50,047 nucleotides of DNA from Catajapyx aquilonaris (lineage: Eukaryota). Shown here one piece after another: positions 1-50,047 of the stretch. Both the position numbers and the translations under genes were made by a program. A model generated the notes under the pieces. That model did not search any database and was not told where the DNA came from. It worked only from the letters and a program-made list of their open reading frames with translations. How positions within the stretch are numbered: the first letter of the stretch is position 1; the number at the start of each line of letters is the position of its first letter. The stretch is from positions 62,001 to 112,047 of the forward strand of contig JYFJ02000727.1 of assembly GCA_000934665.2 (NCBI GenBank), in the 5' to 3' direction.

Positions 1-3000
1 ACGTGAGTGAGAGAGATCGTTAGAGTGATATACTCTGAGAATAAGGGAATTCCCAGGTGGTTGTAGTCTACAGTATAATTAAGTAGCCTGCTGAAACTGT
101 ACAGTACCTACATCAGATTCTAATACGGACAATAATTACTAAAAGGCAGGTTTGATTAATTAAATTTTTAAATGGCATACTCCAGACGGAAATTTAGGTC
201 GAGTTGATTTGAGACTTTGATTAGATTCCATGAAGAATTGAAGCGCTTGCAAAGTAGACTCTCAACTGAATAGTACATGAATGCAAGATTTCTGTAGCTA
301 AACTTTGCTGAATTGTTGACCAAAAAAATCATGATTATAAGTTCACTCTAATGTGAACTCAAATAAGAACTTCGTTCTCAGAAAAAAAATGAGAATAATT
401 TTATATCGTGCACAATTTTTTCTTTGCAGGAGAGTATCCAAGTAACTGAGGTATGTTCCTCATGATCTTGGCTAATCTATACCTCAGGCCACCCATCAAA
501 AACTTCAACAACATTTTAGTGGAAGTTCGATAACCCATAGGCTACATTACACGGAGGTGCAGAGTCGAACCCTTGGTCGAACATACAAGTACTATCTTCA
601 GTGAGGGGCACTGCTGCTGCATTAAGGGAGGGAATCGCGCATCGGATTGATTGGCCATGAGTTCCTTGACGACTGCATCTCAAGGATGAACGATGTTGCT
701 AGGGACAAAAGCTATAGAGGGCATTTTTCCATCCAAACCAACCACAGCTCCTACAACTGTTTTGGAAACCGCGTTTCGACCTATTGCTAGAACCTATGCG
801 TACAGCCCGCACTGACATGACGTGCATCCCACAAAACCCAATGTAGTATCCGGCTCAGGGAATCGATCAGTATAGTGTGTCGCACGAGCAGACCATCCAT
901 GGCACGCAATACGTAACTCATACCATTCTGGGAAGGGACGCAGTCGGACAACACAATTCGTCAATGCCAACTCCGGCGCCAATCGCCCTGATCTTCGTCC
1001 CAATGTATTGCCAATCACTCCCGTGCCACTTGCAGAAGACAGGGTTGCGATATAGGAAGTGGACTGTTATTTTTATCCCAGACCAACCACGAAGGTACAA
1101 GACGCCATCGACAAGCCCACCTTCAAAATGCTCCATCAGCAAGCAGGGAGGATGCACACCTTGCACGTCTTCTATCCACCACCTTTTCTTACCATTTTTT
1201 TTCCTTCTCTTTCTTATACCTACCCCCTATAAAACCCGCGTCACACGTACCTCATTGTATGACTTGTTACGGATCAGCTCGGTCGAGATTCTCATGCACC
1301 CTCACGTCCGGTTGGCGCATTGTTCGGTACACGGCAGCACATTACGCCGCATTACACGGGTACAAAGGGCGGGTCCATTAATACGTTTGCTGTTATCAGA
1401 GACTGATTGTCTTCCCAGATGAGCCTGCGGAGAACCGCCCAGGCGCTTTCCAGAAACCGTGCCAAACACCCATTTCGAAATGAGAGAAAGTTTCCGGGAA
1501 TACACCGAGGCTCGGCTCCATCTTCGCAGCATTATATTCCCCCAAGGGAAGTACTCATCATTCACCAACCGGTTCCAATTCACAATTACACGTTGGTTAT
1601 AAGGTGATAGACCCGCCGAGGCTACACAGCATCCTACACACACTGCCTTGCTACCTACACTTTTTGTTATTTTTCCCAGGAGCGTTTTACACGCTGCCAC
1701 TAATAAACTCTCTGGTCTACTTTCTACTTTGCTGCTCTCAAAGATTACTTAACGATTGGGCGCGCTTCGGACTTTTACAACGTTCACTTTGTCCCAACCT
1801 TGACTATTATCCTCATACGGTGCATTCACCTCCACCGAATCCCGTCCGGCACTACGTTAATTACCATGACCCGATTGACGAAGTAATAATGTACGGTACC
1901 GGCAAACTAAACCTGCGCTGGAGTTATGGTCGCAAGTGCAGCAAAACACAACCGGTGGCGTTTCCGGGAACAATGACACCCAAACAAGGTGCGGAAAACA
2001 AAGCCCTGCAATTCCACGCTGTTTAGCCAAAAAACATGCCAAGAATATGCCAGTGCAATGAGCCGGTAAACAAATCCGAGTCCGGAAATTCTGAGCACCA
2101 CACGGCACCTTATCTCCCAGTGCTCAGCGGGTCATAATCCTGAGCTATCTCTCTGACGTCACCGGTAACGCCCTCCTATTAAGAGAACGTACGACGCACC
2201 TCGCCAAACCCACGTAACCGCTGACTAACACCCCCTCCAGCACTATCCAAGAAATCCCCCCCATAAATCGAAATTTTTCCTCCTCCTTATTAGCCATAAC
2301 CCCTCAGGTGGATGCTGCGTGAGAAATGGTGACCAGGTAGTACGGCAAGGTCATGACGTGCATTGAGGCACCCCATGGGAAACCCCTATGGTTCGCATCA
2401 GTGTGACGTCGAATGAACACTGGATATGTGTTTCGGATGGCGGTAATGCAGTGGCCCGAGGGCCGTGATGAATATTATCGTGGCAGCACGCATTTCGGGG
2501 GCGGGCATGGCTCCGGAAGCCATTCTGGGAAGCCTTGTGGGGATCCCCTCCCCTGCACAGCACCCCACCTTCGTCGATCGAACTGCGCTGTTCTCACAGA
2601 CCTGTATTCACGCCCCGGGAACGTGTGGAATTAAACCACCTTCCCCCACCGACAGCAGCCCCCTGCTGCCTATCCTTGCTTCCTTGGCCTGAATGTTATT
2701 TCCCAGAGACTAATTTGGAGCTATTCAGGGCGAATGGCATTCATAGCGCCCAATTAAAGACCAATGCACTGCAGTGGAGCGTGGAAGCCCGCGGAAAAAA
2801 AACTCCATCCTGCAATCGCTGTAATGAGGTAATTTAACTGGAAAGGTGCGCCACTCCAGCAGTCCCGTCGTACCCAGACCTTGTAGTGTTGCATGGGGGA
2901 TGGTGCATATGGGGGCCCTCTTATTCGGACACTCGGCACAGCATGCACGTCGCATCTCGGTAGTAGTGTGAATCGATTTGCATCGGATTGGTAGGCCAAA

Positions 3001-3302
3001 TCGATGTAGGCCAATCCCGGCAACAGCAGCAGCACAGCAGCGGCCAGGCAGTCGGTTCAACGAACCGTGCAAAGTGCTTTCGTGGTCCTGATAATGGGCT
3101 ATAGATGTATGCGAATGGCTCGGGCGATGAAGAAAGTTGGGGATAATAACGGCATAATCAGCCAGGTCCCCTAACTACGTCACGGAAGCCCCCTTATAAC
3201 CCTCGCTGTATACCTTCTTGTGCACTTGCACACACATTTGAAGGGCATGTGCATGTTCGCGATGCTAGGGATGTGCAATATTCCGATAACGTCCACCATG
3301 CC

Positions 3303-3326
3303 AATAACAATAACAATAACAATAAC

Positions 3327-3376
<50 letters not shown>
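3303..3376. repeat. Compound microsatellite (AATAAC)4 followed by (AAT)n
   Basis: Directly visible. It explains the poly-Ile ORF 3220..3426. Confidence 0.95.
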
Positions 3377-3377
<1 letters not shown>

Positions 3378-3540
3378 TTTTCAATACACGTTTTTATTCA
3401 TTAACTGCGCAGCTCATGGATTTTGATTGTGGGACAAAACGGGAGAATCCCGAAAAAACCCGCCGAAGCTCTTCCACGGGCTCTCCCGACCCGGGGATCG
3501 AGAGCGGGGCCTCAGAGGTGGAAGGCTGCGAGTCTGCGAC
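3303..3540 (-). mobile_element. 5'-truncated tRNA-derived SINE with (TTA)n/(GTTATT)n tail
   Basis: The minus strand reads CCTTCCACCTCTGAGGCCCC-GCTCTCGATCCCCGG (tRNA-like head with a degenerate B box). Next comes GCGGGTTTTTTCGGGATTCTCCCGTTTTGTCCCAC, resembling the conserved V/Meta-type SINE core GGGTTTTCTCCGGGTACTCCGGTTTCCTCCCAC. AATAAA (3398-3393) and a simple-repeat tail follow. Confidence 0.6.
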
Positions 3541-6500
3541 GATAACAATAATTATGCCACCGCGCAAGGGAATATAATATTCGATGTTCCGTTGCGATAC
3601 TGGATTTGTCGACGTCAGCGTGCAATAGTCGATGTGCGCAACATGCAATATTGGCGAGTTGTAACATTTCGCCCTTAGACATGTAGCATGCTAGTCAATA
3701 CTAGCTATACATTACAAATTAAATAATACGAAATTAAATTACACAATAGCCATAGTCTTATTTATATTGCATGCGATTCAGAATTTACGAAATATCGATA
3801 TGAACATCACGATATCGTGCAGCCCTACATGTGAAGTTTGGTGAATAACCCCGCGCTAATTTACACACACATAGCCCCTACCTACAGTAAAACTGCATCC
3901 GGGGCCCCAACTCCAAGTGTCCAAATAAAGCAAGACTAATGTGAATGCAGGCCCTCCTGCTTCTCCTCCTCCTCCTCCTCTTTCACTATCGATCCGTCCG
4001 CACGAATCACAATAGGCCCTAGATGTAATCTAATCATAATGAATGCGTTTGTTCGTGCAGCATTCAGCCATCAAAATAATATCCTTGGGACGGATAGATA
4101 TGCATCATGGGAGGAAGACTCCGACGTACGTTCCCAATAGGTTATCATCAAGGTCCGCGGGTTAATACACTTTCGCCCTTCCACAGAAATAGGCCCCTTG
4201 CTGGAGCTTTTTGGTAAGCAAATGAGGAATATTATGGGCCGCAGCACGCACATGTCCGATACACGCCCATATCGCAGTAATACATGCTCGCTCGATTTTT
4301 TAAAAACATGGACTAACTGGTTATATCACGTTTGGTTTCGCCACTAGCTCCAAGAAGTGCAAATTTTTTAAACTATAAAGCTCAGGGGATAATATGGGTG
4401 TACCAACGGGTTGGCTAGTTGCCATGAATGAGCGCAGAGACCTGTTATACAACCGTCCGGTGACGTTTATTACTTCGGATACGTCGTCATGGCTTCACCT
4501 CTTGAGCGTAATCGTCCCTAGAACGACTTCTCGTCACACACCGGGTAATGGATATTACATATTTTTCCAATAAGGCTTAAGTCGGCTGTGGCAGTAATTC
4601 TTTCCTATATTGACAAGCCTATAGCATACGCGTCAAACCAGAGGCGTTATTCACTGCAAAGAGTCCAGTTACAAATAATTACGTACCGACCACGTAGGGT
4701 GAGCAAACTCACGGTTAGCCACCCCGGAAAGTGTCTGCCTCATGAAATATACCATATGCATAATATGCAGTATAGGTCTATAGGTGGATCGAGGGTCAGT
4801 CTGCATTACAGAGGGCGTGTTTCTGGGAGTCCAGCGCATTCATGTAGCTCAGTCTAGCGTTATAAGTTTTGCTATACGCATGTTCTGACCGTTAGACACT
4901 CGCTTAGACGACAGGCAGGTTTCTAAAGAAGATCCGTCCTGTACATACAGTATTAGACAAAAGTAGGCTACGAACAGCTTTACGAACCTATATAGCTTGG
5001 GAAAACATTTCTGATCCGTTCCCTGGGCTGTGTTTGTGTACAGTACTACAGCAGCAGGATGCTTTTATGCGAGCGCACTGAATTGGGCGTATACAATTAT
5101 GTTGAGACTTGTTGGCAGTGATTAGAGTTAGTTGTACGCCAAAATTATGGAGAAAATGTTAAAAGTCGTTTCATATCATTGTCATTAGAAATGTTTGAAA
5201 ATGCTGACAGGTGAAACTAAAATGGGTGCATGATATATTGGTTAGCAACTTTTCCAGGACGAGAAAAGGATGATCTTTTTTCAGTCTTAATCTGCCAGTC
5301 GAGCTCAGCAGATTATACAACTTAAAACACAGGAATTCGATTTCCAAATACTAGTTTATCTAATTTTACCGGTTTCAACAGCCGATAATTGCACGTTTTC
5401 GGCTAAGCGCTTAACGATATCAAGATAACGGATGGACTGCAAAAGGTCAGGTAGTGTACGTATATTAGTTGCAGACTGAGTGTCTCAATCGATAATCGTA
5501 AATTTTGATAATGACTTATCCGAATATACTGTGAAACGCCAGTAAAATTTTCTTAATGGAAGCTAAATGATAACAACCTCTCGCACATATACTGTATACT
5601 GCCACTGGTGTATTTTCTGACACATAAGGTGTGCTATTAAAATTAGATATTAAAATTCAAAATACCACATATGTGTTACCTTTGGATATTAGCATTTGAA
5701 TAACCCAATATGGCCCCTAAGCTGCTCACATTTTTTTATATTACGCATAAGGCCAGGAGAGGTTAGTCACTTTTCTAGTACGTGGGCGTCTCCTTAAACT
5801 ACGACTCCATATCAGAACTATACTATAACAATTTACTCAGTTGTAAAAAAAAAAAAACATAGACAGACAGAGGAATGGCTCAATCTCTACGCTAAAAATA
5901 TCTCATATGTTTGGAGAGTAGGGTTCATTATCAAATACTGGCATGCTAAGCCTCTAATCGCATTTATGCGCATTAATATTATTAGCATGCTCTCAGGAAA
6001 TCAGTAACCTAGAGCAAATGTGCCAAAGACATTAAGTAGCATCTCACTTCTAAAGTCATAAAATTAGTGAAAAATTTCAAGCATCATCTATAGCTACCAA
6101 TGTTATTGCACAATCATTATAGGCATGATGAATACCAAATCATCCCTTACAAAGAAATTACTGGAAATAGCCCCTAGTATGTATGTATGCACATAAGTAG
6201 TTCACGGCGTCGTTAAAGCCAGTAGACACATGAAAGTATAATGCCCGGTGTAATCCATTCACAAGGATGGTTTAAGCAAATGCTCCGATCGAAAGGACAT
6301 CAGTGCTTGTTTGTCACACGCATATCTCAGGTAACACATGTAAATATGCATCAAAAGGCCCAAATCTATGTCTCTGACGTCAATCCACCCCAATTTCCGA
6401 ATCGAACTCTTACCGGCGCCACGTTCCCCTCTACACGCTATACTGACTTATAAGCCTAATCACACACAGTCAACTCTGTCAATGTGACCTTCAGCTGCAC

Positions 6501-9500
6501 TCTTCTCCTTGATATCATACTTGGCAGATACAAGCAGGGGTACCCCCACTCTCCAGCCCTGGATTCGATACGAATGCACAGCCCTGTGAAACGCACGGTG
6601 GAAAACTACTGTCTATAAATCCGGTTGGAATTTTCTGGAAAGCCTGACACCGTAACGGCAGAAAAATTGAGGTTACAGCTACAGTGGCCATTTCCCACCC
6701 TGAAATATGGCCGGCCAAAGAGTCAGGAAGATGATTAACTTCGCCATGCTCCATTTGGGTGTCGGACTTGGAAGTGTAATCTCGTTCGAGAATGCTGGCC
6801 CACGACTATGAAAAACCACCAGTGTCCGTATGGTAGCCGACGCAATTAATTCCACTGCACCAAGAGGTACATTGTTGTCCCCCAAAAAAGGCAAACCATA
6901 TTCAAACCTAAACAAACCGTCGAAGTGGACTAACTTCAAAAAGGGCCAACTAGCCCTTCCAAATCGATAGAGGAGAGTGCATTATTTAACCCCTTTTTCT
7001 GTGTCTGTTCTCCATCGAACGTTGGCACCACCACCCAACGGGAGATGCCCATCGACCTCCGCATGAAAAATTAATCTGCGTTGCAGCCGCCCAGGCGAAT
7101 TGGATTTACTGATGGCTTCATTCCAACACTGTTGCTAACTGAAACTCATTTAAAAGGCTTACAGCGTTCGGTGGACTGAATTATTGAAGTACTATCCTCT
7201 GGTGTTGTCGCCGCTCTGAAGCTTGGCTTTCGTAAATGAGCTCAAGCTCCCCCTACGCTCTGCGAGCTTTTCAGGCGAAACTTTCGTACCGGCTCACTTG
7301 GTCTGCATGCGTATGATGGGGGAGGAGGGTATGCCCAAAGTTCACTTTCGCCGCTTACAACACTGCCGACCAAAAGCTGCGATATCCCCTTGGTCATATT
7401 TGCCTGTCGGCATGATTACATTTTGCGTTGGCTTTACATTGAGATTAAGTTCGAACTTAAAATAAGTCGATCCTATACTGCCGCGTAAGCTTGTCTTGTG
7501 AAGGTCAAAACGTTGACAGCATGTGTGATGTGCACTGACCTTATGCAGTCCGATAATAGCCGCCCGGGTCACCTTCCCAACCTGAAACATAAGATGCATT
7601 ATCGCACAGTTCAGTAAATAGATTGGCAACAAGGCCGTTATGTGATCGGGGAAAAAACACAATATATCAGCCTACCTCAACTGATCAACAGCAATAAATA
7701 AAGTTATACAAGAGCAGATAACTTTTGGTCATGCAGCCCTGTAAACCTATACACTCCCCTGGCCATCATATAGAAGCTATTATGTGTATACTGTGTTAGA
7801 GTATACAGTAACGTCCTGCAAGCTAGTTTGTACTGCACTAGATAAACATGTCCTATATACCCTATTGACCCGACGAGAAATCAATAACCCTCTGTGGCGC
7901 ACCTAAAAAAAATCCCCGAGGAAAAGTCTCATCATTACCATAATCCAACAAGTCTGTTGTTCAAACATGGCATCTATAATAGTAGGATTAAATGAAGAAT
8001 CTCTAAAACGGATCTACACTACGATAAATCTGCAACATATAAGAGCATGTGGCATCTTAGGATCTGTCCTGAACCTTGCCACGACCCCAAGTCACTGTTG
8101 GTACATCTGCGGTCATTTCGCAACCTTCTCACTTCTATACGTAGCAATACAGTGCACCTGATGCATTGGTTACCCTTGAAAAGAACCCGTGTTGCAAGAG
8201 CCATAATTATACATGTGAATCGTGTATCTTCATGTATGAAGCATCAGTTCCACCTAAAAGGAGAGGCAGGGCGTGCGCGGCTATGTGCCGGTACAAAGAG
8301 GTCGTATCATTGAAATACCCTATACCGGTGTGCTATGCAGGTCACTCGCCTTGGCAAAGGCGTCGGAACCTATACAATGCCTATAGGCGTGCGGCTGAAA
8401 AGTCTCTCAGCCAACAGCGAAGCGCCGTATAAACTGGCTGCCTCTTCAGATTGTTTCCGCCTGACATTTAATTATGGTACAAAATCACTTGGCAACATTT
8501 CCTAATCCACCCATTAATCTTTCTTAGAAGCCAACCGCCTAGAGCTCCATAATTATTATGGCTCCCCCAGTCTCGAATCCTCCCTTTTTAAAAAAAGAAG
8601 TCGGATTGTGCAAAGGTTAGTCTTGGAAGACTTCTCAAGATATCGCTCCTTTTGCAAAAGCGGACTGAGGGGAAAGAGAGAGAGGCCTGGAGTCAAAGCA
8701 AAACTTTGAGATACTGTAACGCTGTCAATATCGCCCGAATTCACCGAATTGAGAAAGTTGGAAAGTAGGCAGAAATTTTTCTTTCTCCTCCGTGTACACA
8801 GAGAAACCTTCAGTTTCACCATCGCTATACGACTTCAGCTCCGAAAACCTGGGTGAGCAACCTGGGCCAAGTATGCGGGTCCTTCCGCCTAAAATAGAGC
8901 CGTCCCCTGCATGTGCTCCCCAGGTTGCCACACTCCGGAGTCGTTACATTTTGGCCAAGGTATGGGCTCGTCACACCAGCAGTAGGGGGTCGACCTGTTC
9001 TACTCAATCAAGTAGTGGGGCTAGATCTAAACCGTTTTGCAATGAGGTCTAAGTAGGCGGCAGCTTATATAGGAGACCTTCTAGTCCGGGGTCATCCACC
9101 TCCAGGTCCTGAAGGACCTCTTGGGCTTGGTGGAAACAAACATGTTCCCCACTCCGCCTTCTTCATGGCAACGCCCCATCAGGTTCTCGCCTGGAAAGAA
9201 AACTGAGCTCGCTTAATTTCACCTCATTTCCCATACATCCGGCGCAGGGACGCTAAATCCACTGAAAATCAATTGAAAAGCTGCAGCGGTGTTTGCTAAC
9301 GGATGCAACCGGGAGAGACCTACCAAGCTTTCTTTTTTACACTTTACAGTGTGACACTCTATATCCACTTCGACGTGGTCTGCATGTCAATCCGGGGGGC
9401 TTCTGATCGCCCAAATCCTTCAACAGTATGTCCTGTTTTGCGACTAAAATATTGGAGATACAGAAGCTAATTTGCTGAAATTGGCGTCACAAACTATCAA

Positions 9501-12414
9501 GCGGAGAATGAAACTCTGCTACCAGCTTTTTCCACTTGGAAGAATTTTAAAACGGGTTTCGCCTTACTGACATGATCTTAACGTATGCATGCTTGCTCAC
9601 TACATGTTTCCGCAAAAAAAAAAGGTACTAACGAGGATTAAAACTCTGTGCATCATTATGATGCGCATATTTGGGTACATAGGCCATGGGCTCTTTTCTT
9701 AACCAAGTAAGGAAAACAAAGTCAAGGCATTCACGTTATTAGCATATTTGGAAGCGTGACAGCTTTCATCAAGGATACATTTGTTTAATCAAGTACTGGG
9801 CATTATTCTCCTTGCAGGCTTTCTCTGCACACGTTTCATGCTACCCAAGCGCAAATTAAGCCGCTTTTGTGACGTGGACGTCTTTGATCCATGTAATTTT
9901 GCCACAATAAATTGATAACTTGCATATCCGCTATTATGAAAAATCATTGCTTCAACAAGTGCGTTACATGAAAGTAAAATAATTGCAGTTATTAGTGATG
10001 AGAGTCATCAGGAGTCTGCAAAGAAGGTTGCCATGGGAATCCGTCAGTTGGTAGGCCTAATATTATTCCAGTCACCTTGGTGGGTTTCCCAGAGGAACGG
10101 CACAAAAAAAACTACGTCTGAGAGGTGACCTAGAAATAAATAACTTCACTTATTAATGAGGATGCGACGTTCAAGGAAGTTCATAACAACATTCTCTGAC
10201 TATTTTCACACCATCTGACATTTCCGTAAGTAAATTTCCTGTGCTCTCTCAACCATACAGTTATATATATCCTCATTTCAAATCGCGATGAGAGCTGGGA
10301 AAAAATTACGAGCATGAACAAGACCTTGCGATTAATAAAACTATCAGATGCAGTGTGTATCACGAAGCACATTTCAATGGAGATTCATCATTAATTTTGT
10401 TTCGCATAACAGAATAACTCACATAAACCATGGACAAGGGATGTAGTGCAACATGAACCCCTCCGTTACTCTACCATTACTGTTTACCGAGAGATGTAGT
10501 ATGCTCTTCAGAGCATTCAGACCAAATACAACAAACATTCATCGCTTCCTTAACATGTTCACAGCATACGTATTTCAGTTAGTGCACAAATACAGTTGCA
10601 TTCAGGCACTCGTTATTTCCTACTGAGCCTTGGTATTACAGTACAGCGGAGTGTGTATACGTACTGTACACTTAATATAATTAAGATATCAAATGTCGTC
10701 CTCTCCCTCTAGTATATCATACGAAATGTAAGCTAAAATGTTGATAGCCTACTAATATTGCAAACGCGCAACTAAGCAAATTGCGCAGTACAGTATGCAA
10801 TATTAATTTGCAACACTGTACAACGACCGCATGTTTTTATACTCTACGGGGGCTTCAATTGTAGCAAGTTATATCATTTTGACTGCCTCCTTTCATTTTA
10901 GTAGTCACAACAATGCCACTACCCATGCAGTCCCCAATGTAATTTGCATACTGCAACAACACACCAACAACAGAAACTGCACAGATAAGACTATGCACGG
11001 GATATTAGGCGACGATCCCGCTCGCATAAAAACCAACAAGTTTCTCAAGAGGCGACCCTAAGAGATGAGCCAAGTTGGCTCAGTTACCAACCGGATTTGG
11101 TTCCGAATCTCGGAAGACATCGGGGAACCTTGACAGAGTTGTTTGCCCCTAGATCGTAAACTGCCTCCTGGCAACCTCCACCATACATCAGCAAGAGAGA
11201 GAGCCCCGCTGCCTGCAACGGCCCAACCCTGCATGCCGCTGCATGTTCAGACTTGAGAGTTGCAAGATCCCCTACCCGCCCCAGGAAAGTAATTATAGTA
11301 ACTAGTGGGGCCAGAGTTGGCAACACAGCTCACGAATCGGCAAGTGTCCTCTGGAATATCCCAAGCCCTCTAGTGCAGCTCAATCGCTCGACCTGCCAGG
11401 ATTACAAGCCCCTTATGTAATGGCGGCGAAAGTCTGCTGCACACCAACAATTGGACGGTACCGCGCAGAAACAACCATTGCTGCACACTGGTAGCACTTT
11501 CGAACCACTTGGATGTTTCCCAAAGCGCTAATATTTCAAAAGCCTAATGGGAGTACTGAAATTATACGCGCAATGTGAACCCCCTCATTGTCTTCTGTGC
11601 AGTGTTACAATTGCGTAACTCGTCCTTTACGTCCCCAGTAAGATCCCATGTGGTTCCTTCTCCGTCCCTCAAGATCAATCAATGCCGAAGATGAAACTGG
11701 CAGAATCGAGTTACGAGCCTCTCTGGGAGATAACACACAAATGAATCCTAACCGGCCCATAAACGAGGGCTGGAAGGGAAGGAATTCTTCTAGTCCCTGC
11801 TAGGCTGCCAATGGTAATCTACGACTGAGCTGCCCAAAATCTTTGGGGACGAGGTACAAAACCCATAAAAGCGGGGATTCCAACTCACTAATCCCTACCA
11901 CTAGACCATCGTGAATGCAAAATACAGGTCGGCCATAAATCAGTCCGCCCACCATTGGTACATTAGCTTCCAGGAACTTTCCGAGAATGTAATGGCATAC
12001 ATGGAGGGCGACACAAATGGATGCTACACGAAAGTGCCAAGCCATACAGTTCTTTACGCGTCTAAATTTAACATGCAAGTCATTAAGGCTCAGTCAGTGG
12101 ACTTTATTTTATTTTTTGCACGAAAGCGTCATAATATGGCTTCCTACACGGCAACGGAAATTGCATGTCTAAGTAGACGCCAAAACAACTCAGCCCGGAA
12201 CTGTCAAACCCACAAAGTAAATTAACAATATTAGTTGAATATGCAGATCAGCAAAGAGTGTATAGCTACATCATAGCGCAGGTGTTCCGTACGTATTTGG
12301 ACGGTAATGTTGTTAAAGTGCATACGTCAGATGGCCCAGTTGTTCAAAATATTAACTACTTTTAAAAGATTTATACAACGTAGGCTATGTATTATTATCA
12401 GCTTGCATAACACT

Positions 12415-12544
12415 GGCCCAGTTGCACAGGAGAACACTTTTATGTAGAAAAGTGGCCTGAAAATGGATGAAAAATCGTTGTTTATTGTTGACAAATGGAA
12501 ATTTTCAGTCGAAAAATGTTTCCCGGGAGTGGTGCAACCGGCCC
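12415..12544. mobile_element. Possible PIF/Harbinger-type MITE
   Basis: GGCCCAGTTGCAC (12415) versus reverse complement of the right end GGGCCGGTTGCAC: 11/13 match. A second GGCCCAGTTG lies ~80 bp upstream. TSD unclear. Confidence 0.35.
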
Positions 12545-15200
12545 TAACATATTTTCAGTAGAAGAGTTATTGTTCTTCACTTTTTTATGCGTGTATACCG
12601 ACGAGACCTATTCTTCATCTCGATTATCTGATAATAATTGGTCTAGGGGGTTCAGCCATTTTATAAGGTAGGGGCTAATTTTTGCAAATTGGAAAATATA
12701 TCGGCGCGTCTGTAAATCTGCAATGCCTGAGAGGAAAACGCTATCCGACAGAGGCTGCATAAGACGAAACAGTAGGAAATAATAAACAACAGGCGACTAA
12801 AATAGGAAAGGTTCATATTATAATAAATATGATGGACAGCGAATACTATAATAAAATATGGCGCATAAATTCTCGATGTCTCCATCAGACATGCTGCAAA
12901 TGCTGTCTTCTTTGACAGTCTGTAGCGTATATCTGTCATGATTTGCTTACTTGAGACAAGCCGCATGCCAGTGCTAAAAAGGTTATAAAAAGGTTTTATA
13001 AAAAGTTTATAATAATTTTGTCACCAAAAAAATATCGACATCAAAATTTTTAGCTGCTGCATCTAGTTAATTAACACTTTTAACAATAATCACCTAGAGA
13101 AATTTTTCCTGAGACACACTTCTACAACTTTTTAAACTCGTGTGTTCTTCCGCTGATAGTTCAACAGCCATTTCCCATCATATGCGACAAAGAAGTTCAT
13201 CTTTCAAGATGGCGTCCAGCATAAGTAATTACAACTGTGAGCCACTGTGCATGCAGGTACGCGATTAATTCGTGTAAATATATGAGAGGCTACTAAAATA
13301 ATCAAGGGTATCATAGTACCATACATATTTGGCTGATTAATAATTCTAGCAAGAGTAAATTAATCCCTGGCTTTAGGCGTCTAAAAGAATGCATAAAGCA
13401 GTTCTGTCATTTGTGTGACACAATATATGCAACTCGGTTGTCAACTGAGAATAATGAGGACATTGGAGGTCATTTCCGACATTAATAATGAAGAGGGTGC
13501 TGGATAATCACCGGTACCAGTACTAGGATACGTAAGGACTGAAAATGCAACCCGATATACGTAACCAAACACGATACATCCTAAGTCAAAATTGCACTGG
13601 CCTTATCAGGTAATTGCCCGAACCTCCTATTTCAATTATCTAGCTAGTGTATCTAACAGCATTTTCCATCCGAGGTATAAGTTGAATAAATATAACCTAA
13701 TTTGATATCCATTACGTGTGTAAACAATACACTAAACCTTGAACTGTAGCCTACTACCAAATCTTCAACTCTACCAAAGCCTATATCATCGGGCTGATTT
13801 TAAATAATCAAAATTTAATGCACAATATTTGTTCTCAAGCCATGCTATTTTCCCTATGGCCTAGATTCACAAAAGGTAGACTATAACACTTACATTACTT
13901 ATGAGTCTCTGACACGCATACCGAGTGTAGTGCATAACTTATGGTCCTGTATAAAACGCGCAAGTATTAACTATAATCGTTACAAGTTACCTGGCATGTT
14001 TTGTGTAAACATAGGAGTGCAAGAAGGCTTATGAATAATCCCAGATTTGATAAAGCCTAATCCCTACATGCAAAGCTTGTCTTCTGGCGAGCTCCCCCCT
14101 GCGGCACAAAATTCATGTTCAGCTTATTTTTTATATCCCTAAATTAATGAAGAACAGGATTTATGTTAAAATTTTGCGTCAGTTTTGATAAAGTATATGT
14201 ACTGTGTCGGTCCCTAGCAAGGTAGTTTATAAGATGATTTAATTACAGAAAATACTACAATCAACTGTGTGACTGCTTAAATGTTTTGGTTATTTCTTAT
14301 TATGATTTACTAAAGAAAAGTGATCTTTCCCACAAAGCCTCCATTGTACTGTAGAATACACTACAAGTATTTCACTATTCCCATTGTTTCGCTGGAACCT
14401 TCACATCCCAATGTTGCTTATTTTTCAGTCCAAAATGCAGCAACTTCCAGTCTTCCATGCTGAATACAGCATATCCCTTTGTAACAAATGCAACCATGCA
14501 TATGACTGCACAAACAAGGTCCTGTTGTTAAGTAGGGTGTAGTTGGTCACGAAAATTGCACAAGCCACATTAATGAGTAAGAACAATTCCTGTAAATTCC
14601 CATATCACAAATATCCTAATGCTCGAAATGTTTAGTTCAATTTTTGAAAACTTAAGTAGTATTTCTAACCGCCTATGGCTCTATGCCTTAAGTGACTAAT
14701 AAATATTGAAGTCATCATTCCCTCTGGCAGCTTACAGAAATGGTAATCAGGATAGTTGAGTACCAACAAGTTCAAATCAGTGTAGGTCTACTCGAAATTC
14801 TGCAATTTCCTCATTCTCTGTCGCTTAGCAAATTGTACACAGCTATTTGCTCAATATCAATATTTGCCATGTCTAATGCAACTTGCATTAATGACTGGAA
14901 ATTATGCGCAGTAACAATGGAACATAATGTAGCTCTTGCAACGACTTGAATAAATGTGTGCATGCAAATTACACCATGTCCTATGAGGATGAACCACAAC
15001 ACTAACAAATGCAACTTACTTGTTTTTTTATATTAATCCAATGCGCCTCCTGTAAGCATTGTGTTGATCACAGATGATTCATTTTTTTCCCCCTTTCACT
15101 GGACATGCATTATCACAATCTCACTAGCTACAGAAGGCAATGAACCTCAATATTGCCATCATAGCCCCCTGATCCTATCCAGCACTTCTCGCTATATTCA

Positions 15201-15365
15201 CCAACACTCAGCACCACACTTTTAATAGGTCGACCTATGTACTTTATTTCTATGCACCATCAAGATTGAAGGATCAGTAAAATTTGAATATATCAGGGTA
15301 GGTGAACTCAAATATATGACACAGGTAATTTCATTTTGCAGCTGCAATGCAATGTACAATTTATT
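15201..15365 (-). terminator. Polyadenylation signals of the BTG gene
   Basis: Minus-strand AATAAA at 15365-15360, flanked by TGTA motifs, and at 15248-15243. The latter is followed ~25 nt downstream by a GU-rich tract, GTGTGGTGCTGAGTGTTGGTG. This implies a 3'UTR of ~1.35-1.47 kb. Confidence 0.55.
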
Positions 15366-16692
15366 GACTGTACAAAACGTCTTTATGGATGGTTCGAACG
15401 TTCTCTCTAGAACACAAAAAAAGGAAAAAAAAAATATCCTGTACATAAAAGACATTATCATACAAGAACGAAAGCATGCACCAACATCCGAGTTACACAT
15501 CACCTGATATCGCTACATGAAACTTGGCAGAAAGCAAAAAACTCTCGCAGAAGCATGTAACAAAAAAAAAGGAAAATCTATGCGGCCATTGAAAGAAAAA
15601 TACTGCGACTAATTGAAAAATCACAGGCAATTCCAAGTTTGTACCATTAGGGCCATCAATGGCTAGTTAATCATTAAGAGAACGTTTTTCCCATGTAAGA
15701 GAATTGCAATTCCATGATACACAGAGTCAAGAAATCTCCAATTGTGATCCAAAATTCGATATAATTGATGTTTTTTATGCACTGAATTTTCTAAGTACAT
15801 GAGATTACCCTGTTAAATAGTCAGTCCTGCTTCTTATTTACATCACAATTTGAACTCGCACGACACAGGTAACACAGCATACAGCAAGTATGATACACAA
15901 ACATCCGCCACGTTGCTTTGTACAAAAAAAAATACACCTCACAGTTCTTCAGTCTTTCAGTTATCAAAATTGTTGGCAGCATGCAGACTCTGTGCAAAAT
16001 GTGATATAATTAAAAAACACGATTGGCCATTTAACCAGGTTCTCTCCAAAAGTCCAGGTCCATTCCCATATTAAGCTCCGGATCGGATTGGCGGTACCAG
16101 GTGTGCTTTCCTTCACAGCAAGGAGGTGGTGGGGATAATGGGGAAGGGAATAAGGGGGTATGTATAGGAGGATTAAAAACAATCAAGACACAAGGGGATA
16201 AACTCGTGGTGCTCCTCGGGCAGGGTCAAAGGGGGTCCCAGGATTACCGGGGCAAAAAGGTTTTTTGGGGGCCAAGAAGGAATATTTTTTCTCTTTTTTT
16301 CTCTCTTCTTTTTTTATATCTTGTGTTGGTCCCTGATTGTACTGACTGGTTTTGGAGCTGCAACGTGCGTTTAAAAAACCATGAGATCACAGTAGCCATC
16401 ATCTAGTCCGTGCTCGGCGGGGTCACCAGGTAGGGGTTGTTGAGTGAGGGTAAAAGGTTCGGGTGGGAACGTAGGTGATTTTCGGTGGAATCTTAGCGAT
16501 GCAGAGGGTTTAAAAAACGAAAAATGGGGATAAAATGGTAAATGTGGACTGGATGTCAGCAAGCAAGGAGCTTTCGTGGGATGGAGGTGGGGTGTTGTTA
16601 TTTTTTTTTGGTTTTTTTTTTCTTTTTTTGTGTATGGTGGTACTGGGTGGTCACCTCAACAACCCCGAGCAACCGGGTCCATGGGGTGGTGC

Positions 16693-17265
16693 TCAACTGG
16701 ACACGTAGGCGGCGAATGGCTCCAGTTTCTGGACGGCCGTCCGCGGATCCAGGAAGAAGTTGAAGCTCCTGAGGGAATCCTTGCAGCTGGTGTCTTTGGG
16801 CGGCGGCGATGGTCTGGGCGGCGAGGGCGGCGGAGGCGACGGCCCGGCGGACGACGGGGACGTGATGGCCTCAGAGAATGACTCGCTCAGCACAGCCGTT
16901 CCGTCCTTCTTCTCCTCGAACAGCACGCAGATGGACCCGTTCTCACCGATGCGGTACGACACCTCCTTCGGGTCGATCCACATGGTCAGCTCGCTCGGGA
17001 ACAGAGAGCGGAGGTGGCCGTTGGACAGCCCGCACAGGTCCCCCGCCTGGATGATCAGCGGGTCCATCTTGCCGTTGATACGGATGCACCGGTACCCGGA
17101 CCCCTTGAACGGACGCTCAGGAAACCAGTGGTCATGGTACCGTCGCCTCAGCAGGTCAATCAGGGTGTTTTTGAACTCCTCCAGCTGGCCATCCACTAGG
17201 AGGGTGTTGTTCAGGCGGACCAGCTGGACCAAGAAGTTGGCCGCCGAATGGATCTCCAATCGCAT
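16693..17265 (-). CDS. BTG: BTG/Tob (APRO) family antiproliferative protein, BTG1/BTG2-like, 190 aa, intronless
   Basis: Box A YHDHWFPERPFKGSGYRCIRIN, Box B FPSELTMWIDPKEVSYRIGE and a box C-like NGSICVLFEE are present. The C-terminus is short, ending SCKDSL...AAYVSS, with no long Tob-type PAM2 tail. Codons are GC3-rich, and ATG and stop are intact. Confidence 0.97.
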   Translation of the reverse strand: MRLEIHSAANFLVQLVRLNNTLLVDGQLEEFKNTLIDLLRRRYHDHWFPERPFKGSGYRCIRINGKMDPLIIQAGDLCGLSNGHLRSLFPSELTMWIDPKEVSYRIGENGSICVLFEEKKDGTAVLSESFSEAITSPSSAGPSPPPPSPPRPSPPPKDTSCKDSLRSFNFFLDPRTAVQKLEPFAAYVSS

Positions 17266-17640
17266 AATTTGTTGGTGGGTAATGTGTAAGTCCTTTTAGT
17301 CTCTGCTACCGTCTCACCTCCACAACTCGCCTCGCAATGGTGCTGCTGCTACGACAAAATGGCGGCCGATGGCCGACAATATGGCAGTTCGCTCTCTCCT
17401 CCGCCTCCCGGAGCCACTTTGCTGACCGAATTTTCACAGCCACAACTGCCACCACCGCGATGCACGGTCACCGTCGAGCAACTTTTTTTTTTTGAAGTAT
17501 CACAACCGTCGCGGCAGGTCCGGCCCAGAGATCCTTGGCGAAAAGTAATCCGGACTAGCGCACAGGCGTTGACTTGAACTGACTTGACTTTTGGTATGTG
17601 TTGAGGACTGTCCCCGCGGGTAGGTATCACGTACAGCAGA

Positions 17641-17652
17641 TCAGGGGTCCAT
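17641..17652 (-). promoter_or_regulatory. 3-codon uORF (Met-Asp-Pro-stop) in the predicted BTG 5'UTR
   Basis: Minus strand ATG GAC CCC TGA. It is the only upstream ATG I found between the predicted Inr (17752) and the main ATG. Confidence 0.45.
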
Positions 17653-17748
17653 TTGTAGTTTTGTAGGGGGGGAGGTCGGGGGGTGGGGGGGACTAAATAT
17701 TAGGAGATCACCCGACCGCACGTCCTCACAGCTCTCTCGACTCTCTAG

Positions 17749-18210
17749 CACTGAGAAGGTTCTGGGTTCGCTGTTCGGTCCCTACTGCTCCTTTGTCCGA
17801 GGGGGAGAACCTGCTTCTGACGTCACGGGCGTGGGGGTACCACGTCATCCTCGCCTTCCAACCGGGACGACCAATGGGAAGCCTCGCTCTCCCTCTCCCC
17901 ATCTCCCCCTCCCCCCAACCCCTGCCCTCCGCACCCCATCCCTCCCTCCCTCCCTCCCTCCCTCCCTCCCTACTTTTTTAGTCATCTGCTTCCCAGTAAA
18001 CAACACGAAGGCTGAAGGGGGAAGCGGGGGGAGAACCGGGATAGGGGGAACCACCCTCCCACCCACCCACACTCAGGAGATCGAAACCTTCCAGCACTAC
18101 AAAACATTGGGCATGGAAATACACAGTGTGTGATACGCGTCACACCATCCAATTAATATGAAAATTTTCAATGACGTCACCGCTACTAAATGTACACAAA
18201 AATGACGTCA
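17749..18210 (-). promoter_or_regulatory. BTG proximal promoter: Inr-like TCAGTG, CRE sites, CCAAT box, G/C tract
   Basis: Minus-strand TCAGTG at 17754-17749 (arthropod Inr-like). TGACGTCA at 17818-17825, 18172-18179 and 18203-18210. Half-CRE CACGTCA at 17841. CCAAT at 17871. (CCCT)n tract ~17890-17970. Confidence 0.6.
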
Positions 18211-21200
18211 TTAGCAGTATTTTTTGTATAAAAAAGGGAGTACCCTGGGTGCACTTGGGTGGTATGTCATGTAGTGATGTAGACATGGCATACCACCTGA
18301 TTGATTGTATGGGGAATGTACTATACAGTATTTCGCACATGCTCAAAAGAGAGGGGACCTGGATCGTTGCGGAGAACCTTTGCGAATTACGCCAAAAGCA
18401 TTCAAAGATTCAAGGCACATTGCTGCACACGTACTTATTGATCGAGCGGTGTGTGTGGCCATTACTTCTGTATGCATATGGCTAAGGCCCGCGTCCCTTG
18501 GAAGGTTATGAAACTCTGTTGGCCCATACGGGCTACCTCGGTCCTCGGAAATGCTGGGGACTTCCTTTATCCCTCACATCAGTAAACCAGCTTGGATATA
18601 GGCTACCGCGTTTTGCAACGTAGTATTTGTGTGTGTGTGTCGTGCTGAGAAAATTAATATCAGTTATTGACTGCGCACATGATGAGTAACACTGCTTGAT
18701 ACGGCAATCAGACAGCAGGCAATCACAAATGCCAAATCATTAGTATTACCATTGTGAGATCAATGTCGACGTCAAAACAGCTAGAACAGTAACAAATCTG
18801 CATATTCATGAAGTATAATATTGTTAGAGTAAACATTGTTGGAAATGGAATGCTACAAACATGCCACCATCTATTTCTGGTCAAGTCCTGAACTTAGACG
18901 TGAGGTTTGTCCGCTGTTTTGTTAAAATAAGTTCGAACCGAAATTCACGATGCTTACTTATCAAAATTAATCCAGTTGCCTTGTAAGAGTTTAGAGGTAA
19001 TCAGTGACAGGACGTTACACACAGTATCTAAAGTGAAGTTCGAAGTAAGAAACGGACGATGACGTCACTCAGGATGCTTATGTGAACTTTACATCCCCAG
19101 ATGTCCTTAGATGCACATACCGTTACTGCGTTACTAATGAAAAAGCCCTGACAATATGACAGGTTGCCACGACAACGCACTTCAGAGGCAACAATAAACC
19201 GCCTCCTGCGACACTGGTATGTAATGGGCAGGCAGCACAGTTCTCCTGGCAACAGCATCCAGCATATTTTCAAATTTTTCTAATACTGTACCAGTAGAGG
19301 TCTTTACGTTGCATCGCTAGGCTTCTTCAGAAACACTCAAAATGGCGTCTGCCTCTTTTTGAGAGCAAGAAAAAAAGGAAAATTTGCTCCAAACTTGCTC
19401 CAAACCGGATATATGTATACGTGGCTAGAAGGTCTTTCAAGTGAGAATAGGAGAAAATCACAAGCTGCACTGTAAAAATCTACATCAAAATGCGTCCAAT
19501 TCAAATTATGCCCAATTTCATTTTCTTGCACAGCCTTAACGATCGATAACGATTACTCACTATCTCAATATTATTTGAGGAGGGTTGTGAAAGTTTTACA
19601 ATATTAAAAATTATAAATGCTGGAAGCGACACTAGTAATGCAAGAGATTATCTCTAACCCCACACCACCATTTCTAATAAAATTCATGGCTCCGCCATGA
19701 CGCTATGTTAAAAAAAGAACCACATAGTCACATACAGACACATACTTGTTTTTCTATATAGTGCAGAATATTTACATTAGCATAGCATACATGTTTCTGA
19801 GATCAATACAATATACCATGAATAAAGGAGCATGACGCCATCCACTCACAATCAGCAGCATATACAGAGCACCGAATAAATAACTTAGAGCAAGTGCCGC
19901 AATTCAGCCTCGAACATGCAATACCATCGCACCACCTGCTCAGAATGTGTGACTGAAGCAACCAGAATTCCAACACTTTAAAGCGTTCACCTGGTCATGA
20001 ACCCTTCCCGATCAATAATTTCATTCTGATCGAACATTCCACGTACATATTCGCACATGCTGCAACAACCCCCATGAGGCATTCAATTAGCCGCACCGAC
20101 GCCCTAAAGCGAACTTGCTGTTGACATTTTGAAGTGTCTCCTTGATATAAACCAGATAGATACGGACCTTTGGCATTGACTCTAACTTGAATACAAAGGG
20201 GCAACCAACTTCCCGGCAGGACATGCGCCTAGAAAGTCTAAGGTGTCAAGGAAAGAAAAAAAAAAAACTCGAAGGCGAGATAAATAAATAAGCAACCCAC
20301 ACCATCGCCTCGACGACTTGGCCCATTCCAAATCAACTTTCCAAGATAGCTTCATCGAGCTTTCCACAATCGGAAAGTTCCCTTTATGTGTCAAGTGGGG
20401 TGGCCTCAGCCGAAACGTAGTCGCAGCCGAAATGGCACTTTCTAGCACGCAGACACGCACACCCATGTACGAAGTGCGTGCAACCCTCCACCCACACATG
20501 CCCTCCCACCTAATAGTTTTGGAAACACATACACGCACAGGGCCAAGGCAGGTGCGTAGGTGGTGTACCTGAGGATGTTATTTAAAAACGCACTCCTAGT
20601 ATGGGAAGGAGGCCATAGTGGGAGCTAACGATGAGGCCTCCAGGTATGAAGCCAAGATGGCAACTTGCAACCCTGAACACAAAAAAAGGCTGGAAAAAAA
20701 CTGGTAGGGTGAGATTGAAGGTTGGGGATAATAACAGGTAGCCTAGCAATCATGGGAAGGGTAGCACCACTTTTTTATGGCTGGAAAGCGAGACAAAGCT
20801 CTAGTTTGAAATTTTTATTGTGCATTTAATACTACGTCAGAATTGAAATACTATGCAATCGGCCTCTTCCGGCCATCTTTGGAAAAATCCCCAATTCTGG
20901 TCCTCGGTAAACATCCCTGCCTGCAATACAGGGTGGCTCACTGTCCAAGCACCCAGCAGGAGGTATGATACATAAGCAGTGAATTGTTTACCCCACAATT
21001 TAAAATCTGGCACCACGAATTAAACTTGTTTTTTTTTTTTGCCCCCCAAAAAAGCTTCGCAAATCCACCATGGGGAATTGACTCTGCTCCACCCTATACT
21101 ATAAATACGAAATAAAAGTACTTAGAGCCGTGCCTCGCCCACCAGAATGCTGCACACGTTTACACACGTTTCATTCACTCACGACGATTGGTTCTCCGGT

Positions 21201-24200
21201 GATGGTCTCATTAGTCGTGAACTGATTGTAAATATCGCGATTTACCCACCAGAAAACGCACGCCCTGCCCTTGAAGCTTTAAACCCACCCCATGTTTTGC
21301 GCTAGATTGATCATTTAAACGGCCACGTCTAGTCCAACCAAAAATCGATTAGCATAATTACCCAAATCGCAACCAATAGTAATATGCAAAACTTGGCCGG
21401 CATTTACTTGATGTCAGCCACACTAACAGAGGGGCCCATTTCAATGCTTTATTTTGGTATTGAGGTCGCTGTGGCAATTTCAGCGCTGATAAATCATCCC
21501 TCGGCAGTACGCGTCCCCCCCCCCCCCTCTCTCTGTAAACCCTCAATAGCCGCCTGAACTTTTATCGCAGCCTATAGTCGCCCAGTCGATAAAGGCACAC
21601 GTGCAGGAACCAAACCTACAAGAGTTCTGCTTTAGCGGCTCAAACTACTAGATTACAATCGCACCCGTTTTGCTATTTGAAAACGGATTTATACCGTGTA
21701 CTGAGGGAATAAATCAGCAGTCGTGCTGGGCAACAACGAACATCGACTGCAATTTATCAACCTGTCCACGGAGGCTCCCAGACGTGCCGGTCCTACTGAC
21801 AACTCTCCAACCCCAACTCCGCCATCCCAGTTCCCCCTGCCAAGTCAATAAAACCAAGAAAACTTGACCCAGGGTTCTATCTACCCCCAGGGTTTCCAAC
21901 CTTCAAAAAAAAAACACCCTGGCAACATTGCAGTTATGGCCCAGCTGTTGTTTTTTCCCCTGTCCTTCCAAAGGTCTACCATGCATACAGGCAGACATTT
22001 TGCAGGCAGCGAAACCGAACCTCCGCCCTACAGAAGGAGCCCTGGATATCTGCGGCTCCTGTAACACAGACTGCGCCATCAGGGCCCTTTGTTGTCGCAA
22101 GGCCTCATCTCTCGGGAAGACCCCCCCAAACTCCGTCTCTCCTCTTTCCGTATAAATTACCTGAATGGCTGCTCCGGCACCAAGGTGCCCATTCGTCTGT
22201 TGTAATTAAGACGGCCTGCTTTTCCGGGATTCATGGATTTTCTGAGGTGGAAACACTGCACTCATTTGAGTCGTTGGGGGGTTGGCAATCGCATCTTACT
22301 GCAATTATATTTCATGCAGAGTTGGTCATTTGCGTGGCCTCCATCAATTTTTGCTCTTAATTAACATATAGCTGTGGGAACTTTCATAATATCCAACTTA
22401 TTCAAACTAGGCTATGATATGATGTAAAAACCAGAACAAGAAGGAGAATAACACTTCAAAAAAAAAAAAAAAATCTTGCGTGAATGCCATAACTTGCTAC
22501 AATCCTGGATAAATTTTTTTGTGGATAAATGCAACGCTTAGGTGAATGATTCATCCACATCCACTGCGCAAAATGATGTTCTGGAATCGCGATGACCTTG
22601 CGTGTTGCGAATGTAGCTACACTTTAAAACAAAACGATGCGCTTGTGGTTTCTCAAGCACGACTTTACCCGGGAAGAAGAGCAATTTTCGGCAGAGGAAA
22701 AAAAGAAAGAAAGAGGCTTAGGGAAAACATGGAAGGTATTCGGCTCACTTCCTTCGGCGCAACTGCTGTTCTATGGCAAATGGCCTACCGTATACCCGAA
22801 AAAATTTCCCCTCTCGCTTCCACCCGTAAATCACGGGATGAAACAATACCAGAGTCGTTATAGTCATAGTTTCTGCACGTCCAAAATTCCTTCGTGTCTC
22901 GAAGACCACCAATTCCTTCCTGAAAAACGGTCCAATTAAGAATGTTGTAATAACTCCTTAATCACGGGAGTAAATTTATGACGAGACAAAATCTACGCCT
23001 TCAAAGGAACAAAAGGCAATATAACGCTTTCTTGTCTTCTACAGGGAGTTCGCTTCCCTCTGACAGTAGTTGCAGGGCACGAATTCTATCCTTCTATATT
23101 CCAATAACGTGTTTGACAGTCTCACAATTTCAGCAACAGCAACTGTAGAATCGATTCGCTGCAGGCCTAATGGAATTAAACACTGGCATAATAACTATTG
23201 TACGTTTTTCAATGTACCTACTTTTTTCATACCAAAGCATCGATCTAGAGACCATACACGGCACGTACAACTTACATTGTACATGCACATTCGCCGGTTA
23301 AAAAAAAATCTGCAAATCATCATGAGAACGTACTGCAGTATAATTCTAAACAATATACTAAATCGAGGTAACAATGACCAGACATTTTATAGAAGCTTAT
23401 TGCACCGCATCCAGTTTTTTGCCTGCACGCACACAGTGTAAGTTTATAGTAGGTCTTTTCAGCCCAAATTGAATAGATGCTAAAATGGAAGTAACACAAA
23501 AGAGCTGTTATTCGGGCACAAGCTTCAATGAAACGCTGTTAATTGATGTTGATGCACCGCACACAGCTCCGAGCATAGGATTCCAGATCCACAGTCTCCG
23601 CCCAGCTACGCCATTTTCCAAGCTTATTCAGATAGGCGGATCTATCATTATGAGATAATGCTGGTAGTTGTTTACATGCCCAAATACAAAGGTGGGCCCG
23701 TCGTTTCCTCAAACAAACGTCAAATCGGATATCTTCCCCCACCCCCACCCTACATGGAATTCAGCCTAAAACAACTCCCAGCCCCATCACGCCAAATGAA
23801 GTAATGCCATTCTCCAGGCTGCCTGGCCGAAACACGCACGAAATAATAATAATGCATGGAAGCGGAAGGCTTTTGCATCCATCGCGTTCCCATCTTGAGA
23901 CTTCCTACGTAGTGATTTCTCAGATGGGTATCGCTGCTCCCCCGTACCCCGTCTTCCATGGAATAAAGATGAACTCGTGTTATCCACCGTGCAGAGAGTG
24001 ACGTCGATGTCGTCAACTGTGTCTGAAGACGATTGGCAGACTGCCTTCGGGCAGCCATTGACATAACTATAACGACACACAAGTCCCATATACCTGGCTC
24101 GCAGGCCGGAAAATAAAATATATTCCGGAGAGTAACGAACCCTCGCGGCATGACGGGAACACGCTTCGAAATTCTCTCAGCAGAAGGTTAAGCACATTTC

Positions 24201-27200
24201 ATATGACGCTGTACCTTCGTGGAGGAAGGCAGCTTCTGAGACACTATACCACCTGAGCAGAAATGACCAAAATTCCGCGAATCCACGGAAAATTACCATT
24301 TTCACGTAGATACGTATTGGTCCGATCATAAGTGGTACCCCAGATTTTTAGGAAGCGTATACTTCGGCATTGCAACAAAATAAGAGAGGCGGAATGTTTG
24401 ACTTGGTTTTGAATTATTCACCATTGAACACTGAAGCGGGGTAGCAGCAAGTAGGTCGAGTACTTTATGGATCGTCCTTTAGCAAGCAGAACATCGACAT
24501 ATTATTGCCAAGTGGTATGCACAGCACAATAAGTCGGAGCACGTGACGCCAGAACAATTTATTTGTTCTCCAACAACAGACCCACAACACATGATCGATA
24601 CACCCTCATGTGACTATTCGCTCAGGCATGTTACCTTGACGCTAATGGCGTTGGCTCCTAACAAAAGCTGTCATTGCACACAGCCAGACCCAGCCAGAGT
24701 TTCAAACGAGTACGAGATGGGAAAAAATTGCTTCATGTAGGATAATACCTCCATCATCGAATTAAAACAGCAATTACTCTAACGCGATCTCAGGGATGGA
24801 AATCGGTCCCAATGTGAAGCTTTTATACAGATATGTCATAATTTCTCATCAAGCTGATTACTTTTAAAGCCTGTTTCTCCATGTCAGTGATGTCTCCATA
24901 TGCACACACTAATTAAATATGAGCTACATTCCAGTATCCAAATAGAGGTAATTGCTGTTGGAACACATATATACAAAGAGATGGCTTTTTCATTCTTTTC
25001 ATGGAATTCCAGCAATCCAGAGACAGTATTTTGTTATTTTTGATATTCCTAGATAAGTCAGTAGTCACATATGAGGGGTGCATTTCCTATATATAGCTCT
25101 CTCGTAAACCTGAAATATTTGGATTAAATCTTACGCTTCAACGTCAAATACGAAAGGTCAAATTTTCTAAAATAGGCAGGGGTAATTATTCCCATGGACA
25201 TATTATGCCCCTACATCTTCTGCGCGGGAAATGACCCTGTTCAATTTAGATCTATGCAAATCAAGCAAATACGCGACAACAGGTCAGGGATCCCCCTAGT
25301 TTATATAAGCATACCTCCTGGCCCTTAGTCCAGAAGCAATGTATCCTGTATAAACTAATAAGCCATATCAATGACTAAACCATTTCTACAGTTACACTAC
25401 GTTTGCTGCTATGTATGCATAGGATATGGACTTCACTTTTCCCCCCTCAAGGCAGGACGTCATTATACCATATTTTGTGTATGTGCTTTTTAATATGCTG
25501 AAACTTCATGAGTGAAGAGTGTGGAGCCTTGGCAAACTAACACGCAGTATATGCAGAAAATGCTATCTAAATAACAGCTTTCATGTGTTTGGGATACGAG
25601 GATCTGGTAGCATATATGCGCAGTAGTTTCGTGCAACAATGAAGTGAAAAAGCCAATACCAGATGTCACGCTCAGGAGGAATTTTCCCCACATATTGCGC
25701 AGAAATTTGTGTGAACATTCTCTCAGGAATGTTACCTTGGTTATATTTGGATTGATTTATGCTAACAGTACGCCATCACGCTATCCATGCATTGTATATT
25801 ATTCATACTTATATGTGGCTTGAGACGCGTCCTCGTATTGTGGAATTACATAGTTCAGAATTAGCCAGACACTTGCATTGACATCAAGTTTGTCGGTTCA
25901 TATAACCCATTACTCCCTATGTTTGTAGACACACGTACTGTACAGTCGAATGCAAGTTGTAATATATTATAGTCACAGTGAAACTTGTTTTACTGAAAAA
26001 TCTATACAGAGCATTGAACCGAACTTTATTTGTTGGGACAACCAACAGTATGAAGTCAGATGAAAATACTGAACTTTTCCTAACCACTGCACTGACTGCG
26101 CTGCGTTAATTAGCAAGGGAATGAATGGGGGTCAACAAATAATATGCAGATTTGGCCGTTGGCCTGGAATGTGCGTGCCAGCAAAATAATGATTCAACAA
26201 AAGACTGAAAGGAAATATGCTGAGGATCCTGGCAGGATGCTCAGGAAAAGGCATTTTAATTAGTCGCGTAACAAAGCGATCCCAACGGATAGACTTGTGC
26301 GCCAAGTCCAGTCTATCGTGGTTCAACCCCAGCTTCTATCGGCCGATGAAATAATCATAATTACAGCCCGATGCAGCAGTGCCCTTGCCGTTATTGGCCC
26401 CAATAGCCCAATGATTTGGGGCCCCCGTTGGGTGCAGGGCCTCCTCTAATTATCAATAATTCTCAGGAGTTCCATGCAAACGTATCGACCATTTGCATGA
26501 ATTATTTAGGCTCAAATAAAATATGTATCCTATGGCCCCGCTCTACATGCAATAATTTACGGACCTCAGCTTACTTCCCTGACTATCTATTTTTGAAACA
26601 ACATAAAAAAGTTTTGCAAGTAGCACATGTTAATAAAGCGCAAAGTTTCACTACGTCCACACAGTGTTTCAGCCACATTTTTAAAAACTCGCTAAAAATA
26701 CAGCGCCTGACCAAATAAATATTTCACATTTGTAAACTCGGGAACAACTTCACACAAAAGTTGGGAGCATGTCTTCAGAGATGCCCCTACCATTTTCGCC
26801 CCTGAAACATTATTAAGTAAAGAGACTAGAAGGCTCAAAAGAAGTCATGATAAATAAATGAAACCTGCGCCAGTGAGTCAGCAAAAGGGGGCTGCTGAGT
26901 AGCACAATATTATGCAGCCCCTAAAATACAGCCCAACTCATCGATTAATTGATACCCCTCAAAGTCAATACTGACTACACAGCTGACTATCAACAGATAT
27001 TTTCTGTACACCGCATTACATGCCTCAGTCTAGGCGATTATGCCGAGCAGACAAATCCCTCAATGTCACATGGAGTGAAGAGCACTTCACTCGGAATGTG
27101 TTGAGCCAGAATAAAATAGCAGCGCTCAAGTAATTCCTTAATCCGCTTCGGCACCACAAAAATTGCTCCGCCAGCCATGATACAAGTGAGGATGCATTCG

Positions 27201-27898
27201 TCAGCTTCTATCATGGCTTGCCTTATTCAACCAAACTCATCCACGCCGACATTTCCCCCCCATTTCCCGAGATTGCCTACGATATAACTACGTATATATC
27301 CACATAGAATAGCAAAAAAAAAAAGAGGCCTCCCACCCGCCCACCTCATTTTGTATCATAGCCGACTGCTTGGGAATCACAGTGACATTGAGATGCATCG
27401 TGACGTCCCATGTTCCGCTTTAGCGCCGCCATTATGCAAGCAGAATATGAAAAATCTTCCATTGTCCCCCCTACACAACCGGCACGACAGTTACGTTTTC
27501 ACACAAAGTGCCAGCCAGCTAAAAGCAACCTAAGTGTGAACGCTCCGAGCACTCCAACTGTTCCTCTGCATTCGAAACCGTCACGATGTGCCGCAAAATG
27601 ACCATCTATATTTTCCAGTTACATTGCTACAACCGGACAGGTGCACGTTATTAAAGGTGCTTAAAATCACGGACACAAAGAAAACTATCCTTGGTAACTT
27701 TCTTAGCCCCGCACATTTGTTAGTCGGGGCCTCAACCTCGCCCGAAGCACTTCCAAACTGGAATCAAAAGGTAGTTTCGGCTATTGTGGTCTGAGAGGGC
27801 CCGTCACAATGAAGATTCCTGTCCCACGGAAAAAGCTAGAAGGAAGCAGGTCTCGTTTTTTTTTGTTTTTTTTGCGGCCGGTAAGATGGGTGGTAGAG

Positions 27899-27929
27899 GG
27901 GGGGGGGAGAGAGAGAGAGAGAGAGAGAG
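27899..27929. repeat. G-run plus (GA)n microsatellite
   Basis: Directly visible. Confidence 0.9.
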
Positions 27930-30900
27930 AACTTGAAGCTGCCAAGGAGGGCAAGATTACTGAAGCTGGCTCCGACAACCCGTCCTCAGGCCCCTTTTGC
28001 TTGCATCAGGACCACTGGCCCATGAACATTCTCTTCCAAAAAAAAATTCTTTCAAATAAAAAAATGAACCCTCAAGGAGAAGGAATCGAGGGGGACGGCT
28101 TGTCGGTCACCTGACTCGCAGGAAGGGGGTCTAAGAGATTGCAGCAGGTGAAGGCGATGGCCTCTATGTTGTAGGCATCAGAAAAATTAACACCAATCTG
28201 TGCAGCTGGGTAAACAAGATAAGGGGTCGAGTGTTGAATTTACATTTATGACGCAGGTATCGAAGGTACATCGAAGGTTGATGAAATTTATGAGCGTCGA
28301 AGGAGGTGTTGCAACACCTGACTCGCAGCACATTTGCGCATAAAAAATAATCAAAATAGTACAGAAAAAACATACTTGAAAATATCATTGCCTTATTGCA
28401 TTAATAATCCTTGAAGCAACTAGTGCATTTCTCAATGCAACACAAGTCAACGTTCTTACCAACTGTATGTACCCAACAATGTTGCATCAGGCCCTGCAAA
28501 ACGGGCACGGTTCGTGGAGTCAACTGAAATACAAATTATGGCAATTTCCCGAAACCGTACGGTCCCCGTCTCTTCTAGTTTACTGCACTTTTGGAAACAA
28601 AAACCGACAGACCCGTCATTTGCACTTTTGCTCTTTTAGTGAAATATACTCCCGTCTCACCCACATACGAAGCCGACCATGATACAAAAAAATGCAAATA
28701 TACTCCTTCCGTGTAAGACAAATTTTTGCACAACTTGTCTACCTCAAAAAAAAAAGTTTTAAAAAATGGACAAGTTGTAGAGTGAACCTTGTTTCCCCTG
28801 GAATCCCGTGCGGCTTTGCCCCCCTTCCCACACTCCCTAGTCCCCCATCTGTACCCCCGCCTTCCCCCACGCTCAATAACGCTGCGTTCCATCCCCTTTA
28901 TGCCATGGAAGCGCTTCGATTTTTGCGAAATTGCAGCGAATAGGCGAGTTAGCGCTGCTGCTTTTCATCGGCTATCCATATACTGCTATGGGAAAGCAGC
29001 TGCTGGGGAAGAGCCCCCCCCCCATCCCCCTTTCTCTTCGGCAGGCTTGAATCATCCTCCGATTCGGATCCAATCAACTAATTTGATTCGAGGTGAATTG
29101 GCCCGCAAACAGACACGAGTTGATTCGGTGGGGAAGCAACAAGAAAGTTGGCGATAAAAAAAAACAACAACAACAACCCAGAACTGGAGGACATTGCAAT
29201 GAATCGCTTGGTCTAGTGTGATAAAGAAACCACGTGTATTAAAATGTCCTTCGTCGCACACACTATCTGCAAGGAGCCCTGGCCAGTAACGATTATGATT
29301 ACAAAAGAAAGGTCAATAAACAGCCCCAGCAAGCGATTGTTCGTGCTGGTCATGCGACCTCGTAGGAATCCGCATGCGACCCTCGCTAGAACCAAGTACG
29401 ATGACTTTTGTCCCACATGCACACAAAAAATATATAGAGATAAGGGTGGTTCGCAGTATACGGGCACACACAAAAAATGGGACTGCAATGTTACATAACA
29501 CCAACTTTATTGCTCAAAATTTGCCGTTTCTCTCGGCAGCGCTCCGACACATTTCTGAGTTATATAGCCCTATAATTAAGTAACGGGGGTTCAACCTTAA
29601 CGATTAACATAATTATAAATGCTTTGGGAGGGATTTGTTTTTGTTTTTTAAATCTTTGCAGAGCTATCGTGTCCAATGCTGCATAACATGGAACGTTCTA
29701 CAGTACGGTTACATAAGGGCAGATTTAAGCTCGCAACTGTGAGTCACCACTTTGTGCCTTGCCACTACATTGGCACATTTCCCGAGGATTTTCCCACCAC
29801 ACACTCGCGAAATATTAGCCCAATGTAAAAGACATGCAACAATGTTATCGTTTTCTCATGGTTTACGAGAACACGCGATTTATCAGTTTACAATGTGATA
29901 CATTTAAACCGTGGGAATTGATAACACTATATTTATTTGGAACGTAAGTTATAGGAAAGAGTTTAATCCGCAATCCGAATCGAACCGGTTGTGCAGGAAT
30001 AGCAACTTTACAAATAGCAGGTTAATCCAGGATTTATATCAAAGCCTATAATACGTACGTATGTTGTCTTTGTATATATGATGGGTGTAAGGGTGTTCCA
30101 ATTGAAATTACCTTAATGGTTAGCAGGTTTTTGATACTAAGCTGCTCATTTTAAGCCGCTGCTTTGTAACTTACACTTTTAGCGCTTAAGATATCAGCTG
30201 ATTGCATTCTGTTCAATAGAAAACGTATCTGAGGCCCAGTTTCACGGCCTCGGGGAGCGTTTTCTGGTCGGGAAAGAGAGAGAATATGACCCGAAAAATG
30301 TGCGGCATGTTTGCATATCCCTCTGCTTTTTGTTTCTATGCTCACAAAGGGAATTTCTCCTCAAAAAGCGCACACGCGCAAGGTATAGTCTATTAGTCTA
30401 CCTGGCGTAGCCATCTGAAAAAAGCAAAGTTGGCTAATAAATCGCTAACTACCCCATGGCATTTCAATTGGAAAACCCTGTGTATATCCTGCAGTTCACA
30501 ATGCAACCCTTGTGAATTTGAATGTTATTCTGAGCGTCCGGTTGAATGTGTCTATACGAACACTATAGAATGAAGTAGGTTACACAAATTCAAAGGGTGT
30601 CGTGACACGATAAAAATACGTTCTTATGGAGACCTGGTCTGTCGATATATCATGGAACCAAACTGTCATAAATCATACTGTAATATCGGTATACTGTAAG
30701 TTATTGAGAAATGCAGGGCAATGAATTGTTAAACTGTGTACCTGGGCAGTGCGTACCCTCTACTCTATAATCTCGTCAACACTGTTTGACGGTCCTTCTG
30801 CACCATTTTCAAAGATTCTGCACCACGTAGACTACCGTGCAAAAGGCAACACAACAACGCACGTGCAAAATAACATGTACAAAAAAATGGGATGGTAAAC

Positions 30901-31894
30901 GATCCTTTCATAACAGTGGTAAGTGTTCGGGTGATTTCAAAAGTTACTTATTACCATACTCTTTTATACTCGCTTACAAATTAGCCTACAACATGCGTAT
31001 CCATCATGTTCGTTATCAGAAAATTCATATTGAAATTCCAAATCTACCTATACCCTCCAGTCATTTTAAAAATATCGTCATCGCCTAAGCCCTAAAGGCA
31101 AGGCATTGTTGAATCATTAAGAAAAATTATTACAAAATGCTTTACATATTGCTGATGTTTAATAAACTGGCGGTCCAAAATATTAAAGCAGAAATGTCAG
31201 TTCACGGTCTGCTGATATAGATACCGTACGCTCCTCTCCCAATCTAAGACAAACAAACAAAAATTCTCATATAGTCTAGTATCTGAGTGAGTATCATGGA
31301 CAAAAACATATTCGTGTTACATAATATCTTGTCACGATACTTAATTTTACTATTATTCCTATGTGATAATATTTAAGAACTGCTATTAAAACACCATCGG
31401 TGCGGTGATACCCTACGGTCGCTAGTCTACATAAATTCCTAAGAACCGTCGCGTCACCTACCCCTACCCCTGCCACACACCCACACCCACGCCATCCAAT
31501 AACAATTTAATGGCCAGGTCAGATGGCGAACACATGTCAACAATTGATGCGAAACGGTCTGCACTTCCGCTATATAGTTGCATATCGCACCCAGAATACG
31601 TGCCTTCCTTGCTTTTGTGTGACACGTCAATGAGGAAACGTCCAGTGACCATCTGATAAGCAACAGTACCGTAAACCCCAGGACTCAGATATGATTACCA
31701 CGCGGACTTCTGTCTACCCAAAAATGTTCGGTTAGCGTTCAACCCTTATTGCCTTCCACGTGCAACCACAAGCTACCCCATGCTTAAATATTTTTTTTCC
31801 ACATACGACCCTATACGGTCCTTTGGGCCAAATTAATCATCCACAACCCGCCGCCCACCCTACACCAACCCGCAATTATTGATAGGCTCCCCTC

Positions 31895-31918
31895 CTCTCT
31901 CTCTCTCTCTCTCTCTCT
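31895..31918. repeat. (CT)n microsatellite
   Basis: Directly visible. A second (CT)n lies at ~32213-32228. Confidence 0.9.
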
Positions 31919-34900
31919 TTTTTTATTACAAAAATAAGCATAATCTTCGGACATGTGGTGCAGTGGAGAGCGCCCAGAAGGGGGGCTTACCATGGCCCCT
32001 GCCGGCCGCTCTCTCCCTGGGCACCCCTGCATAGCAACCTCCGGCAACCTCCTCTACCAGCGGCAAAGGGGGCGCCCATGCAGTCGCCTAGCAACAACGT
32101 CGCAGCCTCTGACTGGCTGCTGCGGACCAACAGCTGCTGGCCGTTCTACCTCCCGCGTTGCCGGATCAATCTTTTCGAGTGCCGTTGCCAAGTCTACGAC
32201 CTGATTTTTTTTTCTCTCTCTCTCTCTCCATATATACACGCCTCTTTTTTTTTCAGCTCCTGATAGGTTTCTTTGTTTCCTAATGGCGCGAGCCTCGATT
32301 CAACGCACAGGGCTACTCGTTCTCGCCACAAAGTTCTTTTCACGTCGCAGAAAGCGGGTTTAAAAGCAATTTCGAGTATTTACCACAACAAAAGCTGGGC
32401 TGCTACCTGCTGGAGATCCTTTACTGTAAATCGTGACGCATGCAGAGGGCGTAATGCATAGCCCAATAATTGCAATGTATTCACGAGCTGAGTTTTAATG
32501 AAACAGAATGGACCTGTGCACACTAAAACGCAGCGTGTTTTAATCGAGGCAATGGGCAAGGTAACACGATCCTTCAACTTATTGCTTGATCAACACGGTG
32601 CATGAATCATTACCATAAACCTAGCGGTGCCCATGCTTAAACAAAGATAAAAACAAACGCACATGATACGACATATGTTCCAGCATGGCTGTAGCATGAC
32701 GAATAGAAAAAAATGGTTGTGTGCAAAAAGGACGGTTTGACGGCCCTGACCTGAGGTAAAGGATATGACTACGCACATGATAAGCTATTTTCGTACCCGA
32801 ACAATGTGATAGGAGTTGCGATATGAGCTCCAAACTTGATATCCGCCCTGAAATTTTCTAGTTACACACAGCTCACTTTCCCATTAAATATGCAGATATT
32901 ATTTAACGGGAAAATATAGAGGAACATTGCTGAAACTGCTAACTGCTAACAGGACTGCTCGATCAAAACCCCATCGAGACCCAACCGCAGCTGCACAGTT
33001 CAATATCCAAAGTACAATACTAATGCAATCGAACCATACTGGCCTAGGTTCTGCTAACGTTTGCATGACCGTGAGACGATCATTATCGCGATCGCCTGAT
33101 ACTTCTGCACAATAATTCACGTCGGATAACAGTATGACGCTGCGCACGGTCTAGATTGACACGTTTTGTTACTAGATAATCTCGTTTATGTGTGTGCTCT
33201 CTGACGTATCTCTTTCTCCAGGAAAAAGTGTCATCTGCAGGCTGCATCTCTGCGCATAATGACCAACCTCGTCCCGCTTTCCCATGCAAGGTTCTGCTAA
33301 AATATTCCACACTTTTAGGCTCCTGCAGCTTCTTGCACATTGCGGAACTGTCGAAATATCCTTCTCCCATCATGCGAGATGACCTTTCACCACAGTCACC
33401 CCAGCGCTTTAGCAAAGTTTTAAACGTTAGCCAACATAATGTGCGACTGTCATAAAACCACAATCTAGCTAATACATTGGGTAAATAAGATAACTTCGCT
33501 ATATCAGTGCACTCTGCCAATCTTGACCTAATATGCAAACGTCCCTCAGCATGAAGTTACATGAAGTATGAACCAGCTTCTGTGACACCCCGTTCATCAT
33601 GTCACGCCGTGTGAAAATCAATACGAATTTAGAAAGGTCCCCTCCCTTGCATCGAAATCCCTCATGCAAACACTAATGGGGCCGTCCTCCCAAACCTCTC
33701 ATTAAATGACTTGCCCCCAGGAAGCTTCATGCAGTACAGTTTTTACCATGGTTCAGATGTAGTCATCTTGAATCGCCCCTCCTCCCTAAAAAAAAAGTAG
33801 AGGGGTCGAGGTCATCTGTGACTCCGCCTTGCATCTCATTTCGTGCAGGACAAAGACAGCAGCAGTGTTGTCACATCCTTTCCCTGCAGCGCGACACGCG
33901 ATCCGGCTTTAAAAATACCCGTCCAAAAACTGCTCAAAACACAGCGTATGTAGGATGTTGACTCCTGCAAAGAAGGTCGTCAGCAATGGCAAAGACTGTG
34001 GGCGCGGACCCACCTGGGAGCAATCCAATCCTTCCGCATATCCGGCAGGTGTAAAAACCCTGGTCCCCCAAAATTATGGAAATGTCTCTCACCGCGATGA
34101 CATTCAGCAAAAAGTCGAAATTTTTTCATGAGGTCAGCCCTCAAGTTTGGCAAGACTCCATTGGTTCCCCTTCGCTAGAACGCAAAATCTGGTCTCCTCA
34201 ACTTCTCCAAAAAAAAAAAATTCAACTTGATTCCTAGGTGAAAACAGGTACGAAACCAGATTTTCAAGCTCCAATTTCCGTCCCTCCTCTTTACCCTTCC
34301 CCTTTTCGCAATTTTGCAGTCGACTTATCGAGATGGACCGCGTCCAGGAAAAGGTGGCACACATAAAGGAGGGTGAGAATAATTATATATGTACCCCCCG
34401 CTTTTTTAAAAAAATGGAGAAGCGGCAGGACGCGTGCTGCATTGGTACAAACGCTATTGAATTTACTGCGAGCGTGCTCCCCACCCTACCTGAAAGACAA
34501 CAAAGCAGTGGGTACCACATTGGAGAGGGAAGGGGGGAGAACATGGCAACAATGGCTCATAGGACGCGCCAGCTGACATCCCCCGAAATGAATGAGTGGG
34601 GGCGAACGAAACCAAATGCCACCCACCCTACACACGTATAGAGTTGCCAATTTTCTCTGCAGGAGACGGGGGCCTTTGTGCCAAAAACCCGTAGGGTAAG
34701 GGGGGGGGGAAGTGAAAATGGTACCCTGGTACATATATAAGATTGAGCAAATACACACAAATTGGGGGAAATACTGTCCGGTTTGTCTGAAACAATCTCA
34801 TAGAAAAGGTGTGCTCAATGGGATTTCACGTACAATGGGTGTAGCATTGTCCTTTTGCCCCCACCTCGCCCTACTGCTTTTTTCTACTTTCAGGTGCGCG

Positions 34901-37900
34901 GTACCGCAGATTAAGCGACGCCAAGCCGGATATGCATGGGTGCTTTTATTCATAAAGCTGAACATACTCAATGTGTGTTCACTCATTGAATGAGTACAGC
35001 GCGTGGCTTCAACCTAAGACTGGTTCTGTCACAAGTTTCATTGCTGACATTGTTGGTTGAAGCAACGCCTGGGCAATATCTAGTTCAAAAAAAAACAGTA
35101 CACGTTTTTTAGTTAAAATGTCGCCACCTACGTACACACTATACATGCCATGGCCGACGAATATAAAAAACATGGCTAATTAGGGCCTCGCACGCAAATA
35201 ACGTCATGAATGTATTCACTTCCTTACTTTTATCAGCGCACTAACTCGGGATTAACGAGTAGTGAAAGAAGTAATCAGAGTCCAAGAAGAACCCTGAAGC
35301 ATGAAAGCAGCTCATTACTCTCCTTCTTACGCCGGAGAATAAAGCGCCTCATTCTGATGAACGAACAAAGGATTAACAAGGCTAGACGGACGCGAGCAGT
35401 AACATTCCACTCAGTATATGTAGAAAAATATCGAGCATTTTCATCCAGTATTGCATCCTCTCCTACCTCTTCAATAAGTGAACGAAAGAGCTGAAAATAC
35501 AAGAAAATGATACGGGCACATTGTATTTTCTTTGTATGCAAGTGGAAATTGAGTCTGAATGCATTTCCTCATTGCATTTCACTTCTCGTGGGAGTGTCCC
35601 CAACAAGGCACCATTCAGACATACTTTTTATGGCTCCCCCAACAATCTCCGGTGAGTAAATCAGCTCCGAGTAATGGCTTATGAGGGGAAATGCAGTCCC
35701 CTGAGCCAAAATGTCCTCTTCCCTCCTCCAAAAAATCTCCTGGCTATGACAGCTGTTGGACGGGTGTGGGAACCCCAAAAGGGACAAAGAACTGGTCGAG
35801 TATGTCGGGCGGCGGCGGGGGTGCGCAGTCAGCTGTGCCTCCTCTTCACTGCTCCACTGGACACCCCAAAGCATCTTTGTTTCAGGTCCTCATGGCCATC
35901 AATGCCATCCCGCTACATCCTAATTATGCCAAATCTTGGTCTCTTCTTTTTTAAGCCAAAAGTTGCTGTAGGTGTGGCTCCACCCTGTGATTACAATGCG
36001 GCTGCGTCACTTGCACCATTAGGGGAGAAAACCGGCTGGGTACGCACCTGTCCAACCCATCTCATGCCCCAGAGGGGGTCCAGAAAACCGGCAAGGTCAC
36101 CTCCAACCATGGAAGCAGCTGCTTTTATGAGATGCTAGAGTTATCTCTTTGGACGTAAATACGTACAGAGCGGAACTTACGAATTGCGAAACTCGGTACT
36201 CTTATACCCAAAAATGGCTAGTGCGCCAGAGCGGACTGGTTATGACGCAGGGCAGTTTCCTGAGGCTATACAACGGGGTACATTCAACCTGTTACATAAG
36301 GTCAGGGTGACCTTCAAGGTCGTGCCTGTTTGTCGAATTTCAAACCTGTCACACCTTGGCCGCGGTACATGATAGTCGTTAACGGTAAGGAGCAAACACT
36401 TCTATTGCGGTTTGCACATCTGCCTGGACTCTCTGTTAATTATTCATCCAATAATTCTCAGCCACCTGCTACTTTCTTATCGCGGGAGCTGCATTAGTCC
36501 AGGGCTATAAGGTCAGCCGGGGCATTGCAGCAACTGCCGGGTTATCGTAATTTCGCTCACGTGATTTGCCCGCGCAGAGAATCAGATAATTACCACAGTC
36601 TGAAGCAACACTTAATTCTTGCTTATGTGCAATGCTCTCTGAAGCAAAAACTCACGCTGCATATACTTAAACGGTGTCAAAATCGCCAGAAAAACACTAA
36701 TAAAAAAACCCTAACTGTACGAAGTACTGTACTTATAACGTAGCGGCTCCATAACAATATGCGCAATTTTGCAACTTGTACATGCATTTAATATCGTGAG
36801 GCCAATTATTTGCACTTGCACGCCGAGGGGGAGTAATTCGGGGTCCTGCTGCAGCCCCAACTTTCTACTCAGTCTGTCCCTTTGGAGGAACACTCCAATG
36901 TGTCAACCGTTGGAACCAGAGCTTGCATGCCGCGTTTTTGAGTGAAAGTTGGCTCCACTTCCGCCTGCGCAGTTACCAGGACAGCCAGCCGGGACAAAAG
37001 GGAGTCTCATCATCAGATAATAACCCTCATCTGACGAGAAAATATCAAATTAATTTGCTTACTGGACTGCGAAGGGTTCGTTTCCCCCTGCAGATGTAAG
37101 GCTTTTGCCCTCTCTTATGCTCTTGAATTGCAGGAAGTAAGAAACCTGACTGGCTCCCACACCTGCCAACAAAACCTGCAGGTAAGTTGCTGCAGGGTCA
37201 TGCCGCAAAAATGTTCTCAGCCAGGTAGGTTTTTCCCGCACTGGATCAGCCGATTTTCTGCGTGTCATAAAAAAAAGCAACAACGCGAGACCTGCATGGG
37301 CTGGGTTGGCAGCCCGTGAAAGTAAATCCGAAACGTGCAGGGGTAGGATACCAAGGGGTGAGTCCACACCCTGAACATATCATGCCCCGCCAGACCCAAC
37401 AACACCACTGTTCATTCACCCCCATAGAAAAAAGGTATGCTCTAAAATGGTGTACTACATAGTCTGAGGGTAATTTGGGCAAAATGGGTGTTTTTCTGGC
37501 CTAACCACGACGACGGAATGATTTTCCCTCCGCAAGAATGCATGAAGGGCCTCGTAATTGACAGGTCGTTGACGTTGGAGCCACGACAAGAAGAGCAAAG
37601 CCCTATGTGTGCACGCTCTTGCCTGAACCGGCCATACGAGTTAAGACGGCCTAACCTGGCGTTAGTCAGCATCATTCTGGCAGACCATGCCCCTGCTGAC
37701 CACTCGACCAGAATCCACAACGCAACATCCTTGACATGTAGACAGAGTGTTCCCTTCTGCTCAAGTGTATACCTTTATAAGTACGGGACACGCCTATCCG
37801 ATAATGGTCGAGCAAATATTACATAGCCCGACCGGAAACGGGAACAAAAAAAAATTAATAAAAAATGATCCAGTAGATAAACACATGGAAACTGGTTTGA

Positions 37901-40900
37901 AGATAATTTCATTCGAAATAGTGGTCGACAAAGGTGATTTTCTTGGTGGGAAGAAACCTGGCTTTGCCTGGAGGTCTATCGGAGGAGTCCCGCCTTGCTC
38001 CATGCCGAATTCACACATTAGCACCACAAACTACTCCACACATCCCTGAGTATTTCTACTCTCACCTACAAAATACAAAATACAAAAAATAATTAAAAAT
38101 AACAATAAAATTTTGCGTCTAATGATGCTCTGATGATTCCGTGACAAACCGGCATGCCAATCAATTTTTCATGTTACTCTGACAAGGAAATACCGTAACA
38201 TAACGTTCTCAACAATCGTGTACAGTAGGCTACATCAATAGTGAAAAATTATTCGACAAATTCTGCACGGATAGAAAAAGTGCAGAATAGCCCCCAAAGT
38301 GAAATGTTTAGTCAATAATGCCGGTAACAGTTCACGACCTTTGACCTCCTCTTGGAAAAGTAATCTTGATTTTCAAAAAGATACAACGGTATGTGGACCA
38401 ATTTTACGCCTGGCACAAATCTCGCTTGTCGAAAAGAAATTCGGTTCGGGTAAAAAGGAAAACGAACAAAGTAGATATCAAATACAAAAAAGGAGTCTGG
38501 AACATTTTCAGTACTGTACTGTACAAAGAAAGTCGTCGTGTGTGTGTAGGCGGTATTATGTAACTGTGCGAAAGGTTGAAGGGGACTGGAAGTGTCAGAT
38601 TTTGGCAGCTTCATGCAGTTTTGGATTTAGGACTTATTTACACACACAAAAACAAGAAAAGCAACACAAAAAAACATGGCAGACTAAAATTTCACTGCGC
38701 TGGGCAGAATGGGATGAAGTGCGCTTACGTTGCCAGCTTATGTGTCTGTGATATCCTGACACTCACAGTGACAGGAAAGGTCGTATAAATGTTTCCCAGA
38801 TATTTTGGTCGATATTCTTGACATAAATGCCATCACTTTTGGGAGCCTTTATGGGCTTCAGGCTTTGCAAACCCAAAGACGCACCTTGAACCACCGCCAC
38901 AAATGAATTGTTGGAGAGTTAATCTATTATGTACAGCATTTGTAACGGTATGCTACATGTCTTTTTAAATTTTGCATATCGACCTACAGGCAGGCTAGGA
39001 CACTACAAGATGGTGGAAAATATCTCGGCCTTACGTTCACTGATTTTTATGACTGGTACAGTATTGTGCCTCTTTTATGTAACTGGTAAAAGCTGCAATT
39101 TTTTGAGCAGTACCTAACTGTTCTTTCCTAAAAGGTTTTCACCATATTGTACATTTGACTATTTTGGAAGCCTGCGTGTACCCCCTCTCGACTTAAATCG
39201 ATATGGCCAATACGGAAAGAGCGGCCCTTTTGGCTGCACTGTAATTCTCTGTACCTCGGCAAACAATAACACGCACAACCCAGTAACCACGTGTGACCTG
39301 AAATTTGTCACATTCCCTCCCTCCTTGGCCCGATACTTCATTAGAACCCCCTCCTCCTCCTCTTCTACACTCTTAATACCAAACTGCTGGAGCATAATCC
39401 TGAAACCCCCTGAGCCTGACGAAGCGGCTTGAAGACCGCCGCTGTCCTTGATGTTGTCGTTGAACCTCTCCAAGAGATTCTCCCGAGCGGCCCAACTGCG
39501 ATCATTTCCAAGTCAGCCCTTGGCACAACTGCGACCAAATCCTCCCCATCCCAGCATCCATTTGAATCCAGCCATGTCTGGAGGATTCATCCGAGCGAAA
39601 GCCTCCTTCAAAATGCCTCGCAGGCAAGTGAGGAATCGTACACTGCCACGCCTTTTCCACCCCTACCTTGCTCGCTAGGGATCAGGCTTTGTTGCCTCTG
39701 CCTGCAATATACTCAGGCCCCAGTCTCTTGATAAATCCTCCATCCAGCACAGCCCATGTCTGCCATTGAAAGCGATGGATATGTCAGCGATTAACAGTGG
39801 TCATGGACATATAACGGAGCGGGCTAGTGGGACCACAACAAGCAATGTTTACAAAACGTGGCAACACCTCTCGCCCACATACCGGTCCAAACTGTGCTTC
39901 ACCTTGAGAAGCGACAGGGACCACAAAAAAAAAATCCCTCGGTAATAACACCCCCACTGACATCAGGCTGGGGGAGTAGTAGAAGGGGAGAGAAAAATCT
40001 CCACCTGGCCAGGGTTGCCATTTCTCCCCTACCATCATCATCCCCCAACTTCTTTTGTTCCGTTTCGAGTCCGCAAATCATATCGTACCCTTTTTATCCT
40101 GCAGCTGTCGCCCCAACTGGTTCGCCATGGTCCGACAAAGAAAAAGGACGGAAATAAGTGCTTCATTAACTTGTTCCGGATGAAATGGCCCTGAAGACAC
40201 CTTCAGTTTCAAGCCAGTTCATCTCAAAACGTGCACTCTTTTTTCTATGCGAAGTACATGAATCGCCACTTTCTATTAATTACCCCCGGACTAGTTTCCA
40301 ACCGCATTTACCACCCCAGTCCCAAAGTCAAGCTACTTTTCAAAATTCCGGGAGAGAGCAAAGTGCACGCATCAAAGTACGCAAAAATGTCTCCTTGTAG
40401 TCCTCCACCAACAAGATTTCCCAGTCAGTTGAGGGTGTTAATATTTCACAGTTGGGGAATCGATTTTGCGTAGGATTTCGCTGGCTACACTCCCCAATTT
40501 CCCCCACCAGCCTCATCCCCCCAAAACCCTAGACAAAGTAGAATTCCCGCTGTCACACTCCCAGCAGCAAAGTGACTGTTCCAACCACAGATGCTTGACA
40601 CTCTGAAAATGAATATGGAAAGCAGAGCAGCCTAACAGTCTAAGCCTATCTTTTTTTCTTTCTAATAGCTCCACAATTTGTGATACACTGTATACTTTGT
40701 CATTTGTAAAGTAGGACCCTCTCTAGCGGTTCACAGCCTGAGCAGTGACCCATCCATGTTGAAGGAAGAATCGTGACTGAGCCAAGAGGTGGGCCTTGCT
40801 GGCTTGCACTCCCCAAAAGCTCTCCCCAACAATCCAACCAGTCTTGTTTCCGCTAGCTCCCCCGACCAGTCCCCCTCCATCCATGGTAACCCCCCGTCCT

Positions 40901-43900
40901 CCTCTTTCATGAGCACACACATATATATTCGGGGGCCATGTTGCCACATCCTCTGCAGTCTCGAACAAAGAACCTCTCCCCTTGTGTGCACCCCACTCCT
41001 TACGATAGCGATCGAAAGCCATCGTATGGACTATTATTGCCTCGGGAAATTTATGCGACGCTGTCACATTCATATGTGTGTGCAACATATGGCGTGCGGG
41101 CCTGATGAGGTGGTTTCTGGGGAATTGGGTCGCGTCAAAACATCAAGTTCACCTCAGAGCCAGGGTCGCACTCATGACGCAAATGTCTGATCCGAATGTC
41201 TTCTTCGTCCTTTCCGTATCGCTCTCAAGAAAGGTAAACAAAGAGATTAACCGAGGAATAATGTTGATGAGGGTCGTCCCACTAATCGGTACCATTTTCA
41301 TAATCTGCATGACTGCATATTCCACGGACACTCCTTCGCTATTTAGTAATCCTGTCGCTCTATGATAAGCTCCTCCATGCATTACACTGAGCCCGCTTTC
41401 GCCCCGACCTTTGTGCGAAATATTTGACCACCACGTAGAATGTGCGCCTCCAGCACATAAGTGCCGGGCCTATATACCTATATAATCCATATATCGACAA
41501 ACCTCCAAAAGCAAGCAGAACTTTGAAAGGTGGGATTTTCTTCCTGTCGTCTCATAATGGATTCTATCTATTTCCTTAGAAAGAGCCGCTTCCTCAGTGG
41601 GCGCAAGAGGATCTGGCGGCAGAAATGCCAATGCCAGCAGGCCCGGAAAGTCTCAAGAAAAATCCTGACACAAGTTGCGGTTCGGAGTAGGAAGCCATGT
41701 TTATTATCCCTCCTCCCTCACATCCGCTGTTTAGAATCTTCCCCTCTCTTCCCGTACACCAGCTTTTATCCCTTTTCTAGACACACCGCCCAAAATATGA
41801 GATTCTATCGGGTCCTCCCAGAAACAGTGGGTACCAACGGGACACGTTGTCTTCGTGGTCCGCACCTTGTCCTAATCGCATTTGGCAATAATTTTTTGGG
41901 GAACAGCCAATTCTCCTTTTGTTTATTTCACTCCTGGGGGGTCGATAGGGGCCGGAGCGTAAACAAACAACGGAGGCTGAGGAAAAAGGAGTGGCCAGCC
42001 CCTGATTGGCTCCCTCGGGGCCGTCTAATGCTTGAAAAGTGCTCATTAAAGCACCCGATGCAGGGGGGAAAAAACGCTATCGCAGTGCCTCACACACACA
42101 CACACACTACAGCATTATCATTCATATCGTACATCGGCTCCTGCAATGTTGACTTAAAATGTTTGCTTCTCACCCTTTTTTTGAGGTTCTCCCAAAAAAG
42201 GTAAATAAACACGTGTCAAAATTTGGGACTGTGGAATGGCCCGGCGCATGTGCGATGGCAACATCAACAAACCATCGGGCAACCCTGCCCCTTCTCATGG
42301 TTGCTATGCGACGCGGCCATCAGCTGGCGAGTCCCACCCACCCGCCGCCCCGGGGCCCTTTTTCCGGATCCCTGGCTCTCGGGGATGGGGAGATGGTGGG
42401 GCCCGCCTGCCTTCCTCCTTCCTCCACCGAAGAAGTGGATGGATGATGGTCGCTTGGTTGCCTCTCCGCTCTCCCTTCCCATCCCATCCCTCGAAAAAAA
42501 GGAAGGAAGGAAGGAAGAAAATGATGGAGGACCAGGGAGAGGGGGAGCCACATCAGCAACAATGGTCGGCCATGTTCCCCTGCACCATCAGCATTTGCAT
42601 AACGTGAATCAGTGCAATGCTGAGCAATGGGGCGTGACACAATGCTGTTTGGACTTGGCTATTTTCACACGCGGGCTGGATTTATGCACTATTCTTTTCT
42701 AATGTTTTTGATCAGATCTGGTCAGATGTTGTAATAACTGAGCGTGTCTAGCGGCGTGTTCTCGTTGTTCGTTGTGTTTACGGTATGCGTAACTGCGTCG
42801 ATATCCAAGAAACCTCGCAAGAAACAAAGAAACGCCTCCTGAGAGGCCTCCTGTCCAGGCACATATCCAGTTATTATATCTTATAACGCCTGCGTCATGT
42901 CGCGCCGCTATATTTCATATAAAAGCAGCGTGCGCTATCTACTGATTTTCTTTCCAACTTCTGCACAAAACGTGTTTTGTGGAGACACTTTTCTTGTAAT
43001 TCGTGTCACATTATTGAGCGAAGTAGTCGATGATGGAATATCCGCCATAATATGGCCACATCCCCTCATTTCTAAATATGGCCAAATATGACAGAAAATC
43101 CTGTTATTGAGGATCGGCTCTGATAACTCCATTTTCTGTACAAAGCCTGGAGAGAACCCTAAGTAGGAGGTATCTTGTGACAGTCGCGAGTTTCCGGAAT
43201 AAACATCCTTTGTGCCGTTCCTAGAATTTGCTCCAAAACATTTCCCGTTGCTATGGTGTCCCTGGTGATGCTGGAGTTACAGTATCCGTCGCATAAAGGT
43301 AAATATAAGTCCTTGATTGGCCCCGTCTTTCCTGGAATCTCTTTCATGAAGACCAATCTGGTTCAGGTGACTGTGCACCTGGACGGTTTCTTAGCAGCAT
43401 CCCTTAGAGCCTTTATTCCTCGAAATAGACTGCGCGTCGCAGTCTGCTTTGAGGGACCTTTGAGGGGCTTAATTAAAGGTCGCAGGTACAGCCCGTTGTC
43501 AGGTCTTATTTGGCTCAGTGTCCTCCCACTGCCAAGTAATCTTCAATATACTCATCAAATAAAATTTCAATAGAGAAGACGGGCATTGGAGAGAGATCTA
43601 CTCCAAGAATACAGTATATATAGACACTGCGTCTCACGCCCACAGTACACCGCATCTTCTTTGTCACGAGGAGACATCAAGGATCTCAACATGAAGGAGC
43701 CATGCATGAAGCACATAGCCTATATACCTCGACAGTGTGAATATATGAAACGGACACTATAGGCCCTATTCACAGATTCTTAGGTTTAAAAAAAAAAAAT
43801 CGGAATCGCATTACGCGTGATGAACCTGAAACTCTCCAAGCGATATTTTTCTTCCGTATCATATATGGATGTGAGAGTTCTTGGGATCGTTTCTTGTCTA

Positions 43901-45917
43901 CTACAGTGCAAATCCCTCAGGTTCCTGGGTATATGAACTGACTGCACTATTGATGACCTTTGTGATACGTGAGTACGAATCCACGCGCCGGTATAGGTCT
44001 ACCAAACATGATAATGGTAACTCGATAGTCATTTTGACACACAGTCACAAATTTTCTTTGCCTAGTACGTACATGCGCGATTTGACAATAATTGAACAAT
44101 TGTTTCGGAAGTGTTCATGGTTCTACTCTTCATTCTTGAATTTTGACAATTGCATGCAATTCTACCAAATCCTTTCAAGGAGCAGATAAGCTAGGTCAAG
44201 CGGATTTTCAAAGGTGAGGTGGTCAAGTTAGGTAACCGCATCCAATGTGTCACTCGATCCTCATAAACACAACGCTGTGCGTGTTTTTCCACCTGTCTTA
44301 TCAGACCAACTACGCCTTTTTAGGGAAATGGGTATGTTTGTACCGCATGTACCGCAGAGATAGTGTCATCCCCTATCGTCTGCTATCCACTGCGTATACG
44401 TGCCAGCTATCCAACACACACACACACGCCCCTCCCTGCATCGCATATTCGCCCCATTCCCCCCCTGCTGCCTAGGCAATTCGGCCCGAATTATTCCCCC
44501 TCCAACTGTGTATGTGTCCCCCTGTAAACCTTCCCAAAATTCAATAAAGGTTGGCCTTTCCTCCCTTCCACACGTGGCCATCTCCCGACCCAATCCCGCA
44601 CTTCCAACCAGTGTTTCCCGCCCTTCCCTCCCGCCATCTATCCGTGTGCACCCGAACCCCCAATGTAACGAACGTGTGTCCCCTTTAAATACCTGACGTA
44701 TGTGCACCACATGTGTGCCACCTATGAGTTACGCAACACTCTGTACTTCACCCACACGGTGGCATCAAAGGTACAGACGACATGACGGGAAGATTGGGCC
44801 ATGCCTCACCCACACCCTCCTCCCGCCCACCCTCCCCCATCCCGTCTAGGTCATTGCACCACCTCCACCGCCCAGTGTGTCCCCTCTTTTAGGGTGCAAG
44901 TACTCACCGGCAGGTCCGGACGGATGGCCATACCGGATGATGGGTCTCCGATGCGTCCAATCGACTGGTGGCCACAGAGCACTCCGAGCGGGGTCACCAC
45001 TAAAACCGGGCACGAAAATTGGCGCGAGCACACATCAAACCGGCATCCATTTTTATCCCAAACCGTCACTTGTTCTTCTCTCCCTTGCACCAGGGACGGG
45101 TGCCAGGCGAAGGTTCCTCCCCACTCTCTTATCCCATTCTACTTCGAGCTCCTACTTTTAAAATACTTCGAGGACGCAAATAGAACTGGTGTTCTCACCA
45201 ACGTTTTAAACAAACTTTGAAAAGTGGATGATGGGCTGGAAACTGTGCAAACTTTGTCACTGGCAGATAAGCAGCGATTTCTAGATAGCTGCGAATAGTG
45301 TTAGCTGCTATTTTGCAACATTACTGTTTCTGGACGCAATAAAATGAATCAATTGACTTTTTATCGTGGAACTGGCTTATCTTGATTGTACGGCACAGAT
45401 ATGAGGGATGTGGCCATTCAAAAACGAAAACCATCCCGATGCACAGTGGGGTATTTGGGTCGAAATGTTGGCCAAAATTATTTCCGAGGGGTTTTGCTTC
45501 TAAAATGCTCTGATTCATTAATTTATGAAGTAGGCTAATAGGGGAAGTAAAGTAGTTTTTGATGACAAAAAGGCTGGCAGTATAAGCGGACCTTTACTGG
45601 TATACAGTTGTATACAGTACAGTACAAGCCGTATGAACGAATTACTCAATTTTGTAAGAAACTATTGCGGATTTCTCAGGAATCGTAGCCAATTTTTGGT
45701 TTTCATTGTCATATTCGTGATCAGAATCTTCAAATCGTTAAGAAATGACTATACTTTAGTCGGCAACGTCGGCAATAGAAGCGGACCTTTACTGGTAGAG
45801 CCATATTATCGCGAACCTTGCCCCTTGGTCAACTTTGCCAAGAAAACTTTCATCCCTGATGCACAAAGTGATATGGTGATATGGGTTGTTGGGAGGGAAT
45901 GACTAATGAGGCCGAGG

Positions 45918-46042
45918 TAAGGGGTTAACCACTCGACTGTAAAGTGTGCACTGGAATACCAAACTTCAAGAAGTACCAATGAGTACCACTGCAGGTGTAC
46001 TGTACACAGGACGACAGGAGTACCGAAGTGATTAACCCCTTG
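45918..46042. mobile_element. Candidate 125-bp MITE with 15-bp TIRs and 8-bp flanking direct repeat
   Basis: AAGGGGTTAACCACT (45919-45933) and AGTGATTAACCCCTT (46027-46041) are 14/15 inverted repeats. GGCCGAGG flanks both sides (45910-45917, 46043-46050). Confidence 0.45.
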
Positions 46043-46050
46043 GGCCGAGG

Positions 46051-46325
46051 CCTGTACACTGTTTCGACTTGGGTGGGTGGACTGACAAGTTGTGGGTTCG
46101 AACCCGGCCGAGGTCGGTGACTTTTCTCCGGGTTGTAGAAAAGTGAGAGTGCGCCTTCCTTCGGAGGGGAGGTAAAGCCGTCGGTCCCGTGTGCTTGTGG
46201 CATTGCGCGAGTGCACGTTAAAGATCCCCAGAGTTGCCAAATTTCCATGAGGAGGACCACTCCCTGGCGTCGGTGTTGAGCCTCAGCAGCAGAAATAGGA
46301 CGACGTTAAGCCCCACTGATCCATG
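46051..46325 (+). mobile_element. tRNA-derived SINE with Deu/Nin-type conserved domain
   Basis: B box GGTTCGAACCC (46095-46105). CCTTCGGAGGGGAGGTAAAGCCGTCGGTCCCG (46158-46189) and GCACGTTAAAGATCCC (46213-46228) match hallmark Deu/Nin-domain motifs as I recall them. GACGTTAAGCCCC near the 3' end (46302-46314). The 5' boundary is uncertain. Confidence 0.75.
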
Positions 46326-46967
46326 GACTGACAAGTTAACCCGCCGGGGAGGCGGGGACTGTAGAAGCGACTGCCTATATGTAACGCAGCTCTGGAATTC
46401 ACATTCCCATGGAAATGCCTTTATGAAAAAAAAAACATTTCCGTAAATTCAACGCATCCACCAATTACGCAAATTGGCCACCTCACGTGAGTTCGTATCG
46501 TTATGGGCATTCTGGGATTTTGTGGGATTTGAAACTAGACTAAATATATAATAATACAATAATAAATACACAGCATTTACAAATATTACTCCGTGTTGAA
46601 AACAAAATTTCCCACCATGCATCTACGTACATTTCTAAAGTTCTTCAGAGCAAACATATGGAATGAGGTGGGAGTGTGAAGTGGGGTTGGGGGGTCAAGG
46701 GGTCAAAAATGCAGGGGGAAAACCACGTGGCTGTGCAGTCTTTTCCTGGGCCAACTCCATCCGCATTCCTCTTTTTACACATCCAATCAGAATGTCTGTG
46801 TCGACTATACGCTATTAAGACAAGCAGGTAATCTATCACAGATAGTGACAAACTTTGGCTTATTGCAACTTATATAGGGCCCATTTTAAGACATATCGAG
46901 TTTCGAGTGTATGGAAGGGAAATTTTTACAAACACACACGCACTTCCTAAAATACTGTGTATGTACC

Positions 46968-47138
46968 TGTTGTGTCCTGTAATTATTGTAACCAGTTGCC
47001 AGACAACTGTGACTTGTTTGTCTTGTTGTAGGAACAGACCTTGAAGCTGGTCTGTTCTCGGGCTCCAGTCGTATTCTTGTAATACACCTGTTTTAGTTCA
47101 TCACCTGAGTCCTTCTTACCAGCCGTCCATACACAACA
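46968..47138 (+). repeat. 5' LTR (171 bp)
   Basis: Starts TGTTGTGT and ends ACACAACA (8-bp terminal inverted repeat). 169/171 identical to the 3' LTR. Confidence 0.98.
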
Positions 47139-47142
47139 TTTC

Positions 47143-47160
47143 TGGCGACGAGGACGGGAT
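47143..47160 (+). promoter_or_regulatory. Primer binding site, tRNA-Ser(GCU)
   Basis: TGGCGACGAGGACGGGAT lies 4 nt after the 5' LTR. It is complementary (17/18) to the animal tRNA-Ser(GCU) 3' end ...AUCCCAUCCUCGUCGCCA as I recall it. Confidence 0.85.
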
Positions 47161-47258
47161 CCATGACGGGATCTGACGGCAACGTGTGGGTAAGAAGGTT
47201 CTAGTTTTCCACAACGTGGAAAGAATTTTCACCAAGAGGTTAGTGTTTGTTGGTAACC

Positions 47259-49508
47259 ATGGCCCCTGGTATGGTGAAGCCCCTGGAGTCTTTCGTACCT
47301 GGAACGGCGGCGAACTGGACTCTGTACGAAGAGAGATGCCAGATTTTCTTCAGGGCAGCCAAAATAAAGGATGAACAACAGAAAGGTGACATGTTCCTGT
47401 CAATGTGTGGAGCAGATACCTATGCTTTACTCAGGTCACTCATGAGCCCTACCTCACCAATTGGAGCCAGTTACTCTACTATCGTAGAGACTCTTAGAAG
47501 GCACTACGTACCTGCCCCTTCACCTATCGTGGAACGGTTCCACTTGCATAAGAGGGACCAAAAGGTGGGGGAAGAAGTTGCTCAGTATGTTGCAGAACTT
47601 CGAAGGTTGTCGGCCAATTGTGATTATGGTGAGATGTTGGAGGAGATGCTCAGAGACAGATTTGTGTGGGGCCTGAGAGACCAGGCCACACAGGTGCGTT
47701 TGTTGGGAGAAGCCAACTTGACCTTCAACAAGGCCGTGGACATCGCCACTGCAGCAGAGGCAGCTGAGATAAATGTGAAACAATTGCGTTCGCAGTCCAC
47801 CATGGAGTCAGAGGTGCACCAGATAAGGGGAAGGCCGGATGTCCAGAAACCCGGAGTTCGGTGTTCTCGTTGCGGCTCCACTAATCACCATGGCAACACA
47901 TGTTGGGCCAAGGAGGTGAGCTGTAATCTATGTGGAAAAAATGGTCACATAGCCAAGGTCTGCAAGTCAAAGAAGGCAAGTGAGAAGCCCATGAAGAAGG
48001 CGGCAGATTATGGAAAATCTACCAGCAAGGCGGTCCAATCGTTGGAAGAGGCAATAAACACAGTCACTATTTTCAATGTGGATGCTGTGGCAAGACATCC
48101 TGCGCCAATGAAGGTGAATCTAGTGATAGCCGGGAAGTCAATAGAGATGGAAGTTGACTCCGGAGCAGCCTGCAGCGTAATAGATTATTCCTACTTTAAG
48201 AAGAAATGGCCCAATCGGGAATGTGAATTACGTCCACTAGACTTCCAGTTGCGGACGTGGTCACAACACCAGTTGGAGGTTGCTGGCTGTTGGAAGGTGG
48301 AAGTTGTTCACAAAGGCCAGCAACATGAACTCCCATTAGTAGTGGCAAAATCAGGTGGACCATGTGTGTTGGGCCGCGACTGGTTCAAACCCTTGGGAAT
48401 CAAAATAGAGGGCTCATCTACAGGGGTGGCTCCCGGGGCAACAGAAGCAGGCCCTAGAGTTAGACCAGGGGTGAGGAGAGTGGGTGGACAGCGGCCAAGA
48501 GGAAGGTTCCGTCCACACACTGTGGATGCTCAGCTCAGGCAGGAGAATGACAGTCTCAAGCTTGCACTGGCACAAAACTCAGCCATTACGAAGAAATGGG
48601 AGGTTGAGCTACAGACACTGAAGGACAACAACAGATGGCTTACTTCTGCCCTGCAGGAGTTAGCGGCCAGCTTGGAGGACTGGAAGGGACAGCTGCAGGC
48701 ACACAAGGAGAAGGGGAAGCAGAATGGAGTTGACGACGCTCAGGAGGAAGTCTCAGGTAGTCAAGTGTTGGCTCAGACAGCTCTTTCGGGCTTTTCCCCA
48801 GCGGTTACGGTCAGCCCCTCAAGCAGTCCAGAAGACCAGTCTCAGAAGTCCACTTCCGAGAAGGAGACTACACCAGAGGAAGTTTTCCCAGAGAAGATCA
48901 CATTAGGTGAGAAGAAAGCTGACAAACAGCCATTGGCGGCTGTTAATGAAGAATCATTGAATCAGCAAGATCAGAAGAATAAGAAGAAGACGAAGAAAAA
49001 GAAGACTAAGAAGAAGAATGACCTGACCGAAGTGCTGAAGGACGTGGTCTCGGAACAGATAACCATGGACGACCAAGCTGCCATAGGGGAAGGGGGGCAG
49101 GCCCGTGAGTACCAGGCGGGTGCCCTAGTGTACGCCCAGGACGAGGCAGCTGGGGGGAATTGGGCAAAAGGGAAGGTTATTTCTCCAGCAGGTCCCAGAT
49201 CCTACCTGGTGGAAGTTGCAGGAGGACAACAATGGAGACGACATGTGAACCACCTGCTCCAAAGATTGGGGAGGAAGGACGATGATACACCAGCAGTACG
49301 GGGTACATCGGATGCCATCAAGGGCCTCCTGAAGAAGTCCAGTGGGAGGACCCAGCAGTGCGAGTGCGAGCGGACCAGTTGCTACGATGACTATGAGACA
49401 GTGGCAGAATCAGAAGAGGCAGTAGAGGAGCCACACCCTGGTTTTCCAGAGCTGCGCCGGAGTGGAAGGGTCACCAGACGACCACCACCCCTACAGGACT
49501 ACGTCTAG
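47259..49508 (+). CDS. Chimeric polyprotein (749 aa from ATG): Gag capsid, 2x CCHC knuckle, aspartic protease, Homer-like coiled coil, Ser/Glu- and Lys-rich tract, integrase C-terminal domain
   Basis: ATG in ACCATGG context at 47259 (the ORF track starts at an upstream TTG). Gag motifs ERFHLHKRDQ...YVAELRRLSANCDYG...MLRDRFVWGL. Knuckles CSRCGSTNHHGNTC and CNLCGKNGHIAKVC (47862-47963). Protease MEVDSGAACS (DSG 48156-48164) and VLGRDW. IN C-terminus WAKGKVISPAGPRSYLVEV...RRHVNHL (49104-49265). Typical tail LRRSGRVTRRPPPLQDYV. Confidence 0.93.
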   Translation: MAPGMVKPLESFVPGTAANWTLYEERCQIFFRAAKIKDEQQKGDMFLSMCGADTYALLRSLMSPTSPIGASYSTIVETLRRHYVPAPSPIVERFHLHKRDQKVGEEVAQYVAELRRLSANCDYGEMLEEMLRDRFVWGLRDQATQVRLLGEANLTFNKAVDIATAAEAAEINVKQLRSQSTMESEVHQIRGRPDVQKPGVRCSRCGSTNHHGNTCWAKEVSCNLCGKNGHIAKVCKSKKASEKPMKKAADYGKSTSKAVQSLEEAINTVTIFNVDAVARHPAPMKVNLVIAGKSIEMEVDSGAACSVIDYSYFKKKWPNRECELRPLDFQLRTWSQHQLEVAGCWKVEVVHKGQQHELPLVVAKSGGPCVLGRDWFKPLGIKIEGSSTGVAPGATEAGPRVRPGVRRVGGQRPRGRFRPHTVDAQLRQENDSLKLALAQNSAITKKWEVELQTLKDNNRWLTSALQELAASLEDWKGQLQAHKEKGKQNGVDDAQEEVSGSQVLAQTALSGFSPAVTVSPSSSPEDQSQKSTSEKETTPEEVFPEKITLGEKKADKQPLAAVNEESLNQQDQKNKKKTKKKKTKKKNDLTEVLKDVVSEQITMDDQAAIGEGGQAREYQAGALVYAQDEAAGGNWAKGKVISPAGPRSYLVEVAGGQQWRRHVNHLLQRLGRKDDDTPAVRGTSDAIKGLLKKSSGRTQQCECERTSCYDDYETVAESEEAVEEPHPGFPELRRSGRVTRRPPPLQDYV
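48522..48710 (+). other. Captured host-gene fragment: Homer-family coiled coil (N-terminal part of the coiled-coil region)
   Basis: DAQLRQENDSLKLALAQNSAITKKWEVELQTLKDNNRWLTSALQELAASLEDWKGQLQAHKE aligns without gaps to the invertebrate Homer segment I recall as ...[55 protein letters not shown].AYKE. Recognised from memory, not searched. Confidence 0.85.
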
Positions 49509-49543
49509 TCAAATTGTGGAAGATGGTTCCTGACATTTGTACT

Positions 49544-49555
49544 GGGGGGAAGGAG
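49544..49555 (+). promoter_or_regulatory. Polypurine tract
   Basis: GGGGGGAAGGAG immediately precedes the 3' LTR. Confidence 0.9.
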
Positions 49556-49726
49556 TGTTGTGTCCTGTAATTATTGTAACCAGTTGCCAGACAACTGTGA
49601 CTTGTTTGTCTTGTTGTAGGAACAGACCTTGAAGCTGGTCTGTTCTCGGGCTCCAGTCGTATTCTTGTAATACACCTGTTTTAGTTCATCCCCTGAGTCC
49701 TTCTTACCAGCCGCCCATACACAACA
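49556..49726 (+). repeat. 3' LTR (171 bp)
   Basis: Identical to the 5' LTR except at 49691 (C vs A at 47103) and 49714 (C vs T at 47126). Followed by TSD GTACC. Confidence 0.98.
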
Positions 49727-50047
49727 GTACCCCTACCTTTACCATCACCCCAGCATACCCGGGCAACGCCGGGTAACCTGCTAGTACGCAATGAACTCTC
49801 TGAGACTGACACTGCTAGCAGAGGTTTCATCCGAGTGTCAGCCACCTCGCAGGTTGGTATCGCACCATTTTTATCCAAAAACATTTTTGTCCGATGACAG
49901 GACGAAGTTAGAGGTCATTTGACAATATTGAGGGAAATTGCTCAACTCGATTCAGCTGATAGCGATTTGAAATGGCCGTTATCAGCGACTAGCTATCTGA
50001 CTGGTCGCTTGTATGCTACTTCTGACCCCCATCCTTTGCCCCCCCCC

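Follow-up and report, generated by a model that had tools for sequence, protein, structure and literature searches.

A Ty3/gypsy-like LTR element of Catajapyx aquilonaris with a Homer-like coiled-coil fragment in its open reading frame

That LTR elements take up pieces of host genes is well established for plants (Bs1, rice, sorghum) and vertebrate retroviruses; to our knowledge, it is far less documented for invertebrate Ty3/gypsy elements. Replication-defective transducing retroviruses have gained host mRNA sequence, as a rule losing internal coding domains and thereby becoming helper-dependent. Maize Bs1 has been described as an LTR element without RT or integrase of its own, in which host gene fragments were joined in a hybrid ORF (PMC13317346). 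That account discusses the capture in terms of the RNA life cycle of the element and presents the outcome as a new expressed chimeric gene (PMC13317346). In crocodilian ERVs, host-mRNA capture of KIT-ligand and nectin3 has been reported as whole ORFs under purifying selection (PMC4299795). Plant TR-GAG and GAG/PROT-only elements, described as semi-autonomous, keep gag and in some cases protease without RT or integrase (PMC13570524). Furthermore, Drosophila TART-A carries a fragment of nxf2, for which piRNA action against the host gene has been proposed (PMC7785250).

The element reported here lies in a window of 50,047 nucleotides (the whole stretch of DNA that was analysed) from contig JYFJ02000727.1 of Catajapyx aquilonaris. 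Among animals, it may be regarded as the equivalent of maize Bs1 and of the transducing retroviruses. Like Bs1 as published, it is an LTR element without RT/integrase that holds a host fragment inside a hybrid frame. However, the Bs1 account concerns a plant element with three identified host genes, whereas the present element comes from an animal and has one identified fragment (Homer). Its frame passes from Gag-protease into the cargo and on to a retained integrase tail, unlike the frame described for Bs1. A further difference is the new expressed chimeric gene, which is reported for Bs1. With the ERVs that captured host mRNA and the transducing retroviruses it would share the gain of host sequence from mRNA, the loss of internal coding domains with dependence on a helper, and the spread of a captured lineage to several copies. 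In contrast to the whole ORFs reported for those ERVs, the cargo here is a 66-aa fragment without EVH1 and with no sign of constraint, and the parent is a Ty3/gypsy retrotransposon, whereas the crocodilian and transducing parents are vertebrate retroviruses. The initial annotation had compared the element with plant TR-GAG elements. This likeness is loose: TR-GAG is defined in its published description by a GAG ORF without enzymes, whereas the present animal element keeps protease, an integrase tail and host sequence, and Bs1 and transducing retroviruses are closer. TART-A is alike in being a retroelement with a piece of a host gene and differs in being, as reported, a non-LTR element with a proposed action through piRNA. 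No report of a Homer fragment within a retroelement was found in the open-access literature.

Architecture and parentage of the element

The features of the element are given in Table 1. The two LTRs are identical at 169 of 171 positions, both have TG...CA ends, and a 5-bp GTACC duplication flanks the pair. The LTRs, the TSD, the PBS-like tract and the polypurine tract reported in the initial annotation were all located. The two differences correspond to a divergence of 1.2% (Poisson 95% range 0.14–4.2%); over so wide a range, the "young" insertion claimed there is young only relative to the cargo. The PBS-like tract may resemble the complement of a serine tRNA 3′ end, and a search for its partner found no tRNA gene within the window. 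The one Rfam match, to the miRNA-like mir-1910, lies below threshold (23 bits, gathering score 70; E 0.15) and was taken as chance.

Table 1. Features of the element, in window positions
Feature	Positions	Strand	Basis or remark
TSD, left copy, GTACC	46963..46967	+	Read directly; alignment of both LTR edges
5′ LTR, 171 nt, TG...CA	46968..47138	+	Repeat search; 2 mismatches vs 3′ LTR
PBS-like tract, 18 nt, first letters TGG, 4 nt past LTR	47143..47160	+	Read directly
Single open frame P0001, 749 codons + stop	47259..49508	+	ATG 47259, stop 49506-49508
Gag (capsid, two CCHC knuckles within 47862-47963) plus aspartic protease	47259..48413	+	BLASTP, Pfam, PDB
Protease DSGA, Asp codon	48156-48158	+	Within Gag-protease part
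Foreign in-frame insert, aa 386-613, in place of RT/RNase H/integrase core	48414..49097	+	
Homer coiled-coil fragment, aa 421-486	48519..48716	+	Continuous over conserved Homer intron position mapping to 48575|48576
(AGA)n-like tract coding Lys-rich run of insert	48973..49018	+	Tandem Repeats Finder: period 3, 15.3 copies
Parent-element integrase: C-terminal domain plus tail, aa 614-749	49098..49505	+	BLASTP; tblastn
Polypurine tract GGGGGGAAGGAG, 12 nt, all-purine, abuts 3′ LTR	49544..49555	+	Read directly
3′ LTR, 171 nt	49556..49726	+	Repeat search; LTR alignment
TSD, right copy, GTACC	49727..49731	+	Read directly; alignment of LTR edges

Both ends of the open frame match a Ty3/gypsy gag-pol protein, P0002. 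The Gag-protease part (aa 9-385) is 38% identical to it (BLASTP, E 6e-77), and its two CX2CX4HX4C knuckles (aa 202-235) and DSGA (aa 300-303) are all intact. Pfam matches of P0001 to Retrotrans_gag, zf-CCHC and RVP are weak, below the curated cut-offs, and the PDB matches of the whole ORF and of aa 385-619 were confined to zinc-knuckle chains of nucleocapsids and to coiled coils matched by chance. At the other end, aa 614-749 align with residues 1179-1304 of P0002 (BLASTP, E 5e-9), the frame ends in DYV like the Pol of the relative, and the integrase C-terminus was recovered at 49098-49313 by tblastn (E 1e-8). The element had initially been described as "Gag+PR only". This has to be corrected, as the frame closes with 136 codons that represent the parent element's integrase C-terminus and tail.

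The gag-pol relative carries the Pfam domains RVT_1, RT_RNaseH, Integrase_H2C2 and rve. When two full gag-pol relatives were compared with the six frames by tblastn, Gag-PR and the integrase C-terminus were matched, and no RT, RNase H or integrase core was found. Since this core is absent in any frame, the element is non-autonomous, as was claimed from the outset. It has the Ty3/gypsy (Metaviridae) features of LTRs with TSD, PBS-like tract with polypurine tract, CCHC Gag and retropepsin, but lacks RT, RNase H and integrase core of its own; it is a non-autonomous Ty3/gypsy derivative. A word-index protein search over 411-1311 aa returned only one Homer besides two gag-pol relatives; a further copy of the chimeric protein was not among its matches. 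No relatives were confirmed in metagenome contigs and viral contigs.

The Homer-like fragment and its probable source

Residues 421-486 of the frame, within the insert, are a fragment of a Homer coiled coil. By BLASTP this piece gave E 4e-20 and 61% over 66 aa with a subject that shares its cluster with the "homer protein homolog 1" of Tetranychus urticae. The insert was also searched against 1.84 billion representatives, which yielded 286 matches at E ≤ 1e-3. The best match fell inside insert aa 4-125 in 144 of the 150 matches listed, and the remaining six were longer, all beginning there. WH1 was carried by 9 of the 12 insert matches tested, and Homer-named clusters among the sources were from mite, mayfly, spider, amphioxus, bryozoan and mussel. 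Pfam found no WH1/EVH1 domain in P0001, whereas real Homers match WH1 at E 1e-16 to 1e-34. The full Homer C-terminal coiled coil is absent as well; the likeness stops at about aa 486, and beyond it there are only compositional matches. In the exhaustive protein search, insert aa 487-613 and 386-408 had no relative, and nothing matched the insert at E ≤ 1e-30. PDB searches with the whole ORF and with aa 385-619 returned no Homer chain; the solved Homer coiled-coil structures presumably cover a more C-terminal part than the captured piece. In a single-sequence AlphaFold model, aa 419-488 are predicted to form a single long helix (pLDDT 93-97 over aa 426-485). The model is confident for this helix only, the strands of the integrase tail being low-confidence.

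The cargo is 59-71% identical to nine Homers, vs 74-94% among those Homers themselves (the host's own proteins are absent from the protein collection searched). The cargo stands further from real Homers than Homers of different phyla do from one another. It deviates at 10 of the 43 columns invariant in seven WH1 Homers, and the changes pointed out in the initial annotation (SSANA to NSAIT, NNAR to NNRW, STANV to LAASL) are visible in the alignment. Both Trp residues (invariant W33 and W61), whose retention had also been noted, and 28 columns invariant across the 19-row alignment of Homers and cargo are kept. For the neighbouring BTG gene, the best identity in the protein collection was 62% at full coverage and up to 70% at partial coverage.

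About 70 of the 150 insert matches listed are short proteins in which the match begins at insert residue 50-59. All 12 short Homer ORFs that were aligned have 1-8 junk residues directly before the shared Homer start, and in P0042 the frame reads through between LALAQ and SSTNAKKWE. At the same Homer position, the element reads LALAQNSAITKKWE unbroken. Since the fragment is uninterrupted over a conserved Homer intron position, which was taken from short genomic ORFs of other species and not from the host gene, it probably derives from a spliced mRNA.

Copies of the family and probable drift of the cargo

Copies were estimated from contig depths in four runs of one sample, and these depths are not copy numbers. 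Unique right-flank contigs had a depth of 12.3-18.7, and Gag contigs one of 110-186. The PR contig (depth 114-126) ends at 48420 and the tail contig (depth 73-96) begins at 49080; by contig ends, the common sequence stops at about 48420 and restarts at about 49080, bounding the insert. Two kinds of insert contigs were seen. Near-identical ones, with 0-2 differences, had a depth of 33-76, and one of them (48404-48607) spans the left junction. Diverged ones, with 20/221, 27-28/290 and 42/407 differences, had a depth of 16-42, and here 48322-48541 spans that junction. The insert depth is about 3 times that of the unique flank in contigs of this one sample. Contig depths, read in this way, suggest roughly 8-10 Gag-bearing copies in the family, about 3 near-identical chimeric ones, and 1-2 that are chimeric and about 10% diverged. 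By the same depths, some 3-5 Gag-bearing copies would not run on into the insert. For the right junction, no listed contig bridges it with 31 nt on each side.

The second lineage, about 9-10% diverged, spans the same PR/insert junction and continues through the Homer piece. Both lineages cross the left junction at a depth above that of a single locus. Therefore, the chimera probably predates the insertion of the window copy, and it appears to exist in several copies. The flank bins have depths from thousands to 74,000, and 4 of the 15 listed joints (of 44) of paralogous repeat copies fall exactly on 49727. The window copy was inserted into a very high-copy SINE-like repeat. Its sibling copies probably arose by retrotransposition and not by segmental duplication.

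The 749-codon frame has no stops in the window copy, as had been stated. The initial annotation went further, proposing that the fusion was propagated with its frame kept, in a selected family. Several chimeric copies and a chimera older than the insertion speak for propagation, whereas preservation of the frame is not supported, as sister copies are frameshifted among the rows listed. Among the 12 of 54 indels listed, four in the non-Gag part break the frame (1 nt at 48577, 199 nt at 48703-48903, 1 nt at 48898, and an additional T behind 49314) and none in Gag-PR. When these indels were placed on the window sequence, the frame ended after 13, 0, 1 and 24 codons. At 48898, the deleted state has a depth of 23-83 vs 0-26 for the window state. 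Among the 40 of 245 substitutions listed, those outside Gag-PR comprise 4 synonymous and 13 non-synonymous (ratio about 0.95) and those inside Gag-PR 5 and 6 (ratio about 0.35), a contrast that may be incomplete; those in the insert number 2 and 8 (ratio about 1.2). In the neutrality test no substitution class differs significantly, the counts being small.

Because sister copies are frameshifted and the listed substitutions look neutral, selection on the Homer cargo is not supported. The proposal of a selected family thus runs against a dN/dS near 1 and non-Gag frameshifts among the rows listed, which the initial annotation had itself named as grounds for rejecting it. The 749-codon frame is a feature of the window copy, perhaps of a few others, and not a selected family trait. 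Nevertheless, neutral drift to the extent seen in the Homer piece would be expected to have brought stops into the 228 codons of the insert, and their absence makes some selection for an open frame conceivable along the lineage of the window copy.

Origin of the chimera and its meaning

Taken together, a small non-autonomous Ty3/gypsy family which captured Homer mRNA once and spread after the fusion with its cargo drifting is, in our judgment, the probable explanation, and we hold it with good confidence. The family would have arisen once, when the RT/RNase H/integrase core of an autonomous element (about 775 aa in a relative) was swapped for a foreign sequence of about 660-680 nt that happens to stay in frame with the protease before it and the integrase C-terminal tail behind it. 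Some 200 nt of this insert would come from the first coiled-coil segment of the host Homer gene; the most likely route is a template switch onto spliced mRNA while co-packaged RNAs were being reverse-transcribed. Judged by its preserved motifs, the element could still make Gag (capsid, nucleocapsid) and protease, and the cis signals (LTR ends, PBS, polypurine tract) are kept; RT, RNase H and integrase would be borrowed from an autonomous relative, and no sequence of such a partner was recovered. Since the fusion, at least a few rounds of transposition would have followed, and the window copy integrated with a 5-bp duplication. The cargo would have drifted afterwards, with sister copies gaining frameshifts in it.

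Some of the same observations would also suit a still-mobile Gag+PR parasite family in which purifying selection keeps the Homer fusion frame because the fusion protein serves the element. The 749 codons run without a stop, and over the insert part the coding frame has 0 stops vs 7-13 in each of the other five. The tryptophans and 28 invariant columns are retained, the Homer piece is modelled with confidence as one long helix, the fusion appears to predate the insertion of the window copy and to be present in several copies, and the Gag knuckles and protease DSGA are intact. We consider this selected fusion unlikely, as the four frame-breaking indels of other copies, the 2 synonymous to 8 non-synonymous substitutions in the insert and the deviation at almost a quarter of the positions invariant in Homers across phyla all speak against it, and the element is not Gag+PR only. 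If the Homer coiled coil were a working module fused to Gag-protease, providing self-association or a grip on the host Homer scaffold, which we find more doubtful still, it could aid particle assembly, protease activation or competition for helper enzymes. The open 749-codon frame would in that case mark an active master copy, with the frameshifted siblings as its dead offspring.

That the chimera was instead a one-off, dead from the start and multiplied by segmental duplication or by recombination among elements, seems very improbable to us. The low copy estimates for the insert (about 3 plus 1-2) would fit such an origin, as would the very repeat-rich DNA of the locus and the contigs of one sample, in which no flanks or TSD of another copy were seen. 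However, the TSD is a clean 5 bp and the LTRs are near-identical, against a difference of about 10% between the insert lineages; therefore, at least one integration took place long after the fusion. Paralogous copies of the flank without the element, with joints at 49727, also argue against a chimera that never transposed. An artefact of the assembly, or a host gene domesticated from Gag (like Arc or PEG10) that gained a Homer exon, is hardly credible. Homer and Arc are synaptic proteins, and this association and the long intact frame would favor a host gene. In contrast, contigs built independently from short reads run over the PR/insert junction and through the insert, and complete LTRs, TSD, PBS and polypurine tract, several copies and frameshifted sisters are unlike a single conserved host gene.

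A small non-autonomous Ty3/gypsy family with a drifting Homer cargo would be a clean example of an in-frame polyprotein of Gag-protease, host fragment and integrase tail, with an apparent spliced-mRNA origin and spread after its formation. As such, it shows how retroelements can shuffle exons in animals. It is also a hazard for annotation, as gene predictors would call a 749-aa protein with a Homer-like region. Overall, apart from its unusual passenger, this is a defective element of an ordinary kind.

Layout and boundaries of the element

A word-index protein search with the 749-codon ORF of the element (46968 to 49726), covering proteins of 411 to 1311 aa, returned three matches: one WH1-domain protein and two Ty3/gypsy-type gag-pol polyproteins from Trichuris suis, which carry the Pfam domains RVT_1, RT_RNaseH, Integrase_H2C2, and rve. 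In BLASTP, residues 9 to 385 aligned with the Gag-protease region of P0002 (1304 aa), the better of the two gag-pols, at 38% identity (E 6e-77), and residues 614 to 749 aligned with its last 126 residues (E 5e-9); both proteins terminate in DYV. When the two relatives were used as tblastn queries against all six frames of the element, a Gag-protease (Gag-PR) block and an integrase-tail block were detected and no others, and sequence resembling RT, RNase H, or the integrase core was not found. Judged from these alignments, the layout is Gag-PR, a 228-aa insert, and an integrase C-terminal tail, the insert standing in place of ~775 aa of Pol. Thus, "Gag+PR only," as the initial annotation had described the element, does not hold. 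Two CX2CX4HX4C knuckles (aa 202 to 235) and the protease motif DSGA (aa 300 to 303) are intact; in Pfam, the ORF matches Retrotrans_gag, zf-CCHC, and RVP only weakly, under the curated cut-offs.

Every structural point of that annotation (LTRs, TSD, PBS, PPT, and frame) is present in the window sequence (see table). The LTR pair, the sole long repeat family recovered by a repeat search across the 50-kb window, mismatches at 2 of 171 sites, and GTACC flanks the element at both ends. This divergence of 1.2% (Poisson 95% range 0.14 to 4.2%) corresponds to ~0.6 to 6 million years if substitutions are assumed to accumulate at 1e-9 to 1e-8 per site each year, a rate that may not be that of the host. 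The proposed youth of the insertion therefore holds relative to its cargo and not as an absolute age.

The flanks (46084 to 46935 and 49634 to 49917) consist of a very high-copy repeat, with bin depths of thousands to 74,000 against 12 to 19 in the unique flank. Because it contains a tRNA-like T-arm motif, GGTTCGAACCC, at 46095 to 46105, this repeat looks like a SINE. Contigs from many of its paralogous copies bridge the element. Of the joints listed (the best 15 of 44), 4 land exactly at 49727, the first base past the 3′ LTR. These joints fix the right boundary independently and show that the element is an insertion. Elsewhere in the window lies an intron-less BTG/Tob-family gene. Its best full-length matches reach only 55 to 62% identity, and those that carry a name are BTG2-like proteins from termites, a cockroach, a dragonfly, and a katydid; the gene places the window in an animal, probably an arthropod.

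Features of the element, contigs of the four sequencing runs (X1 to X4), and frame-breaking variants
Feature	Position	Strand	Depth	Description
5′ LTR	46968–47138	+		171-nt direct repeat, TG...CA
PBS-like tract	47143–47160	+		18 nt, TGG start, 4 nt past 5′ LTR
Single ORF	ATG 47259, stop 49506–49508	+		749 codons, frame reading
(AGA)n-like tract	48973–49018	+		Period 3, 15.3 copies; within ORF, part of aa 487–613; encodes Lys-rich run KKKTKKKKTKKK
All-purine tract	49544–49555	+		12 nt, adjoins 3′ LTR
3′ LTR	49556–49726	+		171-nt direct repeat, TG...CA
Gag contigs	within 47156–47923		110–186	1–8 differences from window
Protease contigs	48207–48420 (X1), 48198–48365 (X3)		125.7, 113.8	1 difference
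Insert, near-identical	48404–48607		33.2 (X2)	2 differences; spans left (PR/insert) junction
Insert, near-identical	48605/48640–48863		39–76	0–2 differences
Insert, diverged	48322–48541		29–42 (X1, X3, X4)	20/221 differences + 1 gap; spans left junction
Insert, diverged	48404–48698		16–24	27–28/~290 differences + 2 gaps
Insert, diverged	48673–49084		22–26	42/407 differences + 15 gaps
Integrase-tail contig	49080–49293		73–96	3 differences
1-nt deletion	48577, Homer piece		21–31 (changed state, one contig per run)	Stop after 13 codons on window sequence
199-nt skip	48703–48903		24–44 (changed state)	Immediate stop on window sequence
1-nt deletion	48898		23.4/49.8, 61.5/78.1, 25.6/43.6, 82.7/82.7 (changed state)	Stop after 1 codon on window sequence
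Extra T	behind 49314		89–138 of 129–260 (changed state)	Stop after 24 codons on window sequence
BTG/Tob-family gene	16696–17265	−		Intron-less, 190 aa, anti-proliferative, PF07742

Identity and source of the insert

An exhaustive phmmer search of the insert (aa 386 to 613) against 1.84 billion representatives gave 286 matches at E ≤ 1e-3, of which none reached E ≤ 1e-30. For 144 of the best 150 of these, the best-matching stretch lies inside insert residues 4 to 125 (ORF 389 to 510); the remaining six begin there and extend to residue 215 at most, and beyond ORF residue 486 the longer alignments decay to compositional similarity. A WH1 domain is present in 9 of the 12 matches scanned, and clusters named Homer by their sources come from a mite, a mayfly, spiders, amphioxus, a bryozoan, and a mussel. 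Among the matches listed from this search, none covers aa 386 to 408 or aa 487 to 613. The depth bin 48924 to 49065, which contains the (AGA)n-like tract, is elevated in the contigs of the four runs, as a simple repeat would give. A single-sequence AlphaFold model of aa 386 to 749 predicts a single long helix at ORF 419 to 488 (pLDDT 93 to 97 over aa 426 to 485), the rest being of low confidence. The ORF itself does not qualify as a Homer protein: it lacks a WH1 domain, and its coiled coil is incomplete.

Across a 66-residue alignment, the cargo is only 59 to 71% identical to nine Homers of arthropod, chordate, bryozoan, and mollusc origin, which are 74 to 94% identical to one another. The closest is a spider Homer (71%), followed by an unnamed fragment (70%) that is 94% identical to it. 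Taken with the insect-like BTG gene, these affinities tentatively point to an arthropod host, perhaps a chelicerate. The cargo deviates at 10 of the 43 columns invariant in seven WH1-bearing Homers; the substitutions quoted in the initial annotation are all visible, and both tryptophans are retained.

By hand count, ~70 of the best 150 of the 286 matches are short proteins whose match starts at insert residue 50 to 59. We aligned 12 of these short proteins and three longer fragments around this point. All 12 short proteins start with 1 to 8 unrelated residues immediately before SSANAKKWE, and in P0042, a longer Homer-like fragment, 16 unrelated in-frame residues separate LALAQ from SSTNAKKWE. 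On this alignment, the start pattern appears to be the trace that a conserved Homer intron between these exons leaves in ORFs called from genomic DNA. The element is uninterrupted at the intron point (48575|48576), reading LALAQNSAITKKWE, which argues that a spliced mRNA was probably the source of the Homer fragment. This mRNA would have entered the element by template switching between co-packaged RNAs, a capture mechanism described in a passage of a review (PMC13317346).

Copies, frames, and selection

Contigs from four runs of one sample in one study, runs that contain 55 to 65% of the element's sampled words, were compared over 45800 to 50047; contig depth is not copy number and was used as a rough guide. 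The right unique flank (49758 to 50044) has depths of 12.3 (X2), 18.7 (X3), and 17.5 (X4). As such a guide, the X2 and X4 depth ratios suggest ~8 to 9 Gag-bearing loci, ~3 near-identical chimeric inserts, 1 to 2 inserts diverged by 9 to 10%, and 4.5 to 6 integrase tails. Depth steps at ~48420 and ~49080 further suggest several Gag-PR and tail copies without the insert, possibly autonomous relatives or derivatives of another kind. Two lineages ~10% apart have both the PR/insert junction and the Homer piece in common; by this comparison, the fusion would have arisen once and be much older than the window insertion, in agreement with the proposal of an old cargo in a propagated chimera. At many listed places in 47044 to 49649, all contigs of the four runs differ from the window (e.g., 48417 T>C and 48424 G>T). 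Either the contigs dropped private window states or the window copy is absent from the sampled individual, and the latter would hint at insertion polymorphism.

Of 245 substitutions, 54 indels, and 44 joints, the variants considered are the best-supported 40, 12, and 15, respectively, in rows that mix lineages. Four frame-breaking events occur among these indels and joints, all of them outside Gag-PR. At 48898, the state seen in the window reaches about the depth of one locus at most and is exceeded by the deleted state; thus, the full 749-codon frame is not common to most copies. The 28 in-frame substitutions among the 40 comprise 9 synonymous and 19 non-synonymous changes, where neutrality predicts 6.3 and 21.7, respectively. 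They divide as 5:6 in Gag-PR, 2:8 in the insert, and 2:5 in the integrase tail, giving crude ratios of ~0.35 (Gag-PR), ~1.2 (insert), and ~0.95 (non-Gag sequence as a whole), of which no value is significant. The frame breaks among the listed variants contradict a frame preserved throughout the family and, together with the insert ratio, speak against a selected cargo. We therefore prefer a cargo that would drift neutrally. The window-copy insert has no stops in 228 codons, versus 7 to 13 in the other frames, which is unexpected given the extent of neutral drift implied by the Homer piece; in the lineage leading to this copy, an open frame may have been under some selection. A master copy in which the coiled coil helps assembly or hijacks host Homer seems improbable.

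Relation to known captures

Among known systems, maize Bs1 comes closest: a portion of the same review (PMC13317346) presents it as an LTR element that lacks RT and integrase and carries fragments of three host genes in a hybrid frame. An animal parallel is offered by crocodilian ERVs, which, in an excerpt of PMC4299795, took KIT-ligand and nectin3 mRNAs, usually losing internal domains; their cargo, however, is whole and under purifying selection. TR-GAG elements, as outlined in part of PMC13570524, have kept a GAG ORF but not the enzymes. Since the present element retains a protease and an integrase tail, it falls outside that definition, although its semi-autonomous mode would be similar.

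Overall, a non-autonomous, propagated, and old chimera stands from the earlier reading, and a selected cargo in a frame kept family-wide does not. RT, RNase H, and the integrase core are missing from this Ty3/gypsy derivative, which keeps its cis signals and an in-frame Homer fragment, its junction being common to several lineages, with broken frames in other copies. An autonomous relative would mobilise it in trans.

Follow-up and report, generated by a model that had tools for sequence, protein, structure and literature searches.

A non-autonomous Ty3/gypsy-type LTR retrotransposon with an in-frame Homer coiled-coil segment in Catajapyx aquilonaris

Element architecture and open reading frame

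The DNA analysed here (the window) is a 50,047-nt stretch of the Catajapyx aquilonaris contig JYFJ02000727.1 (assembly GCA_000934665.2), positions 62,001 to 112,047 of the forward strand; all coordinates below are window positions. An LTR element spans 46968-49726 (2,759 bp) and encodes a single ORF of 749 codons. Its features are as follows.

46963..46967, no strand: target-site duplication, left copy, GTACC, 5 bp (sequence reading; the same five bases lie 3' of the 3' LTR)
46968..47138, + strand: 5' LTR, 171 nt, TG...CA ends (direct repeat family D1)
47143..47162, + strand: PBS-like stretch starting with TGG, 4 nt past the LTR (sequence reading)
47259..49508, + strand: single ORF, 749 codons plus TAG, comprising Gag, protease, insert and integrase C-terminal tail; ATG in the context ACCATGG
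47259..48113, + strand: Gag part, with a Retrotrans_gag match at 47466-47681 and CCHC zinc knuckles at 47862-47903 and 47922-47963
48114..48413, + strand: aspartic protease, with DSGA at 48156-48167 (motif scan; PF00077 RVP, E 0.0021, below cut-off)
49098..49505, + strand: Pol C-terminal tail (integrase C-terminal region), about 136 residues, kept through the last residue (alignment to the gypsy-type Pol P0001)
49544..49555, + strand: polypurine tract GGGGGGAAGGAG, abutting the 3' LTR (sequence reading)
49556..49726, + strand: 3' LTR, 171 nt (direct repeat comparison)
49727..49731, no strand: target-site duplication, right copy, GTACC (sequence reading)

The two LTRs are identical at 169 of 171 positions, and this divergence of 1.2% means that the copy is young. 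Contig joints show that, in other copies of the flanking repeat, the sequence picks up again at 49727, immediately past the 3' LTR. No second copy of the element occurs within the window itself. The window contains no tRNA gene, the PBS-like TGG stretch was matched to no tRNA, and no Rfam family was found in or around the element.

The ORF lies in a stop-free frame (47244-49508). Pfam matches to its Gag part are weak and below the cut-off (PF03732, E 2.7e-4; PF00098, E 0.076). The Gag-protease part aligns over about 385-400 aa with gypsy-type Pol proteins, with 38% identity to residues 7-403 of P0001 and 40% identity to residues 1-376 of P0002. Against P0001, the alignment runs as far as residue 403, corresponding to nt 48413, so that the last parent-derived residues before the insert are ...GRDWFKPLGIKIEG. 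Homology resumes in the tail, which aligns with residues 1179-1304 of the 1304 residues of P0001, its final 126 residues (28% identity, E 5e-9). A tblastn match of the tail lies at 49098-49313, and beta strands are predicted with low confidence at about nt 49125-49217.

The precomputed Pfam lists of these gypsy-type Pols contain RVT_1, RNase H-like, Integrase_H2C2 and rve. A Pfam search found no RT, RNase H or rve family in the window ORF, and residues 404-1178 of P0001 have no counterpart in the element by alignment or tblastn. Because RT, RNase H and the integrase core are absent, the element is non-autonomous. Judged by these alignments together with its LTRs, it is a non-autonomous derivative of a Ty3/gypsy-type LTR retrotransposon. 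The initial annotation had described a gypsy LTR element with Gag, protease and an integrase C-terminal region, in which RT, RNase H and the integrase core were replaced. The LTRs, the target-site duplication, the 38-40% identity of the Gag-protease part and the tail alignment bear out the former; the missing Pfam families and the missing counterpart of P0001 residues 404-1178 bear out the latter.

The insert and its Homer block

An in-frame insert of 684 nt (228 codons) stands where about 775 codons encoding RT, RNase H and the integrase zinc finger and core belong. It can be divided into three parts.

48414..48524, + strand: insert part 1, 37 codons, Pro/Arg/Gly-rich (predicted disordered)
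48525..48713, + strand: Homer-derived block, about 63 codons, the start of the Homer coiled coil (protein searches; predicted single helix, pLDDT 93-98)
48714..49097, + strand: insert part 3, 128 codons, acidic/Ser-rich followed by a Lys-rich tract (KNKKKTKKKKTKKKN); coding-like, predicted mostly disordered

Nucleotides 48522-48710 translate as VDAQLRQENDSLKLALAQNSAITKKWEVELQTLKDNNRWLTSALQELAASLEDWKGQLQAHKE, exactly as the initial annotation had quoted them, inside the one stop-free frame of 47244-49508. A search with the whole ORF against 5.8 billion proteins returned 23 matches, nine of which are WH1-bearing Homer proteins (E 6e-16 to 2e-11). Using phmmer, a 103-aa query against 1.84 billion proteins gave 337 matches with E<=1e-3, 40 of them with E<=1e-10 and the best with E 3e-18. 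With a bivalve Homer (P0015, residues 227-286), the block shares 72% identity over 60 aa; the homology extends over 60-64 aa. The named members of the cluster are 'homer protein homolog 2' from mayfly, spiders and amphioxus. A word-indexed protein search with the 103-aa piece gave no match; the whole-ORF and phmmer searches identify this as a limit of the index. One mixed alignment (A2) was left out, as it placed EVH1 against Gag.

The domain content of the matches points in the same direction. Among the 61 listed matches of at least 200 aa that were scanned, 48 carry WH1, 12 carry no family and one carries other coiled-coil families; in the 48 with WH1, this domain sits at the expected distance upstream of the block. 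Retroelement domains (RT, integrase, Pol) were found in none of these 61, and none of the best 150 of the 337 matches exceeds 505 aa. The idea that the block is an ordinary part of Pol, named in the initial annotation as a possible refutation, thus fell away, and its assignment to the start of the Homer coiled coil was upheld by Homer proteins as top matches in the protein searches.

The conserved first coiled-coil block of the Homer family, which ends in YKEE, is present, with the invariant Homer columns N, D, K, KKWE, EL, L, N, L, ALQE, E, WK, QL and KE kept. The block departs from the family at 3 of 23 columns with a conservation of at least 90% across 44 Homers, against a median of 0 among Homers; these departures may be read as a mild sign of relaxed constraint. 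Homer alignments stop at about nt 48713-48719, and the later coiled coil and the C-terminal zipper are missing. Pfam found no EVH1/WH1 domain in the ORF, in agreement with the earlier description of both EVH1 and the distal zipper as absent, and tblastn found no other Homer exons in the 50-kb window.

The remaining parts of the insert differ from the Homer block. Taken alone, the 37 codons at 48414..48524 do not resemble Homer linkers significantly, scoring 21.8 bits at best where shuffles have a median of 20.2 and a 95th percentile of 25.2; a longer BLAST alignment to krill Homer is owed to the coil block and not to the 37 residues that precede it. The segment at 48714..49097 has no stop in frame, as against 4-9 in each of the other five frames, and its frame stayed open in 23 of 20,000 shuffles. 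Protein searches found no relatives of nt 48714-49097 in any frame, and no other frame of the insert matches Homer. By these comparisons, the insert is composite, with two or more parts that differ in origin.

Junctions, origin and possible role of the chimera

The junctions were examined in Logan contigs from four sequencing runs of one sample and one study, which are possibly the source of the assembly and so are not independent of it. The protease-to-insert junction is bridged by a contig covering 48207-48420 with one difference and by another covering 48322-48581 with 24 differences. The Homer-to-middle junction is bridged at 48605-48863 with no difference, and at 48673-49084 with 42 differences and 15 gaps; a contig covering 49080-49293 with three differences bridges the junction between the middle part and the integrase tail. 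Each junction is bridged by separate contigs, with at least 31 letters on either side. Contigs about 90% identical to the window repeat the order protease, insert, Homer, middle. Such a variant shows a gap of 1 nt at 48577; a deletion variant lacks 199 nt (48704-48902), which is not a multiple of three. Since copies diverged by about 10% share the same junctions, the chimera has spread: it multiplied as a small non-autonomous family, whose copies come from one sample. Depth per contig, which is only a hint, was 33-76 for the Homer part, 110-186 for gag and 12-19 for the unique 3' flank. In run X5, from another sample with the same species label, matches are limited to the flanking repeat and the Lys-rich tract and are uninformative on the element.

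The exon structure of Homer genes in other animals bears on the source of the block. An intron position seen in many of them maps to 48575|48576, and the block crosses it without a break. From other animals, 40 of 93 short genomic-ORF matches begin at query residues 38-40 and leave the upstream residues unaligned, and at the intron position itself P0060 has 16 and P0068 has 20 additional residues. This contiguity points to capture from a spliced mRNA. The 3' end of the homology lies 10-17 codons short of the exon end in other animals' ORFs, and the breakpoint therefore falls inside an exon, as template switching predicts. We infer that the block probably came from a spliced host Homer mRNA, the intron position being that of other animals' genes and not of the host's own. 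RNA-mediated capture, as the initial annotation had proposed, thus gains support: the contiguity over the intron position of other animals' Homer genes favours it.

Our preferred reading, to which we assign a probability of roughly 0.72, is that the element is a non-autonomous chimeric Ty3/gypsy-type LTR retrotransposon that arose by template-switch capture of spliced Homer mRNA and was mobilised in trans, with the Homer piece as a passenger. Reverse transcription would have taken place inside the particle of an autonomous relative. There the enzyme would have left the element RNA just past the protease and gone on to copy a stretch of spliced host Homer mRNA packaged with that RNA, plus one or more other coding sequences, before switching back to the element RNA close to the end of pol. 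In this way, some 775 codons would have been exchanged for 228 foreign ones, in frame by chance or by selection. The cis signals appear to be retained, namely the LTRs, the PBS-like site, the polypurine tract and, presumably, packaging signals in the leader or gag; the chimera could therefore have been copied and integrated in trans by the RT and integrase of a helper. The Homer piece is most likely a passenger without a role for host or element. If translated, it is predicted to form a helix of about 65 residues between the protease and a disordered tail.

Other accounts of the locus were weighed against this reading. A generic coiled coil, or a native segment of a Pol lineage, could be suspected where Pfam has no model for the Homer stretch and gives only weak, unrelated coiled-coil matches, and where a search of PDB sequences returns no Homer but only unrelated coiled coils (stathmin-like, adhesin A). 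The Homer searches rule this out by their E values, down to 3e-18 against 1.84 billion proteins, by identities of up to 72% and by the WH1 partners of the long matches, which lack Pol domains; on these protein comparisons, neither chance nor a generic coiled coil comes close to explaining the likeness to Homer, and we regard an origin outside Homer as virtually inconceivable. It is very improbable that the assembly wrongly joined reads of a retrotransposon and a Homer gene. The region is repetitive, and the supporting short-read runs come from one sample and are possibly the source of the assembly; however, separate contigs bridge every junction, and the same order recurs in the contigs of about 90% identity, which a mis-join would not produce. 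The continuous frame, the matched LTRs and the 5-bp duplication likewise speak against an artefact, a concern that the initial annotation had raised and that the bridged junctions, those of the diverged copies included, largely dispel. A capture at the DNA level, in which ectopic recombination or repair fused a deleted element with a Homer copy that was processed or poor in introns, would fit an insert made of at least two parts of different origin. We consider it improbable nonetheless, as the block runs on uninterrupted over an intron position that many other Homer genes share, and the element later integrated with a clean duplication and exists in diverged copies. Template switching, too, typically yields chimeras of several parts, as described in a survey of animal retrocopies (PMC5131818).

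A further alternative concerns function rather than origin, and proposes that the fusion protein is functional and maintained, its Homer helix dimerising Gag-protease or pairing with host Homer. Such a protein could alter particle assembly, protease activation or localisation, and could aid the element as a parasite or act as a dominant negative on the helper or on Homer scaffolds. The whole frame of 749 codons is open, including the 228 foreign codons, which would be compatible with selection acting on the fusion protein. Both insert joins are in frame, for which the chance is roughly 1 in 9. The invariant Homer columns are kept, a single helix is confidently predicted right after a protease that needs dimerisation, and the chimeric arrangement persists in copies diverged by about 10%. 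Against this, an open frame is expected without selection because the insertion is young (2 of 171 LTR positions differ), and the diverged copies include the 1-nt gap and the 199-nt deletion. Nor do the variant sites favour constraint: 10 are synonymous and 16 non-synonymous among the 26 listed (there are 208 more), a set too small and too selected to measure it. On balance we consider a maintained function unlikely, and the passenger reading is preferred.

Retroviral-type proteases require a dimer. It is quite doubtful that the polyprotein is made and matters, with the Homer helix forcing or timing the dimerisation of Gag-protease or docking on host Homer multimers. Were this the case, the element would alter assembly or protease activation in helper particles, as a cheater or an inhibitor; alternatively, a coil-only dominant negative would cap Homer scaffolds, the mirror image of Homer1a. 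Release of a free Homer/IN-CTD protein, pairing with host Homer and a targeting role, all raised in the initial annotation, are likewise conjectural, as is its Mag-clade label.

Comparison with known systems

Homer scaffold proteins combine WH1/EVH1 with a coiled coil. The element shares their first coiled-coil block, with up to 72% identity and the invariant columns kept, but is without EVH1/WH1, the later coil and the C-terminal zipper. Homer1a, a short isoform that occurs naturally, is truncated the other way round and has EVH1 but no coil. Acute transforming retroviruses make Gag-onc fusions in which host mRNA has been captured, and are replication-defective and helper-dependent.

Among the papers listed by a literature search, mostly reviews or work with the HOMER software, none deals with a Gag-Homer fusion element, judged by title or the start of the abstract. 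That LTR elements take up fragments of host genes, in some cases in frame, is known from plants and animals (PMC5131818, PMC13317346, PMC4299795). The process (LTR-mediated retroposition or gene-fragment capture) is thus already known, and the present case is a clear animal example of it.

The LTR-mediated retrocopies of animals are among the closest likenesses (Tan et al., 2016, Genome Res, PMC5131818). There, too, host mRNA lies within an element and replaces parts of the internal ORFs, the genes are often partial, chimeras with several donors occur, the captured piece often keeps the reading frame of the parental protein, and the locus can act non-autonomously and be copied again. The present element differs in being a fusion in one frame, with Gag-protease upstream, a Pol tail downstream and Homer as the donor, and its diverged copies show a longer history than that of the polymorphic Drosophila retrocopies. 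Maize Bs1, as described in a review, is likewise an LTR element without an RT of its own, in which host gene fragments form a hybrid ORF (PMC13317346). It belongs to a plant and has three donors (an H+-ATPase, a xylan endohydrolase and a beta-1,3-glucanase), whereas here an animal element has one identified donor, Homer. Crocodilian ERVs with KIT-ligand and nectin3 have likewise gained host mRNA and lost viral coding sequence (PMC4299795); there, too, the product is replication-defective and in need of a helper, and a Gag fusion is possible. Those captures are by retroviruses and usually involve whole genes or large parts of them; the present element is small, gypsy-type and without env, with about 63 recognisable donor residues.

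Set beside these systems, the locus offers a clean, datable animal case of exon-level shuffling by an LTR retrotransposon, with a recognisable donor, a splice junction crossed, intact integration hallmarks and diverged copies. Such cases reveal retroelements relocating pieces of host proteins and creating new fusion ORFs. If expressed, the fusion would bring an oligomerising module from a scaffold of synapses and muscle under the control of a retroelement, beside a dimerisation-dependent protease. The locus is chiefly of use, as a well-resolved case, to surveys of LTR-mediated gene capture in invertebrate genomes.

Anatomy of the element and its reading frame

The LTR element spans 2,759 bp (46968–49726) and holds a single open reading frame (ORF) between its LTRs.

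Features of the element (window coordinates)
46968–47138: 5' LTR, 171 nt, direct repeat with TG start and CA end
47259–49508: single ORF between the LTRs, 749 codons
48414–49097: insert within the ORF, 228 codons, in frame
49556–49726: 3' LTR, 171 nt, direct repeat with TG start and CA end

The two LTRs differ at 2 of 171 nt (1.2% divergence). The five bases GTACC adjoin both LTRs on the outside, a duplication of the kind left by integrase on insertion. Immediately 5' of the 3' LTR lies a purine run, GGGGGGAAGGAG, and a stretch starting with TGG is found 4 nt past the end of the 5' LTR. No second copy of the element occurs within the 50-kb window.

The first ~385 residues of the ORF align with the Gag-protease of gypsy-type polyproteins, with 40% identity to residues 1–376 of P0002 (E 8e-79) and 38% to residues 7–403 of P0001, two Pol proteins whose precomputed domain lists include RVT_1, RNase H-like, Integrase_H2C2 and rve. 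A motif scan revealed a pair of CCHC knuckles together with the protease signature DSGA. Retrotrans_gag, RVP and zf-CCHC gave weak Pfam matches, all below cut-off. The last 136 residues (nt 49098–49505) align with the C-terminal end of P0001 (1179–1304 of 1304, E 5e-9). Residues 404–1178 of P0001 have no counterpart in the ORF, and the 228-codon insert occupies the site of these ~775 codons, bearing out the proposal of the initial annotation that reverse transcriptase (RT), RNase H and the integrase core had been replaced. None of the RT, RNase H and rve families was detected in the ORF by Pfam; therefore, the element cannot copy or integrate itself.

Elsewhere in the window, a 200-codon open frame at 16696–17295 (minus strand) strongly matches the BTG-family domain PF07742 over residues 11–125 (E 1.2e-38). 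This is probably an anti-proliferation gene of BTG/Tob type with a single exon, and it would place the host among the animals. On the plus strand, the overlapping frame (16709–17299) had no match.

Origin of the Homer block and the rest of the insert

A search of 5.8 billion proteins with the complete ORF gave 23 matches: 14 (P0001–P0013 and P0016) cover the Gag-protease half, and in the other 9, which include proteins annotated as 'homer protein homolog 2', WH1 (PF00568) is present. Judged by sequence likeness, the block at 48525–48713 is derived from Homer. It shares 72% identity over 60 aa with a bivalve Homer (residues 227–286 of 445) and about 50% over 88–103 aa with crustacean Homers in pairwise alignments. 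An exhaustive phmmer search of 1.84 billion representative proteins with a 103-aa query (48462–48770) returned 337 matches at E ≤ 1e-3 and 40 at E ≤ 1e-10 (best E 3.2e-18); the longest protein among the best 150 of the 337 had 505 aa. Domains were scanned in 61 listed matches of at least 200 aa, leaving out P0022, a Homer match with WH1 already established. WH1 was found in 48, nothing at E ≤ 1e-5 in 12, other coiled-coil families in one and retroelement domains in none. Named cluster members were Homer proteins of mayfly, spiders, amphioxus and mite. Homer is the top match of the block, and the Gag-protease–Homer coiled-coil fusion claimed initially is confirmed.

Aligned with 11 full-length Homers, the block keeps all invariant columns of the region, and the likeness ends directly past ...QAHKE. 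In a comparison with 44 distinct Homer blocks, 3 of the 23 columns that are at least 90% conserved deviate in the window block (median of the others, 0); although six genuine Homers deviate more, this hints mildly at relaxed constraint. Neither EVH1 nor the remaining Homer coiled coil occurs in the ORF or anywhere in the window; the initial annotation had noted the lack of EVH1 and the distal zipper.

The route of capture was traced through 93 matched stretches in proteins of at most 200 aa, from ORFs called on Logan, ENA and JGI contigs. Similarity begins at query residues 38–40 in 40 of them (at residue 39 in 28), and in these cases at least 6 unaligned residues, often rich in Phe, Ile or Leu, lie upstream. 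Two genomic ORFs of other animals, P0060 and P0068, hold both flanking exon parts and have 16 and 20 extra residues inserted precisely where ...LALAQ(R) meets SS(T)NAKKWE. A conserved intron would leave such a pattern in ORFs called naively. At that position (48575|48576) the window is uninterrupted, from which we infer a spliced Homer mRNA as donor, with the intron position taken from the other animals' ORFs; the RNA-mediated capture suggested earlier thereby gains support. The 3' limit of homology falls 10–17 codons short of where the short ORFs lose Homer likeness, and therefore the downstream breakpoint lies inside an exon.

The 37 codons 5' of the block (48414–48524) are not independently Homer-like, and no relative was detected for the 128 codons 3' of it (48714–49097). 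The latter stretch has no in-frame stops versus 4–9 in the other five frames, was open in only 23 of 20,000 shuffles, resembles the remaining ORF in codon-position GC pattern, and looks coding. Because it is coding-like yet lacks a detectable relative, the insert probably had at least two donors. Within these 128 codons, an AAG-rich tract (48975–49020) encodes KNKKKTKKKKTKKKN. A nuclear-localisation-like patch is one possible reading of the tract; a decayed, A-rich leftover from a captured transcript is another. Contigs of X5, a sequencing run of another sample under the same species label, matched only this tract within the element, through low complexity.

Integrity of the locus, related copies and coding potential

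Four DNA runs, from one sample and one study, contain about half (0.49–0.57) of the words sampled from the stretch. The assembly may have been built from these runs, so they do not support the locus independently. Near-identical contigs bridge the protease-to-insert (48207–48420) and middle-to-Pol-tail (49080–49293) junctions, and a contig at 48605–48863 bridges the Homer-to-middle junction with 0 differences. Contigs about 86–91% identical show the same order of parts.

Diverged contigs
48322–48581: 24 differences
48404–48693: 27 differences
48673–49084: 42 differences and 15 gaps

Mis-assembly was rejected as the origin of the chimera, being unable to yield diverged paralogues with identical joins.

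A variant lacking 48704–48902 (199 nt) is represented by one contig per run at a depth of 24–44. CACA at both edges suggests a microhomology-mediated deletion, which would put the ORF out of frame directly past the Homer block. In contigs of a ~90%-diverged copy, a 1-nt gap at 48577, in a CAAAAC run adjoining the conserved intron position, is a frameshift, so this older copy is dead. Per-contig depth, which is not a copy number, was 110–186 for gag, 33–76 for the Homer part and 12–19 for the unique 3' flank, hinting at several copies.

The flanks (46400–46960 and 49727–49815) belong to a very abundant repeat, with a summed contig depth of about 3,000–42,000 versus 12–19 on the unique flank; searches of this repeat for Rfam families and tRNA-like genes gave no match. 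Many contigs join about 46916–46965 straight to 49727 and are paralogous empty sites in other repeat copies. As they resume at the first base past the 3' LTR, they fix the insertion boundary.

AlphaFold2 predicted a single unbroken helix for the Homer block, between disordered flanks, with pLDDT 93–98 for about 48522–48716 using a Homer alignment and 94–97 for about 48534–48713 from the single sequence; the Pol-tail strands had low confidence. The LTR divergence implies few changes since insertion, so the intact frame needs no selection. In a small, selected sample of 26 listed variant sites (208 others lie beyond it), 10 were synonymous and 16 non-synonymous. Nothing in the data points positively to constraint on the fusion. 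A functional fusion, argued from the in-frame joins and retained Homer invariants, is improbable.

Comparison with known captures

The initial annotation was right in its observation and core interpretation. Acute retroviruses carry Gag-onc fusions, and the Homer1a isoform is EVH1-only. A full-text literature search found no description of a Gag-Homer retroelement fusion among the matches listed. Tan et al., 2016 (PMC5131818) report loci of exactly this architecture from Drosophila, mosquito, fish, chicken and mammals. There, retrocopies lie within discontinuous LTR elements in place of internal ORFs, switch points show microsimilarity, capture is often partial and at times from several donors, ORFs are frequently in frame, and there are signs of loci re-copied as non-autonomous elements. 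A 2026 review (PMC13317346) covers maize Bs1, which holds three captured host fragments, and the switching of templates among co-packaged RNAs. A retroviral parallel to the Homer capture comes from crocodilian ERVs with captured KIT-ligand and nectin3 (PMC4299795). The element is a well-resolved instance of a class already known and does not represent a new kind of system.
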